Program-made: the position numbers and the translations under genes
Virus record (IMG/VR): IMGVR_UViG_3300021964_000024
Span: 32,001 to 96,000 of that record
Length of the DNA: 64,000 nt
Source: a virus
Strand: one strand, 5' to 3'
Notes under the pieces: model-generated
Databases searched by the model: none
What the model saw: the letters and a program-made list of their open reading frames with translations, nothing else
Told to the model about the DNA's origin: nothing
Part shown: piece after piece, positions 1 through 64,000 of the stretch
Position numbering within the stretch: position 1 is the stretch's first letter
Layout of the letters: every line of letters begins with the position of its first letter

Positions 1-12
1 ACCTAAGAAAAA

Positions 13-591
13 GTGAATAGAGTATTTTTTATCGGTATGAATCGCATTGCGACAAAATCGTTTTCGCATCTATTTAGAGACTCAGGATACAAATCATTCC
101 ATTACAGTTGTATGGACACAATGACAGGTCAGTCCATTATACTTGCACAACAGATGCAGAACAATCTGGATGAATTTAGACCCGTCATGCACGGTATGGA
201 CAAAGCACACGTCTATAGTGACATGTTCTGGCACAGAGAAAATGTCTGGATTGATGGTGTTAAGATGTATCGTGAAATACAGAATCAACACCCAGATGCC
301 TATTTTATTTTACAAACAAGGGATATGGACGCATGGTTACTTAGTAAAGAAAACCATAAAGGGGGAGCGTACATAAAACGTTGCATGGACTTTCACGGAG
401 TCAATCAACAAGAAATGATTGATTGGTTCAAGTACGACAGAGAAAAACACGAAAAGGCAGTGCGTAAACATTTCCTTGGATACGATAAGTTCCTTGAGTA
501 TGACCTTGACAATGACCCTATCACTAAATTGATCGATTTCTTGAAACCAGAATTTTTCTTGCAGGAAAAGTACTGGGGACACTATAAATAA
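13..591 (+). CDS. sulfotransferase-family P-loop protein
   Basis: N-terminal VFFIGMNRIATKS resembles the PAPS-binding 5'-PSB loop; FILQTRD..W..S resembles the 3'-PB motif. Confidence 0.6.
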   Translation: MNRVFFIGMNRIATKSFSHLFRDSGYKSFHYSCMDTMTGQSIILAQQMQNNLDEFRPVMHGMDKAHVYSDMFWHRENVWIDGVKMYREIQNQHPDAYFILQTRDMDAWLLSKENHKGGAYIKRCMDFHGVNQQEMIDWFKYDREKHEKAVRKHFLGYDKFLEYDLDNDPITKLIDFLKPEFFLQEKYWGHYK

Positions 592-602
592 ACATATAAA
601 TA
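583..602 (+). promoter_or_regulatory. tandem T4-type late promoters (TATAAATA at 583-590 and 595-602)
   Basis: Exact gp55 consensus twice, directly upstream of the virion genes. Confidence 0.85.
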
Positions 603-628
603 AAAGAAGAGTTTTTAAGGGATAGTAG

Positions 629-1213
629 ATGTCAGACATCTTTAACAGATTAAGTATTCAAGCGTTTCGTTCGGGGATTACTCCACGTACCGAAGAATCA
701 CGTAAGTGGTTCTTGAAGAAAGCGCAGAATATGAGAAGCATCAATCGTGAAGCGTTGATGCAAGAAGATCCTCTCAAGTCGAGATCTAAACAGATCGTTG
801 GCGGGATGTTCATGTTCGGATATGATCCCAAACACAAAGACACACTACCATACTATGATGTGTTTCCGTTAGTGATAGTACTTGGCCCGGCAGAGGGAGG
901 ATTCTTAGGATTGAATCTACATTACCTACCTCCAAAGTTGCGTCTTTTATTCTTCTCTAACTTGATGGATATTCAGGGTAGTAAGTTGAGTGAAAATGAT
1001 AAGTTCAGTTTGACTTATCGTACACTAAAGAAAGCGTCAAACTTGAGATACTTTAAACCGTGTATTAAGCACTATTTGAATGCTCAAGTAACAAGTAAGT
1101 TCGCAGAAGTACTTGCACCAGAGTGGGAGATTGCAGTGTTCTTACCAACCGCACAGTTCCGTAAACGTTCTAGTGCAAAAGTATTCTCAGATAGTAGGCA
1201 GATGATAGGATGA
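629..1213 (+). CDS. gp2: DNA end protector protein (T4 gp2-like)
   Basis: YDPKHKDTLPYYDxFPL...GFLGLNLHYLPP motif; late-gene context. Confidence 0.85.
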   Translation: MSDIFNRLSIQAFRSGITPRTEESRKWFLKKAQNMRSINREALMQEDPLKSRSKQIVGGMFMFGYDPKHKDTLPYYDVFPLVIVLGPAEGGFLGLNLHYLPPKLRLLFFSNLMDIQGSKLSENDKFSLTYRTLKKASNLRYFKPCIKHYLNAQVTSKFAEVLAPEWEIAVFLPTAQFRKRSSAKVFSDSRQMIG

Positions 1214-1941
1214 GTTTTAGTATAGAGACACTGAAGGCACAGATTACTCAGTCGGGTGGTCTTGCAATGAAGAATCAGTTCATGGTAGAACTACCACAAC
1301 TTGAGTCGTTCCCTATGGACATTCGTGAACTGGATGTCATGTGTCTGACTACATCATTGCCTGGCAGACAGGTAATGTCGCAAGAAGTTACCGTGGGTAC
1401 GACACAAAGAAAAATTGCAAATGGTTTTGCAACCACAGATATGCAGATGACTTTCTTAGTTGCAAATAACCACATGATACGTCAATACTTCGAAGCATGG
1501 CAAAACGAAGCACATAACCAAACAGAGAAAACTGTAGGGTACTTCGAAGATTATACATATGACGTGAAGATACATACAATAGAAAGAGGACTGAGACTTG
1601 CCTTGTTTAAAAAACAACTGGGTTTCATGGACAACGTACCTAGTGTTATCAAGAATAGACTTCCTGATCTAGGGCCGATTGATCTTTCTCAGGGTGAGAT
1701 AGACTTAGGTGCATCTTTCCCTATGAAACAAACATACACGTGTACACTATTTGAGTGTTACCCGACTTCGTTACAAGAACAAGCGTTGAGTAGTTCGGAT
1801 GAAGGATACATGGAACTCACCGTCCAACTCTCTTACACTGATTTTGAAAGTAAAGCAGGTGAATTTACTAGTGAAGGTGAATCTTTTGGTCGAGGCGTTG
1901 CTGGCGCTGTAGGCGGTTTGATTGGCAGAGCACTTGGTTAA
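1210..1941 (+). CDS. tail tube-like / baseplate tail tube initiator (gp54-like)
   Basis: GGLA..NQF, SLPGR, FEAWQ, LFECYP..L pattern of the gp19/gp54 family; lies between gp2 and gp26. Confidence 0.7.
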   Translation: MSFSIETLKAQITQSGGLAMKNQFMVELPQLESFPMDIRELDVMCLTTSLPGRQVMSQEVTVGTTQRKIANGFATTDMQMTFLVANNHMIRQYFEAWQNEAHNQTEKTVGYFEDYTYDVKIHTIERGLRLALFKKQLGFMDNVPSVIKNRLPDLGPIDLSQGEIDLGASFPMKQTYTCTLFECYPTSLQEQALSSSDEGYMELTVQLSYTDFESKAGEFTSEGESFGRGVAGAVGGLIGRALG

Positions 1942-1972
1942 ATTTAATTATTAATATATTGGAGAACACATT

Positions 1973-2680
1973 ATGGCATTACCCAAGTTAAACGAGTCCC
2001 CGAATTACAGTACGACAATTCCGTCTACGGGGCAAAAGGTGACGTTCCGTCCATACCTAGTCAAAGAAGAAAAGGTATTGATGATTGCGTTTGAGACAGG
2101 AGATCAGAACCAATCGCTTCAGGCGATTTGTGATACACTAGAAGCGTGTATCTCTGAGGAAATTGATGTAAAGAATCTTTGCACATTTGACATTGAGTAT
2201 CTGTTCACACAGATTCGATCTAAGTCAGTGGGTGAGACAGCAACCATCACTCTTCCTTGTTCTGAATGCGACAAGAGAACAGAGGTTGGTGTTTCATTAC
2301 AGGATATCAATATCGATGTGGGTGACGTTGAAAACACAATTCAGTTGACCGACAGTATTAGTATTCAGATGAAATACCCTTCGTATGCACAGGTTCTCAG
2401 TCTAGATCTCGCTAATGCGAACGACACTGAAGTAGGATTCAACATGATTGCAAAGTGTATCTCTGCAATTTTGACTGAAGAGGAAAGGATTGATACCAAA
2501 GATGTCAAGGAAGATGAAGTCATGTCATTCATCGAACAGATGACTGCGGATCAGTTCAAGAATGTGACACAGTTCTTGCAGGACATTCCAACGTTGAACC
2601 AAGACGTTGAATATATCTGTAACAGTTGTGGTCATGAAAACAAAACCAGACTTAAAGGGATTAACGATTTTTTATCATAA
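1973..2680 (+). CDS. gp26: baseplate hub assembly protein (gp26-like)
   Basis: MALPKL..P.Y...IPSTG..V.FRPYLVKEEK, FDIEYLF.QIRSKSVGE, two CxxC pairs. Confidence 0.9.
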   Translation: MALPKLNESPNYSTTIPSTGQKVTFRPYLVKEEKVLMIAFETGDQNQSLQAICDTLEACISEEIDVKNLCTFDIEYLFTQIRSKSVGETATITLPCSECDKRTEVGVSLQDINIDVGDVENTIQLTDSISIQMKYPSYAQVLSLDLANANDTEVGFNMIAKCISAILTEEERIDTKDVKEDEVMSFIEQMTADQFKNVTQFLQDIPTLNQDVEYICNSCGHENKTRLKGINDFLS

Positions 2681-2871
2681 ACCTTTCTCACGATAATTTG
2701 GTCAATTACTATAAGACCAATTTTTCGTTGATGCAACACCACAATTATAGTTTGGCAGACATTGAAACAATGATGCCGTGGGAAAGGGAGATTTATGTCG
2801 CTATGTTAGTTGACTGGGTGAAGGAAGAGAATGATCGTATAAAACAAGAACAGATGAAACACGGACATTAA
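2668..2871 (+). CDS. gp51: gp51-like baseplate hub assembly frame, probably expressed as a -1 frameshift extension of gp26 (absent from ORF track)
   Basis: Manual translation FFIINLSHDNLVNYYKTNFSLMQHHNYSLADIETMMPWEREIYVAMLVDWVKEENDRIKQEQMKHGH*; first ATG only at 2731, inside the conserved region. Confidence 0.8.
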   Translation, partial: FFIINLSHDNLVNYYKTNFSLMQHHNYSLADIETMMPWEREIYVAMLVDWVKEENDRIKQEQMKHGH

Positions 2872-2874
2872 GAA

Positions 2875-5040
2875 ATGGCAGATAACGAAAAGTTACTTCA
2901 GGCAATAGATGCGTTAAGGTTTGAGAATGCTCAGTACCATGACGAAAACTATCTGAAGCAAGGTAAGCAAGTAGCTAACTCAGAGGTTACCGTCAAACTT
3001 ATGGCGGAACTTGTTGATGAGTTTCGTCAGGGCAGAGCTGACGATAAACTTGATGCCGAAGAACGAAGACGTGACGCTGCAAAAGATCAAGGATCTGGAG
3101 GGCCAAAACCACCCGAAAGAAGTAATCGAGATGACACTGACGTTGATTTCGGACTCAGTGGAATCCTTGCTACTGTTGCAGGAATTGGTGCCGCAGTTGC
3201 AGGATTTGCAGTAGGTCTAGTTCAGGGTGTTTCAAATATCTTCAAACTTGCCACTGCAGCTTTCCGTACACGTCTTACCGCCATCTTTGCACCAGTGACT
3301 AGATTCGTCGATGCAATTACAGATGTATTTGGTAAACGTGGTTCGTCACAATTCCTCAAAGGAAACACCTACAAAACTCTAGGGAATCTGACCAAGTACT
3401 TCCGTGGTTTCGCAGATATCATCAAAAGCGTTGAGACTCGTTTCGCTAGAATAGGTACTCAGATCACACAGTTCAGTAGAACTGTTCGTTCGTATGCAGG
3501 AATGCTTACAAACGTTGTTAAGGATTTTGGTAAATTAAAACTCAATCAAATCGGGGCGGCGTTCTCCAGATTCACACAAGGTATTGTAAACTTCCAGAGA
3601 TCTGTTGTTAAATATATGACGTTCGGTGAGAACAGAGCGCTAACCGGACTCTTAGAAAAGATAACCAAACCAGTCAAGAATTTCATAAACGGTTTACGTG
3701 GTGTTGGTGAAAGCACCAGTAAAATTGCTAAGACCATGAAATCTTTCTTTGGTGCGTTCAAAGTGATTGGACGATTCGTTGCATTCCCTCTTACTGTAGT
3801 AATGGGTTTGATCGATTCCTTCAAGGGCGCAAGAGACAATATGGAAGGCAGAGTTGGTGCATTCGATAAAATTCTTTCTGGTGCAATCGGTGCAATCGCA
3901 GGACTTATTAAAGGTCTTATTCTAGTACCGATTGATCTACTCAAATCTGGTATCTCTTGGGTCGCCAAAAAACTAGGGTTTGAGAACTTTGCTAACTTAC
4001 TTGACTCGTTCAGTTTCGCAGACTCCTTTATGGAATTCACTTCACGATTGACAGATGGGTTCATATACACTTTCAGAAATGCCATTGACAGTATTATGAA
4101 ACCTTTCGAAGATGGTGTAGACTTGGGTTCTATTTTTGAGTTTGTGGTCACCCTACCCTATAAGATAGTAACTAGTCTTCTTGATTTAACTAAGTCTGCT
4201 GTCGGTTCATTGTTAGGTTTGTTTGGTGCAACAGATGCAGAAGAAGCACTAGGATCATTTAGTTTCACAGACATGTTTGATAGTCTGATCCAGTTCGTAA
4301 AGGAACTACCGACCAGATTGGCAAATGCATTGTTAAGTTTCTTCGAAGATCCAATAGGTGCCATCAAAGACGGTCTTCAGATTGCGGGTAACTTTGCAAG
4401 TATGGCAGGGGCAAAAATTAAAAGTCTATTAGTAGGTCTGTTACCAGACCCAGATAGTCTTGTAGCAAATCTAGTACCGGACGCTCTTTATGAATGGGCA
4501 AATGAACCACCACCTGCTCCACCTGAACCTGTAGTTGCAGACGTACCTGCTACTGAGACACAAAATCCAATATCCAGATCAGAAGAACCACAAGAAATTC
4601 GTGGGGTAGATGAAGATGGTTTTGAATACATCGAACGTAGAAGACCCGCTTCTATGGATAGACCCGCCAGTACTGCGATTGCAGGTACTAGGGATATTTA
4701 CGGTGAAGAGTTTATTGATCCGGTAACAGGAGAGTCAAGAAGACAGAAGGTCTTTGAAGCGGATCCAATGATTGCCGCAAAACTGCAGAAGGACAATGAT
4801 GAGTTCTTTGCAGAGATGGATCGACTTGAGGCGGCAAAAAACACTAGGGGTCAAGACTTAGATCAGATGTCTAGAACGAATGCTCAGTCAGCTTCTTCAG
4901 GAATGAATGTTGTGGTGAGTGCACCAAATCAGACAAGTACGACTACAAACAATTCAAATACTGCAGCCATAATAGACCAAAACCTGCCAACCGTAGATAC
5001 GAATGACAGGTCTTGGGGTTTAGGTGGATCTTTCGGTTAA
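2875..5040 (+). CDS. tail tape measure / baseplate hub protein (gp29-like)
   Basis: 721 aa, Gly/Ala/Phe-rich amphipathic helical sequence; follows gp26/gp51. Confidence 0.7.
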   Translation: MADNEKLLQAIDALRFENAQYHDENYLKQGKQVANSEVTVKLMAELVDEFRQGRADDKLDAEERRRDAAKDQGSGGPKPPERSNRDDTDVDFGLSGILATVAGIGAAVAGFAVGLVQGVSNIFKLATAAFRTRLTAIFAPVTRFVDAITDVFGKRGSSQFLKGNTYKTLGNLTKYFRGFADIIKSVETRFARIGTQITQFSRTVRSYAGMLTNVVKDFGKLKLNQIGAAFSRFTQGIVNFQRSVVKYMTFGENRALTGLLEKITKPVKNFINGLRGVGESTSKIAKTMKSFFGAFKVIGRFVAFPLTVVMGLIDSFKGARDNMEGRVGAFDKILSGAIGAIAGLIKGLILVPIDLLKSGISWVAKKLGFENFANLLDSFSFADSFMEFTSRLTDGFIYTFRNAIDSIMKPFEDGVDLGSIFEFVVTLPYKIVTSLLDLTKSAVGSLLGLFGATDAEEALGSFSFTDMFDSLIQFVKELPTRLANALLSFFEDPIGAIKDGLQIAGNFASMAGAKIKSLLVGLLPDPDSLVANLVPDALYEWANEPPPAPPEPVVADVPATETQNPISRSEEPQEIRGVDEDGFEYIERRRPASMDRPASTAIAGTRDIYGEEFIDPVTGESRRQKVFEADPMIAAKLQKDNDEFFAEMDRLEAAKNTRGQDLDQMSRTNAQSASSGMNVVVSAPNQTSTTTNNSNTAAIIDQNLPTVDTNDRSWGLGGSFG

Positions 5041-5255
5041 AGAACAGTTAGCAACTCTTCAATCAGGGTTGCTTTCTTCTTACGTCTATCCAACTCTACT
5101 CCGTTCTCTCTACCCAACTTCTCAAGTTGTGCCTTGGTGAGTTTTCCTAGAGACTCGGCAGTGTGGGTTGGTTCGGAAACTTCATCAAAGATAGTTTTCC
5201 CGAAGTCACCCTCTGCTGAGACAGGAGCAAAGATTTTCTTAAGCCAATTAAACAT
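5037..5255 (-). CDS. small HeH/Rho_N-like nucleic-acid-binding protein
   Basis: LGKLTKAQLEKLGRENGVELDRRKKKATLIEEL helix-extension-helix pattern. Confidence 0.6.
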   Translation of the reverse strand: MFNWLKKIFAPVSAEGDFGKTIFDEVSEPTHTAESLGKLTKAQLEKLGRENGVELDRRKKKATLIEELLTVL

Positions 5256-5266
5256 AGTGTATCTCC

Positions 5267-6187
5267 TTAGTCTTCTTGGGCCATTTTAGCGAAGTAGGAC
5301 AGAGTGTCCTCTTCATCATCTGTTGCTCCAACTGAAGGTTCAGGGGCGGCAACAATTTCAGGTTCAGGTGCAGATTTACCTACACTTGACTCTGCAGTCT
5401 GAGTCAAAGACTCATTCTTCGCAGTCACATTAGATCCTACCGCAGTACCTAGTACTAGACCAAGACGTGCTTCCAGATCAGTGTATGACTTAAAGTTTGC
5501 AGGATCGATGAACTCATTCAGATCGTACTGTTGATTGTACGTTGCTTCGAGTTTAGTCTCATCCGCATCGAACAATGCAGAAGTAGATTTGAACTCCGAC
5601 TTATCGTAGTTACGATAACCGGCAACGTTACGGATCTTCAGTTCGAAGTCTGCACCATTCCAAAAGTCGAATGGATTGATGGGTTCTTCGCCCGGAAATT
5701 GTGGTTGCATAAGATCCATGATCTTATCAAAAATCTTCTTACCAAATTCATAGTAGAAGACTTTACCGTTATTGGCAGGGTTAGCAGGATCGTTCACAAC
5801 AAGGATGTTGGACACGTAGTGTAACCTACGCTTCTGCTTACGAGCAGTTTCCTTATCTTCTTCGAGTCCTGTGTTCCATAGACGTGAGTTGAGTTCGGAT
5901 ACAGGATCCTTCTGACCAATGGTAGTCAAAGATTTCTCAATGTACCACTGACCTTGAGGGCCTTTGAATCCATGATCCCAATAACGTACCCATGGAGTTT
6001 CCATACCTTCCACTGCAGGAAGGAAACGAATAACAGCATAACCATTACCGCTTTCATCGACGGTTGGTTTCCACTGACGTTCGTCTACGTACTTATTGGT
6101 TTGTTGTTTCTGACCAGACGCTTCTTGTGCAGCGTTGACCAATTTTGAGATGTCGGCAGACCGACTTTTTAGGTTAGCAAAAGACAT
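5267..6187 (-). CDS. gp32: single-stranded DNA-binding protein
   Basis: GNGYAVIRFLP, WYIEKSLTT, GKKIFDKI, NPFDFW.GADF.LKI, YDKSEF, acidic tail SYFAKMAQED. Confidence 0.97.
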   Translation of the reverse strand: MSFANLKSRSADISKLVNAAQEASGQKQQTNKYVDERQWKPTVDESGNGYAVIRFLPAVEGMETPWVRYWDHGFKGPQGQWYIEKSLTTIGQKDPVSELNSRLWNTGLEEDKETARKQKRRLHYVSNILVVNDPANPANNGKVFYYEFGKKIFDKIMDLMQPQFPGEEPINPFDFWNGADFELKIRNVAGYRNYDKSEFKSTSALFDADETKLEATYNQQYDLNEFIDPANFKSYTDLEARLGLVLGTAVGSNVTAKNESLTQTAESSVGKSAPEPEIVAAPEPSVGATDDEEDTLSYFAKMAQED

Positions 6188-6262
6188 ATTTTTTCTCCAG
6201 TATGTGCAATATATGCAGTTTATTTACAATTGTTTTCAGCGTATTTTCACTTCAACATAATC

Positions 6263-6291
6263 AGTATAACTTATTTATACTCAAATGTCAA
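6263..6291 (-). promoter_or_regulatory. gp32 dual promoter: sigma70 TTGACA-17-TATACT with a nested late TATAAATA (6272-6279)
   Basis: Both consensus elements read directly on the minus strand. Confidence 0.8.
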
Positions 6292-6550
6292 GCGTATTTT
6301 GTTTTTCTAGAAAATTTAGCGACATTGCTTCACTCTCTAGACGTTCCACAATTGAGGGTGTAAGATACTTCTTAACATCCTCAACTTCCATTTTGTTCTC
6401 TTCACATAAGTGAACAATGGTATCTATATAATTCAGACCGCTACGTCTGACAGTCATCTCCACCATCTTCGAGAACCTCTTCCGGTTCATAAAGTTCTCC
6501 TCCTGTTCGGGGGTTTCCTTTTGGTTCGGAAGCGTAAACTCTATCGTCAT
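6281..6550 (-). CDS. gp33: late transcription coactivator
   Basis: FSKMVE...YIDTIVHLCEENKMEVE.V.K.L...I.E.LE.EA..LNFL; adjacent to gp32. Confidence 0.85.
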   Translation of the reverse strand: MTIEFTLPNQKETPEQEENFMNRKRFSKMVEMTVRRSGLNYIDTIVHLCEENKMEVEDVKKYLTPSIVERLESEAMSLNFLEKQNTLDI

Positions 6551-7022
6551 GTTCTTTCATCTCCTTTGTGTACTCGCCACAGTCAGAGTAGAAATGTCCT
6601 ATAGTTCTTTTGGGGCGACCATTCGCATCGTAAGCCATGGTGTACACAAAGGTATTCATCTTACCCTCTTTGTGTCTACCATAACGATGGTCTAACCAAA
6701 TACTACTCTCAAGGTAACGTTTCATATTAGAAAGATAGACTTCTAATACTTGATATTCCAACCTCTCCTTCGAATCTTTGGAAAGGCGCTGTTGTTTCTT
6801 AGCACGAAGTTCTTCACCAACTTCTTTGATCCATCCCTTCACCTTTTTCCAGTGTAGGGGATGATCTTCGTCCATCTCTCTAAGAATAGGATGAACTGAC
6901 TTTGAACCGTCATGTCCACGAGCGAGTCGTGCTTTGGCAAGTCTTTCACTTGCCGCCGCACGTTGTTCATCACTCATTGGTTTGCGTTTTTTACGCAAGG
7001 TAGGATTTTTCTTTAAACCCAT
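6441..7022 (-). CDS. hypothetical protein (basic N-terminus)
   Basis: 193-aa ORF in the co-oriented operon upstream of gp33. Confidence 0.6.
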   Translation of the reverse strand: MGLKKNPTLRKKRKPMSDEQRAAASERLAKARLARGHDGSKSVHPILREMDEDHPLHWKKVKGWIKEVGEELRAKKQQRLSKDSKERLEYQVLEVYLSNMKRYLESSIWLDHRYGRHKEGKMNTFVYTMAYDANGRPKRTIGHFYSDCGEYTKEMKEHDDRVYASEPKGNPRTGGELYEPEEVLEDGGDDCQT

Positions 7023-7327
7023 GACTCACACCGATACTCCACTAAATTTTCGACTCGAAACGATCTCCAGTCGTTGACCTCAAGATCAAACAGAACAACG
7101 ATGGTTTCGTTCTGTTCACGTTTGTCTTCGGTCTTAGGATGTTTCTCTTCAGGGATTATATCAAACTTACGAGTCCCACGCATATTGCGTAAGTCTCCGT
7201 TGACTTTCTTAAACTGAAGATCTACGATCCCGTCTTGGAGTGCTTCAAGAATTCCTTGCCTCTTCGATTCTAGCGACTTCGCCTTCATCATCTCCGGAGT
7301 CATCTCCGAGTCCATCACTTGTTCCAT
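7013..7327 (-). CDS. WYL_2 / SH3-like fold protein
   Basis: F.KVNGDLRNMRGT...FDLEVNDWRSFR motif; start placed at the AGGAG-preceded ATG 7327. Confidence 0.7.
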   Translation of the reverse strand: MEQVMDSEMTPEMMKAKSLESKRQGILEALQDGIVDLQFKKVNGDLRNMRGTRKFDIIPEEKHPKTEDKREQNETIVVLFDLEVNDWRSFRVENLVEYRCESWV

Positions 7328-7565
7328 TATCTTCTCCTTTAGCTTGAGCATCTGCATGAAGTTCTTTGACCCACTGGTCACCCTCATCGTAGTAGACGAT
7401 CATACGCTCATTCGCAATGATCAACTCTTCGATATTCTTCAATTCCTCTTCCGGAGCCTTATCCTTCATTCGTTCTTGAATGTAGATAATGTTCTGGACA
7501 TAGGTATCTTTCAGAACCGCCTTAGTCTTTTCTAAAGCTTCTTGAAATTCTTTTTCGGTGTACAT
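7245..7565 (-). CDS. hypothetical protein
   Basis: ORF preceded by GAGG SD, co-oriented. Confidence 0.55.
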   Translation of the reverse strand: MYTEKEFQEALEKTKAVLKDTYVQNIIYIQERMKDKAPEEELKNIEELIIANERMIVYYDEGDQWVKELHADAQAKGEDNGTSDGLGDDSGDDEGEVARIEEARNS

Positions 7566-7685
7566 AAACTATCCTCAATTTGTTGGAGTTCTTTCTCCAA
7601 TTCAATGTTAAGACGCTTCTGTCTTCGTTTTGCATTAGATTTCTCTACCGCACTACGAATCATTTGAAATCGCAATCTTTTATCC

Positions 7686-7714
7686 ATTATATATGATTAT
7701 CCTTAACTTGTCAA
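7686..7714 (-). promoter_or_regulatory. sigma70 early promoter TTGACA-17-TATAAT
   Basis: Perfect consensus and spacing. Confidence 0.8.
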
Positions 7715-7924
7715 GTACTCGTGTACTTTATTTTCAAAATCCTTAACAGAGAATGACTGCAGAGCAATTTTCTCAAGATCTCGTGCGAGATCCATGTTAG
7801 GGGTATAGTGGACTCCACTCAATCGAAACTTTTTCAGATTCTCATAGAGTGCAGATTCCATTCCTTCATCACCCTCGAAGGGTGCGTGTCCTGCATACGC
7901 AAGATCATAACCAAGTCTACTCAT
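7703..7924 (-). CDS. hypothetical protein
   Basis: ATGA overlap with upstream gene. Confidence 0.55.
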   Translation of the reverse strand: MSRLGYDLAYAGHAPFEGDEGMESALYENLKKFRLSGVHYTPNMDLARDLEKIALQSFSVKDFENKVHEYLTS

Positions 7925-8445
7925 GATGCTTCCTTAAACCATGATGGGGGTTGACGTTTAGTCCACTTCATTTCAAAACGAGACTGTTTAGTCTGGTAGA
8001 AGTTCCGGTAGGACGCAACCGGATCTCCTTCAACAATACACTCAGGGTAATCCTTGAATGCAAGTTTGAAAGGGGTGATAGTACCCATCGGAATGTTCAC
8101 GGGTGGAACACACAGACGTGCACGGAACTTTTCTTCAGACTTGTGTACCTTACCATATCGGTAGGTATACTCTTCGCACAATGCAATCCAGTGTGCATAA
8201 TGCCAGTTGTAGTTACCCATGGACTCCATAGTCCACAAGGTAGATGGGTGTCGAGGATGTGCGATCTTGTACAGATCTTCGTTACCTTCGTCACCGTCTA
8301 AAATTCTATGTGCAGTACACAACATCTGGCAAGACTCCAACGGCATCTTGACCACGTGCTTATCGCATTGCGATACTGCAGACTCGACTGCTTCAGGGAA
8401 CGGGTTCTTGCGTTCCGGATCATACTCAATTGCGAAGATGTTCAT
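7921..8445 (-). CDS. pyrimidine-dimer DNA glycosylase (DenV-like family)
   Basis: MNIF...CDKHVVKMPLESCQMLCTAH, HP.T.W, EYTYRYGKVH, YRNFY motifs. Confidence 0.75.
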   Translation of the reverse strand: MNIFAIEYDPERKNPFPEAVESAVSQCDKHVVKMPLESCQMLCTAHRILDGDEGNEDLYKIAHPRHPSTLWTMESMGNYNWHYAHWIALCEEYTYRYGKVHKSEEKFRARLCVPPVNIPMGTITPFKLAFKDYPECIVEGDPVASYRNFYQTKQSRFEMKWTKRQPPSWFKEAS

Positions 8446-8591
8446 TGTCCGATCCTATTTTTTAGTTTCTCTATATTGTCGTAGGCTTCCTCAAGAGCAG
8501 ATACCATGTAAGAAACATCTTCAGGTCTTAACTGACCGCCATTCACCACATGATGATAAAAACGTCTTGCTTGTGCTAGCACTTCACTCAT
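8442..8591 (-). CDS. hypothetical protein (start moved to MSEVLAQ)
   Basis: GGGAGAG SD; sequence upstream belongs to the 8584-8727 ORF. Confidence 0.45.
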   Translation of the reverse strand: MSEVLAQARRFYHHVVNGGQLRPEDVSYMVSALEEAYDNIEKLKNRIGQ

Positions 8592-8727
8592 CTCTCTCCC
8601 CTTTATGTTTTTTGTATCCATCTTTGTCCCGCTTCTTACGATCAACGTGAGTAGCGGGACGGTTGAACTTATTCAAGTTCTTTGCGACAGGGTTACTCCT
8701 CTTCGGAGTTTTTGGTGTATTTGCCAT
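8584..8727 (-). CDS. small basic protein (47 aa; not in ORF track)
   Basis: Manual translation MANTPKTPKRSNPVAKNLNKFNRPATHVDRKKRDKDGYKKHKGERDE; NPVAK..N motif recalled from T4-like phages. Confidence 0.6.
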   Translation of the reverse strand: MANTPKTPKRSNPVAKNLNKFNRPATHVDRKKRDKDGYKKHKGERDE

Positions 8728-9067
8728 GGAACGTCTTACCAAACATTCGGTAAGCCTCCTTCTCTTTGACTACGTAGACTTCCTTGAGTCTACCATTCTG
8801 ACCAACCTGAACGATAGTATCCATATCCACGATACCGTCACGCAACATCATGTTGAGCATCAGGTCATACTTTAGACCAAAGTCAGACTTCATGAGTTCA
8901 CCGACAGTAAACTTCTTCTTCTCACGTTTGATCTCTTTGTCGATCACAGGTTTCTCACCCAATGCATGTGCAACACGCATATCACATGTCAGATCCATAC
9001 CCATGAACATACTACGTTCACCAGTAGAACCATAGACAACGTTAACAGTTTGACGTGTACCAATCAT
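8693..9067 (-). CDS. hypothetical protein
   Basis: AAGGAG SD; early cassette. Confidence 0.6.
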   Translation of the reverse strand: MIGTRQTVNVVYGSTGERSMFMGMDLTCDMRVAHALGEKPVIDKEIKREKKKFTVGELMKSDFGLKYDLMLNMMLRDGIVDMDTIVQVGQNGRLKEVYVVKEKEAYRMFGKTFHGKYTKNSEEE

Positions 9068-9069
9068 AA

Positions 9070-9231
9070 TTACTCCTTACCAAATTGAAATTGCTCAGTC
9101 CAAGCGATAAACACGTTCATCGCCTCGACCTTGCTCATATTAAAAACATCCATCAAGACTCGTGGTGCACCAAACATGTTGATGTCACCAGACTCCCGTA
9201 GATCATCCAAAAATTCAAAGTAGGTCTCCAT
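9070..9231 (-). CDS. small hypothetical protein (53 aa; not in ORF track)
   Basis: METYFEFLDDLRESGDINMFGAPRVL...; TAATG coupling to upstream gene. Confidence 0.6.
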   Translation of the reverse strand: METYFEFLDDLRESGDINMFGAPRVLMDVFNMSKVEAMNVFIAWTEQFQFGKE

Positions 9232-9524
9232 TAGACCTTTCCTCCATAACCAAGTTCACGCATTGCCTTCACAGGACTAGATGCTTTTTCCAACGCAACG
9301 TATTCTTCAACAGAAACGTTCTTGACAAGGAAGTTGACCCATGCCTTCCAAGGTTTGTACTTACCGTACTTGAACCTTGCGATAAACTCAGGTTTGGGTT
9401 TACCGACCCAAGATGGGTGGCAGTCTGGGTGAACATCTTCCATGTTCCTAGAGTTCTCGTGGGCACCTCTGTACATCAAGTACATACCGTCCCAAACAAA
9501 CTCTTCTTTAATAAATGCAGTCAT
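9231..9524 (-). CDS. hypothetical early protein
   Basis: First gene after repeated early promoter; GAGG SD. Confidence 0.65.
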   Translation of the reverse strand: MTAFIKEEFVWDGMYLMYRGAHENSRNMEDVHPDCHPSWVGKPKPEFIARFKYGKYKPWKAWVNFLVKNVSVEEYVALEKASSPVKAMRELGYGGKV

Positions 9525-9533
9525 AATTTATAT

Positions 9534-9628
9534 CCTCACTCTCAATTACGTAGTAATTATAACCCATTTTTAGGATCTTGCCAAGCTTTTTTTGAAAAAA
9601 AGTTCACTTTTTTTAGACTTTTTTGCTA
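9534..9628 (-). promoter_or_regulatory. repeated early promoter cassette (TTGGCA 9579-9584, TATAAT 9556-9561, A-tract UP element)
   Basis: 17-bp spacer, AATTAC-N3-GTAATT palindrome, GTAATTGAGA..GTGAGG leader. Confidence 0.8.
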
Positions 9629-9982
9629 TTAGAATCCTTGATTCTATTACCATAATAGTCGTGAGTACCCTCTTTCATACCCTTTCTGCGGAACTTTTTG
9701 TCCTCATCTACGACTATCGAAGACATAACCGCAATCCATCCCGCAATACCGATAACAATTGCATCTCTCAGAAATTCTAGTAGTTCCATCCAAATTCCCT
9801 CTGTGCAGTTGCGATCATATCTTTAACCCAAGATGACGGGGTGCCGGGTATCCTGGCCTCGACCTCTTTGATGATGGCTTCCTCAGAGAAACCCTCATAT
9901 ACCATAGGATCGACAATATCCTGCAGATCCATAACATAACTTCCAATTTTACTCATAATAGTCTCCTCACTGATCTTAGATC

Positions 9983-10011
9983 AGTATATCAGAATTTTGG
10001 GAGGTTGTCAA
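9983..10011 (-). promoter_or_regulatory. sigma70 early promoter TTGACA-17-TATACT, back-to-back with + strand late promoters (10014-10021, 10044-10051)
   Basis: Consensus matches on both strands at a divergent gene junction. Confidence 0.75.
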
Positions 10012-10050
10012 CATATAAATAAAAGAAAATTGAACAAAAAGGGTATAAAT

Positions 10051-10314
10051 ATGAGTGACGATCTATTTGATTTTGGTTTCTCCTTTGCGGATGAATCAGA
10101 AATAGAAGCAGTCCAACAGGCAACCCAAAAGGTTGAAACTGTATCGACAGATGCCCAGTCTACTCAAGAGAGACTGGACAGACTATTCAATGCGATACAA
10201 CCCCTGTTGAACAACTTAAAACAGAATCCTGAAAAGGAATATATTTTGTGGCCAAACCGACTAGATAAGATAGAACAGTTTGAAGACCACATACAAAACA
10301 TCTATCAAGGGTAA
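10051..10314 (+). CDS. conserved hypothetical late protein
   Basis: MSDDLFDFGF...PLLNNLKQNPEKEYILWPNR; downstream of TATAAATA. Confidence 0.65.
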   Translation: MSDDLFDFGFSFADESEIEAVQQATQKVETVSTDAQSTQERLDRLFNAIQPLLNNLKQNPEKEYILWPNRLDKIEQFEDHIQNIYQG

Positions 10315-10317
10315 TCC

Positions 10318-11190
10318 ATGAATTACAGACAGCGCAACGAGTTGATCGTAACCACACCCAGATCTCCTACGGATACTTCGATTGGGAAGTACATCCATAA
10401 AGAAAAGAAGCAAACTGAGTGGGGAAGACTTAACTACACTATTGGTGGTGAAGTCAGACAGAATGATCTAGTCTTGAGATGGAAAGATTTTTGGTCACAT
10501 ACAGTCAATGATGTGTTCAACTACTGTCCTATGTTCCTCAACTATTTGGCGATCAAAGGATACAAGAAGATACTCTTCGTTGGTCACTATAACGCTGCTC
10601 AGACTACATGGACTATCAACCGCAAGATGGACAGGGTAGTACACAAAACTCCAAGTTATCATTCTTTGGATGAGACTATGGTTGACCCTAACATCTGGTT
10701 ACAGTTTCTACCTATTGTCCGTATGGCATATGGGTACATCGATTTCGAAATGCATACAGTGTCTCCTCCGGAATCACGTCACCGTAAAGTCATGAATGCA
10801 CTGTACAAGAGATATGACGTTGATCTAGTGAATTCGGACAAGCAGTACAAGAAAGGTAGAGATGTTCAAATCACAACGCCACCTGATACCCAATATGATT
10901 GTGTAGTACTAGCAGGTGTTCCTAAAGATAGAGATGACTTAGATATCTCTCATCATCACATTCGTTCTGCATTTGCAGGAGTCTGTACTTCAGATTTTGA
11001 TATCGTGGATTTCTACTATAGTGCTCTTCCGTTACAGACTGGTGTATCAGAAGACAACGCCTATTACTTGAATGAAGTGTTTGCGTTGCGTAATGTATGG
11101 GATCAGAGATTCAGAGATGAAAACCCTGAAGACAAGGCAATCCAGTACGCAATTCTAAACGATTCGATTCACTGTTATAAGGGAAGTTAA
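10318..11190 (+). CDS. hypothetical protein
   Basis: 290-aa ORF, no recognisable motif. Confidence 0.6.
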   Translation: MNYRQRNELIVTTPRSPTDTSIGKYIHKEKKQTEWGRLNYTIGGEVRQNDLVLRWKDFWSHTVNDVFNYCPMFLNYLAIKGYKKILFVGHYNAAQTTWTINRKMDRVVHKTPSYHSLDETMVDPNIWLQFLPIVRMAYGYIDFEMHTVSPPESRHRKVMNALYKRYDVDLVNSDKQYKKGRDVQITTPPDTQYDCVVLAGVPKDRDDLDISHHHIRSAFAGVCTSDFDIVDFYYSALPLQTGVSEDNAYYLNEVFALRNVWDQRFRDENPEDKAIQYAILNDSIHCYKGS

Positions 11191-12059
11191 TTCCACTCTA
11201 CGTTCTTAGGTACGTAGTCTTTAATTTTGCGTCTTATCTCTTTATCGAGCGACAGAATCGGAGTAGGTTGTTTTCCTGCTCGTTTGACGTAGAAGTAGTT
11301 TGCGTCCTTAACATAGGAACCACCCTTACCAGACTTAACTAGAGTTGCGTCAACACCAACCTTATTGAATGCAAACACGATGTCTCCGTCGATGTACTTC
11401 TTGAGTTTCTTACCCATGTTGATGATGTCACCCATCGTATTAGCGGCACCACGGTGAGTGTTGATTAGAATCTCTGACGGTACAGTACGTGCACGTTTTG
11501 CATTTTGTTGTTTCGCAACTTCGATGTCGTTAACTACCCATACGATGTGAACGTTCTTTTTATCGTAACCCAACTTAGCGGCATCCTTTGCGATCTTGTC
11601 AAGTTTGTCCAGTGACTTCAGAGTCATGTCAAATATGATGTTCGGTTTACGATCTGGATCTGCGGCAAGGACACCACGATAGAACGCACGTTCTTTTCTC
11701 TTATCGACCCCCAAGTAGTTACCCATGATGTCATGGAGTTTCTCTACGTTCTTGGGATCTTTAAGGTTCTGTGCAAGGTCTTCGATATCAACACCAAGTT
11801 CATCTGCTACACGCTTCTTGATAGCAGGAGTCTTTGATGCCAACGTTTTGAGTTCGTCAACATCAAAGACTTTACCTTCTAGTCCTACTAGATTGGACAA
11901 TACAAATCCTTTCCCAGATCCCGCACCCCCTGCCATGAGTACGATGTTTCCAAACTTAGGATACGCCTCGCCACCAAAGGTGATGAGTTTCTCCATAAGG
12001 ATATTGAATTCCTCTTGTAGAAAGAGGTCTTCTTTTAAAAATGAGTTAAAGGACTGCAT
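11187..12059 (-). CDS. P-loop kinase (AAA_33/zeta-toxin/Pnk-kinase-like) with capsid-targeting-like N-terminus
   Basis: Walker A GGAGSGKG, DVDE, IIFDMT, lid NAKRART; N-terminus MQSFNSFLKE; late promoter at 12093-12100. Confidence 0.7.
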   Translation of the reverse strand: MQSFNSFLKEDLFLQEEFNILMEKLITFGGEAYPKFGNIVLMAGGAGSGKGFVLSNLVGLEGKVFDVDELKTLASKTPAIKKRVADELGVDIEDLAQNLKDPKNVEKLHDIMGNYLGVDKRKERAFYRGVLAADPDRKPNIIFDMTLKSLDKLDKIAKDAAKLGYDKKNVHIVWVVNDIEVAKQQNAKRARTVPSEILINTHRGAANTMGDIINMGKKLKKYIDGDIVFAFNKVGVDATLVKSGKGGSYVKDANYFYVKRAGKQPTPILSLDKEIRRKIKDYVPKNVEWN

Positions 12060-12092
12060 GTGTCAGTATAGATCCTGTTAGGTTAATAACAG

Positions 12093-12100
12093 TATTTATA
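12093..12100 (-). promoter_or_regulatory. T4 late promoter TATAAATA
   Basis: Exact match upstream of the kinase gene. Confidence 0.75.
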
Positions 12101-12247
12101 CAAATAAGGCTACTAAGATAATGCATCCCATGATAATCATTACATTTGGATAGACTGACCAACAGTGTTTGAAGTCTTTCCATGTCTCTTGACCAAACCT
12201 TTTTAAGTCAGTACCTAATCCGGCAAAAGATTCTTTTATTTGTTTTT

Positions 12248-12880
12248 TCATTTTTTATCCTTTACTATTATTGTTACGTTATCTCCGATAGGAAACTTGA
12301 TCCTATCATGACTATGATATAAGAAGAATTTAGTGTCACTGAACTCATCAAACATCTTAGGCCAGATCGGTCTCCAATTATTTGCTAATCGGTGAGTGTT
12401 CTGTGGACTCCTGTCTGATGCTAGTAGTAGATCTGTGTAACTACGTAGCGTAGTATCAAACATTGAGTCAAATCCATAGATGTGCACTTCACTCGCTTTT
12501 TGCACTCTACATGCATAGTCAACCGCCATGTGACCGCAACTGTAGTTTGTTGCAGCTTGTCTTGCCGACTGTCCCGGCAACTGTGCATACGCAGGTATAT
12601 GTGTATGCATAGCTTTAATTTTCTGGGCGTACTTCAGATAAAACATTGGTTGCATATCCATCCAGTGTCTAGGACGGGTTCCAAGTATCCAATCGTACAT
12701 GTCCAATTTGATCATACCTTCAGCAAGTGCCATCATCATTTTGAAATCAACCATACAGGTTGCAAACACTTCTGTGTTAGGTATATCAAAAGGTGGCATG
12801 TTGCATATCAACAACCTGCCTGGCGATCCCCTCTCAAATTGGTGGGCATGATCACCGTTTCCAAGAACATTCCATCTCAT
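12248..12880 (-). CDS. GT29/GT42/MptE-like Rossmann-fold transferase
   Basis: VLGNG...CN...D...SCGHMA...VHIYGFDS pattern of sialyltransferase-like/DUF115 proteins. Confidence 0.5.
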   Translation of the reverse strand: MRWNVLGNGDHAHQFERGSPGRLLICNMPPFDIPNTEVFATCMVDFKMMMALAEGMIKLDMYDWILGTRPRHWMDMQPMFYLKYAQKIKAMHTHIPAYAQLPGQSARQAATNYSCGHMAVDYACRVQKASEVHIYGFDSMFDTTLRSYTDLLLASDRSPQNTHRLANNWRPIWPKMFDEFSDTKFFLYHSHDRIKFPIGDNVTIIVKDKK

Positions 12881-12895
12881 TGTAAAAGCACCCTA

Positions 12896-13378
12896 CTATC
12901 GGTTCCGCATCATATGTAACGCTTTCTCGTAATCTTCCTGCGTCACGACACCCTCTTGAAGTAACTTCTGACGATTCCTCATATGCTTACCAACAAGTTC
13001 GTCTTTAGATCCACCAAAGTAAGGTACTGCATGTCCCTCTTCAATAAGGACTTCAGTGACTTTCTTTCCGTCCGGTAGACGGAAGTCACCAAGGATACGA
13101 CCAAACTTACCTTTCATATCTTCACCATGTTTGTCTTCGGTGGTGATAAGTTTAGCACCTGATTCCATTAGTTCCTTGAGACGTTTCTTTGCCGCCTCAC
13201 CAAATAAGTCTTCTACTCTGTCACTGGTGCGTGACTCCGGAGTATCAATACCAACAATTCTGACTCGCTCATCAGTGAGTACAACATTGAATCCTAAGTC
13301 AATGTCTACGTCCACTGTGTCACCGTCTACTACTTTAATGACCGTAACGTCATACTCGTTTGAGACAATACGTCTCAT
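12896..13378 (-). CDS. thermonuclease (SNase-like)
   Basis: KVVDGDTVDV, RVRIVGIDTPES, GKFGRILG. Confidence 0.9.
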   Translation of the reverse strand: MRRIVSNEYDVTVIKVVDGDTVDVDIDLGFNVVLTDERVRIVGIDTPESRTSDRVEDLFGEAAKKRLKELMESGAKLITTEDKHGEDMKGKFGRILGDFRLPDGKKVTEVLIEEGHAVPYFGGSKDELVGKHMRNRQKLLQEGVVTQEDYEKALHMMRNR

Positions 13379-13526
13379 AATCTTACCCTCTTTTCTAGTG
13401 TTTCGATCATACGATCTTTATTCTTCTGCCACGCCTCTTGTGTGCGGGTTCCTTTCTCAAAGAACTGTGATTCCTTGAGTCTCTCTAACGCAGACTCACG
13501 TCTACGCTTCTTCGCCATTGCTCCTC

Positions 13527-13727
13527 TCATTCGAAGTGCTTCTCCAATACAAACAGTTGATCTTCCCACTCTGCAATTGAGTGAAGTTCTTTTTGAACCG
13601 CTTCCATTACATCGGGATGTTCTCCGATACCTGCAGGGTTCTTTAGATACACTTCCACGTTTACCTTGTGTAGTGCAATCTGTCCTTCTGCATACTGACG
13701 TAGTGCAGCTAACATTTTAGTCCTCAT
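13527..13727 (-). CDS. conserved hypothetical protein
   Basis: NVEVYLKNPAGIGEHPD motif; coupled to spanin genes. Confidence 0.6.
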   Translation of the reverse strand: MRTKMLAALRQYAEGQIALHKVNVEVYLKNPAGIGEHPDVMEAVQKELHSIAEWEDQLFVLEKHFE

Positions 13728-14148
13728 TACCTTCTTCCTTGACTGGTTCTTCTTCCTCGTTGGTGTTGATAGTGCGGTAGTACACCACCACTTCTTTCAA
13801 CTGAGTTATATATCTACGAATTTCTTGCATGTTATATGCCATGAGTTCGTAGTCACCTACTGACATCGCCATAAAAACCAACTGTCCCTCATGACGTTTC
13901 TGGATATCTTCCATGAAAGTATCCACGTTCTTGTCCGATACAACATACCACTGAGGATCACGTAGTTTGATACCACGAGGCATTGCGGGATGTGTAATCG
14001 GTATCTGTACTTCTACAGTACGGATCTCTACTGGAATTGGTGCAGGTGGTTCCTTCTTACCAAAGAAGGGAATACCCATAGTGGAACAACCACTAATCGT
14101 CAATAGCATCAATGTCAGCAGTATCTTGTTCGATAGTTCTGAAAACAT
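13717..14148 (-). CDS. outer-membrane spanin (Rz1/o-spanin) lipoprotein
   Basis: Lipobox ISGC, Pro-rich linker, overlaps the 3' end of the i-spanin in another frame. Confidence 0.75.
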   Translation of the reverse strand: MFSELSNKILLTLMLLTISGCSTMGIPFFGKKEPPAPIPVEIRTVEVQIPITHPAMPRGIKLRDPQWYVVSDKNVDTFMEDIQKRHEGQLVFMAMSVGDYELMAYNMQEIRRYITQLKEVVVYYRTINTNEEEEPVKEEGNED

Positions 14149-14497
14149 CCTTAGTCCCCTTGTTTACTCGTGTTTCAATTAACCCCGGCTTTGCAGCAGC
14201 AAGTTTAGATAAGTTGTGTCTCGCAAAGATAGAGAGGTATCGATTCATCTCACCTTCGATCTCAGCGTTACGTGCAGACTGTGTTTGCAGTGCTTCGGTA
14301 GTCTTTTTCAGGTTACCCTGAAGTGCTTCGATAGTCCTTACCTGCTCTTCCTGTCTGGTTTCAAATGCAGTAATAACCCCTGCTTGGGTTTGTAATTGTG
14401 CTTGCATATCTGCCATCTTGGATTCGGTTGTCTGGAAATAAATGTATCCAACACCCGCACCCGCAACGATAAATGCAAACAGTAGTTTACTCAACAT
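14093..14497 (-). CDS. inner-membrane spanin (Rz/i-spanin)
   Basis: N-terminal TM segment, coiled coil, LAAAKPGLIE motif of T4-type i-spanins. Confidence 0.75.
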   Translation of the reverse strand: MLSKLLFAFIVAGAGVGYIYFQTTESKMADMQAQLQTQAGVITAFETRQEEQVRTIEALQGNLKKTTEALQTQSARNAEIEGEMNRYLSIFARHNLSKLAAAKPGLIETRVNKGTKDVFRTIEQDTADIDAIDD

Positions 14498-15188
14498 CGT
14501 GCCAATTCTCCTTTATATATTTTAAGTTACCCAGATCGTGTGGTTTTGGTCTTCCACCACAATCGACAATTTTACATTTAGGAGTAACGTAAGAGGGAAA
14601 CTTCCATTGTCCTAGTACCTTACTACTTAGGTGAAACTTTAAGTTCAGTTTCACACTGGGAAACGTCTCATCTATGTAAAACACTTTCTTACCCAAACGT
14701 TCAATCAAGTGTCCGGTGTACACCTGATCCCCACCATCATATCCAAACTGAGGGTTGTTAACAAACATGTCCCACACGTCTTGCATCTTACCCTTCTCTA
14801 AAATCATCATTGACGAAGAGTATTTATTATTTTTCCACATTATGGCATCGGAAACACACGCAACATCGTATCCACTTTTTAGTTGTTGGATCGAATAGTC
14901 TATCTCCTCATCAAAGTTACGTTGTAAAACGTTGTCGATGTCTAAGTATACCACATACTGTTGCGGAATGTCAAGGTCATATGCCTTCATCTTATTCCAC
15001 CATCCATATCCTTTACCAAAAGGTGGTTGGATAGGAGCACTGAGGTTACTCAGTTCGCCAGGCCGATCAGTAATACAATATGAAAAGACGTTGTATTCTG
15101 TCAGATCCACAAACCTTTTTACGATCTTGTTCGCATACTCCATGGGGTAATTGTCTGTGCAGACTGTAAGTAATGCAATCTCTTTCAT
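14487..15188 (-). CDS. glycosyltransferase (GT-A, GT8-like)
   Basis: GWWNK, YLDID, SSMM, GGDQ, GRPKPH. Confidence 0.75.
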   Translation of the reverse strand: MKEIALLTVCTDNYPMEYANKIVKRFVDLTEYNVFSYCITDRPGELSNLSAPIQPPFGKGYGWWNKMKAYDLDIPQQYVVYLDIDNVLQRNFDEEIDYSIQQLKSGYDVACVSDAIMWKNNKYSSSMMILEKGKMQDVWDMFVNNPQFGYDGGDQVYTGHLIERLGKKVFYIDETFPSVKLNLKFHLSSKVLGQWKFPSYVTPKCKIVDCGGRPKPHDLGNLKYIKENWHDVE

Positions 15189-15835
15189 ACCACCACCAAC
15201 TCAATACCTTTCTCGTAGTTATGTTTTGCAACACATCCTCTCTCGTATTGAATCGTAGTGAACGAGTCATCTGCCTTTGCAACCCATGGATAACACTCTT
15301 GCAACCAAGGGAAGTTTAAAACGTTCAGGTAGATATCAGTAGGACGTGAATAATGTTCGATCTTGTTCAGTAACTCTTGTGCACCTTTTGGTTTTACGAT
15401 GTACGCATGTGCACCCTTGAAATAGTCTGCCTGCGTCAAAGGATTGACACCAAGAGTCATAGGGGTGTTGTACTTACCGTAACTGGGTTGTCCGATTGTA
15501 AGACACCTATCAAATGACAGGGGTGGAAGACGATCAAAGAAAACAGTATCATGTTCAAGGATCATCACATTCTCGTTGTTCTGAACACTATAGTTCCAAA
15601 GGGATTTGTGCGATAGGAAACACGCTAGCGCATTGTCTGCTCTAGAGTATTGACTCTCAAACATGTGACGTTGTAGTTTGGCGTTATCACACTGCAGTGC
15701 GAAATCCGAATCTCTGGGTGTAGTCGCTTTCCATTTATCTACGTGAATTCCGTACCTCTTCGCAGAAGTGATACACCTGTCTGCCGCACGTTGAGAAAGA
15801 TCGTTGTCAAAAATAGTAATTACAAAACTTTTCAT
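15185..15835 (-). CDS. glycosyltransferase family 25
   Basis: ACFLSHKSLW, ILEHD, GAHAYIVKPKGAQELL. Confidence 0.85.
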   Translation of the reverse strand: MKSFVITIFDNDLSQRAADRCITSAKRYGIHVDKWKATTPRDSDFALQCDNAKLQRHMFESQYSRADNALACFLSHKSLWNYSVQNNENVMILEHDTVFFDRLPPLSFDRCLTIGQPSYGKYNTPMTLGVNPLTQADYFKGAHAYIVKPKGAQELLNKIEHYSRPTDIYLNVLNFPWLQECYPWVAKADDSFTTIQYERGCVAKHNYEKGIELVVV

Positions 15836-16542
15836 TATGTCGTTGTTGTGGATTCGTCTCCACTAACCCTCGTGTAGTATGGGTGTATTACCCTAAGCCA
15901 TGGGAACAGTTCCCGACACATGTATGCGTCATTAGGAAACATTCCATAATCTCTAACTCTATCTAGTAGTTCTTTAGCACCCGCAGGTTCGATGTAGTAC
16001 GCAGAGTTACCCGCAAGTCCTTGTGGTACAGGATCCTCTCCTGCTTCAACTACTCTTGGTACTGGTTGAATACCACCCAACATTTGACTATGATATTGGT
16101 ATGATCTTCGAGTCGCACCACGTGGATCATTCAGTCCTATGACTTTATGTCCCTTGAACGTCTCTAGGTCATCATCGGGTCTACGAATAAACCTTGCATC
16201 TGCTTCACATACGATTCTAGGTTCGTCCTTAGTAACACAGTCATCCCACTGCAACATGTGACTGAGTGAACATGCAACCTTTTTCTTTTGGTCTGCAGCC
16301 CTGTATGCGAACTTGTATAGTCCTGTTTGTAAATCAAGACCGTTCTGATCTTCGGACACCGGCCAGTTCCATCTGAAATTTGACCGATTGAAGTATTTGA
16401 ATTCCATCATCGATGAGTCAATGGTATCTGGTACAACCGCATCAACTACAACAGGTGTCAGTCCACTCTTAACGGCGAACAGACTATTGATTAGAAATTT
16501 TTCAGTTTGGATCTTAGGGATCCTTATGATGTAGACATTCAT
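15835..16542 (-). CDS. glycosyltransferase family 25
   Basis: ACSLSHMLQW, VCEADA, GNSAYYIEPAGAKELL. Confidence 0.8.
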   Translation of the reverse strand: MNVYIIRIPKIQTEKFLINSLFAVKSGLTPVVVDAVVPDTIDSSMMEFKYFNRSNFRWNWPVSEDQNGLDLQTGLYKFAYRAADQKKKVACSLSHMLQWDDCVTKDEPRIVCEADARFIRRPDDDLETFKGHKVIGLNDPRGATRRSYQYHSQMLGGIQPVPRVVEAGEDPVPQGLAGNSAYYIEPAGAKELLDRVRDYGMFPNDAYMCRELFPWLRVIHPYYTRVSGDESTTTT

Positions 16543-17330
16543 ATAGACTTGAATAGTTCCTCTACGTTCTCGCCTTGTTCTGGTAACAAGTCTTTCAAAA
16601 AGAAGTGCACGAAGTGACACTCTTCAATTTTAGTATTCGCACCGTACAGACCATTCCATTTCCAGTCCATATGTTGTACAGGTACGTCATACTTCTTGAG
16701 GAAGTAGTTCAATAAAGTCTGATCAGTAGACCACTTCCATGCACCAATACCATCCACAAAGTCCTTGAACTCCATGCGGTTAATAAATTCTTTTGCAGTA
16801 TCGTCTTTCAGATACGGTTTGAAGTTTTGACAGTTGATCACCATCATTCCCATGTTCGCAAACTCAAACCCAAGGTTAGTGGGACTGAAGTCTGTCTGGT
16901 TCGAGTGAAGTTGTCCATACTGCATACGAGAGTAGGTGACTATCTTCTGTTGGTACGCAGGAGTAATGGGCATCTCCCTTTCGTACACACACCCAAACGC
17001 AACGTCTGGATCGATTGCATCAAAGATGTTAGGTGCATCCGGACGAATGTAGATATCCGCATCGATGATTGCGATCTGATCAAACTCATCTAGTAAATTG
17101 AACGCATTCTCTTTCTCGTAGATAGGGAGAAACCCACCATGCTTCATCCAACTATCCGTTGAACGATTGCTAGTGAAAGGATCGGGTTTGATCTTGAGAA
17201 TCCCGTTGCGTTGTACATGTTGCTTCAAGTTGTGCTTCTTAGAATAGTCGCACACACTATCGATGCACTTCTTGTACAATTTACTGTCGCCCTGTCTACC
17301 CAGAGCGACCTGATATATTAATCGTCGCAT
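16539..17330 (-). CDS. glycosyltransferase (GT-A, GT8/GT34-like)
   Basis: IIDADI, ANMGMMV, DQTLLN, WN, FVHF. Confidence 0.8.
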   Translation of the reverse strand: MRRLIYQVALGRQGDSKLYKKCIDSVCDYSKKHNLKQHVQRNGILKIKPDPFTSNRSTDSWMKHGGFLPIYEKENAFNLLDEFDQIAIIDADIYIRPDAPNIFDAIDPDVAFGCVYEREMPITPAYQQKIVTYSRMQYGQLHSNQTDFSPTNLGFEFANMGMMVINCQNFKPYLKDDTAKEFINRMEFKDFVDGIGAWKWSTDQTLLNYFLKKYDVPVQHMDWKWNGLYGANTKIEECHFVHFFLKDLLPEQGENVEELFKSI

Positions 17331-17560
17331 TAGTGGATCTTTTCTATCTGATAGTCAAATGGGGCAACAGTCTTGATTTCAAAACTATTACCGTCCGTCT
17401 TCACTCCAACTAAGTGAGTGGGTTTCTTCGTGGTGATCTTCTTCAGATGATAGACACGCTTGGTTGTCTTAGGATCAAACTGCGTTCCACCCTTGTACCA
17501 AACGGTTACCACAAACTCTTCAGTGAACCAGTCCAACCATAACTTGCGTAACCAACCCAT
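17330..17560 (-). CDS. hypothetical protein
   Basis: TAATG-coupled ORF. Confidence 0.55.
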   Translation of the reverse strand: MGWLRKLWLDWFTEEFVVTVWYKGGTQFDPKTTKRVYHLKKITTKKPTHLVGVKTDGNSFEIKTVAPFDYQIEKIH

Positions 17561-17651
17561 GATTCAGTCCTCTGAAGTTAATGCAACATACATCATTGTA
17601 ATTGCTGCACATACAGATACCACTAAAATACCAGCTAAAACAGTTTCCATG

Positions 17652-17897
17652 TTATCTCCTACTATATTTACTTCTACCCTCGTTCAGTAGTTTGAACTTG
17701 GATAGTTTCTTCTTTCTCTTTAATTTAGCGTTTGCAGTATTCTTGATTTCGTTCGGTTTGACATGGAACTGTCTCTTCCTACACTCTGTCACGACTCCCG
17801 CTCTATTTACTGCACGAGACCATCTTCTTAACATCTTGTCAAACGATTCCTCGTACTTCCCTTTATATCCAACTCTTTTTGGTTCTACTCTTGGCAT
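17652..17897 (-). CDS. rpsU: 30S ribosomal protein bS21
   Basis: ESFDKMLRRWSRAVNRAGVVTECRKRQFHVKP matches the bS21 pattern; GAGGA SD. Confidence 0.85.
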   Translation of the reverse strand: MPRVEPKRVGYKGKYEESFDKMLRRWSRAVNRAGVVTECRKRQFHVKPNEIKNTANAKLKRKKKLSKFKLLNEGRSKYSRR

Positions 17898-17908
17898 GTT
17901 CCTCCTAG

Positions 17909-18910
17909 TTAAAGTGCATTAATATCTCTATAATCATTGAGATCGAACGCAGTGCCGATCATCTTATGGAGATCTCTATTATGATTAGTATACACTAAAA
18001 CTTCGGGATCGTCAAGCAAAAAGTCACAACTTTTACAATAATCTGGATAATTCTTAGTTCTGTGTCCCTCTCTTAGTGCAGAGTATTCAGGGCCACGAAT
18101 GATTTCTTCTATGGTATTGACTGACGTATGACCAAGTACAGCTTCTTCATCACGCCCCAAGACTTGACAACAAGGATGAACAGCACCACGGTGACCGTCC
18201 ATTCCGCCAGCACGTATAACAACGTCTGGACTAAAAGGTCTTCCACAAGTTTTTACCTCTCCCTTTCTGGCGTTCTTGCCGATATCCCATGCACCAGACC
18301 AGTTATGCATTTTCCATATCTCAGTCTTAACACCTAGTTCCTCGACCAACGCTTTGTATTGTTCTAGTTCTTGTTCTATGTTATCGTTATCAGTTATGAG
18401 ATGATACGTCTCTACAACACAATCAGATCCAGACTCCTTGACATACGCAACCATCTCTTCGATGTTCTTCTTGATCAAATGATAGTTACTACCTCTTGTG
18501 TTGTGCATCCATTTGTCATAGAGTTCTGGGGTGGGGCCAATGAAAGAGAATCTAAAAAAGTCTAGTCCTGCATCAACACAATCTCTCATGAACTGACCCT
18601 GCATCTTGAATCCGTTCGAGAAGATGACCGCCTGTGCATTGTACTTCTTTACGATCTTGATGTATTCGGGTAGGTTACGATTGATCGTTGCCTCACCAGA
18701 ACCATCTAGGTTAACTACTCGCAGTCCGTGTTGTGCACAGTCTGCAACGTTATCCTCGAAGTCCAATAGGTTCATCTTACCTATAAAGTTCTTGTGTCTT
18801 CCTCCAGTTCGTTTGTCCTGTGGACACATTGTACAATCGAAATTACATCCCCCTTGTATTTCGATAACTGCTCTATCTATCTTGATAGAATTGTCTACAC
18901 CTTTGCTCAT
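17909..18910 (-). CDS. radical SAM / SPASM-Twitch protein
   Basis: CNFDCTMC, C-terminal C...PCC...CKSC. Confidence 0.9.
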   Translation of the reverse strand: MSKGVDNSIKIDRAVIEIQGGCNFDCTMCPQDKRTGGRHKNFIGKMNLLDFEDNVADCAQHGLRVVNLDGSGEATINRNLPEYIKIVKKYNAQAVIFSNGFKMQGQFMRDCVDAGLDFFRFSFIGPTPELYDKWMHNTRGSNYHLIKKNIEEMVAYVKESGSDCVVETYHLITDNDNIEQELEQYKALVEELGVKTEIWKMHNWSGAWDIGKNARKGEVKTCGRPFSPDVVIRAGGMDGHRGAVHPCCQVLGRDEEAVLGHTSVNTIEEIIRGPEYSALREGHRTKNYPDYCKSCDFLLDDPEVLVYTNHNRDLHKMIGTAFDLNDYRDINAL

Positions 18911-19736
18911 ATTCTATTGCTCGTTTTTTACTTGAACCTAACATCTCAGATAGGTTGTTCATCCAGTAATATATATTACGTGGGTTATCCTCTTCTGCGT
19001 CAGTCTTAACGCAGTGTGGTGTATGGTAATTAGTAATACCCTCAGTACTCAAAATCACCATCGGTGTTTGAAAGTTACGGGCAATGTAATGCCACATACC
19101 ATCATAACACACTACTTGTCTACACGTTGATATGTGATAGAACGCTTCTGATATAGGTGTTCTATATGTCAGTTCAACGGTATATAATCCTGCCTGACGC
19201 ATTAAGCTTATTATATCATCCCATTGCTCATGTGTCAAGACCCTTTTCCAAGTTCTTGGTTGTTCTGCATTGAAGGTAGGTCTCCAGACTACTACCTTTC
19301 TTTTGTCTATTACTCTAGGGACATCTCGAAAGATCCAGTCGGGGAATGGTGCGTTACCACCCTCTCTATCGTCGTATACCCCTGACTGAAAAAAGAATCT
19401 ATTTTTATGACCACGATTGATTGCTGCTATACGTAAGGTTCCATCATCTTCTCTTACGAAGTCATCTGCAAATTTCCAATCACTGTATCGTGTAGTTTGT
19501 CCATATACATGCCTCACCTGAACATCATCTTTTCTATAATAGAAATTGTGCATGTACTCCAATCGTTCTATGATTGTTTCCGGATCTTCGAAGTGGTGTA
19601 GGTGATGCTCGTCGTGTTCCCAGTGAAACTCCAGTACTACTTTCTTCTTGTATTCATAACAATAGTTATGGACACAGTTAAGTGCCCACATGAAGTCACC
19701 TACACCAGGCGTACCTCTCCAAGTTACATATTCCAT
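18873..19736 (-). CDS. GT-B glycosyltransferase (GT9-like)
   Basis: N-terminal GVGD; C-terminal YDGMWHYIA..QTPMVIL resembles the GT9 DSG.MH.A...P.V.L motif. Confidence 0.5.
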   Translation of the reverse strand: MEYVTWRGTPGVGDFMWALNCVHNYCYEYKKKVVLEFHWEHDEHHLHHFEDPETIIERLEYMHNFYYRKDDVQVRHVYGQTTRYSDWKFADDFVREDDGTLRIAAINRGHKNRFFFQSGVYDDREGGNAPFPDWIFRDVPRVIDKRKVVVWRPTFNAEQPRTWKRVLTHEQWDDIISLMRQAGLYTVELTYRTPISEAFYHISTCRQVVCYDGMWHYIARNFQTPMVILSTEGITNYHTPHCVKTDAEEDNPRNIYYWMNNLSEMLGSSKKRAIEYEQRCRQFYQDR

Positions 19737-19744
19737 TCATCACC

Positions 19745-20215
19745 TTATACACTGGTTATCAACACTACGGTTCCTCCGATAATAAACGCAGAAATTACCA
19801 CCGCCGCCAGTATTGCAATACCATCTTCAAATGCCGCTTTACGATCCGCAGCTTCTTTTGCCGCTTGGATCCTCCGTTGACGTATCACACGTCTCTCTTT
19901 CATCATCTCATCGTAGAAGTCTGATTGTCCGGTATAGATTAAGAAATCCTTGAGTTCCTGTTCCATTTGTGCAATTTTACGTCGAGCAGCAGTCACTTGT
20001 AGTGCTTCTGCTTCGACACTGTTACCGGCAAACAACTTCTTTACTCTTGAGTGTGTTGCACCTTTTATCGCTTCCTCAGATATCTGCTCTTTTGCGTCAA
20101 AGAATCGGGCGAAATAGTTATATAGGTCTTCTGCTTCTCGACCTGACTCTACCGCCCTTTTAATCATGTTAAATGCAGATCCGGCAAGCGACAATGCCGC
20201 TCCGATCTCTACCAT
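19745..20215 (-). CDS. membrane-anchored coiled-coil protein
   Basis: C-terminal TM helix. Confidence 0.6.
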   Translation of the reverse strand: MVEIGAALSLAGSAFNMIKRAVESGREAEDLYNYFARFFDAKEQISEEAIKGATHSRVKKLFAGNSVEAEALQVTAARRKIAQMEQELKDFLIYTGQSDFYDEMMKERRVIRQRRIQAAKEAADRKAAFEDGIAILAAVVISAFIIGGTVVLITSV

Positions 20216-20225
20216 GATTATTTAC

Positions 20226-20555
20226 CTACTTTTTACCTGACCATGCTTGAGCACCAAAGAACGCTGCTACGATACCTGCAACTGCAATGAAGTAAACTCC
20301 TGCCATGTCACCCAGTATGTCTGCCGCTTTCTCTAGACCTGTTAAATTTGCACTCACCACGAGTACGGGATACAATAACATACCCCACAGCGAGAACCAT
20401 GCCATGGAACGCTGTGCGTCACGCATTGCATCTGCGTCTTCGAGTTCTTTACGTTTAAACTCCAAGTACATCGCCTCTTCTTCTTTAGAGACTTTACCGT
20501 CTCCGTTTGTGTCAGCAGGGTGGTGTCCCGCTGCCTTGATCTCTTCTTCTGACAT
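20226..20555 (-). CDS. 2-TM membrane protein with DxNxDG loop (holin candidate)
   Basis: DTNGDGKVS; two hydrophobic segments; basic C-terminus. Confidence 0.5.
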   Translation of the reverse strand: MSEEEIKAAGHHPADTNGDGKVSKEEEAMYLEFKRKELEDADAMRDAQRSMAWFSLWGMLLYPVLVVSANLTGLEKAADILGDMAGVYFIAVAGIVAAFFGAQAWSGKK

Positions 20556-20584
20556 ATTGAATATCCTTTGTAATTTTGATTATA

Positions 20585-21106
20585 CTATTCATTATGTAAA
20601 AGACTGCCTGACATATTCAAATTGAATCCTATAACAATTTTGTGTCCTTGGCAGTTTGGCCCTCTGTGTGGTAACATTGATGGAAAAACCACCAAGTCAC
20701 CTATGTGCAAAACCATGTCTACAAACCCCATCAACTGTGTTGAGTTCTCTGGTAACCCATGAACTTGTAACACTGCAGACAAATTCGTTCCCTCATGTGT
20801 ATGCCACTCAAAGTTGTTCCCCTCGTTGTACTCGGCAAACCACATACTTTCAACCTTAATCCTAGAACATTGCCATTGGTTAGCATAGTTCGTAAGGGCA
20901 GGTTGTATTAATTTAATAGCCTCATCCCAATACGGTGGTCTATAATTAATACCTTCCTTCCATGGAAGTTTGTAATCAGAGAATTGCATGTTCGCAAATG
21001 AACAATCATGCTCTGACTTCACCTTCGTCATTTCCTTCGTCAGATGTTCCTTGAATGCAAAGAACTCTCTTGGTGGAAATGTATAACGTTTAATAAACTG
21101 ATTCAA
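20585..21106 (-). CDS. 2OG-Fe(II) oxygenase-like protein
   Basis: MWF..Y..G....HTH, GDLVVFPSMLPH, IVIGFN. Confidence 0.75.
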   Translation of the reverse strand: MNQFIKRYTFPPREFFAFKEHLTKEMTKVKSEHDCSFANMQFSDYKLPWKEGINYRPPYWDEAIKLIQPALTNYANQWQCSRIKVESMWFAEYNEGNNFEWHTHEGTNLSAVLQVHGLPENSTQLMGFVDMVLHIGDLVVFPSMLPHRGPNCQGHKIVIGFNLNMSGSLLHNE

Positions 21107-22590
21107 AATACTTTAACACCGTATTTATTTTCAAACAATTCAGCATCATGTTCGTCGTTGACCATAGGTCTTCCACGAATGTTCAAACTGGTATTTAGTA
21201 ACATCGGAACCCCTGTACGTTCGTAGTATTCCTCAATTACCTTCCTAAAGACCGATTCACAGTCCTGACGGACTATTTGTACTCGTGCAGTTCCATCTAC
21301 GTGAGTAACCGAATCATAGTCATGAAGTGCCTTTGACGTGTACTGCATGTACTCGTTCATTGGCCCCTCGAAGTATTTATACGCATATTCTTCTAGAACT
21401 GCAGGTGCAAAGGGACGATATTTTTGTCTGCGTTTGATCTCATTCACAGTGTCCTGTACATCATAACGTACATCTGCGATCAGAGATCTATTACCCAGTG
21501 CACGTGGCCCAAACTCTGCCTTACCGTTCGCTATACCACATACCCTATGTTCTAAGAGGTGATCAACTACTTCTCTTGGATTGATCTCTCGTTCAATGTT
21601 GTAACCCATGTAAGGTGTCCAAATCAACTGATCTTGATCGGTCAACCTTGACCAAGACAGTGCGGCAGCACCCAGAGAAGATCCTGCGTCTGTAGGTGAG
21701 ATTGCAATGTGAACGTCTTCGAACAATTCGAAGAGTCTTGAATTGATAACAACATTTTGTGCACATCCACCAGAGTAGACCAGTTTCTTACCATAAAGTG
21801 ATGCGGTTCTCATGATCTGCATGATGGCATATTCTGCGAACTTTTGTACCCCTGCCGCAAAGTCTTCTTTACTGTATTTCGTAACGAAGACTTTTAACAT
21901 GGAACGAAGGTTCTCATACTCCGGATTACCTTTATCGGGAAAGTCGATTTTCTGCTTCTTTTCAATACGAGGATTAATGTCACCTGTATGTTCCCACCAG
22001 TTGACTAGTTTTGACCAGATCTCTTCGGGTGCTTGACCATAGGAAGCAAGTCCCATAGTCACGTATTCGTCTTCTAGTGGACGTAAACCTAACAGACGTG
22101 TTGCGGTAGTGTACACCAACCCTACTGACTTAGGGTAGTGATATTCTTTGATGAGGTTGAAATTGTTGTCGTAGATAGTTGCGGTTTGGAATTCACCTAC
22201 ACCATCGATAGACACCATGACAGTCGTATCACGGTCTTTCCATGGACGGGTAAAGAATGCGGATGCACAATGACTCTTATGATGTTCATAATTGGCATCA
22301 TAATAGATACTATCATAGACAGGGATCTGTTCGTGTGCGGTAATAGAATTCCCTGTGTGTAGGGGATTCTTAGTTTGATCCTTTCTATAGGTCTTCTTCC
22401 ACTCTACGTTTTCGTAGAATGAGAAGTGATCATCATTAGTAGTATAATCCCAGAGATTTTCTGGAATCACCGGATCATTTTTCTTCTTAGTAAATCTCTC
22501 TGCATGAGAGGCAAACTCTATCGTACCGTCCGAATTGACAATAGATAAAGCTGCATCGTGATAGTATTCACTAAACCCAACGTACCTCAT
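21103..22590 (-). CDS. carbamoyltransferase (NodU/CmcH/TobZ family)
   Basis: HDAA, EHHKSH, DGVGE, SGGCAQN, EFGPRALGNRS, RPFAP, HVDGTARVQ, LLNTSLN. Confidence 0.92.
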   Translation of the reverse strand: MRYVGFSEYYHDAALSIVNSDGTIEFASHAERFTKKKNDPVIPENLWDYTTNDDHFSFYENVEWKKTYRKDQTKNPLHTGNSITAHEQIPVYDSIYYDANYEHHKSHCASAFFTRPWKDRDTTVMVSIDGVGEFQTATIYDNNFNLIKEYHYPKSVGLVYTTATRLLGLRPLEDEYVTMGLASYGQAPEEIWSKLVNWWEHTGDINPRIEKKQKIDFPDKGNPEYENLRSMLKVFVTKYSKEDFAAGVQKFAEYAIMQIMRTASLYGKKLVYSGGCAQNVVINSRLFELFEDVHIAISPTDAGSSLGAAALSWSRLTDQDQLIWTPYMGYNIEREINPREVVDHLLEHRVCGIANGKAEFGPRALGNRSLIADVRYDVQDTVNEIKRRQKYRPFAPAVLEEYAYKYFEGPMNEYMQYTSKALHDYDSVTHVDGTARVQIVRQDCESVFRKVIEEYYERTGVPMLLNTSLNIRGRPMVNDEHDAELFENKYGVKVF

Positions 22591-22619
22591 AAAAAACTCC
22601 ACTTAGTTAGCGAAGTTAT

Positions 22620-23195
22620 TTATCCAGTAATTATCTCGTAGAGTTCTTTCCAGTTCTTGACTCTAGGGATACCGTGATCTCCTGTATTGAAGTCGTGTGC
22701 AATCAAGTGTGAATTGAGACCCAAGTTCTTACCAACTGTTGCGTTCTCAACTTTATCTTCGATCCAGTAACAACCCGTACCTTCGTACTCTTTGAGGATC
22801 TCATCCTTGTCTGCACCAGTATCTAGGTACACATATCTCTCGAACGCAGTCTTACCGAATAACTCAGTAAGGTTCTTGCATCTTAGATACTGTGCGTACT
22901 GGTCATTACTAAGACTGGTGATTGCGTGAAACACGTAACCATGTTCCTCATGAAGTTTTTTAATATACTTCATTGCGTCTCTGAGAGGTGGTATCTTTCT
23001 GATCCACGCACTCTCGTTGAACAATCTTACTAGTCTTTTTGCATAGGGTCTCTCTAACCCGTACTGGTCTGCGACATCATAGACAGTATCATCTACAATC
23101 TCGAAACCTTGTCTGTGCATCCACCCTCTCCAAGAGTGTTGCCAGTCTAGGACTACACCATCGCAGTCCGTAAGTATTACTTTTTCTTTCATCAT
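22620..23195 (-). CDS. HAD-family 5'(3')-deoxyribonucleotidase (T4 30.2-like)
   Basis: ILTDCDGV, WIEDK, RVKNW. Confidence 0.8.
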   Translation of the reverse strand: MMKEKVILTDCDGVVLDWQHSWRGWMHRQGFEIVDDTVYDVADQYGLERPYAKRLVRLFNESAWIRKIPPLRDAMKYIKKLHEEHGYVFHAITSLSNDQYAQYLRCKNLTELFGKTAFERYVYLDTGADKDEILKEYEGTGCYWIEDKVENATVGKNLGLNSHLIAHDFNTGDHGIPRVKNWKELYEIITG

Positions 23196-23404
23196 ATAGG
23201 TAATTCCATTTGTTTAGTATAACCTGCAATGGTGTCAGAGATGTTCTTCAGAACAATCTCTTTCTGTGCATCCCCTGCAAGTGCCCAATCTAGTTGGGTC
23301 TTCAAAACTCCATAACAGTACGCATAGTTCTTCGTACCGTTACCTTCCAACGAATGAGTCTTTGACTCTTCTTCAATTATTTCAAAATACTGATCTAAGC
23401 ACAT
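23192..23404 (-). CDS. hypothetical early protein
   Basis: ORF in early cassette. Confidence 0.5.
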   Translation of the reverse strand: MCLDQYFEIIEEESKTHSLEGNGTKNYAYCYGVLKTQLDWALAGDAQKEIVLKNISDTIAGYTKQMELPI

Positions 23405-23781
23405 AACGTCAATCCTGCATCAAGTTTCTCTGCAATCTCTATGATTGCTTTGGTGTGTTCCTCTCTGTAAGCAACCCATTCATGGTACTGACCAATCGGG
23501 TATTTTGCAGGAGGGGTTATTCCAGTAACATCGTTACTAGTCTCAAACTCTTCATAGTTTGAATACGGGTAGATGGCAAAGGTATCTGCCTTATCCTTGT
23601 GAACAAAGTCTTTAGGTCTGTCGTAACCAACCTTACTGTTTCCTCTGTACCTGACAGTGAACAATCTAGTCCTCATTAGTTCTTGGACTTTAGGGTGGTT
23701 TCTGTATTCCATTGGAATACCCTTGTAGAGACCTGACTCATAGTCGGGACATCTATAATCTTCTAATATCAAATTTTTCAT
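23395..23781 (-). CDS. hypothetical early protein
   Basis: First gene after repeated promoter; GAGG SD. Confidence 0.6.
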   Translation of the reverse strand: MKNLILEDYRCPDYESGLYKGIPMEYRNHPKVQELMRTRLFTVRYRGNSKVGYDRPKDFVHKDKADTFAIYPYSNYEEFETSNDVTGITPPAKYPIGQYHEWVAYREEHTKAIIEIAEKLDAGLTLCA

Positions 23782-23786
23782 AATTA

Positions 23787-23880
23787 ACCTCACTTTTCTC
23801 AATTACATGTTAAGTATACATGTTTTTGAAACAAGTGTCAAGGGTTTTTTGAAAAAAAGTATATATTTTTTATATATAAT
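23787..23880 (-). promoter_or_regulatory. repeated early promoter cassette (TTGACA 23836-23841, TATACT 23813-23818)
   Basis: 17-bp spacer; leader GTAATTGAGAAAAGTGAGG identical to the copy at 31.3 kb. Confidence 0.85.
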
Positions 23881-23884
23881 TTGA

Positions 23885-24709
23885 CTAAGCAAGTATCTTA
23901 AATTTACCTTCTTTGGCATGGCGTAACATATCGATTTTCCAACCACCACCAGTGTAGTGACACATCTTTGCCTTCTCAAAGAACTCATCTTCAGTGGCAT
24001 AATGGGGGGAGTCGTTCCATGTCTGATCCAGTGCTTCGGTGTTTAGATCGAAGTCGTGTTTGATCAACTGTCCAGATATGTACGGTTGATCATTCATCAC
24101 CGACATATGGAACTCTGGTTTTGCGTAGAACCATTCTGTCCAGTCCATGAATACCTCACGTGCACGTAGACGTGCCTCACGTGTCCATACGACAATACCT
24201 GTATTCAGGACAGTTAACTTAGATGGTCTACTAGGTGGTAGTGATGGGACAATAGGAATGTCGTGCATAGAGAACTTTGCAACAAAGTCTTGATATGTCT
24301 TTTCCTTGTAGTCCCAAGAGTTATACCCACCACCATTCGATGTGACGATATCACTCTCAAGTACACCAAAGACATCTCCGTCTTCACACAGATCAAAGAT
24401 GTTCTCTTCGGTGTTTACTACAATGTCGGTATCGGCAAATAACACCTTGTCATACTGGTCAAACATAGGATCATAGATAACCCTCAAACACTCAAACAAA
24501 AGAGCGTTTGCATGGTCATGTCCTGCAGTGTACACTTGCTCATCTGAGTAGAAGTACTCTGCATCAATAATATCAGCATACTCTAGAAAGGAACGTCGAG
24601 ATAAATCTGCTACCTCACGATAGACTTGACTTCTCTGTCTTCCCTCAATCTCTCCCCTTTCGTCTACATTAGGGTTGAGTACCATGTATTGAAATATCGC
24701 ATTTCTCAT
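23885..24709 (-). CDS. glycosyltransferase (GT-A)
   Basis: VLFADTDI, LNTGIVV, NDQPYI, WN, CHY. Confidence 0.8.
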   Translation of the reverse strand: MRNAIFQYMVLNPNVDERGEIEGRQRSQVYREVADLSRRSFLEYADIIDAEYFYSDEQVYTAGHDHANALLFECLRVIYDPMFDQYDKVLFADTDIVVNTEENIFDLCEDGDVFGVLESDIVTSNGGGYNSWDYKEKTYQDFVAKFSMHDIPIVPSLPPSRPSKLTVLNTGIVVWTREARLRAREVFMDWTEWFYAKPEFHMSVMNDQPYISGQLIKHDFDLNTEALDQTWNDSPHYATEDEFFEKAKMCHYTGGGWKIDMLRHAKEGKFKILA

Positions 24710-24839
24710 TGACAATCCTTTTATCACGGGATCTATTGTAATCAGATCCTCTCATTTTATACCCAGAATCAAACTTGGTTCGATTCTTATGACTGTTACG
24801 TTTCTTGTTTCTTGAATCGTGACGGGTGTATTTCGCCAT
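24669..24839 (-). CDS. small basic protein (56 aa; not in ORF track)
   Basis: MAKYTRHDSRNKKRNSHK... Confidence 0.45.
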   Translation of the reverse strand: MAKYTRHDSRNKKRNSHKNRTKFDSGYKMRGSDYNRSRDKRIVNEKCDISIHGTQP

Positions 24840-24850
24840 ATATTTAGACG

Positions 24851-25300
24851 TTAACTAACGTTCTCCAATCTAACCATTAACCGTTCTGCACGGTTAGTTA
24901 CCTGCCTGTGCCAGCGTGAATCACGTCCTTCCACGGCAGCCCTTTTCCAGTCACCCTCTTCGAGAGCGGCACGGAAATTCTTGAAACCACCCAGACGGGT
25001 GCGTCCCATGTTAAACATCATGTTGACCAATACCTGCTGGACTTCATCGGGCCATCCTTCAAACATTGAATCTCCGAATAAAGCATTGCACTCTGATATT
25101 GCAAGGTCAAGGTCGAGTTCGAAACACTCTCTGACTCTATCTTCTGATACGGGCGTTCCAACTGGTTCTCCGTGTTCAGGATCCGATTCAAGCACCAAGT
25201 GCCCGACTCCGAAAGTTTCATATCCAAGATGATCTTTGTATACTTCATATACAACCCCCTCATCTATCTTGAGTTGTTCAAATACTGCTTCTCTGTTCAT
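24851..25300 (-). CDS. T4-type lysozyme / endolysin (GH24)
   Basis: DEG....YKDHLGYETFGVGHL, NMMFNMG, DSRW..QV..RA. Confidence 0.92.
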   Translation of the reverse strand: MNREAVFEQLKIDEGVVYEVYKDHLGYETFGVGHLVLESDPEHGEPVGTPVSEDRVRECFELDLDLAISECNALFGDSMFEGWPDEVQQVLVNMMFNMGRTRLGGFKNFRAALEEGDWKRAAVEGRDSRWHRQVTNRAERLMVRLENVS

Positions 25301-25302
25301 TT

Positions 25303-27012
25303 TTATATTTTCCTATAATTGAGTTTTTGTTTCTTGTATTTAGCAATTATGCTACCGTAAGTAGATACGTCCGAATGATTTAGTACAGGTGGGTCGCCTG
25401 AGTATACACGATTCAAATCGTATCCTAGTTGACTGTACCAACCCATATGCCAACCACTCTGACTCTCTGGTTTCTTTCTTAGTTTGATCCTGTCAGAAGT
25501 AAACTCTGCACACCAAGTAATCATGTCAACTTCGTCATAGTCTTTACTAGGATGAACCCATACTTGTTGGAAAGTCTTGTCTTGACGATCTTTTGAGTCC
25601 TCTTCGAATAGTTTTTTCTTAGCTTTATCACTTATGTTGTCTACCAGTGATTGTATGTCAACATTGTCTGGTAAGACTCCATGTTTTCTCCACACGAAAT
25701 CATAGAATCCTATGGTTGCCCGATCAATTATATTTTTTGATCTGAAACTATATCCCCACTTTTTAGGATTCGATTCTATCTCTGATACAGCGTCAATCCC
25801 ATCGTGACCTACATGCTGTGATATGTATAACGAATGTATAGTTACCTGATTCTTCCAATATCTATTCAACCAATCTGCAGTGTTATCCAAAGTCTCAAAC
25901 GTCTCGTGAGGTAATCCTGCTATCATTGACAGGGTTCCGTTATAGTGGTTGCCTGGCAACTTGTTCTTACGGAAGTATTCCTCTCCTTGTAGAAGACCTT
26001 CTTGTATGATCAGAGGCGACATACCTTTCCGTATTGATTTAGCAGAAGCGTGATTGAAAGACTCAAGACCCATTGAATGACTTGTGAATCCCATGGTGAT
26101 CATGTTGTCCCAGTCTTCTCTGGATCGTTTTACAAACAAGTCTCCTCGAATGAATCCATGAAACTGTGGTTGAAAGTCTAGTCGTTTAGTTGCGTTTGCA
26201 AACTTCTCAATTTTTTCTGATCTATCGTTGCATGTCTCATCTGCCAATAGGTAACGAGTTACTCCCCACTTGTCATAGTTCTCCCTGAGTTCTTCTTCGA
26301 AGTCTTCCGCATCTCTTGTGTGATCACCCTTGACTCCCAGTGGAGCGTAGTCGCAGAACGAACATTTAAACATACACCCTCTTGACAGTTCTGTGGTCAA
26401 CACTTCATTCGATCTTATAAAGTCCCTCTCTTCGTATGAAGTCTTTGCCTTCCTATGCGGATAGGCAGGATAGTCTCTAAAACAGTCAATGATTGTATAC
26501 TCACGATGCAGTGATCCATCTATTGATTGAAAAGGATTGAACACCCTTTTTACTTTAGGTTCAGGTGCATCACCTGCAAGATAATCGCACAGTGCAACAA
26601 TCCCATGTTCACCATTACCGATACAATAGTAGTCAACGTTTCTGTGTCGTATCACATTGACCAGTTTGTTAGCACCCACCACGGTCTTGATGTGGGGATA
26701 CTTGTTCTTAATATAAGACAGGATCTCGTTTTGTTTCTGAACGATTTCACCTTCACCATGTATTGAGTACGTAAAGAAAGTGCTAAACCCGATCCATTTG
26801 GTGTGACTACTCACTCGACTGTCTACAAAGTCTTTGAGTTCTTGCACACCCCATGCACTGAAGAAGTCTAAGACTTCTACGTCCCAGTCTCTTGTCTTCC
26901 TTATATGAGATGCAATTCTGTGAGCACCATGACCACGAACCGCAACTTCTATTCCAGTGTATCCAACTGGATACATCACATCTGCTCCAGTTAGGATAAG
27001 AGCATGATTCAT
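25303..27012 (-). CDS. B12-binding-domain-like radical SAM protein
   Basis: ELSRGCMFKCSFC, ADET, MGLES, IAGLPHET; N-terminal Rossmann-like domain. Confidence 0.85.
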   Translation of the reverse strand: MNHALILTGADVMYPVGYTGIEVAVRGHGAHRIASHIRKTRDWDVEVLDFFSAWGVQELKDFVDSRVSSHTKWIGFSTFFTYSIHGEGEIVQKQNEILSYIKNKYPHIKTVVGANKLVNVIRHRNVDYYCIGNGEHGIVALCDYLAGDAPEPKVKRVFNPFQSIDGSLHREYTIIDCFRDYPAYPHRKAKTSYEERDFIRSNEVLTTELSRGCMFKCSFCDYAPLGVKGDHTRDAEDFEEELRENYDKWGVTRYLLADETCNDRSEKIEKFANATKRLDFQPQFHGFIRGDLFVKRSREDWDNMITMGFTSHSMGLESFNHASAKSIRKGMSPLIIQEGLLQGEEYFRKNKLPGNHYNGTLSMIAGLPHETFETLDNTADWLNRYWKNQVTIHSLYISQHVGHDGIDAVSEIESNPKKWGYSFRSKNIIDRATIGFYDFVWRKHGVLPDNVDIQSLVDNISDKAKKKLFEEDSKDRQDKTFQQVWVHPSKDYDEVDMITWCAEFTSDRIKLRKKPESQSGWHMGWYSQLGYDLNRVYSGDPPVLNHSDVSTYGSIIAKYKKQKLNYRKI

Positions 27013-28124
27013 TTTAGTTGAAACATCTTTATTTCGTTGTACTTGGTTCTACCCACAGTCTTCCAAGAAGGGTAGGGTTCTATGCACTCTACTTCTTTAA
27101 AACAATCTACTTTGTCCCATCCAGTTTTTGCCCAGAAATTTTCCATAGCAGGAAACGATGCAATAAGATATCCATTAGGTTTCAGACTCTTTACAATTGC
27201 AGGTACACATTCAGCGGTCAACAAACCAAATGCAAATACACCACACATGAAAATTACATCATAGGTCTTAGGTAGTTCACTATAACATATGTCGTGTTGA
27301 GTCACACTCTTATAGAACGGACGTGATTGATTACACATGGTTTCGGAGATGTCATACGCATCCCAAGGTGCAACACCATCCGGATAAAGTTCTTTTGCAA
27401 GTAGACCACTACCCTGTCCTATCTCAGCAACATCAAGTTCGTCAAGGTTGAGATCCAACCTGTTAACCAACTCTGCCATCTTTACATGACTGGCACTGTA
27501 GAATTGTTTGACGTTCTGTTCGTAGGATCCCCAGTTATCATAGAGAGATTGAATCTTCTCCATCTGAGGATGGATGTTCGCCTTCGCCTTTTTCTCCATG
27601 TAGGTTTCTTTTGGTAAGGATTGAATTGGAATGTGATTAGAATTTTCTCCGTGCATATTCCAATTGAATCCTATGATAATTTTTCTACCCGTAACAACAG
27701 GTGATCTGTGGGGTAACATAGAAGGGAACAGTACCACACTACCTACTGGCAACTGAAGACCACTACCAAATATCTGAGTCGCTTCTTCGGGTCTATTCAG
27801 ATCAACCGTAATCACTCCAGTTAAATTTGCACCTGTGTGAGTATGTGATGGATAGTCACCACCCTCATTATATGCATGGAACCACATAGATTCGATATTG
27901 TAATTCTCGCATCCCCAAGTCCTACAGTAGTCTTTCAGTATAGGGTGGATCCTTTTCTTAACAAGCTTATAGTAAGGTTTTCTTTCTGGACGAAACTGAG
28001 ACGGAGAGTCGCTGATATCGTAATCAGATTGTGCAGGCCAGTTACTACTAATAGTAACCGTATCTAAAAACTCTTCTCTAAACTCATCGAAGTTCTTTAA
28101 GTGGAATACCTGTATATAATTCAT
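27009..28124 (-). CDS. 2OG-Fe(II) oxygenase - class I SAM methyltransferase fusion
   Basis: N-half HTH...LFPSMLPHR; C-half VAEIGQGSG, YDIS, YDVI, LKPNG. Confidence 0.75.
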   Translation of the reverse strand: MNYIQVFHLKNFDEFREEFLDTVTISSNWPAQSDYDISDSPSQFRPERKPYYKLVKKRIHPILKDYCRTWGCENYNIESMWFHAYNEGGDYPSHTHTGANLTGVITVDLNRPEEATQIFGSGLQLPVGSVVLFPSMLPHRSPVVTGRKIIIGFNWNMHGENSNHIPIQSLPKETYMEKKAKANIHPQMEKIQSLYDNWGSYEQNVKQFYSASHVKMAELVNRLDLNLDELDVAEIGQGSGLLAKELYPDGVAPWDAYDISETMCNQSRPFYKSVTQHDICYSELPKTYDVIFMCGVFAFGLLTAECVPAIVKSLKPNGYLIASFPAMENFWAKTGWDKVDCFKEVECIEPYPSWKTVGRTKYNEIKMFQLK

Positions 28125-28795
28125 CTCATCATTTCTTTGGTCATGATATAGTCACGTACAAAGTCAGACCTCACAATGTCTGCCCAAGTGAATTCTACCA
28201 TCGTAAATTTTTTCATCAATTCTAATATCGCAGTAAACTGATTTACTCCTGCTTTATCCTGCGTCTTAGTAAAGTCAGACTGGTAGTAATCACCACAGAA
28301 GATGATTCTACAATTATGTCCAACACGAGTAATTATACTATCTAGTTCGTGGAATGTCAAGTTCTGCATCTCATCTACGATGATGATTGAGTCACTGATC
28401 GTCGTTCCTCGAATGTGTGATGTGGATATGAAATCAATCACTCCGCACTTCGATAGTTTCTCGTATGCACCACGGTCTTCAAACAACTCAGTACATATCT
28501 GTCGATATGGCCCCGTGTATGCATCTATCTTTTCTTCGAGTGTGCCTGGCAGAAAACCGATCTCTCGTGTAGGTACGATGGATCTGACAATGGTAACGTT
28601 CTCGAAAGTATTGCCCTTGTCAAGGGTATCTTCTAGTGCAAGGTACATTGCAAGAAAGGTCTTACCTGATCCTGCAGTACCAGACATAACTATATGGTTA
28701 CCTTCGTCCCATGCTTTGAAAACAACTTCCTGAGACATAGTAAGAGGTTCAATCGTCCGGAGATGATCGATCTTTAAAATCTGTGGTTTGGTCAT
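28121..28795 (-). CDS. phoH: PhoH-family ATPase
   Basis: GTAGSGKT, IGFLPG, IRGTT, IVDEMQN, TRVG, GD..QSD, DIVRS. Confidence 0.95.
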   Translation of the reverse strand: MTKPQILKIDHLRTIEPLTMSQEVVFKAWDEGNHIVMSGTAGSGKTFLAMYLALEDTLDKGNTFENVTIVRSIVPTREIGFLPGTLEEKIDAYTGPYRQICTELFEDRGAYEKLSKCGVIDFISTSHIRGTTISDSIIIVDEMQNLTFHELDSIITRVGHNCRIIFCGDYYQSDFTKTQDKAGVNQFTAILELMKKFTMVEFTWADIVRSDFVRDYIMTKEMMR

Positions 28796-28799
28796 TTGA

Positions 28800-29036
28800 T
28801 TAGGTCTTAATCGTATTCCCTCTACCGGATCCTTTTTTGATTCGGTTAAGGTGGTCTTTCCATCCGTCACCTGCCGTACTCAATGCGGATTTACCGGCAG
28901 ACACAAGAGCAGGGGTGCTCATAAAGTGTCGGGTTAAATGTGGGTTATCCTTTAAGAAGTTATCGTAGTCTGCGATCTTTACATTCACTTCTATAACTTC
29001 ATCGGTCTCTTTGTTTTTAAAATCATAAATCGGCAT
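28800..29036 (-). CDS. FmdB-like small protein
   Basis: MPIYDFKN..T.E, NPHL, GWKDHL; typical phoH neighbour in marine T4-like phages. Confidence 0.6.
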   Translation of the reverse strand: MPIYDFKNKETDEVIEVNVKIADYDNFLKDNPHLTRHFMSTPALVSAGKSALSTAGDGWKDHLNRIKKGSGRGNTIKT

Positions 29037-29092
29037 AATATGTCCTTTCCATACGACACCCCGCTTAAGCGGGGTGAAGAGATATGGATCAC

Positions 29093-29260
29093 CTACCTTA
29101 GTTGAGTCACTGTTTGGTCAACAATTGTTTGATTGAGAAACGCTTGTTTTTTCGTTAATTTGTAAACAAGATCGTCCCGGCCTTTTTTCTTCAACCGTTG
29201 GATATAGTGATCCAACTCATGACTATCCCTTTTAAGTCTTTCTAATTGTTTTTCTGACAT
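29093..29260 (-). CDS. small hypothetical protein (55 aa; not in ORF track)
   Basis: MSEKQLERLKRDSHELDHYIQRLKKKG...; GAGG SD. Confidence 0.5.
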   Translation of the reverse strand: MSEKQLERLKRDSHELDHYIQRLKKKGRDDLVYKLTKKQAFLNQTIVDQTVTQLR

Positions 29261-29291
29261 CAACACCTCATATGTTTGTTAATCGGAATGG

Positions 29292-29726
29292 TTAGGTTTT
29301 TATTAGGTTTGGAAAGGTCTCCTCCGTTAGTTTTTTAGTTAAGTATTTCACTGGTGGTTGCTTATTCACCATTGACAAAACGAGTTCCGCATCTGCGGGA
29401 TGGATTGCTTCCAACAATCGGATGAACATGTTCTCCCTTTTGTACGCTGGCATGTTATCGCCGGGCCCGCCTTTCACAAAGTATCCAAACTCTTTGTGTT
29501 TTTTCAGTAGGGTAGAGGGAACAGATTCCTCCCGATTAGGAGTGAATGGGGGTTTTCCTTCGGGGAGAAGGAATTGTAGAGAGTCATCAAATGTGCCTCT
29601 CAGTATGTCTTTAAATGCAGGAACGTCTGCGTACTTCAATAGTACTTCCTTCCTTTTCGCTTTACTTGTTTGTTGTTCAAATTCTTCAAAGATCTCGAAG
29701 ACCTGTTTCACAGTATAGTGTACCAT
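29292..29726 (-). CDS. conserved hypothetical protein (DUF6433-like)
   Basis: LPEGKPPF, YFVKGG, KRENMFIRLLEAIHP. Confidence 0.6.
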   Translation of the reverse strand: MVHYTVKQVFEIFEEFEQQTSKAKRKEVLLKYADVPAFKDILRGTFDDSLQFLLPEGKPPFTPNREESVPSTLLKKHKEFGYFVKGGPGDNMPAYKRENMFIRLLEAIHPADAELVLSMVNKQPPVKYLTKKLTEETFPNLIKT

Positions 29727-29793
29727 ATTATTTCACCTTTAATGTATATAGGGTTTTGAGGTTGTCTAATGTATATATTCCTCAAATAAAATT

Positions 29794-29825
29794 AAAAAAA
29801 ACCCACCACCCCGAAGGATGATGGG
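29794..29825 (-). terminator. rho-independent terminator
   Basis: CCCATCATCC-TTCG-GGGTGGTGGG followed by T8 on the minus strand. Confidence 0.85.
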
Positions 29826-30029
29826 AAAGGGGGTTCATCAACTATCCATAGGAATCATTACCAATTTTCGTCTAGTCAACTTCCCATTCTATCACTTGAT
29901 AGTTATTCATTCCGTTCGCTTCTGCATACTCTATCGCAGCTTCCTCACTCTCGAAACACAACTCAGGTAGGAACTCTCCGTTCTCCTCTAAGTAATAAAC
30001 ACAATCATCCACAACACACCTCTAAAAAC

Positions 30030-30575
30030 TCACGCATACCAACTTCGGTAAAAATCCTTTCCTTCTTCCGCAGGACTCGCATATCGAACATCATCGATGT
30101 TGATCCCACGACCAGTGATTCGCTTCTTGAACTCTTGTCCAATGAACGCATCTTTGACAGGGACAACACGGTCACACATGAATCCCTCACTACCATCAAT
30201 ACTTTGAAGAGCAATCTCACGAAGGACAACACTCGCACCCTTCTTCTCAACTACTTGGTAGGCATCGACATTAGTCTGTTCCCAACCCCAAGAAGCAACA
30301 AAGATATCACCCTCTTTCACACTCTCCTGTGCCTTGACACGGGCAGCAGCACGAGCAATTTTGCGTTCCTCTTTGACTTTCTTCGCACGTTCAATACCCG
30401 CAAGAAACTCTTCAAGATACTGGTTCATTCGTTCGAAACTACCGAACACATAGTTGAACTCAATCTTGTAACCCAGACGGGCACGAGGTGAAGGACGCAC
30501 ACACATCGCAACAGGACGTTCCGCATCAACAGTCAACTCAAAACCTTCCGCAGCAAACTTCTCAATAAATTTCAT
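30030..30575 (-). CDS. hypothetical early protein
   Basis: GDIFVASWGWEQTNVDAYQV...SWYA; GGAG SD. Confidence 0.65.
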   Translation of the reverse strand: MKFIEKFAAEGFELTVDAERPVAMCVRPSPRARLGYKIEFNYVFGSFERMNQYLEEFLAGIERAKKVKEERKIARAAARVKAQESVKEGDIFVASWGWEQTNVDAYQVVEKKGASVVLREIALQSIDGSEGFMCDRVVPVKDAFIGQEFKKRITGRGINIDDVRYASPAEEGKDFYRSWYA

Positions 30576-30590
30576 AATCATCTCCAAAAC

Positions 30591-30654
30591 AAAAAGGGGG
30601 GGAGAAGCAGTGAACCCCGAAGGTTCCTAGTCAATTGTGACACCAGATCTCCCC
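30591..30654 (-). ncRNA. candidate small structured RNA / attenuator in early leader
   Basis: GGGGAGA/TCTCCCC closing stem, two inner hairpins (GTCA-CAAT-TGAC; GAACC-TTCG-GGGTTC), followed by T5. Confidence 0.45.
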
Positions 30655-30667
30655 AATCAACAAAGAC

Positions 30668-30720
30668 ATTATCTCATAGTTATTTCATGGTGTCAACACT
30701 TTTTTTAGACTTTTTTGCTA
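30668..30720 (-). promoter_or_regulatory. repeated early promoter (TTGACA 30691-30696, GATAAT 30668-30673, A-tract UP element)
   Basis: 17-bp spacer. Confidence 0.8.
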
Positions 30721-30729
30721 TATTAATCA

Positions 30730-30981
30730 CTATTTGACCCACACATGGTTATATCTCTCAGGTAGGTTGTCACAGGTATATGCGTCATCTGGATGATAAT
30801 TGATCACCTCGACACATTCCCCTGTAGAATTAGACATATGAACATCAGGCATATCGATCACACTCAATAACCCCTGTCCCACCGCAGTGAGGTAAATAGT
30901 CCCCACTACAACGACGAAGATCAACGAGAACCACATCTCGTTAACCTCCATTTGGTGTTTATCTTTTCTTATAGGATTCAT
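30730..30981 (-). CDS. small membrane protein
   Basis: One TM segment plus a Cys pair. Confidence 0.55.
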   Translation of the reverse strand: MNPIRKDKHQMEVNEMWFSLIFVVVVGTIYLTAVGQGLLSVIDMPDVHMSNSTGECVEVINYHPDDAYTCDNLPERYNHVWVK

Positions 30982-31331
30982 TATGCCTCCACTCTGTCGT
31001 GAATTGCAACCGCACCGTAGAAAGAACCACCAAGTAGTTTATCACAAAGTCTTGAGAACCTTGAGTCACTCGTACCCGCATAGTTCCCACCGAACATAGT
31101 CCACTTGTCTTTCTTAGACACTGGAATCAATCTGAGGATCTTTCTTCCACCGATTGGTTCTGCCATCACAAGTTCTGCGGCAGGATAGTCCTCGCACGGT
31201 TCAAAAGGCCCTTCTGCGTTCACCACAGTGAAACCCTTTGCGTAAGATGACTCACCACCTGCAGTACAGTCCACGTCACCAAAGAACGAATCAGTCCTGT
31301 CCTGCTTGTATATGTTTACATGAATTCCCAT
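30981..31331 (-). CDS. hypothetical early protein
   Basis: MFGGNYAGTSDSRF..AVAIHDRVE; first gene after promoter. Confidence 0.65.
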   Translation of the reverse strand: MGIHVNIYKQDRTDSFFGDVDCTAGGESSYAKGFTVVNAEGPFEPCEDYPAAELVMAEPIGGRKILRLIPVSKKDKWTMFGGNYAGTSDSRFSRLCDKLLGGSFYGAVAIHDRVEA

Positions 31332-31336
31332 AATTT

Positions 31337-31425
31337 ACCTCACTTTTCTCAATTACAAGGTAATTATCTCATAATCAAAACAAGATGTCAAGGGTTTTTT
31401 GAAAAAAAATTAAACTTTTTTTAGA
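31337..31425 (-). repeat. repeated early promoter cassette; 46 bp (31347-31392) identical to 53684-53729
   Basis: Direct sequence comparison; TTGACA 31386-31391, GATAAT 31363-31368. Confidence 0.9.
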
Positions 31426-31836
31426 TCATTTTGCTATATGTTTCGAGTGGATTTTGCACCCAATGAACTCGTTATAGTAATCATCTTTTAATAGGACATC
31501 CCGTTCAAACTGTTCCTTTGCCTCATAGTAAGAACACTCTCCCTTGGTCTTGCATAGTCTCAGGATCTCACGGTAGTAGTTGTCAACACCTCTTTCCTCT
31601 ACAAGGGTCTTCAGATCCTCTGAGGATCCGTAGTAGGTCTTCCAATCACTTTCTGATATTTTAATACGCTTACGGGTCTTTCCTTTCAATGGCGGGAGTC
31701 TCCTGCGACTCCAGAAGAATTTTTTACCGATATACTTCTTGTTAGATGACCTTTCGGTAATCATGTAGACGAACCCCTGCCACTGAGATAGTTCTTCTTC
31801 TGTAGGTTCGAATGGTACGTTCTGATAATGCCACAT
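31426..31836 (-). CDS. GIY-YIG endonuclease
   Basis: GFVYMIT...KKYIGKK, YYGSS, REIL, YYN. Confidence 0.85.
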   Translation of the reverse strand: MWHYQNVPFEPTEEELSQWQGFVYMITERSSNKKYIGKKFFWSRRRLPPLKGKTRKRIKISESDWKTYYGSSEDLKTLVEERGVDNYYREILRLCKTKGECSYYEAKEQFERDVLLKDDYYNEFIGCKIHSKHIAK

Positions 31837-31850
31837 ATTACTATGTAGCT

Positions 31851-32192
31851 TTAGATTACCTCGTTGTTTTCGTCAACCTTAATTTGAGTAGGTTTGGGAC
31901 ACCTGAATCGTGTCGTAAGATACGTGCACATGTGAACTATGTCGCCTGGCATACACAGTCGAGCGCCTGGCCCCCTTACGGAGATTTCACGGGAACCTCT
32001 ACCACCTTCGATAACGTAGGTAGTCCACCTCTGTCCGTTAGTCTCATTGTAGATATCGATCTGTTCCCATAGTTTGATATTTGCTTCTGACATGAGATCA
32101 GGATCTATCGCAACAGATCCTTCGTAGTCTAACTGTGTATCGGTGACAGTGGCACGGTGTATTTTGGATTTTAAATATGTAGATAAGTGCAT
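31851..32192 (-). CDS. panD: aspartate 1-decarboxylase (pyruvoyl proenzyme)
   Basis: LKSKIHRATVT..LDYEGS (G-S cleavage site), NGQRWTTYVI, GD. Confidence 0.9.
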   Translation of the reverse strand: MHLSTYLKSKIHRATVTDTQLDYEGSVAIDPDLMSEANIKLWEQIDIYNETNGQRWTTYVIEGGRGSREISVRGPGARLCMPGDIVHMCTYLTTRFRCPKPTQIKVDENNEVI

Positions 32193-32321
32193 AATTATGT
32201 TAGGTAGTCAATTATTTGGATACAGGTGTACTGTAACAACAGAACACTTGCGATTGCAATTACAGGGTAAACACAGTTTGCCAACATAGGGTTCTCGTTT
32301 ACCCACTCTTCTATTTCTTTG

Positions 32322-32471
32322 TCATTCATCGGAATCTTTCAACTGAACAAGGTCTGAATCAGATCCGCACATCGGACAATGCGCTGGCGGATCGTCATCT
32401 TCATGAACAATAATAGTAGTCTCTATGTCACAGATCGGACAGTCGTTAACATACTTGAAAGCATCTGTCAT
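32322..32471 (-). CDS. small zinc-ribbon protein (49 aa; not in ORF track)
   Basis: CPIC...CPMCG; ATGA coupled to nrdB. Confidence 0.6.
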   Translation of the reverse strand: MTDAFKYVNDCPICDIETTIIVHEDDDPPAHCPMCGSDSDLVQLKDSDE

Positions 32472-33475
32472 GCTGCACAACCCGTTCCGTCTAACTCACA
32501 CATGACTGGTGCGGGAGCACCTTCTTCTTCCCATCCCCAGTCACCTTCCATTCCGTTTACAGAATACTCAGTGACTCGTTTTTCAAAGAAGTTGTCATGA
32601 GACGCACCATTCAATACCCAGTCTAACCAAGGTAGTGGATTGTCCTTTTGTCGAAACTTCGGTTTCAATCCTAGTTGAAGTAAACGTCTATCCGCAATGT
32701 GACGGATGTATTGTTTCACTTCTTCCTTCGTTAGACCCTCGACATCATTACCTCTAAATGCAAGTTGAATGAACTTGTCTTCTAGTGCAACAGCAGTCTT
32801 TGCCATCTCATAGATCTTAGACTTGAGTTCATCGTTTACGATACGTGGATGTTCATCACAGAACTCACGGAACAGCTTTGCGTTACCCTGCACGTGTAGA
32901 GACTCATCACGTATCGACCACTCAACGATTGTACCCATACCCTTCATCTTACCAAAACGTTGGAAGTTGAGTAACATCACAAAAGAACTGAACAGACTCA
33001 TACCCTCGTTGAATACTGATTGTGCGAGTGCAAGTGCAAGTCCGGTGTGAGTGTTTGAGTCACCTTCTTTCATGAAGTCAACCTTGTCTGCCATCTCTTT
33101 AAACTCAAGAAACTTGTGGTACTCTTCGTCGGGTAGACCCAGAGTATCATTCAACAGTGCATACGCACGTTGGTGTACTGCTTCTCGACCCGCAAACGAT
33201 GACAACATGTTACGGACTTCATTGTTCTTGAATTTTGGAATCAAGAGTTCGTGATAGTTCTCACCCACCTGTACGTCTGACTGAGTAAACAGTCTCAAGA
33301 TGTGAGTAATGAACTCTTTCTCTGATTCAGTTAGTTTGGTTTTCCAGTCCTGTACGTCTTCGGACAGTTCTGCTTCGTCTTCAATCCAGTGCACCTCTTC
33401 GTGCTTCTTGGATAGTTCTACCGCCCATGGATACTTGAACGGTTTGTAAGTTGTACTAAATTCTAATAATGCCAT
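32468..33475 (-). CDS. nrdB: ribonucleotide reductase class I beta subunit
   Basis: FTQSD, EAVHQRAY, EG..LFSSF, RDESLH, NFFEKRVTEY. Confidence 0.95.
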   Translation of the reverse strand: MALLEFSTTYKPFKYPWAVELSKKHEEVHWIEDEAELSEDVQDWKTKLTESEKEFITHILRLFTQSDVQVGENYHELLIPKFKNNEVRNMLSSFAGREAVHQRAYALLNDTLGLPDEEYHKFLEFKEMADKVDFMKEGDSNTHTGLALALAQSVFNEGMSLFSSFVMLLNFQRFGKMKGMGTIVEWSIRDESLHVQGNAKLFREFCDEHPRIVNDELKSKIYEMAKTAVALEDKFIQLAFRGNDVEGLTKEEVKQYIRHIADRRLLQLGLKPKFRQKDNPLPWLDWVLNGASHDNFFEKRVTEYSVNGMEGDWGWEEEGAPAPVMCELDGTGCAA

Positions 33476-35455
33476 TTATCCCTCGCAAGCTTTGCATTCG
33501 TCTTCTTCGTTATTTTCTGCCGGTGTATCTAACCATTCCATTAGTTCTTGGTATCCACCTATGTAGTTCCCCTGAATATAGATTTGGGGTACAGTTTTGA
33601 CCTTACGTCCCGTTACTTCTGCAGCGGTCTTACCGATCTCTTCGAGATCTATCTTGTCAAATAGAATACCTCGTAACTTGAGTTCTTCCATTGCAAGAGC
33701 ACACCAAGGGCAGTTCTTTTTACTATAGACAATGCTACGAGTATCATCCTGCAGTGCAACACGTTCTACTTTCTCAGATACGTTTTCTGCACGTGACTTT
33801 GCTTCGGTACGGAGATAGTATAGACCTTTCAGTCCTTCTTTCCATGCCTTCAAATGCACCTTGTTAACATAAGATTTCTCTGCACCAGATGGGAAAAAGA
33901 TATTAACTGACTGTCCTTGACAGATGTACTTCTGACGATCTGCTGCATGTTGGATAACCCAGTTCTGATCTAATTCCTGTGCAGTCTTATATATACTTTT
34001 TTCACCCTCTGTTAGGAAAGGTAAGTGCTGAACACTACCTTTATTTGTGATAATACTAGTCCAGTTGGACTCGTTGTTCTCACCCTTACTCTCCAGTAAC
34101 TCTTCCAAGTATTTGTTCTTTACAAGGAACGAACCTGATCGGGTACGGTGCGTATATGCACATGCCTTTAACGGTTCGATGCTTGGACTTGTAGACAGAA
34201 TGACTCCGCTTGAGGCGTTTGGTGCAATTGCAAGGAGATGTGCGTTTCTCCTTCCGGATCCTGCACCGTCAGGATATTCCCCCCTCTCTTCTGCAAGTCG
34301 TTGAGTTTCTGCGACAGCTTCTCCGTTAATATGGGCAAACACAACATCGTTGATTTCTCTTGCCTTTCTTGATTCCCATGCGACTCCATTTTTTTGGAGG
34401 AGACTGTGGAATCCCATTGCTCCGAGTCCAATTGATCGTTCACGTTCTGCAGAGTACTTTGCACGGCTGATAGTGTCTGGTGCGTTTTCGATAAAGTATT
34501 CGAGAACATTATCAAGCATACGCACAATATCCCGCACAATAGTAGTGTTTTTCCATTCATCATAATACTCCAGATTCAAACTAGATAAACAACATACCGC
34601 AGTCCGGTCTTCACTTGTCGGTAAGTGTATCTCATTACATAAATTGGATCCATGAATTTGTAGACCAAGATCCTTTAGTGGTTGGGGTAGCATTTCATTT
34701 GCAGTGTCGATGAAGTTCAGATAGGGTTCACCTGTACGGAACCTCACTTCCAAAATACGTTCCCATAGTTTACGTGCCTTGATCGTCTCCTTCACAGTTC
34801 CATCTTTTGGATCACGCAGATCAAAGTCAGAGTTAGTCATGACTGCTTCCATGAACTCATTACTGACATTGATTGCGTTGTGTAGGTTTAACGCTTTACG
34901 TTGCACGTCACCCGTAGGAATACGGATGTTTAAAAATTCGATAATGTCTGGATGCGACACGTCCATGTAAGCGGCATAAGAACCCTTACGAGTCTTACCT
35001 TGACGGTAAGCAATCATGTCTGCATCTACAGTGTGTAGGAACGGGATAGGGCCTGGTGCAATGTCTGACACGGTTCGCACGTCACTCCAGTGACCCCCAA
35101 CACCGCCACCATAAACACTAAGCCAACGTAACTCAGAACTGTGACCAATGAGACCCTCCAGAGTATCTGGCACATAAGTGAGGAAACACGAGATAGGCAT
35201 TCCTTTCCCTTTACCGTGTCCATTAGGTGCGTTAGAAAGTACAGGAGAAGCGTACATAAACCACTTATTACTAACATAATCATATAACCGTTGAGCAAGA
35301 TCTTCATCCATCTCTCCCTTATATGTTGACCATGCCTTTGCGGCACGTGCGTATCCCTCTTGAGGGGAGTCTTCATAATCATTCAGGTAGAAGTCTTTCA
35401 GCATCCCTACTGCATAGTCCTCTAACAACTTATCCTTTTTCTTATCAATTTTCAT
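33476..35455 (-). CDS. nrdA: ribonucleotide reductase class I alpha subunit with inserted glutaredoxin domain
   Basis: PISCF, SNLCNEI, VCCLSS, IAPNASS, GLYYLR, Grx CPWC/TVPQI, terminal CKAC. Confidence 0.95.
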   Translation of the reverse strand: MKIDKKKDKLLEDYAVGMLKDFYLNDYEDSPQEGYARAAKAWSTYKGEMDEDLAQRLYDYVSNKWFMYASPVLSNAPNGHGKGKGMPISCFLTYVPDTLEGLIGHSSELRWLSVYGGGVGGHWSDVRTVSDIAPGPIPFLHTVDADMIAYRQGKTRKGSYAAYMDVSHPDIIEFLNIRIPTGDVQRKALNLHNAINVSNEFMEAVMTNSDFDLRDPKDGTVKETIKARKLWERILEVRFRTGEPYLNFIDTANEMLPQPLKDLGLQIHGSNLCNEIHLPTSEDRTAVCCLSSLNLEYYDEWKNTTIVRDIVRMLDNVLEYFIENAPDTISRAKYSAERERSIGLGAMGFHSLLQKNGVAWESRKAREINDVVFAHINGEAVAETQRLAEERGEYPDGAGSGRRNAHLLAIAPNASSGVILSTSPSIEPLKACAYTHRTRSGSFLVKNKYLEELLESKGENNESNWTSIITNKGSVQHLPFLTEGEKSIYKTAQELDQNWVIQHAADRQKYICQGQSVNIFFPSGAEKSYVNKVHLKAWKEGLKGLYYLRTEAKSRAENVSEKVERVALQDDTRSIVYSKKNCPWCALAMEELKLRGILFDKIDLEEIGKTAAEVTGRKVKTVPQIYIQGNYIGGYQELMEWLDTPAENNEEDECKACEG

Positions 35456-35824
35456 TTATCTTCCACCACTGTAATCGTAAAATGGTTCATCGGGAACATA
35501 TTCATAGTTCTCAATTACCGCTTGTTTCTTTGTATCTATGAACTTGTCAACCATGGTTAACACTTTCTGGTCTTGTTCCGTCTGAGACCAAATCTCTTCC
35601 CACATAAAGTGATTTACAAGAGACGACTCAGGATTGGAAATTAGAAATCTGTCTTGTCGGAGTTCTTCACTGTCGCATCCTTCCATAGGTACAAAGATCA
35701 ATTTTTCTACATGTCCGCCTGCCATACCCAGATTATTCTGCAGGGCTACTACCTCTTCTACTTCATCTTGATCCTTACCATGAAAAACGCAGACAGTAAA
35801 TCCCCTATGATCTATAGTCTTCAT
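35456..35824 (-). CDS. hypothetical protein
   Basis: First gene of the nrd operon. Confidence 0.55.
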   Translation of the reverse strand: MKTIDHRGFTVCVFHGKDQDEVEEVVALQNNLGMAGGHVEKLIFVPMEGCDSEELRQDRFLISNPESSLVNHFMWEEIWSQTEQDQKVLTMVDKFIDTKKQAVIENYEYVPDEPFYDYSGGR

Positions 35825-35851
35825 AGCGTTAGTTCCTAGTTTGGTTTGAAC

Positions 35852-35880
35852 ATCATAACAGACTCAACGAGAAATGTCAA
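35852..35880 (-). promoter_or_regulatory. sigma70 promoter TTGACA-17-TATGAT for the nrdAB-panD operon
   Basis: Consensus and spacing. Confidence 0.7.
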
Positions 35881-35882
35881 GC

Positions 35883-36035
35883 CTATAAGGGAGATTTTCG
35901 TTTAAGAACCTTCGCAAGCAGTTCATCACGCTTACGTTTCTTTTTCTTTTTCACTACCACTGTAGAGGCATCATCACCCGTACCAACTACGGATGCTGTC
36001 GTTGTGTCCTCAGCATGTGTTTTAAATTTCTTCAT
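35883..36035 (-). CDS. small basic protein with CTS-like start MKKFKTHAE
   Basis: GAGGA SD; poly-Lys tract. Confidence 0.55.
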   Translation of the reverse strand: MKKFKTHAEDTTTASVVGTGDDASTVVVKKKKKRKRDELLAKVLKRKSPL

Positions 36036-36639
36036 TGGTGTCCTCTCTTTTAAGTAAAACCACAACCGACACTTCTACTCCATCACCCCCGTTCCAACGT
36101 CTCTTAGAGTTTTCGATTTCATACACTTCATGTATCTTATAGGGATGATTGTCACTCTGGTCTATATGGTTTACAAATCTTTTTATGTCCGAAAACAGGT
36201 TTATGTCATCTATTAGGATATATGGAATTTTTGCTAGACTACAGTTGATGTAATCTCTTCGCATTGCTTCATGTCTATGATCCCCGTCGATATACGCCAA
36301 ATCGTATCCTTCTGATAATTCTTCGGGTGTGATCTCACGAGAATCTTTGATACCAAATTTGAACCTGTCTCCAAAGATCTTTTCCATCTTATTGGCGGCT
36401 GGTCTAGTATAACGATGTCTTCCAATGTCGATAGAGTGAACTTCGATGTCACGGTCTGTTGAGAGGAAACAGTACGTAGAATGTCCTGCGTTGAATCCGA
36501 TTTCTAAAATCTTCTTTGCACCAGTTGTTGCCAACATGGATTTAAAATTGCGAACGGTCTTATCTGATAGATATGCATGACCTTCGTTGATATATCTTTC
36601 CATACCAGAAAAATGATGGTCATACCTATCTTGCATCAT
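36022..36639 (-). CDS. class I SAM methyltransferase (Methyltransf_24-like)
   Basis: ILEIGFNAGHS, SIDI, DLAYIDGDH, ILIDD. Confidence 0.85.
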   Translation of the reverse strand: MMQDRYDHHFSGMERYINEGHAYLSDKTVRNFKSMLATTGAKKILEIGFNAGHSTYCFLSTDRDIEVHSIDIGRHRYTRPAANKMEKIFGDRFKFGIKDSREITPEELSEGYDLAYIDGDHRHEAMRRDYINCSLAKIPYILIDDINLFSDIKRFVNHIDQSDNHPYKIHEVYEIENSKRRWNGGDGVEVSVVVLLKREDTNEEI

Positions 36640-37217
36640 TTCGATAACTCCGCCGTGGTTATGTAAACTTTTTGATTGGATTTCAGATGAGTCGCTTCGT
36701 AAATGGATAGACCAAGTATCTCATCTATAGGCATAGTCACTTCTACTCTAAGTTGGTCACCTTTCTTGACAACCTCTTCGCACTTAGTAGTGATGCTGTC
36801 ATTCTTGATTCGGTAGATGCCTGGCGATAACTCATTACCTTCTAACATAAACCACTGAGTCTCTTCTGCGAGACAGTCAAGAATGTCTATACCTGTTTCT
36901 TTGTGGATCTTATCTATGTCTCCACCGTGTTCTTTGATCAGTGCAAGAGCGGCACCGTATCGTGCGACCACAGATGAACCGCCTGGCGCTTTTGCCATGA
37001 TTCGTTTTAAATTGAAAACAAGACGATGGAATGTCGTGTAGTGTGCTCTATATGCTTCACGATCATCCATAGAATTCTGTGAGAAGTCTTTGTTCTTATT
37101 TCCGTCTTTGTCTATGATTCCCGCTTTGAACGCTTCGGTATCCTCGAACTTCGTTACCAGAAGTTTCAAGAACCGGATAGTATAGACAAGATCTGCTGCT
37201 GATTTTAATAGTCCCAT
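36636..37217 (-). CDS. conserved hypothetical late protein
   Basis: RFLKLLVT.FE..AFK.GIID..G...YT.FHRLVFNLKR; late promoter at 37224-37231. Confidence 0.65.
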   Translation of the reverse strand: MGLLKSAADLVYTIRFLKLLVTKFEDTEAFKAGIIDKDGNKNKDFSQNSMDDREAYRAHYTTFHRLVFNLKRIMAKAPGGSSVVARYGAALALIKEHGGDIDKIHKETGIDILDCLAEETQWFMLEGNELSPGIYRIKNDSITTKCEEVVKKGDQLRVEVTMPIDEILGLSIYEATHLKSNQKVYITTAELSK

Positions 37218-37226
37218 AGTGCTTAT

Positions 37227-38633
37227 TTATACCGTTTCTACCAGTGCTTTTGGTACTGTTGAATTAAAAATGTTATCAAAGATTCCTTGGTACATAGCGT
37301 ACAGGGCATCCTTGTGAGGAGTAATAAGTTCGTAATCAAACTTGTCCTTGAGGATCTTTCTCTGTATCGGTGAGTCCATACCGAATTCCTGTAACCATCC
37401 CTTTGGACACTTCAACACCTCATGGAAAATTCTCCTGTCATTATATAGTGATCCACACATCACGTCATTATTCTGTGATATGGCACGAGTATAGAACTTA
37501 GGTGTTGTCCACTTTACCATAGCATTCAAGGAGTCCTCACGTGATCTATCTTTATTAAACCACCCCCCTACAAACTGTTCTAAGATCTCCTCGAACGTTT
37601 CATCATCACCCAAGGTATATGTTGCACCGTACTGACCACCCTTGGACGCAATATCCTTTCTTAGTTTGGAAACAACAGACTCTTGATCCTCGTTCCAAAA
37701 CTCATACGCCAACATCTGCATGTGGGGAATGAGATCTCGAAAGAACATCTCATCACCGTTGACTCCGTACATCACTATATCTGGTTTGACTTCACAGTCT
37801 GCAATTTGTTTCATCGTAGGTAAGATAGTTGCCCATCTTGTACTGGAATCATTCAAATACTTTTCAGTATACTCCTTTGCACGGTTCATGTCAAATTCTT
37901 CGAACAGTACGTTTGGATAGTGTGTCGCAATCTCACGTTTATACTTGTGACCATTTTCGCCAGCTAAACATGGTACAACTGTGTACATGTATTGTGGATC
38001 TTCATAAAAGTAGTGAGACTGCAGTGCAGAGTCTATACCCTCTGATAGAGCAATGAATCTATTAGGATACCTGTCCTTGATAACTTGTGCATGACCACTC
38101 ATACACTCGTGAATGAAATCGACCAGTTCTTCGGGATCATTCCTTACTTCAGATTCGTATGCATCACGAGAATCTTGTGTGTATCGATATGAGGGTAGTA
38201 AAGAATTGATGTGACCAAAGAAGGTCTGACGTTCTTTACCAGAAAACTCTCTACGAAGAAATGGTTCATATTGCAAAGACTTCTGTACAATGTCTGATTC
38301 TTGTATCGTCATCCATGGAAGGTGATTGGATAACTCGAACCCATATATCTGAGAAGTAAAGATCTTGTGGTTGTTGAAGTAGTCTAGTGCATAGTCAATT
38401 TTATGAGGTAGAATACGTACCGCAAAGAAATTACCGTTGGCATTTTGTAGTGACCACCAGTCATCCAATAGGGTTTCGATGGGTTGCTCGATAGTGTATC
38501 CCTGCCAGAGTAGAACATATCCCGTACCACTATGTACGTTGACTTCATCATCATGACAGTAGTAGTACTTACCGAAATTTTTTACTTCATGATTTTTTAT
38601 TTTTTTGGGATTCGTACAGACGAAAAACTTCAC
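37227..38633 (-). CDS. asparagine-synthetase-like PP-loop amidoligase
   Basis: ALSEGIDS PP-loop, GVNGDEMF; degenerate N-terminal GAT-like region (NGNF, D.FN..KIF). Confidence 0.65.
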   Translation of the reverse strand: MKFFVCTNPKKIKNHEVKNFGKYYYCHDDEVNVHSGTGYVLLWQGYTIEQPIETLLDDWWSLQNANGNFFAVRILPHKIDYALDYFNNHKIFTSQIYGFELSNHLPWMTIQESDIVQKSLQYEPFLRREFSGKERQTFFGHINSLLPSYRYTQDSRDAYESEVRNDPEELVDFIHECMSGHAQVIKDRYPNRFIALSEGIDSALQSHYFYEDPQYMYTVVPCLAGENGHKYKREIATHYPNVLFEEFDMNRAKEYTEKYLNDSSTRWATILPTMKQIADCEVKPDIVMYGVNGDEMFFRDLIPHMQMLAYEFWNEDQESVVSKLRKDIASKGGQYGATYTLGDDETFEEILEQFVGGWFNKDRSREDSLNAMVKWTTPKFYTRAISQNNDVMCGSLYNDRRIFHEVLKCPKGWLQEFGMDSPIQRKILKDKFDYELITPHKDALYAMYQGIFDNIFNSTVPKALVETV

Positions 38634-38643
38634 CTAAATTTCC

Positions 38644-39117
38644 TCATATTTTTACCCAATAGGATTTTTCGTAACTCTGTAACATATACTCTTTATACAT
38701 GACACCTGTCTCTTGCGATATGTCACCCAGTACGTCTTTTACTGATTCGTGATTCTCTACTCTCCACTTATCTATATCTATTCCTCTCTGACCGTGCAAC
38801 CACGGAGTGACCATTATCCACCCATCATTGACTTCGGTAATGAATCCACATTGATCCGGTCTTGTTTCTAAATCAAGACCATACTTCAGGTATCCACAAT
38901 CAAAGGATCGGCAGACGTGCGGTCTCTTTTCGTAGATTTTACAGTCACCGGATTTCGAGCACAGTTTATTACAACCGGATCCCCAGTCGTATTTGATACC
39001 CTCTTTCAGGGCGACTTTCTGCGATAGGATGATATCAGGATCTTGTCTGGTGTACCAGTTGTCGTGAGTGAATCCTAGTGAGTCGCAACAAGCCGTGCAA
39101 TCTCCACATGGGTTCAT
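38644..39117 (-). CDS. YkgJ-like CxxCxxCC metal-binding protein
   Basis: CGDCTACC...CKIYEKRPHVCRSFDC. Confidence 0.8.
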   Translation of the reverse strand: MNPCGDCTACCDSLGFTHDNWYTRQDPDIILSQKVALKEGIKYDWGSGCNKLCSKSGDCKIYEKRPHVCRSFDCGYLKYGLDLETRPDQCGFITEVNDGWIMVTPWLHGQRGIDIDKWRVENHESVKDVLGDISQETGVMYKEYMLQSYEKSYWVKI

Positions 39118-39476
39118 AGATTTCGTAACCTATCCACCACGAACATATCTTGATCGATACCGACCAGATCATTACCTTCAAGTGCTTTCAAAAAGATAAG
39201 AAACGGTTTGAGAGCAGACCAGTGTTCTGGTTCTATCTTGAGTGCTAACATCTCAACACCAGATTCGAATCCCCAACAATTGAAGATCACGATCAGGTGA
39301 TTAAGGATGAGTCTTTCGGAGAGTTCTTGTGTGTCTCTATAACGATTGAGTAATCGCTTGACATACTTGAATCGTTTGATGTCATCGAAGAATTCTTCAC
39401 TGTCTATGCAGGTAGGATTATAATAATTCTGCGCTGCATAGAGCGTGAAGGTTTTGGGGGTCAGTTCTAATTTCAT
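39114..39476 (-). CDS. conserved hypothetical protein
   Basis: YAAQNYYNP.C...EF.DD.KRFKY.KRL...ERLILNHLIV. Confidence 0.65.
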   Translation of the reverse strand: MKLELTPKTFTLYAAQNYYNPTCIDSEEFFDDIKRFKYVKRLLNRYRDTQELSERLILNHLIVIFNCWGFESGVEMLALKIEPEHWSALKPFLIFLKALEGNDLVGIDQDMFVVDRLRNL

Positions 39477-39494
39477 AATATATCTAGTTGTAAA

Positions 39495-39809
39495 TTAAGA
39501 GAGTGCTTCGATCAATACTGCCTTCGTTGCGTACTTGGAAACTTCAACACCAGTTGACTCTGCGAGTGCAACTAGTTCTGCTTTGGTCATATTTTCGAGA
39601 GACTTGTTACCTACAGGTGCTTCATGCAACATTGCAGGTGCTTCGTGTACTACTTCTTCGACTACAACTTGACCAGAATCAGGATTGATATATGCAGCAA
39701 TGTCATCTGCACTCAATCTAGTGGAGATCAAAAGTTCTCCTGTGTTTGGATCTGCCCATCCACGTGGAGTGGGCACTGCGTCTGTACACCATCTTGGGGG
39801 TTGTAACAT
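39495..39809 (-). CDS. protein with C-terminal HeH/Rho_N-like domain
   Basis: LENMTKAELVALAESTGVEVSKYATKAVLIEAL. Confidence 0.6.
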   Translation of the reverse strand: MLQPPRWCTDAVPTPRGWADPNTGELLISTRLSADDIAAYINPDSGQVVVEEVVHEAPAMLHEAPVGNKSLENMTKAELVALAESTGVEVSKYATKAVLIEALS

Positions 39810-39825
39810 AATTTACTCCTTATCA

Positions 39826-40584
39826 TTACTCAGGGGTTTTACCAGAGAGAATCGCACGAATCACTTCGAACTCTGTCATCTCTTTTTTCACTTTAACATC
39901 TTTAGGTGGTAAAACCTTTTCCATGTCTTCGTGATCTTTTTTGTCAACTTTATGTTTAGCAATGAAGTCCTTACCAGACTTGGATTCTTTGTCATCCATC
40001 TTCTCTGCTTCTGTTGCACCCTTTGCCTGAGCAGCTTTTGCTTCAAACATTGCATCAATAGCATGGAGTAACTCTGCAGTTGCGTCAGATAGGTCTACAC
40101 CCATGTAACTCTCTTTCTTGGTTTTACCGTGCTTCTTCTCACCAATTTTAGAGATCTCGGCAGTCTTGTCGGCAGTGCGAGGGTTCTTATCCTTCTTCTT
40201 AGGATCTTCAGGTTTTTCGTCTTCACCATCAGCGTCTACAGGATCTTCTTCTTTCTCATCCTTTTCTGCTTCTGACTCTTCCTCATCACCATTTTTCTTT
40301 GGAGGGAAAGGCTTCTTCTTCTTCTCTTCGCCTTCCTCTTCGTCTTCTGATTCTTTCTTCACTGCATTCTTGGCAGGTTTCTTACCACCGTCGATTGCAT
40401 CGTCCGTTGCGGCACGTCTCTTATGAAGATACTCATCTGAAGAATCTACGTCTCCATCGTTATCGATATCCTTGTCCTTACGATCTTTGAACTTCTTGTC
40501 GTTCGCTTTATCGTCTACAGGATCAAGTTTGTTTTTTTCGGAGACCATTTCCAAATATGCCTCCATAGTTTTTTGAATTGACAT
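39826..40584 (-). CDS. highly charged late protein with DxDxDG loop (candidate internal head protein)
   Basis: DIDNDGDVDSSDEYLHKRR; late promoter at 40657-40664. Confidence 0.6.
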   Translation of the reverse strand: MSIQKTMEAYLEMVSEKNKLDPVDDKANDKKFKDRKDKDIDNDGDVDSSDEYLHKRRAATDDAIDGGKKPAKNAVKKESEDEEEGEEKKKKPFPPKKNGDEEESEAEKDEKEEDPVDADGEDEKPEDPKKKDKNPRTADKTAEISKIGEKKHGKTKKESYMGVDLSDATAELLHAIDAMFEAKAAQAKGATEAEKMDDKESKSGKDFIAKHKVDKKDHEDMEKVLPPKDVKVKKEMTEFEVIRAILSGKTPE

Positions 40585-40594
40585 TGTTAGTCTC

Positions 40595-40876
40595 CTAGAA
40601 CCAAAACATTTTAATTAGACCACCCAACAGTATTGTCGTAGTGACCCATGCAACTTTATTTATAATCCCCACTGTGTGAGCATTCTCGTTTACCTTCACC
40701 TCTATCTGATCTAACTTTTGAGAGAAGCGGTTCATCCTATCGAAGTTAGCGTGATTGTTTTTTTCAATCGCTATCAACTTCTCTTCCGCTCTCGCCAGAC
40801 TGATCATTGCGTCTGAAAGTTTATCTATTTTACCCTCGATCCTATCGAGACGTTTAGCTTGTGTTTCTGCTGCCAT
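40595..40876 (-). CDS. coiled-coil protein with C-terminal TM
   Basis: RLDRIEGKIDKL; late promoter at 40916-40923. Confidence 0.6.
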   Translation of the reverse strand: MAAETQAKRLDRIEGKIDKLSDAMISLARAEEKLIAIEKNNHANFDRMNRFSQKLDQIEVKVNENAHTVGIINKVAWVTTTILLGGLIKMFWF

Positions 40877-40918
40877 GTGAGGACTTTCCCATTTAATAAA
40901 GTACAAATATACTTCTAT

Positions 40919-41209
40919 TTATACAGTTTTAATTCTTATGACTAGTTGATCTTCACCTTTTATGACTCTATGAAAGGTCATTTTTGGTATAAACAACTTG
41001 TCACCCTTGTTTAATAATCTAGGAAGTTCGTTGTCAAACTGGAATTTCCAACCTTGTCCAGTCTGTTCAATATAGACATACCTGTCCTCACTATCCATAT
41101 GCCAAATGTAATCCATTGGATTACTGTGTATATCAAATGATCTTAGAACATCTCCGTTCATCAACTCATATTGAGTATATGGTCTACCAGAAGAAGTTTC
41201 CACCACCAC
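40919..41209 (-). CDS. cupin-fold protein
   Basis: WH.D.EDR...GWKFQFDNELP...IPK..FHRVIKG. Confidence 0.65.
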   Translation of the reverse strand: MVVETSSGRPYTQYELMNGDVLRSFDIHSNPMDYIWHMDSEDRYVYIEQTGQGWKFQFDNELPRLLNKGDKLFIPKMTFHRVIKGEDQLVIRIKTV

Positions 41210-41696
41210 TTAATCCTAGTTGCTTTGCGTATCTAGGCAATCTACATGCCCAGTATGCCGCAGAAGTTTTGTCATTCTGTTGTGCACACTTGTGACGTGC
41301 AGCGAATGACTTACGTGCTTCAGGATCATTCAACTTGACCTTGAGTCCAGTCGTATCACCCCATGACACTTTCTTAATGTTACCAGTAGATGGATCCTTG
41401 ACGTACACGTAGTACTTCTTCGGGCCACCTGCCTTTGGTTTGTTCAGTTCTGGTTGCTTCTCTTCTTCGAAGATACAGTCCAGTGCAACGTGTTCACCAT
41501 TGAACTCTGCGAACTCACCAAGGTTTGATTCCATGATGTCTACTTCGTTTGGTTGAACCTCAATATCACCGTTCTGATACTGTTCACGCTTTTCACGCCA
41601 GTACTCGAAGTATCTCTCAGATCCTACACGGTATGGATTGTCCTCAACTAGTTTGGACTCAGATCCGCATTCGCAATGTTCGTTAAATGTCTTCAT
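41184..41696 (-). CDS. CTS-bearing protein (DUF6321-like C-terminal domain)
   Basis: MKTFNEHCE start; KKVSWGD...ARKSFAARHKC...AAYWACR. Confidence 0.6.
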   Translation of the reverse strand: MKTFNEHCECGSESKLVEDNPYRVGSERYFEYWREKREQYQNGDIEVQPNEVDIMESNLGEFAEFNGEHVALDCIFEEEKQPELNKPKAGGPKKYYVYVKDPSTGNIKKVSWGDTTGLKVKLNDPEARKSFAARHKCAQQNDKTSAAYWACRLPRYAKQLGLSGGGNFFW

Positions 41697-42817
41697 GTGA
41701 TATACGTATTCAGTTCGTACTTACCACCACCCATGCCATAGACTTGGACTGCAAGTTTCTTTTTAGGATTGTCCTTGAGTTTCAGTGTGAAACTGTTGGT
41801 CTTACCGTCAGAGGGTTTCTTCGGCCCCATAGCGACTTGACGGTCTACATCATCCATATCAACTTCATGTCCCTTCTTCTTCGCCCATGCATATGCGTGT
41901 TGCATTGCCGCAGAGTAAGTCTTGTGATATAGGTCATACCCAGACGAAGACTTAGAACCCATCTTAGGTGGTTCTTGCTTCTTTGGTGTTGCCCTACGTT
42001 GACCACGGTAGTATGCTTCACGAATCTGTGAGAGAGGTTTACCGACTTCCTCTTTTACAATTTTGGTCATGACCGCAGCCATGTCACCCAGTGCAAGTGT
42101 TGCGTCCTTACCACCACGACTGTACAGGAAGTACTTCATGCCGCCTGGCTTACCCTTGGGATACATCTGGATCTTATCCACGTTGTACTTAGCACTACGT
42201 GACTTACCTTTTACAACAAAGGTAGTAGTAGTCCCTTTACGAATAGATGAGTCATAAGTGATAGTGACTTCATCACCCTTCTTCAACTTATCGAAATCTT
42301 TACGAGGCATCGCCATTTCACTCAACGTTGATTCTTTCAATTTATAACCCATCTTGTCAAACTTGTCGTGATCTGCAGGAGTATTTACTTTAACGCTTTT
42401 ACCTGTCTTAGGATTATACATCATATGAGGTTCGAAGTCAACACTTTCACCTTTCTCTTTCTTAGAGATTGCGATTGCCGCTTGTTGTGCAGGGGATACT
42501 GCTTCGTTCTTACTTCTAAGTACTGCAGCTACCTGTTTGTGCTTAGACAAACCTTTCTTGATCTTTTCGATTGCCTTGACCGCACCAGTGTAGTTACCAC
42601 CCGCATATCGTTTATCAGATGCAACACCGATTGCCATCTTGATTTCTTTGGGGGTGAAACCCTCCGCAACCTTCTTAGCCTGTGCAGTAGCGATTGCCAT
42701 TTTCTTATCCATTGGCATGTCTGGATCGTCTTTCTCAATCGCTTTTGCAATTTCCTCACGCTTCTTTTTCTCAGCGGGAGTAAGGGTCTTTTCTCTTAGG
42801 GAATCAAAACTTCTCAT
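41693..42817 (-). CDS. CTS-bearing multi-module basic protein
   Basis: MRSFDSLRE start; short basic modules separated by xxE motifs. Confidence 0.6.
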   Translation of the reverse strand: MRSFDSLREKTLTPAEKKKREEIAKAIEKDDPDMPMDKKMAIATAQAKKVAEGFTPKEIKMAIGVASDKRYAGGNYTGAVKAIEKIKKGLSKHKQVAAVLRSKNEAVSPAQQAAIAISKKEKGESVDFEPHMMYNPKTGKSVKVNTPADHDKFDKMGYKLKESTLSEMAMPRKDFDKLKKGDEVTITYDSSIRKGTTTTFVVKGKSRSAKYNVDKIQMYPKGKPGGMKYFLYSRGGKDATLALGDMAAVMTKIVKEEVGKPLSQIREAYYRGQRRATPKKQEPPKMGSKSSSGYDLYHKTYSAAMQHAYAWAKKKGHEVDMDDVDRQVAMGPKKPSDGKTNSFTLKLKDNPKKKLAVQVYGMGGGKYELNTYIT

Positions 42818-43092
42818 CTTGGCCTCGGTGGTTGGTATCCTGCTTTCTTCAGAAGGTCTTTTGCTTTTACACGATCATGGTACATGAACTGATACTGCTT
42901 ACCATTCTTTAAATCCTTAACGATGTAACTCTTCGGCCCCATCTTAATGATCTTACCTTCTCTCTTATCACCGTTCTCACTCTTGTAGAAATCAACCTCT
43001 CTACCTACACTGATAGAGTTCTTGGTTTCAGCACCCATACCTTTAGTTGCGAGAACACGGTAATTCTCTCTTAATTCTTTAAACGTCTTCAT
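42814..43092 (-). CDS. CTS-bearing small basic protein
   Basis: MKTFKELRE, close to the T4 IPI start MKTFKEF. Confidence 0.6.
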   Translation of the reverse strand: MKTFKELRENYRVLATKGMGAETKNSISVGREVDFYKSENGDKREGKIIKMGPKSYIVKDLKNGKQYQFMYHDRVKAKDLLKKAGYQPPRPR

Positions 43093-43361
43093 GCCAGATC
43101 CTTGTCGTGATTAAGGTTACCCTTCTTTTTCTTAACTATAAATGCATTGACTCGTGCCATTCCCCACTGCTGTGGTGTAGTGCCGGGTCTATGCCCTGTT
43201 TTCCATGCAGCGACTCCACGATTGTATACCTTCTTCAATGTCTCCGGAGAGATACCAGACTTCTTTGCTTTTGCCGCAATGCCATCTGGGCCTTCTTTGA
43301 CATCAAGAGTATCGTATAGAGAATAACGCCCCTCTTCCAAATACTTACTAAAACCTATCAT
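43089..43361 (-). CDS. CTS-bearing DUF5824-like protein
   Basis: MIGFSKYLEE; LKKVYNRGVAAWKTGHRPGTTPQQWGMARVNAF. Confidence 0.6.
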   Translation of the reverse strand: MIGFSKYLEEGRYSLYDTLDVKEGPDGIAAKAKKSGISPETLKKVYNRGVAAWKTGHRPGTTPQQWGMARVNAFIVKKKKGNLNHDKDLA

Positions 43362-44983
43362 TTGGTTGCCCTATTTTTTTGTTTAGCACGAGCGAGTCGT
43401 GCACGATCTAATAACTTGTCGTGTTTGATCTTATCTGATTCTTTCTCACGTTCGATGTCTGCACGTGCATTCTTAACTGGATCGGTTTCTTCGTTTTTAA
43501 CCATCTTACCCAGTGCTCTGACATCTAACTTGAGTCCGTGTTTACGAACCAACTCTGAAGCATAGTACTCAGGGGAGTGTCTGTTGTTGTCCTTCTCCAT
43601 CTGTTTCTTGATGTAGTCTGCAACTTGACTATACTGTTTTTTCTGTATAGTTTTAGACATCCATCTCCTTAACATCTGAGGGGTAGTCTCTGCATTGAGA
43701 CACATCTCAAACGAGATCTCTAAACCCTCACTGAGTTGTGCGTCAGTGTAGAACCTCTTCAGTTCACGGTTGAGACCAGAGAGCATTGCAGGTTTTAGGA
43801 GTTTGAAAATGACACCCTTGTCGGTGTTTCCGTCGAACTTCAACACGCCCTTCTTCTCGTATTTCTGGAGAATGTCTACGACCTTATCTTCATCCTTACC
43901 CAAGTTGTCCATACGGACGTGTACTTCTTTCTCTTTCGCTTCGTTGTACATATCCTTGAACGCCTTCGTGTACTTCGAAGGTTTGGTCTCTGCACTCTTA
44001 TCGCCAGGCGCAGGTTTGTACGCAGACGAATCGTCATCGTCTTTCTTACCGTGCTTCTTGAAGTGTGCGTCTCTCTTTGCCTTGGTGGACTTCTTCAGTC
44101 CTGCATGATATCGGGCAGGTTGAGTTCCCTCTCTATCTTTGATATCTGGGTCTTGTTTTTCAACGAGTTCGACTGCATCCAACCATTTGCGTAGTCGAGT
44201 GCCATCTGTGCGTTCGACGATAACGTAATTTGCTCCGAGCACTGAGACTGTAACCAGTTCGTCATTTTCTTTGACAACCACTGTGTCACCGACCTCATAC
44301 AGTTCCCCCTGTACGTATTGTTCTCTTGTTTCTGAAACAGGTTTTAGTGAGATGTGGTTCTTGAATTCGGTAGTCTCTTTGAGACCCATACCAGTACGCA
44401 CATCATTGAATAGTTTACGTGCGTCCTTGTTGGACATTGTTTTTGGTACACCCTGAGAGAATGTAACGAAGTCATTCTTAGAGGCGTTCTCACGTTGCTT
44501 AGATGCAGACATACCTTCTACACCCGCCGCATCTGGATCACGTGCACCCGCAGAGATCACATTGATACTCTTGAAGTTGTAGAATCCGTGACGTGCCTTC
44601 TTACCGTTGTACTTGTTCAGGAGAACTTCAAACTCACGGATGCGATCTTCACCCACAACCATGTTGACCTTGGTGTAACCTGCATTGTAAAGTTTGTTTG
44701 CAACGTCGAATACATTGCGACAGTCCTTATCCATAATCACTTGACGTGCATGTTTTGGAAACATTTTACGCACGTGCTTGATCTTATCTGAGTAGGACAG
44801 AGGATCTTTCTTAGGATTAGATACCTGAGATAAGTATACCTTGTAGTCTGACTTACCTGACTTAGATGCAAGAGTGTCCATAACCTTACCATGTCCTATG
44901 GTAGGTGGGTTCATACGTCCGAAGGTAAAGTAGACTTCTCTCTCTTCTTCTAGTAGGTACTGCGAGAAATTCTTAATCGGCAC
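43358..44983 (-). CDS. cytidylyltransferase-like (HIGH-superfamily) nucleotidyltransferase with appended modules
   Basis: FTFGRMNPPTIGH, MVVGEDR, SAGARDPD, MSASKQR; GTG start giving MPIKNFSQYLLEE. Confidence 0.8.
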   Translation of the reverse strand: MPIKNFSQYLLEEEREVYFTFGRMNPPTIGHGKVMDTLASKSGKSDYKVYLSQVSNPKKDPLSYSDKIKHVRKMFPKHARQVIMDKDCRNVFDVANKLYNAGYTKVNMVVGEDRIREFEVLLNKYNGKKARHGFYNFKSINVISAGARDPDAAGVEGMSASKQRENASKNDFVTFSQGVPKTMSNKDARKLFNDVRTGMGLKETTEFKNHISLKPVSETREQYVQGELYEVGDTVVVKENDELVTVSVLGANYVIVERTDGTRLRKWLDAVELVEKQDPDIKDREGTQPARYHAGLKKSTKAKRDAHFKKHGKKDDDDSSAYKPAPGDKSAETKPSKYTKAFKDMYNEAKEKEVHVRMDNLGKDEDKVVDILQKYEKKGVLKFDGNTDKGVIFKLLKPAMLSGLNRELKRFYTDAQLSEGLEISFEMCLNAETTPQMLRRWMSKTIQKKQYSQVADYIKKQMEKDNNRHSPEYYASELVRKHGLKLDVRALGKMVKNEETDPVKNARADIEREKESDKIKHDKLLDRARLARAKQKNRATK

Positions 44984-45353
44984 TCTGACTTCCCTTCTTC
45001 TTTCTTGCAAGTTCTGCTTTGCGAACTTGTGGAATCATCTTACGTGCTAACTTGTCGATAACCGCTTTCTTCTTATCCAGTTGTTTCTCTATGTTCTGTC
45101 TACGAGACATAGAGAGTTCTGCCTTAGGAATGTCTTTGGTTATCTTCTTGAGTAATACTTCACGTGCAGCTTTACGTGCACGTTTCTTGAGAACGTCTAG
45201 ACTAGCAATTTTCTTTGCCGCTCTCTTTCTACCGATAGCGATCTTTGCTTTGTTCTTTTTGAATGCACGTGAGCGAGCCATGCGTTGTTGCATGGACAAT
45301 GCCTCGTCGGGAGACTCGCTAAATTGTTTGAATCGTAACGGACTATCCGCCAT
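44973..45353 (-). CDS. very basic CTS-like protein
   Basis: LRFKQFSE start, Arg/Lys-rich. Confidence 0.6.
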   Translation of the reverse strand: MADSPLRFKQFSESPDEALSMQQRMARSRAFKKNKAKIAIGRKRAAKKIASLDVLKKRARKAAREVLLKKITKDIPKAELSMSRRQNIEKQLDKKKAVIDKLARKMIPQVRKAELARKKKGSQSAD

Positions 45354-45355
45354 TT

Positions 45356-46576
45356 TTAATTCCTCGTAGGTTTATCCCATCCTTTAAGTATATCTGGTGA
45401 AAAGTTGTTGTATGAAAATTCCATACGATCAACAAGTTTCACTGCATCACCACCAAGTATATCGATTGCAACGTAACCCTCTTCTCCGGTTACCTTATAC
45501 CCTTGATTTGTTTTGACAAAAGTATCAATCTTCTTCAAACTGTTAAGTTTATTTATAAGTTTTAGTTTCGCAAGTATGATGACTTTTTGCAATTCAATCA
45601 TTTTTATTAGACTCGCCTTGTTCGTAGGTGAGAAGAATACCATGATTGCATCTAATTTGTCCTGTTGTGTTTTCTTTCCTCTTGCGGTGCTTCGTGCATT
45701 GATTTGCTTCTGATACTTCTGCTTAATCCAACGGATAAGTCCCGCAACATGTCTTCTTGAATCGGGGATAACTGTTCCCGCACGTACATACGTGTTGTAG
45801 TATTGTTCGATAAGTTTTGCGAGATCTTCGTTCGCTTCGAGCGTCCTAAGAGTCGTTCCCGAAATTTGGTTAAACAACTTACCGGCTTGCGATAGATACC
45901 CATTGACCTCTTCTGTCTCCTCTTGCGTCATGGTTGCTTTAGTCGCATCCGTCAACATGGCATCCTGAGACCAAACATTACTTGATTTTTTGAATCCTTT
46001 TACGTTTACACCATACGATGCTTTCATGTTTTCGAATGTAGTACCGTTATATGTAGTATGCCACACTATACCGATTTTTGCAGATCGTATCTCTGCAGCG
46101 GCATCATAGGGTACTGCATATGCGATTGTGTTGGGGTGAAATACTGTGTACTTCTCTTTGTCTATTGTTTTGGTTTCAAGGTCATCTGAACTGAACAGGA
46201 AGTCTCCCTGTATCACACCCTTGATACCTAGATCTGGTAGATACTGCAAAGCAGCTTTCATCTTAGATGCAAGATCACCAGACATATCTGCATCGATCTC
46301 TGCATTAGTCTTATAGACCTTTGGGTTCTTTGCAAAGATACCTTTCTTCGCCACAAAGAACTCACCGTCTCGTGGATCTTCACCACAGAAAATTGCAGGT
46401 GCACCATCCCACTTAACAGAAACTCTTCCGTCCTTTTTACCAGATAACATATCACGCAGTTCACGTAGTGCATTGATTGCTTGACGTGTACCGTTCACAC
46501 CACCATAGAGAACCTTGTCCTCAATATGGGTCATGTGGGTGTTCTTCTGTTCTGTGATAAACTCTGCGAAATTCAT
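45356..46576 (-). CDS. DUF6267-like protein with ATP-dependent ligase-type motifs
   Basis: MNFAEFITE start; KWDG (motif I), QGD, EEGYV (motif IV), VKLVDR (motif V). Confidence 0.6.
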   Translation of the reverse strand: MNFAEFITEQKNTHMTHIEDKVLYGGVNGTRQAINALRELRDMLSGKKDGRVSVKWDGAPAIFCGEDPRDGEFFVAKKGIFAKNPKVYKTNAEIDADMSGDLASKMKAALQYLPDLGIKGVIQGDFLFSSDDLETKTIDKEKYTVFHPNTIAYAVPYDAAAEIRSAKIGIVWHTTYNGTTFENMKASYGVNVKGFKKSSNVWSQDAMLTDATKATMTQEETEEVNGYLSQAGKLFNQISGTTLRTLEANEDLAKLIEQYYNTYVRAGTVIPDSRRHVAGLIRWIKQKYQKQINARSTARGKKTQQDKLDAIMVFFSPTNKASLIKMIELQKVIILAKLKLINKLNSLKKIDTFVKTNQGYKVTGEEGYVAIDILGGDAVKLVDRMEFSYNNFSPDILKGWDKPTRN

Positions 46577-47286
46577 AGTTTGACCAGTATACCTTCTGCA
46601 AAGACGGAACCAAACGTTGAACCGGACAAAGAACGCAACTGCATCTCAATGTCCGTCTTCTCATCATACTTGAACGGTGCTTGTCTCACGATATTCATGT
46701 TCTCAAAGAAAGTTGTATCTGCGACTCTCAACTGTCTTCCATTTGAAGCCGTCAAAAAGTTTCTGAATCGAGCCGCTTTACCACCGTTCGCATCTGTACA
46801 GAATGCATCGATACGAGTCAAAAAGAAACAGTGTCCTGCTGGCACCGTGTATACCGATTTTTGATCTCTACCAGTCCCCGCAAGAATCTTTGCGTATGTG
46901 GTTCCGCCATTAGAGACGGTGATATCACCAACTGCATTTCCGACTGTGATCACCGCATCATTGATTCGATAGAAAGAGTTTGTCGTTGTGACGGTAGTTG
47001 TACCGTTTACGGCAACCACTTCACTGATAGGATTGCAATCCCCGTCTAGTCCTAGAAGTAGGAGAGATATCCCAGTATCCCCCGCATCAGAACTAACCAC
47101 AGACATGGTTACTGCCGAAGATGGGAACGCATAGTTTGATGCCTCTTCCCAAGGGGTTCGAAACTCTGAGGTAACGATATTATCCGTACCGCCTGTGGTT
47201 CCGAAGATGTTACGCACCGAAGTGTTGACTACCAACTCCCGTGCGATATTTAATTGGACATCATCTATATAGTGTGATATGGCCAT
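46573..47286 (-). CDS. beta-rich hypothetical protein (possible structural protein)
   Basis: Thr/Val/Gly-rich; YTVPAG motif; late operon. Confidence 0.55.
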   Translation of the reverse strand: MAISHYIDDVQLNIARELVVNTSVRNIFGTTGGTDNIVTSEFRTPWEEASNYAFPSSAVTMSVVSSDAGDTGISLLLLGLDGDCNPISEVVAVNGTTTVTTTNSFYRINDAVITVGNAVGDITVSNGGTTYAKILAGTGRDQKSVYTVPAGHCFFLTRIDAFCTDANGGKAARFRNFLTASNGRQLRVADTTFFENMNIVRQAPFKYDEKTDIEMQLRSLSGSTFGSVFAEGILVKL

Positions 47287-47287
47287 G

Positions 47288-48595
47288 TTACATTACCTTT
47301 AAGTGGACGGCAGAATCTGCTGATTCTGATTTGGCAACCCTGTACAACAGGGTCATTAGTTGTTGCTCTCTACCTTTTACCATAGTGAACATAGTTGTCA
47401 CGTAGTACTTAGAGACTAACCAGTTAGAATCTTTGTTCTTTAGTTTAGTGCCAAATGTTTGACGGTCAACAGGGTTGTCAATCGCACCAGTATAGAATCC
47501 ATAGAACTTATCAAGGAACGCTTCCCTGTCACTACGGATCTCTGCTTCAATTGTTTTACGAACCTCAAGACGATTACGAGTAGTCGCATACAATGCGGCA
47601 TCAATACCACCCTGAGATACCTTACCATGCTTTGCCTTCTTACCAATGATCTCACACTGGAACGTAGGGAAGGTACGGAATTGAATCTCAAGACCGCCCT
47701 GACCAAACAAGTATCCGTCCTTTGACTTAAAGAAGTCATTACGCTTGTTGTAGGACACAGCACGGAAGACAGGTGGTTTAAATGGTTTCTTGTAGTTGAC
47801 CTGAGATATTCTAGGTTTACCACTAGCAGCTTTCTTCAGTGAGATACCAAGAATGTCACGTGCTGCATATGCCTTGAGTAATTCTTGATTGAGTGCTTTG
47901 ATGGATCCTGCACCCTCAATATCATACGCACCCTCTTTACCAGATTTGACCATCCAGATGTCTGCAGGTGTCCACTTATTAACGTCTTGGAATAATTTCT
48001 CTGCACGGTTCAACTCTTTGAACTTGTTTTCCAAAGCAGTGACCCAAGGTGATCCACGATGGAAACTATATGTTCCCTGTTTCTTTAGAACCTTATATAA
48101 GGTACGTGCGACATCAATAGATGATGCAATCCATTTTTCATCTCTTAACATCACTTCATCTGCAGTTGCATCGACGTGAACTTTAGCGTATGCGTTCTGG
48201 ATTGCTTCGGGTGTGAACTGAGTTGTGGGATCGTCCCACACTGCTTGAAGGTAAACACACTGTGCAGACTCAGTTGCTTTAGTGTTGTCAGATCCACCAC
48301 CGGATCCACGACCACCACCAAACTCTTTGGTCTTTGCTAGTTTACCAAATGAAATTTTGTTCCCTGCATTGTCTTCTAGACCAATGCTGTTTGCAGTTTT
48401 ACTGTCTTTTGCCTTGAGTGCTTTTTCAATCTCTGCGTTATACTTCAGGACAACCGTACCACCGGCTGATAACTCAAACGGTTCATTACCCTTGTACTTT
48501 CTCAAGAACAATTCTAGTCGGAACGCCCTGTCATCACGAGTGATCTCACCAAATGTGAGATTACCTTCTGACAGAAAGCTAGAAAATTTTAACAT
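47288..48595 (-). CDS. PD-(D/E)xK-type nuclease-like protein with CTS-like start
   Basis: MLKFSSFLSE; TESAQ...KWTPADIW...GISLKK. Confidence 0.55.
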   Translation of the reverse strand: MLKFSSFLSEGNLTFGEITRDDRAFRLELFLRKYKGNEPFELSAGGTVVLKYNAEIEKALKAKDSKTANSIGLEDNAGNKISFGKLAKTKEFGGGRGSGGGSDNTKATESAQCVYLQAVWDDPTTQFTPEAIQNAYAKVHVDATADEVMLRDEKWIASSIDVARTLYKVLKKQGTYSFHRGSPWVTALENKFKELNRAEKLFQDVNKWTPADIWMVKSGKEGAYDIEGAGSIKALNQELLKAYAARDILGISLKKAASGKPRISQVNYKKPFKPPVFRAVSYNKRNDFFKSKDGYLFGQGGLEIQFRTFPTFQCEIIGKKAKHGKVSQGGIDAALYATTRNRLEVRKTIEAEIRSDREAFLDKFYGFYTGAIDNPVDRQTFGTKLKNKDSNWLVSKYYVTTMFTMVKGREQQLMTLLYRVAKSESADSAVHLKVM

Positions 48596-48637
48596 TAATC
48601 GGTCTCCGTTTCTTTACTGTTGCCCACAGTATACCAC

Positions 48638-48645
48638 TATTTATA
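48638..48645 (-). promoter_or_regulatory. T4 late promoter heading the CTS cluster
   Basis: Exact TATAAATA, 43 bp upstream of 48595. Confidence 0.8.
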
Positions 48646-49315
48646 AGAAAAGAGAACCCGAATTTTCCTCATTATACTGTGCAATTGTTTCTTTTAATGG
48701 ACGTACCCAGTTATCACGATGTTCGATAAAGATCTGTGGTTCATGATTATCCACTGAGATTATCGTTACAAGTTGTGTGATGGGCTGCCCGGTTCTCTCT
48801 TCCCACATAATTGCATATGCGGATTCTTGCATGAAATAATTTTTGATCCAGTCGAGTCGTTTAGGTTTGAGGGATGTTTTAAAATCAATGATAGAAAGTT
48901 TCCCGTCAAACTCAGCAACACAATCAACCCTACCTGCAACCCCCAAGTGGTTACTATAGAGTGGTGCTTCCTGTGCGAATACTCTGCCAATACGATCATC
49001 CAAAATGGGACGGATAGCAATAAAACTGTCAATAATATCTGGAGTATATCCATTACGATAATCCTCATCGTTGTTGATGTACTTTTCAATGATCTCGTGT
49101 ACCCTTGTACCACGGGATGATGCACGATGAGAAATTTTATTTGCTTCTGCCTCACCCACACGTTTACGCCATGCAGCAATGGAGTCACGAGACAGTATTG
49201 AAAGTACTGTGGTTATAGAAGGAAGGTTTACGCCTTCCGGTGTTTTGTATTTACGACCAGAGTCGGTAGTGACCGACTCCATCTCATTTAGTTCTGTTAA
49301 AACATGTTCAAACAT
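48641..49315 (-). CDS. PD-(D/E)xK exonuclease (Cas4/RecB-like)
   Basis: PSITTVL, RGTRVH, AGRVDC, IIDFKTS, YFMQ..AYA. Confidence 0.85.
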   Translation of the reverse strand: MFEHVLTELNEMESVTTDSGRKYKTPEGVNLPSITTVLSILSRDSIAAWRKRVGEAEANKISHRASSRGTRVHEIIEKYINNDEDYRNGYTPDIIDSFIAIRPILDDRIGRVFAQEAPLYSNHLGVAGRVDCVAEFDGKLSIIDFKTSLKPKRLDWIKNYFMQESAYAIMWEERTGQPITQLVTIISVDNHEPQIFIEHRDNWVRPLKETIAQYNEENSGSLFL

Positions 49316-49574
49316 TAGATAATTTTTCCATTTGTTTACGTGCGTAGTCCCCAAGTTCTTCTAGTGTTCGCACGAACTCTTCGACCTCATCAAGGTGTCT
49401 CTCAGGGATCTTTCCATTAATAGTATACGACGATAGTTCTAGATCCACAAGTTCTTTGTATGGAGTGTGACCCTCATAGACAGGTTCACATGCGTCTCCA
49501 ATATAGAGACTAGTAAAAACACCCTCTTCATCAAACCAAGGTGTCACTTCAACCATCAATTTAGTTGTTGTCAT
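49308..49574 (-). CDS. hypothetical protein
   Basis: Co-oriented ORF. Confidence 0.5.
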   Translation of the reverse strand: MTTTKLMVEVTPWFDEEGVFTSLYIGDACEPVYEGHTPYKELVDLELSSYTINGKIPERHLDEVEEFVRTLEELGDYARKQMEKLSNV

Positions 49575-49580
49575 TTTTAA

Positions 49581-49940
49581 TTATCCAAAAAAATATCGTA
49601 TCAGTCCCGAAAACAACAGGACTCCCATTACACCGTTCAAAAGAATAAGTGCTCTATCCTTCCATATATAGGAAACTATAAACCAACCAATTGCACCTAA
49701 CCAAGAGAACATCAAATCATAAACTTGCAGTTCCGGAATCCCACTGGATCGGATTGTCACTGCAGACAAAACGCAGACAGTAGATGCCCACTTTATGTAC
49801 CAGTCAAGTCCACCCTTTGGAGTTGCAGATTTATAAATTCTCTTTGAGTTCGCAAGTTCTTCTTCGCTGAACTGTTGTTCTTCTTGAACTCTTTTTTGTT
49901 CCATAAGTTTCCTCAGTTTTACATTCTTCATTGTTGTCAT
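49581..49940 (-). CDS. 3-TM membrane protein (DUF6552-like)
   Basis: DWYIKWAS...GW..V..IWKDRALILLN. Confidence 0.6.
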   Translation of the reverse strand: MTTMKNVKLRKLMEQKRVQEEQQFSEEELANSKRIYKSATPKGGLDWYIKWASTVCVLSAVTIRSSGIPELQVYDLMFSWLGAIGWFIVSYIWKDRALILLNGVMGVLLFSGLIRYFFG

Positions 49941-50578
49941 AATTTCTCCCGCATCGCTGCCATGCGAACACGTGCCGCATTCCATTGGTCAAACGTTTGC
50001 GGTTTACGTGCCTCACCACAGGCAAGCTTTCGTTTCTTAAATTCTTCCTTGAGTGCTTTCGCACAATCACGTCCAAGGAATCGTGACACCAGTGATAACA
50101 GATCCTTACGGAAGGATCGACCATGGTGCATATTACCCAGACAGTGAGTCAGTTCATGGATTAGAGTATACGCATCCAAACCAACCTTAGTATCTAGGGT
50201 CACACTACGACCATTCGACCAACCCGCAGTACCACGACCACTCGACTTCAACTTTGCGTTGACTTCAGGAGACGCATTGAAGATACGAGTCACATCACCG
50301 TTGATAGACTCAGACCAGATCTTCTGCCAAGTCTTTGACTTGTAGATCTTCTTGGCGTACTTCTGTGCCTCTTTGATATCCTTGAACTTAGGGATCTGAC
50401 CAGAACACTTGGACTGGAATGCCCACTCTGCACTGTAACACTTACTACGTTCAGAGTCTTGACCACGTGCACCCTTGTTCTGTTTCTTGGCATGTTTCCG
50501 GAGATACTCATTGTAGTAGTGTTCCGGAGTGCCATGGTAGGGACGGTCAATACGATATGATTCATAGATATTGGTCAT
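49937..50578 (-). CDS. SprT-like HExxH metalloprotein
   Basis: DSERSKCYSAE, LIHELTH...HGRSF; first gene after early promoter. Confidence 0.7.
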   Translation of the reverse strand: MTNIYESYRIDRPYHGTPEHYYNEYLRKHAKKQNKGARGQDSERSKCYSAEWAFQSKCSGQIPKFKDIKEAQKYAKKIYKSKTWQKIWSESINGDVTRIFNASPEVNAKLKSSGRGTAGWSNGRSVTLDTKVGLDAYTLIHELTHCLGNMHHGRSFRKDLLSLVSRFLGRDCAKALKEEFKKRKLACGEARKPQTFDQWNAARVRMAAMREKL

Positions 50579-50591
50579 AACAAATCCTTAT

Positions 50592-50640
50592 TTCTCTCAC
50601 TTACATGCACATTATCTCATATTCGAAACAAGAAGTCAAG
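50592..50640 (-). promoter_or_regulatory. repeated early promoter (TTGACT 50634-50639, GATAAT 50611-50616)
   Basis: 17-bp spacer; spacer resembles other copies. Confidence 0.8.
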
Positions 50641-50642
50641 CT

Positions 50643-51839
50643 TTATTTTGTCATTTTTGCACTAATTTCGAAATTTCCATTATTCATCTCGTGAATGAAC
50701 CCCTCTGGAATGACCTTATCACAGATCACCAGTCCGATTCTCCCATCCGGAGTTCTCTTTCGCATATGCCTAGATACTCTGTACTCACCATCAATTATAT
50801 CAAGTCCACAAGGAATTGCAACCCCATAGGACTCATGCAGATGGTAGGGGTAGATCGAATCCGGTTCCTTTGGCATCACAATCAACTTGTCAACGTCATT
50901 TGGGAATGCATCTCCAAGGATCTCTGGTTTCCCTCTCAATGATTCAAGGTACTCATCTCCAGTTACAAAGTAAGGTAGACTGCAGGTTTGTTCTGGTCTC
51001 ACGTTGATCTCACAGAAATACCAGTCACCATTTGGTGTACATAGTCCAGTAATCTGACCAACGAAAGATGACTTGTCACATACATCTTTAGTAATCCAGT
51101 CCAAGATAACCACCGCATTTTCTACAGTGATCTCTTCTACCCATTCTGGTAATGGTTTAAAACTAGAGGTCTTAGTCCAGTGTTGAAACTTACCTGCAAG
51201 TTTTGCGGTATCTTCACCAATGATTTCTTGAGTGTGTCGAATAGACCACTTACCCTTCGCAACAACAAAATCTACATTAGTTTCTATTGTGGGTTTGGGT
51301 ATGTACTCTTCATAGAACATACCTTCTGCATATTCATCTCTACTAAAACGATCTGCTTCACTTTGAGTCATGCAGATACTTACGTGGTCAGTTGGTTTAG
51401 GAATTCGTATTGGTTTTGCCACACAAGGTGCAATAGGTTTTCTGACTTTAGGACACAATATGTTTCGACGCAACATGGACTCTCGCACTGCCCACTTACC
51501 AGTCTCTAACATTGCAGTAGGTCTGTAAAGTCCAAGGTACTCAAAACGATCCTGATCAATAATGTTGGAATCACTTAGATGTCCTAGTATAGGATGAGTG
51601 TTGATCACTATTTCTCTGTCAGAATTATTCAACCACTTCATCAATACCGAATCTCTATTCTCGGCATTGACGATCTCAACACCATATTGATCCCAGAACT
51701 TGTGAGGAACATCTTCAAAGTGTTCATATGAAGAAGTCACGACTTTTACATCGTGACCTGATTTTACTAGTTCAAGGATATTATGGAAGTTGCACCAACC
51801 ATAATCGATGATAAGAATTTTACTCACCGAGGTCTTCAT
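50643..51839 (-). CDS. ATP-grasp fold protein (distantly PurD-like)
   Basis: AMLETGK, VAKP, YEEYI, WYFCEINVRP. Confidence 0.6.
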   Translation of the reverse strand: MKTSVSKILIIDYGWCNFHNILELVKSGHDVKVVTSSYEHFEDVPHKFWDQYGVEIVNAENRDSVLMKWLNNSDREIVINTHPILGHLSDSNIIDQDRFEYLGLYRPTAMLETGKWAVRESMLRRNILCPKVRKPIAPCVAKPIRIPKPTDHVSICMTQSEADRFSRDEYAEGMFYEEYIPKPTIETNVDFVVAKGKWSIRHTQEIIGEDTAKLAGKFQHWTKTSSFKPLPEWVEEITVENAVVILDWITKDVCDKSSFVGQITGLCTPNGDWYFCEINVRPEQTCSLPYFVTGDEYLESLRGKPEILGDAFPNDVDKLIVMPKEPDSIYPYHLHESYGVAIPCGLDIIDGEYRVSRHMRKRTPDGRIGLVICDKVIPEGFIHEMNNGNFEISAKMTK

Positions 51840-52104
51840 CCATGGTCTTTCGCATTGCCCAGTAATTTTCGGCATCTCTATCTAGATCGAAACATTCTGT
51901 AAAGGTATCCCACAACTTTTGGAAACGAATGTCATAGAGTTCCTTGATACCAAGATACTTGTTACAGAGAGCATCCGCAACATCAGGCGGTATATGTTTC
52001 CACTTAGGACTGTCCATAAAATGTTCAGTCACCACATTAATATCGTCGGTTACATTCCAACATTCCATGATAGATTGTTCTAAGTCAAATCGATCTTTAC
52101 TCAT
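51820..52104 (-). CDS. hypothetical protein
   Basis: DRFDLEQSIMECWNVTDD; start placed after terminator. Confidence 0.55.
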   Translation of the reverse strand: MSKDRFDLEQSIMECWNVTDDINVVTEHFMDSPKWKHIPPDVADALCNKYLGIKELYDIRFQKLWDTFTECFDLDRDAENYWAMRKTMDEDLGE

Positions 52105-52106
52105 AT

Positions 52107-52132
52107 AAAAACCCACCCTGCGAACAGGGTGG
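52107..52132 (-). terminator. rho-independent terminator
   Basis: CCACCCTG-TTCG-CAGGGTGG followed by GTTTTT. Confidence 0.8.
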
Positions 52133-52146
52133 TCTCCTTTAGTTGG

Positions 52147-53112
52147 TTAGGCAGCTTCTGCGAATTCGATTGCTTTCGAAACTGCGGTTTGTTTTCTGTT
52201 CTGGTTTGCACCGAACCATGCAGATGTCATTCTGGAATCTGCTTCCCTACCCATTACGTGGTCAGTCAAGTAGGTCACACTGTTAAGTGCTTGCCACCAT
52301 GAACCTTTCCCAAACTGAGCGCCTGGTTGTGAATCCAGAACTTCAAACGCTTTCTGACCGTTTGCAGTAAGATCCTTAAACTCTTTTACTACTGGAGGGT
52401 TCTTACCTTGATAAGTTCTTGGGAAGACCTCATTGTAGTATTCGATCAGTGACTCTGCAGAGAACTTCTTAGACGCAAGGAACTGTGATAGTTCTTTGTA
52501 CTGTTCGAACTTCTCGTGTGCAAGACCCAGAGTAGTCTTTACGTGGTTCGCATCAAACACTTTTCTGTGGTTCAATTTTGCACCAGTAATTGCAGTACCC
52601 TTCAATGCCATTGCAAGAGTGTTCATGCATGAAACCCTGATCGGAGTAAACCTAATGTCAATAGACTTACCGTACTCATGCGGGTTAGAGAACAGAAGGT
52701 AAGAATCAATCTGGTCACCCCTTAGAACATCAAAAGACTCTTTGACCTTCGCAAGTGCCCATACCATCTTACCACCTTTCAGTGAACCTGCGGTACTCAT
52801 TTCCATATCACCCTCAAGGCAATACTCATTGAAGAACTCAAACGCAGTTTCGTTCTGACAGGGTTCCCAGTTCTTACCGACTTGGGTTAGGATCTTGTTA
52901 TCAGAATCCCTAACAAGTGCTTCCATCCCTGTAGGGATTTTCTCACCGTTGAAGTCTGCGTAGGTAGGAACCTTCTCGACTTTCCAGTCAACACCTGCCT
53001 TTTCCATCATCTGTTGTGGAGATAGATCATTGGATACGATCTCTCCGATACCCCAAGGGGACGATCCTACAGATGCAGTAGTCTCGATTTGTAAAATGTC
53101 ATTCATACTCAT
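52147..53112 (-). CDS. DUF932/DUF945-family protein
   Basis: PW.G.G, QNE.AFEFF, TAGSL.GG..VW.LA, TPIRVSCMNT, WW.A.N.VT...DH. Confidence 0.8.
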   Translation of the reverse strand: MSMNDILQIETTASVGSSPWGIGEIVSNDLSPQQMMEKAGVDWKVEKVPTYADFNGEKIPTGMEALVRDSDNKILTQVGKNWEPCQNETAFEFFNEYCLEGDMEMSTAGSLKGGKMVWALAKVKESFDVLRGDQIDSYLLFSNPHEYGKSIDIRFTPIRVSCMNTLAMALKGTAITGAKLNHRKVFDANHVKTTLGLAHEKFEQYKELSQFLASKKFSAESLIEYYNEVFPRTYQGKNPPVVKEFKDLTANGQKAFEVLDSQPGAQFGKGSWWQALNSVTYLTDHVMGREADSRMTSAWFGANQNRKQTAVSKAIEFAEAA

Positions 53113-53148
53113 AATAATTTCCTCACTAAAAATTTAACTTACACTAAC

Positions 53149-53177
53149 ATGTTATCAAAACAAGAGAACAATGTCAA
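53149..53177 (-). promoter_or_regulatory. early promoter TTGACA-17-TAACAT
   Basis: Consensus-like; GTGAGG SD downstream. Confidence 0.6.
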
Positions 53178-53674
53178 GCTTTTTCTTTCCAAATTTTCTC
53201 AGTCCCCATTACCTTCAAAAGACTCTTGGTTTCCTTCTTGAACAATTTGAAAAATTTTGGATCGTGTTCTTCGATACTGTACCCGTTATGCATCATATCA
53301 AAAGTCTTAATGATCTTGATGATCTCAGGTGCAGTCGCAAGACGTGCTTCACACATCTTCTTTCGAGTCGCACGGTTACCAACGAACTCAGGAACTTTAG
53401 TCAAAAACCAAACTCCCTTCGCAACGTCCTTTCCAAAATTCTCTTCAATGTCTTCATGAGTCGCAATAGTGTCCTCGACAGTATCGTGCAACAATGCAAC
53501 CTTGATTGCATACACGATATCATCTTGGTCAAATTTTTTCTCGACCATGTATTCTTCGACCATTTCCGCAACTGCGATAGGGTGGAAGAAGTAATTCTCA
53601 CCAGTGTATTTACGTTTCTGATCCTTATGGCACTCAGACGCAAAATGGGTCACTTTCAAAATTTCTTGGTTCAT
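53174..53674 (-). CDS. HD-domain small alarmone hydrolase (Mesh1/SAH-like)
   Basis: H.DQKRK.TGE.Y..HP..VA, ALLHDTVEDT, LTK, K..D..HN. Confidence 0.8.
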   Translation of the reverse strand: MNQEILKVTHFASECHKDQKRKYTGENYFFHPIAVAEMVEEYMVEKKFDQDDIVYAIKVALLHDTVEDTIATHEDIEENFGKDVAKGVWFLTKVPEFVGNRATRKKMCEARLATAPEIIKIIKTFDMMHNGYSIEEHDPKFFKLFKKETKSLLKVMGTEKIWKEKA

Positions 53675-53683
53675 AACAATATC

Positions 53684-53737
53684 TCTCAATTACAAGGTAA
53701 TTATCTCATAATCAAAACAAGATGTCAAGCTTTTTTT
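53684..53737 (-). repeat. repeated early promoter cassette (identical to 31347-31392)
   Basis: TTGACA 53723-53728, GATAAT 53700-53705. Confidence 0.9.
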
Positions 53738-53934
53738 TAAATTATTTTCAATAAAAGATCCAATGCCTTGATGCAGTTTGCCTTCATTTCCATTGCATTG
53801 GTCTCATCCATCATCTCGACTTCACGTTTCAGATCTTCGATCAGATCCGTGTATTCTTGTTGACTAAGGTAACCACCATCCAGTAGTTCCTTGTATTCTC
53901 TTCCTTGTTGTTCTTGCGGTAATGTATCTGCCAT
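53737..53934 (-). CDS. hypothetical protein
   Basis: TAATG-coupled to the lipoprotein gene. Confidence 0.5.
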   Translation of the reverse strand: MADTLPQEQQGREYKELLDGGYLSQQEYTDLIEDLKREVEMMDETNAMEMKANCIKALDLLLKII

Positions 53935-54308
53935 TAGTATCTCCCCATGATTGCTTCTGCCGCCATCTTAGATTGCGTTTGTAGGTTCTTCTTTTTGATT
54001 CGACAGTATGTCGGAGTCAATGGATCTGCGTCCACCAAACCCTGTAAAGTCTTATCCATGATTCCGGTAATTTTCGTGACATCCTGAGATCCCTTTGCAA
54101 GGGAGTACTGATTCAACCACTCGACATAAAAGTCGATTGACCGAATCTGTTTCTTCAGAGATGCGGGTTTTAGATCACAGTCCATCATCTCGACACGTGT
54201 ACTAATGTCGATAATAGCTTTGGACTCGTTTGGATCATAGAAGGAAGGAATAGAAGAACACCCTGCAACAATCAGGGTGGTCATTAAAATAGTTGATAGT
54301 TTGTTCAT
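53934..54308 (-). CDS. lipoprotein
   Basis: MNKLSTILMTTLIVAGC lipobox; GGAG SD. Confidence 0.7.
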   Translation of the reverse strand: MNKLSTILMTTLIVAGCSSIPSFYDPNESKAIIDISTRVEMMDCDLKPASLKKQIRSIDFYVEWLNQYSLAKGSQDVTKITGIMDKTLQGLVDADPLTPTYCRIKKKNLQTQSKMAAEAIMGRY

Positions 54309-54339
54309 ATGATATCTCCGTTGGATACCATGGTATTTA

Positions 54340-54774
54340 TCAATTTGTGAACGGTTGATCCCAAGGGAAACAACTCTGAAACAACACCTTCTCTTGTTTG
54401 TATGCTTCCTTTTCCCAAGGTTGGTTATCGTATTCATAACCATCCGCATTACGACCTTTCCACTTCCACGCACCTTCTGCACTCAACTGACCTCGAAGGA
54501 ACTGACGTGCGTGAACCATCTCGTGTGCGAGAGTTCCCATCTGTTCCATGAACGTCATCTTCTCACCAGTGATAGGACACTTACGTGCAATGGTGATCTC
54601 TGCATATTCACGATCACCTTCGCACAGACCGTAGGCATCACACTTGTTAGTGAACCGCACATTGATGTACGGTTTACGCAACCGACCAAGACCCAGAGTC
54701 TTGATCATGTTTGCGATGTAGGTTCGAACGACCTCTTGATTTTTTACTTGACCTTCTATATAGAAGTCAATCAT
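54340..54774 (-). CDS. HExxH zinc metallopeptidase-like protein
   Basis: TLAHEMVHARQ...PWEKEA. Confidence 0.75.
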   Translation of the reverse strand: MIDFYIEGQVKNQEVVRTYIANMIKTLGLGRLRKPYINVRFTNKCDAYGLCEGDREYAEITIARKCPITGEKMTFMEQMGTLAHEMVHARQFLRGQLSAEGAWKWKGRNADGYEYDNQPWEKEAYKQEKVLFQSCFPWDQPFTN

Positions 54775-55026
54775 TCACTTTTTCTCCGCAAGTTCTTCCA
54801 TAATTTGATAGACTCTTTCTCTGTCGATAGAGTCACCGTCACCCCACTCTTCGTGGTTCTCAGGATTAGAACACACTGCAAGGTATCTCATGATACCTCT
54901 CTCTACCATGGCAACGTCCACCCAAGGGGTTGGATAGATACCATCGTAAGCGTAGAAAGACAGGATGTAGTTCCTGAAGTCAGTCAAAGACGGGTTAGAT
55001 CTCAATGCAATAAAATTTGTTTTCAT
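54775..55026 (-). CDS. hypothetical early protein
   Basis: YILSFYAYDGIYP...GDSIDRERV. Confidence 0.6.
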   Translation of the reverse strand: MKTNFIALRSNPSLTDFRNYILSFYAYDGIYPTPWVDVAMVERGIMRYLAVCSNPENHEEWGDGDSIDRERVYQIMEELAEKK

Positions 55027-55034
55027 AATGTATT

Positions 55035-55130
55035 CCTCACTCTCAATTACAAGGTAATTATCTCATATTCAAAACAAGATGTCAACCCCTAAATCGAAAA
55101 AAAGTATATATTTTTTATACTTATTTTTCA
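55035..55130 (-). repeat. repeated early promoter cassette (1 mismatch in 45 bp vs the 31347 copy)
   Basis: TTGACA 55080-55085, GATAAT 55057-55062; AAAAAAAGTATATATTTTTTA shared with the 23.85 kb copy. Confidence 0.9.
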
Positions 55131-55135
55131 TAAGG

Positions 55136-55357
55136 TTATAGCATTTTGGAATAAGAACGGATCTCCTTCAGACCCAATTTACGGAACTTTCGACGGGATG
55201 GTGACCACCGTTTCATAGGATTCTTGAAGATCTTCAGTACCCCACCCTTGGGGACAAATCCGACCAACTCAGTACCCTTGGTCACATAGATGTGATTTGG
55301 GGTGTTATCTCCCCAGTCAGTAGTTTCCTCACGCCATAGGCACTTCTCAAGATTCAT
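55136..55357 (-). CDS. hypothetical protein
   Basis: EETTDW...PNHIY...RRKF. Confidence 0.55.
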   Translation of the reverse strand: MNLEKCLWREETTDWGDNTPNHIYVTKGTELVGFVPKGGVLKIFKNPMKRWSPSRRKFRKLGLKEIRSYSKML

Positions 55358-55644
55358 CGTCGCATCCTCGCATGTTCAATAGCTTCTTTCTGGTCAATGA
55401 TCGGTACTGCATTCGACTTGTGCATGGTACTGATACCCTTGATCAGGGTTCCGGTGTAGTTTATCTTTTCTTTGATTTGTGTATTGTGAGTACCCGAATC
55501 GTGAGATTTGTAAACCGGAGTCTCTCTCCGGTATGTCTCAGGTGGGGTGTACTCCTTGAACTCTACCTTGCGTTTCTTGGTAGTCCAGTAGTTGGTCTTC
55601 TTTTTCTTACCACTAGGGTAGTGTCTCATACTACCGTGGATCAT
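55354..55644 (-). CDS. conserved hypothetical protein
   Basis: YTGTLIKGISTMHKSNAVP. Confidence 0.6.
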   Translation of the reverse strand: MIHGSMRHYPSGKKKKTNYWTTKKRKVEFKEYTPPETYRRETPVYKSHDSGTHNTQIKEKINYTGTLIKGISTMHKSNAVPIIDQKEAIEHARMRR

Positions 55645-55835
55645 TTCAACTCGTCCAGTATTTTCTGCAGTTCACCGAACACCATTGTATTCAAATACAG
55701 ATCATTTGGTTCTTTAGACTCAACCGCCTTTTTCCGAAACTCTTCGACCTTCGCTTTCAACAACTTGGTGTGTTGAGTGTGTCTATATGCCTGATCCCAT
55801 TCTTCGGGAGTCGCATCATTCAAACGTTTCGCCAC
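55641..55835 (-). CDS. hypothetical protein
   Basis: Coupled ORF with GGAGG SD. Confidence 0.5.
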   Translation of the reverse strand: MAKRLNDATPEEWDQAYRHTQHTKLLKAKVEEFRKKAVESKEPNDLYLNTMVFGELQKILDELK

Positions 55836-56263
55836 TACGCCACCTCCTCAAATGTAGTTAGTTGCATCTCAGAACGACCATCAGCATCCTGAACCCACGT
55901 GCGCTCTCCGAACGGAGTTGCAGACATATCGTACTTACGTGCGACAGACGTGCACATAAGTTTGTCACCTTCGAGGAAACAGCAGATGGGAGACTCCCAC
56001 TCCGCAACGTGGTCTGACTCCACGAAGTCGATATCATCGATTAGTTCAGAACCAAGGATGTACTCCTCAGAGTAATCATTTTTATATTCGATGCACTTTT
56101 CCACAGACGCATAGAACGACTTGTCCTGCGCTTCCTGCAGGGTTACATCAACGATGTAGGTGTCACCACCCTTGTACTTCCAGTACTGAGGGCATACACC
56201 CTTACCGTCCCAATCATGGGCACCATAGTTTTCCATAAACTGCGTGTGAATTACATATTTCAT
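55835..56263 (-). CDS. conserved hypothetical protein
   Basis: TQFMENYGAHDWDGKG.CPQYWK.KGG. Confidence 0.65.
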   Translation of the reverse strand: MKYVIHTQFMENYGAHDWDGKGVCPQYWKYKGGDTYIVDVTLQEAQDKSFYASVEKCIEYKNDYSEEYILGSELIDDIDFVESDHVAEWESPICCFLEGDKLMCTSVARKYDMSATPFGERTWVQDADGRSEMQLTTFEEVA

Positions 56264-56556
56264 TATACTACTCCTGAAATTAAAACTTTACCTTGATCGA
56301 TCTTGTCAAACAACTTATCGATCTCTTGTTGATGGTTAAGAAGTTCGTTGATCTTCTTCTCGTTAGATGTCCAAATCCGTTGCAGAACAGCAAGTTCCTT
56401 CTCAGAAATAGAATCGACCATATGGATTGGTTTACTCATGACAACTCCTCCAGTTGATTTTTGATTTCAGCAATGCGTTGCTCCAGACGAGCATTGCCTT
56501 CGGCATCTAACTCACCACGTACCTCACAGAGGCAGACCAACTCATTCATCAAATCA

Positions 56557-56739
56557 TCATACATAGTTTTGCTCCAAGAAAGCGTAAACAGGTTTTTTGA
56601 ACATGTTGTCAAACATACCAATCTCATCAAAACCCATCAGGACAAGAGCAGAGTCGAGATCACCTTTTTCCATCACAACCAGATCATGACCAACAGGAAC
56701 CCGACCCAAAAACTCATTAATGTTCTCAATAACTTTCAT
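56557..56739 (-). CDS. hypothetical early protein
   Basis: First gene after promoter; GAGG SD. Confidence 0.5.
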   Translation of the reverse strand: MKVIENINEFLGRVPVGHDLVVMEKGDLDSALVLMGFDEIGMFDNMFKKPVYAFLEQNYV

Positions 56740-56768
56740 AACAATACCTCTATCAACTCAACATACAT

Positions 56769-56840
56769 ATTGTCTCATAATTAAAACAAGGAGTCAACAC
56801 TTTTTTGCACTTTTTTTAGACTTTTTTCACACTTTTTTGC
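56769..56840 (-). promoter_or_regulatory. repeated early promoter (TTGACT 56792-56797, GACAAT 56769-56774, A-tracts)
   Basis: 17-bp spacer; related to other copies. Confidence 0.75.
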
Positions 56841-56852
56841 GCTTTCTTATAG

Positions 56853-57242
56853 CTAAAAAGCTACTCTCCAAGATATCCCCAATTCACTGTTCTGGTGGAC
56901 TACGTAGGATCTGATCACAATCGCACCCCACATTGCGTCATTATTATAGTTCGGAGAACCACTTCCAACCCAATAATATAGTATACCTGAAAATGCGACC
57001 TGTGTCAAGGCCAGTCTTTGAGATGAGGGATAATCCCCAAACAGGGGATTCGCCTCACGGTAGCACTGACACGGATGTTTCAGTGCGAGAGATGTTTGTT
57101 TGTAGTCTGTGTACGCCAGTATGTTGTATGTCGTAAACAGACCCTTTTCTTTGTTAGTCCAGTCACCGAAGTGTCTGAACTCTGCATGTACTGGACTACT
57201 GATCAGCCAGAGGATTATCCAAAAATGCTTGAATTTTGTCAT
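56853..57242 (-). CDS. exported/membrane protein
   Basis: Signal peptide MTKFKHFWIILWLISSPVHA; EANPL motif; C-terminal ISWRVAF. Confidence 0.55.
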   Translation of the reverse strand: MTKFKHFWIILWLISSPVHAEFRHFGDWTNKEKGLFTTYNILAYTDYKQTSLALKHPCQCYREANPLFGDYPSSQRLALTQVAFSGILYYWVGSGSPNYNNDAMWGAIVIRSYVVHQNSELGISWRVAF

Positions 57243-57657
57243 TGAGTCTCTTCTCAAGGGCTTCCATTTTTTTGTCTGTATCAGTAGACAAAGCGTCCCT
57301 CTTGTTGTCAAAACGTTCATCTGCCCTGTCGATCATATCCTCGACTTTGGTCTCTAGATCACGTCCTGCATCCTCAATTCTGTCAACGTTTCGTTCCATA
57401 CGATTAAAGTCATCACGTAGATCGTTCTTGATACTACGTGAGTAATCGATGGCTTCGTTAAGTTTTATTTCTATTTGTTTGTTACGGGATTCAATTTCGT
57501 TCACGTCAATGTTCTGGACAATCTCTTTCATGTCCATGTAGTCTTTGTAGAACTCGAAACCTGCCCATGACGCACCACCTAGTGATGACAATGCAGTCAA
57601 GATGATTGCGATTCTTCCCCCTGCGAATTTGACCCCAGCAAATTCAATCTCTGCCAT
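57196..57657 (-). CDS. membrane-anchored coiled-coil protein
   Basis: N-terminal hydrophobic helix plus long heptad region. Confidence 0.65.
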   Translation of the reverse strand: MAEIEFAGVKFAGGRIAIILTALSSLGGASWAGFEFYKDYMDMKEIVQNIDVNEIESRNKQIEIKLNEAIDYSRSIKNDLRDDFNRMERNVDRIEDAGRDLETKVEDMIDRADERFDNKRDALSTDTDKKMEALEKRLNDKIQAFLDNPLADQ

Positions 57658-57659
57658 TT

Positions 57660-58115
57660 TTACTCCTCTTCGAATTTAAGTGCACGAAGATTTGCGATTT
57701 CTTGTTTTAACTTCATGACTTCTAGTCTTTTCTTTTCTAGTTCTAATTTGTATAGTGCGTTACAGTTGAGTCTCTCTTTAGGTGCACCCAGTGGTATGGT
57801 TATCTTCGCATACACACCAACATCCCGCATGAAGTTGTCGTTGTAACTGGGCATCAATCCTTGATCCATACCCATACCCATTCTGTACTGATCCCATGGA
57901 TCATTCTGATTCAATATCCCCACCACACCAAACTCCACGTTTGTGGATGATCCAATTGCGGCAGAACATTCTACGTCTCCTGCTCTGACTCTATCAGACT
58001 GAAACTGTGGTGATGACTGAGGTATCGCTAGATTAAGAGACGAAGATTGACCATAAGCTGCACCAGTCCACATCCCTACTATAAAAAACGTCAGTAATAA
58101 TAAAATTTTTCTCAT
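57660..58115 (-). CDS. exported protein
   Basis: Signal peptide ..GAAYG; two Cys; beta-hairpin VGVYAKITIPLG; C-terminal coiled coil. Confidence 0.65.
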   Translation of the reverse strand: MRKILLLLTFFIVGMWTGAAYGQSSSLNLAIPQSSPQFQSDRVRAGDVECSAAIGSSTNVEFGVVGILNQNDPWDQYRMGMGMDQGLMPSYNDNFMRDVGVYAKITIPLGAPKERLNCNALYKLELEKKRLEVMKLKQEIANLRALKFEEE

Positions 58116-58489
58116 TTGAATTTAGAACATATTTTTGAGGTAATCAGTGCTTTCGTTCCGGTATCCCTCAATAGTTTTGATTTCGTACAGACATAGACCG
58201 CTCTATCTCTATCCACTCCTCTAACAAATACGGTGATCTTTTTACGTCTTTGAAATTCGACGTTAACGATCTTCTCAGCCGTAGCAAATGAGACAGGATT
58301 CATTTCTTCATCGAACACCCCGATCTCATAGTACTCAACATCCTGTCGAGCGTTATACAAAGTCATCTCAGTTTGTAAAATACCTTCCACATAAGATTGA
58401 ACCAATGTTGGATAGGTTGGTAACCACTCGTGGGCACTTGCGTACCCACTCGTGAGGAACATAAACAATGTCATGACAAACCGTTTCAT
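58112..58489 (-). CDS. exported Ig-like protein (possible pilus chaperone-like)
   Basis: Signal peptide ..GYASA; beta-rich; C-terminal Cys pair. Confidence 0.5.
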   Translation of the reverse strand: MKRFVMTLFMFLTSGYASAHEWLPTYPTLVQSYVEGILQTEMTLYNARQDVEYYEIGVFDEEMNPVSFATAEKIVNVEFQRRKKITVFVRGVDRDRAVYVCTKSKLLRDTGTKALITSKICSKFK

Positions 58490-58492
58490 GAG

Positions 58493-58993
58493 TTAGATCG
58501 CTATACACTCTGCTTGAACAGTTGCACGGTATTGACCGGCAGGGAATGCCTTGTCATAACCATACTCTGCAGTCGAGGCAACTTTGAACCACGTTGAACC
58601 TGCGATTGTTAGATCGATCTCAGTCACGTTATTATATAGTCTTTTCTCATTGTCATATGCAGACATGTTGACATCTGATACTTCAGCGACAGTTACTTCA
58701 CCAACCCAGTTAACAACGTCTGAAAGTGCAGGACTCTCAGTGAATGTAGTAGGGTGTGAGATTAACGCCTTGTAGTAGTCTGCTTGAATGACATCGTAAC
58801 GAACGATAGGTGGTACACCACCATTTGACATGTCAGTAGTCAACTTACTTGGAGTAGGGTTACCATAGACACCTTGAGTGTCAGTAGTGATGACACACTT
58901 GGATTCTACAGAACCTACGATTGGAATCTCTGCTGCAACTGCCGCAGACATCATAGTACCCATTAAAAGAATGGGAAGGGTTTTTCTGAACAT
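58493..58993 (-). CDS. exported fimbrial-subunit-like protein (Csu/SCPU-like)
   Basis: Signal peptide ..AAVAA; IVGSVESKCVI N-terminal strand with Cys; C-terminal PAGQYRATVQAEC. Confidence 0.5.
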   Translation of the reverse strand: MFRKTLPILLMGTMMSAAVAAEIPIVGSVESKCVITTDTQGVYGNPTPSKLTTDMSNGGVPPIVRYDVIQADYYKALISHPTTFTESPALSDVVNWVGEVTVAEVSDVNMSAYDNEKRLYNNVTEIDLTIAGSTWFKVASTAEYGYDKAFPAGQYRATVQAECIAI

Positions 58994-59016
58994 TGAATTG
59001 CTCCTAATTTTTATAG

Positions 59017-59883
59017 TTAATTTTCATACTGTAGATTTACCAACTCTTGATGTAACAGTTGTTGTGAAACACTCTGTCTCCTTGCCTTTCGATTCTCAGG
59101 GAGATTAGAATCCTTCAGAACAACAGTGTCCTCGATCTTTTGAGGATCTGGTAAAGCGTCGAAGTAGTTGACTGGAATAAAGTTGAGTGCCAGCATCTCT
59201 GTATGTTTCTTTAGTGACTCTACTGCCAATAAAGAACTGTTCACTGCACCCAGTATAGACTCTAGTCTTCTATCCTCTGGTTCTTCCTCAGACATCTTCT
59301 GTCTTCTTTTACGGTCTTCTTCTTCTTCTTCATCAAGAACTGCTCTACGTTCAAGCTGTTCTTTTACGTAATCCTCATCTAAAGGATCACTGGTAGCAAC
59401 GTCAATAGGATCTACTGGTGGAATATAATCCGGACATGCCGGATCAGTCGTAACTTGATAACAACTATCATATCGATAATTGTAAACCACCAAAGGATCT
59501 TCTACGGATCCTTCTCCATCAACTTGGATCGATCCGTCACCCCAATACTCTATAGGAATTCCACCTACAGAAACTTGTTTATTGATCGTGTTGCCAGGCA
59601 ACCCAGACCAATCATCTGCTTCCCTAAAGATATAACCACCGTCAATTGCGTTCTCGTTCTGAACGTAGACAATCATGTCACTGTTCGGATCTTTGACTGC
59701 AGTATATCTGTATACAACTCCATTCACGGTAAGTCCTGCCTGTTGGGGCAGAATGTTAGTCATAACCCAATTTAAACCAAACGCTGCCGCATTCGGTGAA
59801 GTCCCATAGACTTCCTCAGAGTAAGAGTAAGACGAGCAGACTAGCAACGCCAGCACCGCCCAACAATGTCTTAGTAGAATCAT
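59017..59883 (-). CDS. exported protein
   Basis: Signal peptide ..SSYSYS; beta-rich domain, C....DPACP, acidic linker. Confidence 0.6.
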   Translation of the reverse strand: MILLRHCWAVLALLVCSSYSYSEEVYGTSPNAAAFGLNWVMTNILPQQAGLTVNGVVYRYTAVKDPNSDMIVYVQNENAIDGGYIFREADDWSGLPGNTINKQVSVGGIPIEYWGDGSIQVDGEGSVEDPLVVYNYRYDSCYQVTTDPACPDYIPPVDPIDVATSDPLDEDYVKEQLERRAVLDEEEEEDRKRRQKMSEEEPEDRRLESILGAVNSSLLAVESLKKHTEMLALNFIPVNYFDALPDPQKIEDTVVLKDSNLPENRKARRQSVSQQLLHQELVNLQYEN

Positions 59884-60379
59884 CCATTCCTTCCTTCTCT
59901 TTTTGTGCATCCGGAGCAAGTTCAGAGTTAACTTCCCAAGCTGCCTTTGCTTCCTGTCCGATTAGACCGTCAAACGGACAGGGGGTTCCTGCGTTCATCA
60001 TAGCGTCAAAAACTCGTTTGTCTTGACACATAACTGATACTGCTGCAACTTTCATGCCCATATCGAACAAAGTCTTAGCATTCTTCAATCTTTCACAATT
60101 TTCATCCACTACTTGAGTACCCGTAGAGATACCAAGTATTTGGGTTTGAATCGCACCCGCAACTCCGAAAGTACAGAGATCAGAATTGGAAGTGTTGATT
60201 GTAGGTGAAATGGCAGAAGCAGGGGGCGACTTCAGAGTCGTCTCTGTGCTACCATTAGTGGTTACTGTTGATTCAGTAACAATAGGTACTACACTATTTT
60301 CTCCTTCGGCAGGAGCGTCCTGTGCATATGAGTGAGATGCCAATAATATAAGCATCCAAAAGGAAATGATGTAACGCAT
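59816..60379 (-). CDS. exported Cys-rich protein with C-terminal membrane anchor
   Basis: Signal peptide ..SHSYA; PPASAISP..DLC..DENCERLK..MCQD..AGTPCP; terminal LLVLLLL. Confidence 0.65.
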   Translation of the reverse strand: MRYIISFWMLILLASHSYAQDAPAEGENSVVPIVTESTVTTNGSTETTLKSPPASAISPTINTSNSDLCTFGVAGAIQTQILGISTGTQVVDENCERLKNAKTLFDMGMKVAAVSVMCQDKRVFDAMMNAGTPCPFDGLIGQEAKAAWEVNSELAPDAQKEKEGMDDSTKTLLGGAGVASLLVLLLL

Positions 60380-60412
60380 AAAATAAGTCCCATGTATGTT
60401 AATATACAAGGG

Positions 60413-60420
60413 TATTTATA
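60413..60420 (-). promoter_or_regulatory. T4 late promoter heading the exported-protein operon
   Basis: Exact TATAAATA. Confidence 0.8.
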
Positions 60421-60465
60421 CTTTGGTTTTCTCTAAAAGACGAAAAGTGTCAATTAAATGACACC

Positions 60466-61149
60466 CTAGATAAGATTTCTCTGTACCAATTCACGGTAAT
60501 TTTTAATCTTCTCTCTCTTTGGGCCTTGGGGTGTGACCTTGGTGCGAATGTGAATGAAGTTTGCACGTTCTACATCGGGTTCAAACGAAGAGTAGTTCCA
60601 CATCTGACCATTTAGGTATATGTCTTTGTCGGTGTGTTTCATACCTAACTTGTTCGCTAAGCAGTGCATCACACCTTCATCATGGTAGCGTCGAGCAAAT
60701 GCCATAACAATATCTTCGGTCAATGCCTCACGAAACTTCTGTCGGATCTCACGTGATAATCGAAACACTGACCCACCCCAGTAAGGTGCGTCCAAGGATC
60801 CAAGGTCTGGATAAATCTCGACAAGTCTCTGTCGCAACGATGTCTGGACTCCGGTATGTCTACCAATACCCACATCGTCTGTGAAGATGTTTTGATTACA
60901 AGACTTTGCGACAAACATGTCTGCGTCAACCATGACAACAGTGTCATATTTGTCATACTTCTCATCAAGGTAGATAAGTTTCTGGCACGGGTAGTCTAGT
61001 TTGTGAGCAATTTTTTTCATGAATACAACACCACGAATAAACTCGTAGTCTGCACCAATCCTTTCTGCATATCCTTTGATTGACTCAGTAGACTTCTCTA
61101 CCAGTTCATTCATCGGCCCTGCCCAATGTTGTAAAATTATGTTCTTCAT
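60466..61149 (-). CDS. glycosyltransferase (GT-A)
   Basis: YAERIGADY, VMVDADMF, HDEG, FIHIR. Confidence 0.7.
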   Translation of the reverse strand: MKNIILQHWAGPMNELVEKSTESIKGYAERIGADYEFIRGVVFMKKIAHKLDYPCQKLIYLDEKYDKYDTVVMVDADMFVAKSCNQNIFTDDVGIGRHTGVQTSLRQRLVEIYPDLGSLDAPYWGGSVFRLSREIRQKFREALTEDIVMAFARRYHDEGVMHCLANKLGMKHTDKDIYLNGQMWNYSSFEPDVERANFIHIRTKVTPQGPKREKIKNYRELVQRNLI

Positions 61150-61910
61150 ACTTTCTGGAATGCTTCGTATAGTGTGTCTGCAAATACTAGCTGTGACTTT
61201 TCACCCGCATGAGAAGAAGGTTTCATATCATCGTTCTCCTCAGCGATAGTGGCGAGATCTGTATAACGATTTAATCCAACTCTGGATTCGTCTCTCAGAT
61301 AATTTAATTCGTCTTGGATGTGCTCCATCCACTCACCCCACCATTTGTCGGGGGCATCACCACTGTAGTTCTCTGGTTTCATAACGTCCACAAGTTCTTC
61401 CCAACATCTATAGTGGAACATACCTTGTACCAGTTTGATACCCATCATATCACACAACCATTGCATATTGGTCATATATGTCATGGTCTCCATTATGTTG
61501 GTTCGTTTGACATCATAATGATCGTACAGATATTCTAGTGCTTGAGCGAACTGCATGTTACGAATCATGTTGATTCTAGCAGGAGAGAACTGAGTCATAC
61601 ACTGATTCCGTTTGATCTTCATCAATGCTTCTTCACTGGGGCCATAACTCTCTGCAACCTCTTCTCTTTCCCATGCAGACCAAATCACTACACAGTGTGT
61701 GATCTCATCGGAATAGTTACGTAAGTACTGCATGGTATCTCGAAAAATTTTACGATTACCATTACCGCACTGAGCAATGTTTACATACTCAAGACCCAGT
61801 TTCTTTGCAAGGTGATGAGTGAATGTTTTGTCCCAGTGAGTAGGTGGACTTTGATCAAACCCCTCTAACTCATCTCCCCAGACAAATGAACAACCACTAG
61901 TTAAGAGCAT
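61146..61910 (-). CDS. SGNH/GDSL-like hydrolase/acyltransferase
   Basis: GCSFVWG, NIAQCGNGN, W...REE, C-terminal His (SHAG). Confidence 0.65.
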   Translation of the reverse strand: MLLTSGCSFVWGDELEGFDQSPPTHWDKTFTHHLAKKLGLEYVNIAQCGNGNRKIFRDTMQYLRNYSDEITHCVVIWSAWEREEVAESYGPSEEALMKIKRNQCMTQFSPARINMIRNMQFAQALEYLYDHYDVKRTNIMETMTYMTNMQWLCDMMGIKLVQGMFHYRCWEELVDVMKPENYSGDAPDKWWGEWMEHIQDELNYLRDESRVGLNRYTDLATIAEENDDMKPSSHAGEKSQLVFADTLYEAFQKV

Positions 61911-62326
61911 TACTTTCCATGCAACCTGTCATGTTCGAACAATGCAAGAAATCCGTAGTGGATAATTTTTACAATGTCTTTACGTTGATCTTCGGGTGTA
62001 CCCTTCTTACCATAACGTGCATTGTATTTGTCCACGTTACCTAGAAAGAAACCCATACCATGACCACGGTCAATGATTACTTCAGAAGACTGAAGTCCAC
62101 CTTGACCATAATGACCACCGTAAGTAGAATCGATATAATCCTTGAACTCAGCAATCAGTTCATCTTCTCTGAATTTGTATTCAGGGGTGTCTGTGAGGGT
62201 TAGGGTAACAGTATCCAAGGGGATCGTGTCTACGGTGATAGTGCCAGTATTACTGACGCTGCCCGTGTATTGACCACCATCTACTGTATCAAATGGTGGC
62301 AAGTGTGCTTTAATTTCTTTACTCAT
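61910..62326 (-). CDS. DUF3310-like protein
   Basis: YIDSTYGGHY, GFFLGNVDKY.ARYGKK, DIVKIIHY. Confidence 0.65.
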   Translation of the reverse strand: MSKEIKAHLPPFDTVDGGQYTGSVSNTGTITVDTIPLDTVTLTLTDTPEYKFREDELIAEFKDYIDSTYGGHYGQGGLQSSEVIIDRGHGMGFFLGNVDKYNARYGKKGTPEDQRKDIVKIIHYGFLALFEHDRLHGK

Positions 62327-62993
62327 TTTCAATTTCCTCAATCAATAAATCACGTAGTAGTCTTGCTTGTTGGTCTTCCGGAGAGTTCTCTCCATAACCA
62401 CAAAACTTGTACGCAAGTGTTATTCTCTCATCTCCTGCATATGCAGAATGCCAACAATGATTGTGGGGTTCATCCTCTGGCCCGAAATAGTAGTGTCTAC
62501 ACTGCCATCCCTCTACATCTTGGATAGTCACAATCTCACCTGTATTTTTATCTAGGTAACGGAAATACCCGTCTCCCTTAGACCAAGTAAACAGTACTTG
62601 ATATGCACTTGCATCATAGTTAGTATGCCATCCTACAAATCCGCCAGGCGGATAGTAGGACAATAGTGCAGACGTGTGTGCACCGATCTCTGCGGCAAAG
62701 TCATACTTCACCTTCTTCATATAGTCACCCCACTTCTCAGGTTCCGCACGTACCATCTTTGCAATGGGATTTGCGTAATGCCGATCAGGTACTCCGACTA
62801 ATTGATCACGGGACATACACTCTTTAAGATACTCATCGGAACACCAGTATTCACCACGTCCGTTCTTCGTATCTTCTTCATGACTGTACATGCTGTACTT
62901 AGAGTCATTATAACCCTCGACAGCAAACAGTTCATCCTTAAACCCGTTAAGAGTCTCTAGGAGATCCTTATTACGGATTACGACTTCTGTCAT
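62319..62993 (-). CDS. 2OG-Fe(II) oxygenase-like protein
   Basis: YYPPGGFVGWHTN...CWH.A....RITL. Confidence 0.65.
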   Translation of the reverse strand: MTEVVIRNKDLLETLNGFKDELFAVEGYNDSKYSMYSHEEDTKNGRGEYWCSDEYLKECMSRDQLVGVPDRHYANPIAKMVRAEPEKWGDYMKKVKYDFAAEIGAHTSALLSYYPPGGFVGWHTNYDASAYQVLFTWSKGDGYFRYLDKNTGEIVTIQDVEGWQCRHYYFGPEDEPHNHCWHSAYAGDERITLAYKFCGYGENSPEDQQARLLRDLLIEEIENE

Positions 62994-63259
62994 AGAATCA
63001 GACCGGAAGTCGCCTCACGCCACGCTTTCTCAAACGTTTCGTTAGTAGGTGCAATGAAAAGATAGTTACAGAAAGTAACCTCTTCAATGTTCTCTACTGC
63101 TGACATGCAAACACCACGTCCAAATCCAACCTTGTTGTCTGGACTGTTCACAATCAATTTAGGGTCTGTCACATACAACTCGCCCTTGTTTAGGTTTTCA
63201 AATCTACCAACGTATTCACCAATAGGTGTCATGATAGTAATAACGTCACCCTTCTCCAT
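62990..63259 (-). CDS. hypothetical protein (Sm-like pattern)
   Basis: GEYVGR...P....ATSGLIL; GAGG SD. Confidence 0.5.
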   Translation of the reverse strand: MEKGDVITIMTPIGEYVGRFENLNKGELYVTDPKLIVNSPDNKVGFGRGVCMSAVENIEEVTFCNYLFIAPTNETFEKAWREATSGLIL

Positions 63260-63434
63260 TTTCTTTCTCCTCAACAAATTTTTTAAGTACCCACGTTCCC
63301 ATAGGTTGTGGTTCCCATGATAACACATCACCTACTGATAAGTCAAGTGCATCCATTAAATTATCTGGAAATTCCAGACAAAGTTCTCCGTCCACTTCTA
63401 TAACTGGACAAATAAATCGATTAACTGATTTCAT
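63246..63434 (-). CDS. AbrB/MazE-like DNA-binding protein
   Basis: DGELCLEFPDNLMDALDLSVGDVLSW. Confidence 0.6.
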   Translation of the reverse strand: MKSVNRFICPVIEVDGELCLEFPDNLMDALDLSVGDVLSWEPQPMGTWVLKKFVEEKENGEG

Positions 63435-63999
63435 TTACTGCCTCCGCAACATCTGGGAAGTGCATCACGATATGTTCCCAACATTGATCTGCGACGATAC
63501 GGTGTTCTTTCTGTGTACCATTACCTCGACGCAATTGACAATAGTGAATCCATGAACGCAACGATCCTGCCATATACAGTGTGGTTTGAGTATTACCTTC
63601 GGGTAACACTGCACGTGCCTGTTCCTTTGCAATACCTTGATTTAGTGCCCAGTTATATGCCTTTTTAGACGCATTGATAACTTCGGACTGTTTCATGTTC
63701 CAGTCTTCATAGAGTCTCTCGTGTTGGGTCTTGTTACCACCCTTACCAAAGTCTTCGACATCTTCTAACTCAATAGAGTTCTGTCGATTCTTAGGATCCT
63801 GCAGACGTGCTTCACGAAGCAGAAAATCTTCTGACTCTGCGTATCGTTGACTAAACTCTTGAAATGAGAACGAGCGATGTCGGACAATCTGACGTGAGAT
63901 ATCACGGGTTGTCTTAATCTCTAGTGTCATATGCACCATCTCAAACGGAGACCAGTGATCATTCTTGATCAGATACCGTAAGAGTTTTGGTGCAGTCGA
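63421..63999 (-). CDS. thyX: FAD-dependent thymidylate synthase (5' end outside window)
   Basis: HWSPFE, RHRSFSFQEFSQRY, EQARAVLP, RSWIHY..LR...TQKEH. Confidence 0.95.
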   Translation of the reverse strand, partial: STAPKLLRYLIKNDHWSPFEMVHMTLEIKTTRDISRQIVRHRSFSFQEFSQRYAESEDFLLREARLQDPKNRQNSIELEDVEDFGKGGNKTQHERLYEDWNMKQSEVINASKKAYNWALNQGIAKEQARAVLPEGNTQTTLYMAGSLRSWIHYCQLRRGNGTQKEHRIVADQCWEHIVMHFPDVAEAVNEIS

Positions 64000-64000
64000 A

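Follow-up and report, generated by a model that had tools for sequence, protein, structure and literature searches.

A putative −1 frameshift joining gp26 to a gp51-like extension in an uncultured marine T4-like phage

We consider it likely that gene 26 of an uncultured marine T4-like phage is a tail or hub assembly chaperone gene whose single mRNA yields two proteins, of 235 and 299 aa, by a ribosomal −1 slip. This reading is built on the slip site, its phase and its conservation, the absence of an independent start for the −1 open reading frame (ORF), and the collinearity of the conceptual long product with T4 gp51; what we infer beyond this is a ribosomal mechanism, the proportions of the two products and their binding partners. 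The DNA analysed, hereafter the window, comprises 64,000 nt of the phage (IMG/VR record IMGVR_UViG_3300021964_000024, positions 32,001–96,000).

That gp26 and gp51 are the chaperones of T4-like phages seems to have been reported already in 2022, by Vladimirov, Gautam and Davidson. As far as papers citing it relate its content, that work describes poly-T slippery sequences in ‘TAC-N’ genes of T4-like phages (PMC12846349) and the presence in other T4-like phages of a short gene together with a long fusion gene instead (PMC10885494). Our search for literature combining gp26, gp51 and frameshift found none, and the 2022 work was traced only via the PRFect paper. The phenomenon is not new; the window comes from an uncultured marine phage, in which the slip has not been annotated.

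The chaperone gene, its slip site and its neighbours

The features on which the argument turns are as follows (coordinates are those of the window).

1210–1941, + strand: tail-tube-fold protein, 243 aa, directly 5′ of the chaperone gene; phrog_45 ‘tail tube’, E 6.8e-33
1973–2680, + strand: gp26, the short (0-frame) chaperone form, 235 aa; PF12322 T4_baseplate, phrog_150
2668–2674, + strand: slippery heptamer T_TTT_TTA in X_XXY_YYZ phase, conserved in relatives
2674–2871, + strand: −1 frame extension, 65 codons plus stop, counterpart of the gp51 C-terminal module
1973–2871, + strand: conceptual long form gp26-51C, 299 aa, 1973–2674 joined to 2674–2871 with base 2674 read twice
2875–5040, + strand: tape-measure-like protein, 721 aa, candidate gp29 analogue, directly 3′ of the chaperone gene

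The 3′ end of the gp26 gene reads ATT AAC GAT TTT TTA TCA TAA, with the stop TAA at 2678–2680. In the −1 frame, stops at 2653–2655 and 2662–2664 are followed by an open stretch from 2665 to TAA 2869–2871, such that this frame opens one codon 5′ of the heptamer. Both the in-phase T-TTT-TTA at 2668–2674 and the −1 frame open to 2871, as described in the initial annotation, were read directly from the sequence and its ORF list. The heptamer does lie near the stop as that annotation had stated, but the distance given there, two codons, depends on the manner of counting: by our count, one sense codon (TCA) separates the heptamer from the gp26 stop. The tape-measure-like gene had been placed 4 nt past the −1 stop, and its ATG indeed lies at 2875, after TAA 2869–2871.

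We propose that most ribosomes would end at TAA 2678–2680 and yield the 235-aa short form, and that a minority would slip one base back on U_UUU_UUA (2668–2674) and read to 2871, which would yield the 299-aa long form with its 65-residue extension. T4 gp26 would have its equivalent in the short form and T4 gp51 in the long form. If lambda gpG/gpGT is a guide, the part common to both forms may coat the tape-measure-like protein encoded just 3′, and the extension may connect that complex to a tube-fold protein or a hub protein as hub and tail are initiated; if the analogy holds, neither chaperone form would stay in the virion.

The assignment of gp26 to its family is firm, with 196.5 bits against PF12322 T4_baseplate (cut-off 24.5; residues 10–234) and an E value of 3.8e-60 against phrog_150. 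It is the only PF12322 gene in the 105.8-kb record. The −1 extension peptide matched phrog_634 ‘baseplate hub assembly catalyst’ (E 3e-29) and positions 231–276 of the 282-position phrog_150 profile. A Pfam profile search returned no family for the extension; PF28602 is nonetheless listed on it in a protein database.

The flanking genes were identified with differing degrees of confidence. The 1210–1941 product is probably a tube or tube-initiator protein of the gp54/gp19 type, as judged from its profile matches and synteny: the syntenic gene of phage C48C1 bears the label ‘tail tube’ and that of Aeromonas phage 65 the label ‘gp54’, and the Pfam profile search gave a weak match to PF23849. PF06841 (gp19) had no match across the phage's own record, and control genomes likewise lacked one, which leaves this negative uninformative. 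For the 721-aa product, a tape-measure protein is weakly suggested by hits in four PHROG tape-measure families, with E values between 1.4e-5 and 1.8e-3; searches of Pfam, NCBIfam and PDB sequences gave no match, with chance-level hits only among solved structures. The gene order is tube-like gene, chaperone gene, tape-measure-like gene.

Structural comparison points in the same direction as the gene order for gp26. In its AF2 model (mean pLDDT 86), the N-domain was most similar, among 48,161 chains compared with VIA-align, to 3fgx (Z 7.9), YqbN 3klu (Z 7.1) and 2ob9 (Z 7.0), each aligned over 84–86 residues; the next unrelated match had a Z of 4.8. 2ob9 is the HK97 tail assembly chaperone (HK97 gp10). 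The modelled N-domain suggestively resembles the HK97-type tail assembly chaperone fold, and Z values below 8 may reflect a common arrangement. A Foldseek search of the gp26 model against the PDB returned nothing at E ≤ 0.001 (2ob9: E 0.98, probability 0.44), the gp26 sequence gave chance-level matches only against solved structures, and an NCBIfam search returned nothing useful.

Separately, a predicted complex of the tube-like protein with the −1 extension scored 0.00; this gives no verdict and counts neither way.

Conservation of the heptamer and starts of the −1 ORF

T6 runs in the window number 90, against 82 expected from shuffles. Such a run is in itself not significant; it is comparative conservation alone that gives the slip site its significance. 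The initial annotation had named a failure of the heptamer or its phase to be conserved as grounds for abandoning the frameshift. We found an in-phase T6 followed by a gp51C-like −1 ORF in 93/96 loci of a first set and in all 154 further assessable IMG/VR loci, that is, in 247 of 250 assessable loci. These loci span Kyanoviridae, Emmerichvirinae, Schizotequatrovirus, Nanhuvirus, Pootjesviridae, Menderavirus and a Rhizobium phage, and the relatives bearing the slip site include phages of Aeromonas, Rhizobium and Stenotrophomonas as well as cyanophages and vibriophages.

Among 41 sequences with less than 80% amino-acid identity, T occupies the two synonymous positions within the heptamer in 82/82 cases; the chance expectation from gp26 codon usage is approximately 1e-13, a value that assumes independence and ignores shared ancestry. 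The YYZ codon of the same sequences is TTA (16), TTC (13), TTT (10) or TTG (2), and encodes either Leu or Phe. The bases of the heptamer are therefore more conserved than the encoded residue. The run is exactly T6 in 118/137 distinct junctions (T7 in 9, T8 in 10) and in 30/39 representatives. The same T6 recurs in metatranscriptome and metagenome contigs of many studies. Contigs from RNA libraries (three studies), whose majority sequence is T6, cross the run without an inserted or missing letter; contigs of this kind mask minority variants, may include DNA carry-over, and do not display strand or level.

The heptamer is absent from the clade of Aeromonas TSW001 and Vibrio D531, in which the homologue of the small ORF begins with an ATG of its own and, to judge from its sequence, seems to start independently; the fusion is thus not obligatory everywhere. 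The gp26 of T4 and that of a Gelderlandvirus keep the E-F-F motif but have it spelled TTC TTT.

The candidate starts in the −1 frame of the window are TTG 2698 and ATG 2731, neither of which is preceded in the window sequence by a GGAGG-like Shine–Dalgarno motif. In relatives, the first ATG, GTG or TTG of this frame usually lies 10–21 codons inside the conserved block, and the first ATG is at codon 20–21 in 25 of the 39 representatives. The extension alignment has a mean column identity of 70%, and residues L4, S5, H6 and L9, 5′ of the first ATG, are invariant. The earlier description of ATG 2731 as lying inside the conserved part with no evident Shine–Dalgarno sequence is borne out by these observations, and independent initiation of gp51 at TTG 2698 or ATG 2731, which had been named as a further way for the proposal to fail, is contradicted by the invariant residues upstream of these starts. 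P-SSM2 has an ATG 5 nt past the gp26 stop. Existing annotation of the −1 ORF is uneven: many GenBank and RefSeq records list a short separate CDS whose start varies widely (products of 26–58 aa), five inspected records leave the ORF without any annotation, and none of the 16 inspected phage records, T4 included, has a joined CDS.

Possible stimulatory elements and competing explanations

Two elements near the heptamer might bear on the efficiency of a slip.

2654–2659, + strand: AAAGGG, a Shine–Dalgarno-like purine run, 8 nt 5′ of the heptamer
2691–2727, + strand: AU-rich hairpin CGATAATTTGGTC ... GACCAATTTTTCG of the clade to which the window belongs, 16 nt 3′ of the heptamer

AAAGGG could possibly act as an upstream stimulator, and nearly all relatives have an RRGG motif at this position. 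The same letters code for a conserved Lys/Glu-Gly that is kept even by T4 gp26, which has no slip site at all; the stimulator and coding explanations are therefore inseparable. The hairpin has a minimum free energy of −12 kcal/mol (z −2.9) and 11 pairs by RNAalifold, three of them with compensatory changes, and 94% of its cells are paired as compared with 29–58% when the partners are slid. Its role is uncertain because the 16-nt spacer exceeds the usual 5–9 nt. No downstream stimulatory structure is common to all relatives (mean z −1.6 over 38 diverse sequences); such structure is pronounced in the clade of the window and in certain cyanophages, and is lacking in sequences with the stop directly after the heptamer. 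In E. coli, U_UUU_UUA and U_UUU_UUU are far less shift-prone than A_AAA_AAG (PMC5009743). It is conceivable, albeit unlikely in our estimation, that the recoding signal of this clade is an unusual one, in which a weak U_UUU_UUA, lacking a stimulator at the usual spacing, is aided by the nearby stop, AAAGGG or the covarying hairpin, or, alternatively, that the long form is made partly by polymerase slippage.

How might the long form arise, if not by a ribosomal slip? RNA polymerase might add an extra U on the T6 run in some of the transcripts, whose ordinary translation would then yield almost the same long form, with a D-F-F-I-I-N junction. Efficient slippage by bacterial RNA polymerase usually needs runs of approximately 8–9 or more, as in Thermus dnaX (A9) and IS elements, and the T6 of the window falls short of this length; six Ts are the fewest that can make a heptamer, and few for polymerase slippage. 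The site is admittedly a pure homopolymer, and approximately 14% of the distinct junctions do have T7 or T8, but the great majority, like the window, have exactly T6, and selection for transcriptional slippage would favour longer runs and leave the phase unconstrained. Long forms encoded by a single ORF are rare; two of them, P0001 and P0003, have precisely the sequence that insertion of one T would give, and these, like P0008, may be genomic variants, homopolymer errors or cDNA. The RNA-library contigs contain neither insertion nor deletion, a weak point in that minority variants are hidden. The lack of a universal downstream stimulator would suit a polymerase-based mechanism, under which, however, the downstream hairpins of the window clade and several cyanophages would have no role. 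The title of Vladimirov et al. 2022, as far as a title can indicate, may also point to a non-translational mechanism. On balance, we regard transcriptional slippage as unlikely.

It is very unlikely, in our view, that the −1 ORF is a separate gp51 gene of 46–57 aa translated from TTG 2698, ATG 2731 or by reinitiation. The short separate CDS of many GenBank and RefSeq records would fit such a gene, as would the ATG just past the stop in P-SSM2 and the self-starting small ORF, without heptamer, of Vibrio D531 and Aeromonas TSW001. Nevertheless, in most lineages invariant residues lie 5′ of every candidate start, no Shine–Dalgarno-like motif accompanies 2698 or 2731, and the annotated starts are inconsistent where they are given at all. 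Independent translation also leaves the invariant in-phase T6 and the constant −1 relation in 247 loci unexplained, and in T4 gp51 the extension demonstrably functions as the C-terminal part of a gp26-like protein. As for the T-run being a coincidence or a homopolymer error that hides one in-frame ORF, T6 runs are common in the window and a few database proteins (P0001, P0003 and P0008) are single in-frame ORFs; the recurrence of the same arrangement across 247 independent assemblies, as well as finished isolate genomes obtained with several sequencing technologies, and of T6 in metatranscriptome and metagenome contigs makes this explanation extremely improbable. We favour the ribosomal −1 slip.

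Comparison with T4, lambda and HIV-1

The T4 proteins gp26 and gp51 act as chaperones in hub assembly, and the phage particle lacks gp51 (PMC3004832). Both proteins (208 and 249 aa, respectively) belong to PF12322, as does the gp26 described here; the short form would correspond to T4 gp26 and the long form to T4 gp51. When the conceptual slip products of nine phages were aligned, the junction fell in one alignment column, which the continuous ORF of T4 gp51 crosses without a gap. T4-type gp51 matched PF12322 over residues 1–200 (E 7e-58) and phrog_150 over profile positions 13–281 of 282. In the tree, T4 gp26 and gp51 are sister paralogues (support 97/96), gp51 being on a long branch. By these sequence comparisons, T4 gp51 is a gp26 paralogue with a C-terminal extension, that is, a natural fusion. 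T4 has two divergently transcribed paralogous genes without a slip site, whereas in the present phage one gene must supply both forms.

The −1 frameshift of tail chaperone genes, exemplified by lambda gpG/gpGT, is a conserved feature described by Xu, Hendrix and Duda in 2004 and reviewed in PMC5009743. The gene described here shares with lambda G/GT its position between a tube-like and a tape-measure-like gene and, in the model, an N-domain fold like that of the HK97 chaperone. It differs in that no similarity in sequence between gp26 and lambda G can be detected, and in that gp26 is the larger protein (235 aa), with an extra four-cysteine zinc-ribbon-like part; moreover, the slip heptamer is U_UUU_UUN rather than G_GGA_AAG. 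The suggestion in the initial annotation that gp26 and gp26-51 are the G/GT equivalents of this lineage gains support from the collinearity with T4 gp51, the HK97-like N-domain and the gene order. The slip site of HIV-1 gag-pol, U_UUU_UUA, is identical to the heptamer of the window, and slippage there yields a mixture of products bearing either Leu or Phe at the junction (PMC5009743). HIV-1, however, relies on the eukaryotic ribosome and a well-placed downstream stem-loop, and its genes are unrelated to gp26.

The present value of the finding lies in annotation, in that gene callers and phage annotation pipelines should model the slip. Sullivan et al. (2010) noted, without explanation, that the ‘gp51’ of cyanophages and marine vibriophages is only approximately 20% of the length of T4 gp51 (PMC3037559); recoding of one gene would account for this oddity. 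Among long-tailed phages, those of the T4-like group have been cited as the exception to the tail-chaperone frameshift (PMC5009743), and with the slip proposed here they would cease to be one. If the recoding signal of this clade does prove to be unusual, or to be replaced in part by polymerase slippage, T4-like phages would constitute a natural series in which one ratio problem has been solved by recoding, by a gene pair or by a free small protein.

A probable slip site at the 3′ end of gp26

The source record is 105.8 kb long and about 62% complete, the window covers its bases 32001-96000, and the uncultured T4-like phage occurs in marine, estuarine and freshwater metagenomes. The genes around gp26 are arranged as follows.

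Features around the gp26 junction (window coordinates, strand, identity)
629-1213, +, gp2-like DNA end protector
1210-1941, +, tail-tube-fold protein (phrog_45, E 7e-33)
1973-2680, +, gp26 (PF12322, 196.5 bits; phrog_150, E 4e-60)
open to 2871, +, -1 ORF without a start (phrog_634 match)
2875-5040, +, tape-measure-like protein, 721 aa (weak PHROG tape-measure matches)

The 3′ end of gp26 reads GAT TTT TTA TCA TAA, with T_TTT_TTA at 2668-2674 in X_XXY_YYZ phase. The -1 frame is open from 2665, immediately past two -1-frame stops, and its peptide, IINLSHDNLVNYYKTNFSLMQHH...MPWEREIY, has a match in phrog_634 ('baseplate hub assembly catalyst', gp51; E 3e-29) and also aligns with the final 46 positions of phrog_150, the gp26 profile. 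Therefore, the initial annotation correctly observed an in-phase slippery heptamer near the gp26 stop, followed by a -1 frame that is open to 2871 and encodes a gp51-like sequence. The T6 run alone is uninformative, because the window contains 90 such runs against 82 expected. In the precomputed annotation of the protein database, PF28602 is assigned to this extension (2674-2868).

Conservation and exceptions

Judged from sequence comparison, the feature is real and strongly conserved. DNA similarity between cyanophages and the window is seen only at the junction and in the -1 ORF, and a single codon separates an in-phase T_TTT_TTC from the gp26 stop in four of four cyanophages (ACG-2014e, S-CAM22, P-SSM2 and S-WAM1). 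The initial annotation had proposed a check on whether heptamer and phase are conserved, and they are: among gp26 relatives at 43-98% identity, all 80 IMG/VR loci carry an in-phase T_TTT_TTN that is at most one codon away from the stop and is followed by a gp51-like -1 ORF, and the site is found in 154 of 154 assessable loci of a second IMG/VR set (160 loci). Site and -1 ORF are also present in phage C48C1, Vibrio vB_VmeM-32, Stenotrophomonas Bhz51, Cronobacter LPCS28, Rhizobium P10VF, Vibrio VH7D, Aeromonas phage 65 and Rhizobium RHph_I1_18, the last with its heptamer nine codons before the stop. Conservation is higher for the bases than for the residue, since the heptamer's final codon specifies either Leu or Phe. 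The preceding codon and the first Phe codon both end in T in every one of 41 sequences with less than 80% identity (82 of 82 cases); elsewhere in gp26, T-ending synonyms make up 63-78%. Treating the sites as independent gives a probability of about 1e-13, which ignores shared ancestry. The E-F-F motif of gp26 is kept in T4 and a Gelderlandvirus, but is spelled TTC TTT.

The claim that the -1 ORF has no start of its own held for the window lineage and most relatives. Extension residues L4, S5, H6 and L9 are invariant, yet in most of 39 representatives no ATG, GTG or TTG occurs before codon 10, and in 25 of them the earliest ATG is the Met codon of LMQHH (codon 20-21). Mean column identity is 70% in the extension and 59% in gp26. 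Database records either assign the small ORF differing starts giving 26-58 aa or omit it, as in ACG-2014e, S-WAM1, vB_VmeM-32, LPCS28 and VH7D, and a joined CDS is missing from all 16 phage records examined, including that of T4.

The exceptions to the slip site are the T4 subfamily, in which gp25 follows gp26, and one clade, Aeromonas TSW001 plus Vibrio D531 (98/96 support in our tree). In this clade (L090:3253-3453 and L091:3190-3390, respectively), CTT TTC replaces the heptamer and the small gp51C-like ORF appears to initiate at its own ATG, apparently by a TAATG overlap in D531 and downstream of a GC-rich hairpin in TSW001. Such a free peptide, 54-58 aa long, seems to be a third way to supply the extension. 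There are also rare single-ORF proteins (P0001, P0003 and P0008, with P0012 and P0013; 301-302 aa) in which PF12322 and the gp51C module are joined; the P0001 and P0003 junctions read D-F-F-(V/R)-I-A-L-S-H, as expected from one added T, and all the closest IMG/VR relatives of these proteins have the frameshift arrangement.

Mechanism and chaperone character

How might the long form be made? It is very likely produced, by whichever mechanism, and ribosomal -1 frameshifting is the probable route, slippage of RNA polymerase being rather unlikely. Several observations count against the ribosome: the window hairpin lies 16 nt from the heptamer, no universal downstream structure was found among the sequences compared, and U_UUU_UUA is a weak slip site in E. 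coli (PMC5009743). Against the polymerase, the T run is exactly six long both in the window and at 118 of 137 distinct junctions, a length at the lower limit for a heptamer and on the short side for slippage by a polymerase. The hairpin at 2691-2727 is supported in the window's clade by compensatory changes in 3 of 11 pairs and by 94% of cells paired, versus 29-58% for slid controls, and stronger hairpins lie nearer the site in several cyanophages; both features argue against polymerase slippage, as do, more weakly, RNA-library contigs from three studies that cross the run without insertion or deletion, contigs being blind to minority transcripts. Contigs from salt-marsh and marine metatranscriptomes (three studies) match window 1900-3300 at 99% or more; therefore RNA libraries contain this phage or a very close relative, with DNA carry-over possible.

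The reading of gp26 and gp26-51 as equivalents of the lambda-type tail chaperones G and GT is supported by the order tube-fold gene, gp26, tape-measure-like gene and, suggestively, by structure. Foldseek returned no significant match for the AF2 model of gp26 (mean pLDDT 86). An exhaustive structural aligner placed residues 1 to about 95 closest to 3fgx (Z 7.9), 3klu (B. subtilis prophage YqbN; Z 7.1) and 2ob9 (HK97 tail assembly chaperone; Z 7.0), values below 8 that call for caution; the next unrelated match had Z 4.8. 3klu and 3fgx are members of the same chaperone fold group. In the rest of gp26, two CxxC pairs (Cys96, Cys99, Cys216 and Cys219; window 2258-2269 and 2618-2629) are invariant in 28 gp26 relatives, the second being absent from gp26 of Rhizobium phage RHph_I1_18. 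In the model, the four cysteines lie on paired beta-hairpins, which show weak alignment (Z 3.0-3.5) to zinc ribbons such as LysW, ZitP and NrdR; this part is predicted to resemble a zinc ribbon. Lambda-type chaperones are not known to have such a four-Cys part. PMC5009743 gives a summary of the G/GT model, and PMC3004832 lists T4 gp26 and gp51 among the hub assembly chaperones, gp51 being absent from the particle.

Earlier descriptions and the relation to T4 gp51

Direct searching of the literature on gp26, gp51 and frameshifting found no report. The passage of the PRFect paper (PMC10885494) on Vladimirov, Gautam and Davidson (2022) states that some T4-like phages have a short gene and a long fusion gene, and the citing passage of a 2025 paper (PMC12846349) credits the same work with poly-T slippery sequences in TAC-N genes of T4-like phages. 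Going by these passages, the window's site is a further instance of an arrangement already described, with a putative mechanism.

T4 has two genes, gp26 and gp51, whereas the 105.8-kb record of the window phage (about 62% complete) contains only one PF12322 gene. Residues 1-200 of T4-type gp51 (250 aa, single ORF) match the gp26 family PF12322 (E 7e-58), and the protein spans phrog_150 positions 13-281 of 282. When the conceptual -1 products of nine phages, the window phage and eight diverse others, were built by script and aligned, all nine junctions fell in a single column, through which T4 and Gelderlandvirus gp51 pass gap-free; T4 gp26 ends three residues past it. By this alignment, the long form is the equivalent of T4 gp51, which would explain why cyanophage 'gp51' apparently lacks its first ~200 residues (PMC3037559). 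Conservation, the missing start and collinearity with T4 gp51 together bear out the initial interpretation, the mechanism being a proposal. The single-ORF Gelderlandvirus gp51 (L093:1664-2416, minus strand) carries GAT TTT TTA (E-D-F-L) in frame, a few codons upstream of the junction column, which may be either the remnant of an ancestral slip site or a chance resemblance; no comparable run occurs at that place in T4 gp51. In a maximum-likelihood tree, T4-subfamily gp26 and the N-terminal part of gp51 are sister paralogues (97/96 support), with gp51 on a long branch and the root at the midpoint only, and this topology fits a duplication that would have replaced the slip in the T4-subfamily lineage.

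Follow-up and report, generated by a model that had tools for sequence, protein, structure and literature searches.

Why do late genes of a marine T4-like phage, encoding proteins as different as enzymes and small basic polypeptides, open with almost the same short run of amino acids? The window analysed here, 64,000 nucleotides long, belongs to a 105.8-kb contig (about 62% complete), and most of the genes concerned, all read from the minus strand, lie between positions 35,883 and 48,645. We consider it about 75% probable that the N-terminus they have in common unites a capsid targeting sequence of the T4 type with a site for the prohead protease, and that the late proteins bearing it are packaged, cut, and ejected with the DNA.

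A shared leader at the start of unrelated genes

The earlier note listed ten tagged N-termini, and all ten are present where it placed them. A strict pattern, M..F..[FYLH].{1,2}E, run on six frames of the whole contig, matches eight times; every match coincides with the initial Met of a gene on the coding strand, at most 19 residues into the stop-to-stop ORF, and the same six-frame search gave no match inside an ORF. A slightly wider pattern picks out 9 of the 144 called genes, where shuffled sequences lead one to expect 0.34 (maximum 3 of 300); the near-identity claimed for these N-termini is real. The motif is enriched at ORF starts contig-wide, and orthologues in relatives keep its key positions. 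The description of the carriers as otherwise unrelated is borne out by an all-against-all BLASTP of the mature proteins, which show no mutual similarity. These sequences give the leader consensus M-x-x-F-x-x-[F/Y]-[L/I]-x-E and a shorter variant, M-x-x-F-x-x-L-x-E; two leaders, MKTFNEHCE and MKKFKTHAE, carry His instead of L/I at P3. Two matches are likely false positives of the pattern, one at contig position 102907 and one in the small terminase subunit (terS) of S-SCSM1.

The proposal of a tagged operon spanning 35883-48645 holds for the carriers but not for every gene, as nine genes in this interval have no leader (46573-47286, 40919-41209, 40595-40906, 39495-39809, 39114-39476, 38644-39117, 37227-38633, 36636-37217, and 36022-36639).

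Late promoters and operon layout

The T4-type late promoter box reported at 48638-48645 (minus strand) is present. Its sequence, TATAAATA, overlaps the preceding gene's stop codon and lies 42 nt before the first ATG of the operon at 48595. A late box occurs within 120 nt upstream of the first-gene orthologue in 22 of 23 relatives, and in the same comparison none was found ahead of internal operon genes. Another copy of TATAAATA at 12093-12100 (minus strand) stands 33 nt before the ATG of a kinase gene, and a late box at 37224 lies upstream of a separate unit. Altogether the window holds 13 TATAAATA boxes against 2.3 expected, and the leader carriers cluster behind late promoters.

Enzymes and other large proteins with leaders

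The first gene (47288-48595, minus strand) encodes a 435-aa protein with the leader MLKFSSFLSE. In the alignment of its family (A1, 31 sequences), M1, E10, and L13 do not vary, and conservation of F4 reaches at least 90%; leader lengths range between 8 and about 45 aa, but the form is M..F ... [LI]-x-E throughout, followed by a conserved (G/S)SLTFGE. The annotation of S-SCSM1 lists the homologue, ORF90, among the virion proteins. The AF2 model (pLDDT 87.5) gave no clear fold match, and the protein is possibly nuclease-like: among the activities proposed for the cargo, nuclease is a weak and unproven lead, whereas ligase-like (by fold and motifs), nucleotidyltransferase, and kinase stand. The next gene (46573-47286, minus strand; MAISHY...) encodes a 237-aa protein of the leaderless group, assigned to PHROG 8198 (function unknown), with one weak tblastn match, beneath a gene annotated as tail fiber protein.

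The 406-aa protein encoded at 45356-46576 (minus strand) belongs to DUF6267 (Pfam, E 9e-102) and carries the leader MNFAEFITE, which is not the decapeptide it was called, being one residue short of the usual 10-mer; many orthologues read M-x-x-F-x-x-[FY]-ITE. Its AF2 model (pLDDT 90.4) has the fold of RNA-ligase-like covalent nucleotidyltransferases: in VIA-align it matches Naegleria RNA ligase (Z 7.6, 185 aa), Trl1 ligase (Z 7.5, 200 aa), T4 Rnl2 (Z 7.2), and T4 Rnl1 (Z 6.7). Invariant residues of the family are K55-x-D57-G58, E366-G367, and K380. The leaders of the 435-aa and DUF6267 proteins are disordered in the AF2 models, with pLDDT below 50 at residues 1-9 of the former and disorder over residues 1-13 of the latter.

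A 541-aa NMNAT/cytidylyltransferase-like protein is encoded at 43358-44983 (minus strand). The motif described for it is present, but its start was corrected, most likely to the GTG at 44983, which yields the leader MPIKNFSQYLLEE; most relatives likewise begin with GTG/ATG-IKNF. The K, F, L, and E of this leader are invariant in comparison with the cyanophage orthologues MKSFLQFLKE and MKKFSAFLIE. The protein matches Pfam CTP_transf_like (23.7 bits, cut-off 21), DUF5824, and PHROG 395 'cytidyltransferase' (E 3e-68), and its C-terminal extension includes the first half of DUF5824. Away from this cluster, positions 11187-12059 (minus strand) encode a 290-aa Zeta-toxin/AAA_33-type P-loop kinase (Pfam Zeta_toxin, 39.8 bits, cut-off 22.3) with the leader MQSFNSFLKE. 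Homologues of the kinase occur in 214 Straboviridae records, and the three N-termini examined are MTLKSFKEFITLDE, MKMKFSEFVQLEE, and MKSFLKLAE.

Small and modular proteins

The remaining candidates, all on the minus strand, are smaller or modular. The Lys/Arg-rich 126-aa protein (44973-45353) contains LRFKQFSE as claimed, but not as its start: the protein begins MADSP and the motif runs from residue 6, within a leader-like PLRFKQFSE at residues 5-13, while the orthologue in C48C1 begins MLSFKQFVSE. The 90-aa protein at 43089-43361 is the second half of DUF5824 (Pfam, E 8e-20); its leader is MIGFSKYLEE, and orthologues read MI[NSG]FKKYL.E. It is followed by a 92-aa protein (42814-43092; MKTFKELRE), whose domain also lies inside longer ORFs of relatives behind the junctions DLTE|NYR, LLHE|NYR, or LIDE|NYR, and by a Lys-rich, multi-module 374-aa protein (41693-42817; MRSFDSLRE), the first module of which is directly preceded by SVEE|, VVE|, or LVE| when internal.

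In the Cys-rich 170-aa protein (41184-41696; MKTFNEH...), 19 distinct orthologues conserve MK.F.[ED]H and LVE but not Glu9, and the sequence makes this L-V-E, around residue 18, the likely processing site. A 252-aa acidic/Lys-rich protein (39826-40584) has a different conserved leader (M..K.MEAYL.MVSE|K) and resembles the N-terminus of S-SCSM1 ORF92, an annotated virion protein; we tentatively assign it to the cargo set. Finally, the separate unit behind the late box at 37224 holds the gene of a basic 50-aa protein (35883-36035; MKKFKTHAE; orthologues MK.F.KF.E[ED]). T4 gp61.1 (MKTFKEFIKE, 54 aa) is like it in composition, with a similarity that is not significant.

Correspondence to the T4 capsid targeting sequence

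The T4 record gives MKTYQEFIAE for IPII and IPIII and MKTFKEF for IPI, as quoted in the earlier note. Mutagenesis of IPIII assigned positions 4 and 7 to targeting and positions 8 and 10 to processing by gp21, which cleaves after L/I-x-E (PMC9026906). With orthologue sets defined from the mature part of each protein rather than the leader, positions 4 and 7 stay aromatic, position 8 stays Leu/Ile, and position 10 stays Glu across 80 uncultured relatives. Since these conserved positions are those found important in T4 IPIII, the leader would qualify as a T4-type capsid targeting sequence. Across 57 DUF6267 and 25 transferase distinct contexts, P1 Glu, P3 L/I/V, P4 aromatic, and P7 F/Y are each conserved to 96-100%, and the 57 DUF6267 leaders reach 100% for P1 Glu, P3 LIVM, and P7 F/Y. 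The remaining positions and the codons vary, synonymous codons being used for the conserved residues.

A T4-type prohead protease (Peptidase_S77) is encoded by C48C1, S-SCSM1, S-8S29, and two IMG/VR relatives; the source contig, about 62% of the genome, contains neither protease nor capsid genes. The T4 gp23 site GSFLTE65|A aligns with GGFLTE57|T of C48C1, and the leaders share this FLTE-like ending. In relatives, the small gene directly upstream of the protease begins MRTFKELRE, LKTFEQIRE, or MKTFQQIRE, and ORF38 (MGPFKSLNE), its counterpart in S-SCSM1, carries a virion-protein annotation.

The capsid-targeting interpretation is supported by conservation of the T4-critical positions, the protease of relatives and the leader on its neighbouring gene, detection of homologues in purified cyanophage virions, and the conserved late promoter. 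By analogy with T4, we infer the following route. With late expression driven by two promoters, at 48638 and ahead of the kinase gene, the proteins would dock on the prohead's scaffolding core during assembly through the aromatics at positions 4 and 7; a gp21-like protease (Peptidase_S77) would cleave after the leader Glu; and the mature proteins would be retained in the head alongside the DNA and exit with it at infection. This cargo would comprise the RNA-ligase-fold enzyme, the NMNAT-like nucleotidyltransferase, the P-loop kinase, the 435-aa protein, and several small basic proteins.

Fused modules in related phages

Other phages carry the same modules fused in operon order into proteins of 750-1377 aa. 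P0133, P0135, and P0137 combine DUF6267, the 126-aa-like module, DUF5824, and the 170-aa-like module, and P0133 and P0137 also match the C-terminal part of the transferase. P0121-P0123 fuse the kinase to DUF6267 behind MISFLEHIAE or MLSFSQHITE, and P0124-P0128 fuse the 90-aa half of DUF5824 to the transferase. Ahead of internal DUF6267 domains the junctions read KTFTSLNE|, SFKSITE|, or NSFKELLTE|. Judged from these sequences, related phages combine the modules into a single long polyprotein or a few of them, joined at [L/I/V]-x-E sites, whereas here they are split into genes with leaders of their own. In one relative, G001, the last 82 residues of the 374-aa protein have a gene to themselves, which begins with the leader MITFDQLRE; as a stand-alone gene needs no mere linker, the leader probably has a function of its own.

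Competing explanations

Motifs at internal domain junctions might also mean that the sequence is a protease recognition site or linker only, and that its carriers are core scaffold proteins like T4 gp22, gp67, and gp68, expelled before DNA packaging with nothing delivered. A gene at the gp67/gp68 position does bear the motif, and the core proteins of T4 undergo cleavage at numerous L/I-x-E sites and exit the head (PMC9026906). We nevertheless regard this explanation as improbable, given that homologues are found with many peptides in mature CsCl-purified virions, that well-folded enzymes with conserved catalytic motifs would be needless in a disposable scaffold, and that stand-alone genes retain the leader under purifying selection.

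A role outside the head, be it as translation-initiation or mRNA element, membrane or chaperone-binding helix, or degradation tag, seems very unlikely. While short MK.F starts are AT-rich and could favour initiation, the conserved residues are specified by varying, synonymous codons, the motif lies 0-5 residues from the start codon with leader insertions of up to 35 aa, and it recurs at domain junctions; moreover, its ending matches the capsid maturation site, its carriers are grouped behind late promoters, and homologues are annotated virion proteins. Chance or compositional bias, finally, can be practically dismissed: shuffled genomes yield 0.3-0.8 false matches each, and the terS and 102907 hits illustrate this background, but the excess of nine matches, the lack of internal ones in six frames, and conservation in orthologues down to 35-40% identity contradict it.

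Virion proteomics and comparison with known systems

Capsid targeting of enzymes can be set against mass spectrometry of cyanomyoviruses. S-SM1, S-CBWM1, S-SZBM1, S-SCSM1, and S-CREM2 share the NMNAT/cytidylyltransferase-like family, detected in virions (25 peptides in S-SM1; also found in S-SCSM1 and S-CREM2), and a syntenic cluster between mazG/gp41 and nrdA. The virion proteins of S-SCSM1 include the syntenic ORFs 89-93, 95, and 97, of which ORF90 and ORF92 have no leader, whereas ORF30, with a perfect leader (MKTFKQFMSE), was not detected in virions. The authors of these studies noted that virion preparations may carry over late proteins of high abundance and, reporting detection only, left true encapsidation open; text searches of their papers gave no mention of a targeting leader or protease site. 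A capsid-targeting tag on enzymes would explain why such enzymes are found recurrently in purified cyanophage particles.

Like the T4 internal proteins, the carriers are otherwise unrelated late products of a lineage with a gp21-type protease, and their leaders of about ten residues have an aromatic at 4/7, Ile/Leu at 8, and Glu at 10 (MKTYQEFIAE in T4; MLKFSSFLSE, MQSFNSFLKE, and MIGFSKYLEE here). T4 has three small basic carriers of anti-restriction type, plus gp61.1 by sequence, whereas this phage has at least ten putative carriers, of up to 541 aa and including several enzymes; their leaders vary in length, their modules form polyproteins in relatives, and the mature proteins have no homology to the T4 internal proteins. 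T4 Alt, a sizeable ADP-ribosyltransferase, likewise travels in the head, undergoes trimming by gp21, and is ejected to act before phage gene expression, but it has a 7-residue propeptide rather than an internal-protein-type leader and belongs to another enzyme family. The phiKZ-like giants (201phi2-1, SPN3US) are a separate lineage that forms an inner body, and their processing sites have almost no determinant besides Glu and no common M..F..F-L-x-E leader; their heads, too, enclose numerous proteins, including enzymes, that a diverged gp21 homologue cuts after Glu, possibly at multiple sites within propeptide regions.

The leader and its proposed role

Comparative evidence on the window phage and its relatives, together with independent proteomics on homologues, leaves the capsid-targeting interpretation of the shared N-termini well supported. 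These leaders read M-x-x-F-x-x-[F/Y]-[L/I]-x-E (10-mer class) or M-x-x-F-x-x-L-x-E (9-mer class). T4 already provides an example of this kind of mechanism. The novelty lies in its scale, in the enzyme cargo, in the equivalence of operon and polyprotein, and in its occurrence in an abundant marine clade. A literature search on capsid targeting sequences (CTS) in cyanophages returned T4 reviews only and no description of leader-borne enzyme cargo.

More tentatively, at a probability of roughly 0.3, phages of a widespread marine T4-like clade would deliver an enzyme kit from the head together with the DNA, comprising a P-loop kinase, an enzyme of RNA ligase fold and an NMNAT-like transferase. Before any phage gene is expressed, these enzymes could mend cleaved tRNA or replenish NAD as a pre-emptive counter-defence. 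The kit would be encoded interchangeably as a polyprotein of more than 1300 aa, which the prohead protease cuts within the capsid, or as individual genes, each with an acquired leader. The fungal tRNA ligase Trl1 likewise has its ligase and kinase domains fused, as in the kinase-DUF6267 fusions of some relatives. Several cyanophage proteome papers report that purified virions contain kinases and NMNAT-like enzymes, and leave undecided whether these are encapsidated or contaminants; a conserved leader of T4 type for targeting and cleavage would offer a concrete and testable mechanism for their loading. It would also extend the T4 CTS principle from three small coliphage proteins to enzyme cargo in an abundant ocean clade (at least 600 IMG/VR stretches), with cargo sets that evolve by gene fission and fusion around protease sites, and would provide a sequence rule by which head-delivered proteins may be predicted from genomes alone.

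The source contig, an IMG/VR virus of 105.8 kb rated 62% complete (the window being 32001-96000), belongs to a T4-like marine myovirus. Its closest complete genome is Phage C48C1 (OQ984149, Kyanoviridae, 156 kb), whose DUF6267 protein shares 69% identity with that of the window, and the cluster region is syntenic with the mazG/gp41-to-nrdA block of cyanomyoviruses such as S-8S29 and S-SCSM1. From at least 600 related stretches in IMG/VR, 80 were taken for comparison.

Occurrence of the leader and probable late expression

All ten N-termini listed in the earlier note were found, on the minus strand. For the transferase (43358-44983) the motif stands and the start differs, being a GTG at 44983 (MPIKNF...), and in the 126-aa protein the motif is present but runs from residue 6. 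MNFAEFITE is the 10-mer form shortened by one residue, which is common in DUF6267 orthologues. That the proteins are otherwise unrelated is true among the mature parts, except that DUF5824 is divided between the transferase, which ends in one half, and the 90-aa protein that follows, which is the other. In the 10-mer class, F at residue 4 and F/Y at residue 7 are kept in 96-100% of the orthologue sets, and the 9-mer class (MKTFKELRE type) keeps F4 and has Leu at 7. Seven leaders in the window end in L/I-x-E (LSE, ITE, LLE, LEE, LRE, LRE and LKE), whereas FSE, HCE and HAE deviate.

Chance is a poor account of this pattern. The expression M..F..[FYLH].{1,2}E has eight matches in the six frames of the whole contig; each of them opens a real gene at its first Met, and no internal match occurs. 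With a slightly wider expression, 9 of the 144 called genes of the contig match, against a mean of 0.34 and a maximum of 3 in 300 shuffles that permuted residues 2-60. The same search gave 6 matches in C48C1 (0.57 shuffled) and 4 in the ordinary cyanophage S-SCSM1 (0.8 shuffled), so that the expansion of the leader is specific to the clade of the window phage; the background is 0.3-0.8 matches per genome. A PSSM of the N-terminal 10-mers was dropped, as it picked up few internal polyprotein sites and left the shorter class unmodelled.

Outside the window, a 265-aa protein (contig 102110-102907) starts MSAFTKFNE, with Phe at P3 (the third residue back from the proposed cut), and no late box lies upstream of its gene at contig position 102907. 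The protein has no family assignment; it is possibly a further carrier or a chance match, and we treat it as a possible false positive. Two genes that lie between leader-bearing ones are leaderless and encode a class I SAM methyltransferase (Methyltransf_24) and a protein with a CxxCxxCC zinc/iron-chelating domain (36022-36639, 38644-39117). A 252-aa acidic, Lys-rich protein (39826-40584) and its orthologues have another conserved N-terminus, M..K.MEAYL.MVSE|K, internal versions of which end LAE|K or VSE|K, and this may be a second leader class.

The late promoter proposed ahead of the operon was borne out: a TATAAATA box at 48638 precedes the first gene and is kept before its orthologue in 22 of 23 relatives. 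The window holds 13 such boxes where 2.3 are expected; more of them lie ahead of 40906, of 37217 and of the kinase at 12059, and none precedes the internal operon genes. One transcript from 48595 to about 40919 would fit this arrangement, and from the promoter consensus the leader-bearing operon is probably a late operon. The annotation of C48C1 includes a late sigma factor.

Conservation of the leader at the protein level

Orthologue sets were defined by the mature parts of the proteins, and the leader was then inspected upstream of the conserved mature start. Counting back from P1, the Glu before the proposed cut, the DUF6267 (45356-46576; n = 57 distinct contexts) and transferase (n = 25) sets have P1 Glu in 100%, L/I/V/M at P3 in 100%, an aromatic residue at P4 in 96-100% and F/Y at P7 in 100%, with P2, P5, P6, P8 and P9 variable. 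A nucleotide-level signal as the cause of this conservation is ruled out because the conserved residues carry synonymous codons (TTT/TTC, ATA/ATC/ATT, six Leu codons, GAA/GAG); the leader is under protein-level selection at four positions. In an alignment of transferases spanning 40% identity, the K, F, L and E of the leader are invariant, and the linker of 70-100 aa that follows the leader in cyanophage transferases is absent from that of the window. The family of the 435-aa protein (47288-48595) has M1, E10 and L13 invariant in its leader region and F4 almost invariant; M..F and [LI]-x-E can be separated by insertions as long as about 35 residues, and the latter always stands directly before the conserved mature start. 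AlphaFold2 predicts both leaders tested as disordered (residues 1-9 and 1-13, pLDDT <50).

Fusion and fission of the cargo modules

A search for longer relatives of DUF6267 recovered three kinds of fusion, namely kinase with DUF6267 (about 750 aa; N-termini MISFLEHIAE or MLSFSQHITE), DUF6267 with transferase and DUF5824 (about 855 aa, without a leader), and DUF6267 with g126-like, DUF5824 and g170-like modules, the counterparts of the 126- and 170-aa proteins (1314-1377 aa, starting MNFKDFIVE). In the longest, the order of modules is the order of genes in the window, and two of three also match the C-terminal part of the transferase. Strings resembling the leader or its end precede the internal modules: KTFTSLNE|, SFKSITE| or NSFKELLTE| before DUF6267, DLTE|, LLHE| or LIDE| before a 92-aa domain, and SVEE|, VVE| or LVE| before the first module of a 374-aa protein. 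The opposite also occurs: in relative G001 the C-terminal 82 residues of the 374-aa protein are encoded by a gene of their own, with a new leader, MITFDQLRE.

The leader might be read as the mark of a cut site only, and the internal strings fit such a role. Separate genes need no linker, yet the leader of each fission product is under selection. This argues for a function beyond the marking of a cut site, as a targeting signal would predict.

Near residues 270-280 of the transferase, a conserved WLDAVELVE ends an SH3-like part, and in two relatives the same string leads directly into the first module of the 374-aa protein (...AVELVE|KKLTPAE), which suggests an internal cleavage site within the 541-aa transferase.

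Correspondence with T4 and with virion proteomes

The T4 internal proteins IPII and IPIII start MKTYQEFIAE, IPI starts MKTFKEF and gp61.1 starts MKTFKEFIKE. The N-terminal 10 residues of IPIII are enough for incorporation into the head, with targeting mainly through residues 4 and 7 and processing through residues 8 and 10, and the prohead protease gp21 cuts after L/I-x-E (PMC9026906). The functional positions 4, 7, 8 and 10 of the T4 CTS are the four positions conserved in the window leaders. The leaders also share their ending with the cleavage site of the capsid protein itself, since GSFLTE65|A, where T4 gp23 is matured, aligns with GGFLTE57|T of C48C1.

No PHROG or Pfam match of the mature parts names a T4 internal protein. 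The T4 internal proteins are unrelated to one another, and homology to them is therefore not a defining requirement of the mechanism. A DNA pattern search for the CTS in T4 found the N-termini of ipI, ipII, ipIII and 61.1 only. T4 gp61.1 (record L011, 367-531; 54 aa, beside primase gene 61) is annotated as hypothetical; it resembles a 50-aa window protein in position and composition, and the sequence match is not significant (E = 88).

The window's 62%-complete contig showed no gp21-type prohead protease (Peptidase_S77); the enzyme is encoded by C48C1, S-SCSM1 and S-8S29, and also by two IMG/VR relatives from the clade of the window phage. Directly upstream of it, in the position of T4 gene 67/68, C48C1 and both IMG/VR relatives have a small gene starting MRTFKELRE, LKTFEQIRE or MKTFQQIRE, and at this place S-SCSM1 has ORF38 (MGPFKSLNE), annotated as a virion protein. 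The C48C1 gene (record L004, 5492-5632) is recorded from an internal ATG, while a GTG start gives MRTFKELRE; the C48C1 cytidyltransferase (record L002, 13685-15028) is annotated from MNPPTIGH, while its frame runs on upstream through ...KNFSQYLLEEEREVYFTFGR. Both genes look mis-started in the record.

Homologues of the cargo have been detected in virions. Sullivan et al. 2010 reported 25 peptide counts for the cytidylyltransferase (T4-GC190) in S-SM1 virions, and in S-SCSM1 mass spectrometry identified the products of the syntenic ORFs 89, 90, 91 (NMNAT), 92, 93, 95 and 97. ORF91 starts MKSFLQFLKE and ORF89 MDSKTFNSLSE; part of the virion proteins of this cluster have no leader, and one leader-bearing S-SCSM1 protein was not detected in virions. 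S-CREM2 virions contain the cytidylyltransferase (ORF154), for which contamination is not excludable according to its authors. A Klebsiella phage proteome paper does not mention the kinase. Ejection into the host is known only for the T4 internal proteins, Alt and CTS fusions including beta-galactosidase and nucleases (PMC9026906), and by analogy the cargo of the window phage would be ejected as well.

The S-SCSM1 virion protein ORF93 (record L010, 11875-12084) has a CTS-like string at its C-terminus, ending ...KKKRTFKEFLEYIE, which is possibly left over from fusion to the following gene.

Predicted cargo enzymes

PDB searches with the sequences of the four large cargo proteins gave no match, nor did an NCBIfam search with six proteins. 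The nuclease label given to the 435-aa protein, which would place it among the PD-(D/E)xK restriction-endonuclease-like nucleases (catalytic residues E...PD...(D/E/S)xK), stands on the invariant E109, D212, S252 and K254 and otherwise on very weak leads: a fold search for an endonuclease core returned only MspI (Z 3.0) and HinP1I (Z 2.8), and the Atlas leads RE_HaeIII and RE_HpaII, at 0.83-0.84, are below the trust level. The protein folds well, yet it has no Foldseek match and a best VIA Z of 3.7.

The nucleotidyltransferase assignment, to the alpha/beta phosphodiesterase superfamily of NMNAT/cytidylyltransferase-like proteins, was upheld by Pfam CTP_transf_like (23.7 bits, cut-off 21) and by the invariant motifs FGR.NPPT.GH and MSASK.R, of the (H/T)xGH and SxxxxR types; a four-sequence profile against PDB returned NMNAT only (E 0.64).

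For the ligase-like cargo, residue conservation agrees with the original proposal, and structural alignments may do so. In the DUF6267 protein (406 aa; AlphaFold2 pLDDT 90.4), K55, D57, G58, E366, G367 and K380 are kept without exception across 39 sequences, the most distant at 34% identity; they correspond to motif I, K-x-D-G with the catalytic Lys, and to a motif IV/V-like EG...K. VIA-align gave Z 6.2-7.6 over 165-200 residues with seven ligases (5cot, 9r3w, 6n0t, 2hvq, 9do4, 1xdn and 2hiv), a range of Z in which chance arrangements occur, and every long alignment was to an RNA or DNA ligase; Naegleria RNA ligase scored 7.6 over 185 residues, Trl1 7.5 over 200, T4 Rnl2 7.2 and T4 Rnl1 6.7. 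The top Foldseek matches were DNA ligases (E 0.1-0.4). With moderate confidence, the protein is read as ligase-like, leaning towards RNA ligase.

The kinase (11187-12059) was confirmed, passing Pfam Zeta_toxin (39.8 bits, cut-off 22.3), with AAA_33 at 22.9 bits, under its cut-off of 27. Its homologues, at about 50% identity, occur in 214 Straboviridae records from Klebsiella, Aeromonas, Enterobacter, Cronobacter and Morganella phages, and the three N-termini inspected (L134, L135 and L136) are CTS-like: MTLKSFKEFITLDE, MKMKFSEFVQLEE and MKSFLKLAE. Many cultured T4-like phages may thus deliver this kinase from the head without its having been recognised as such a protein.
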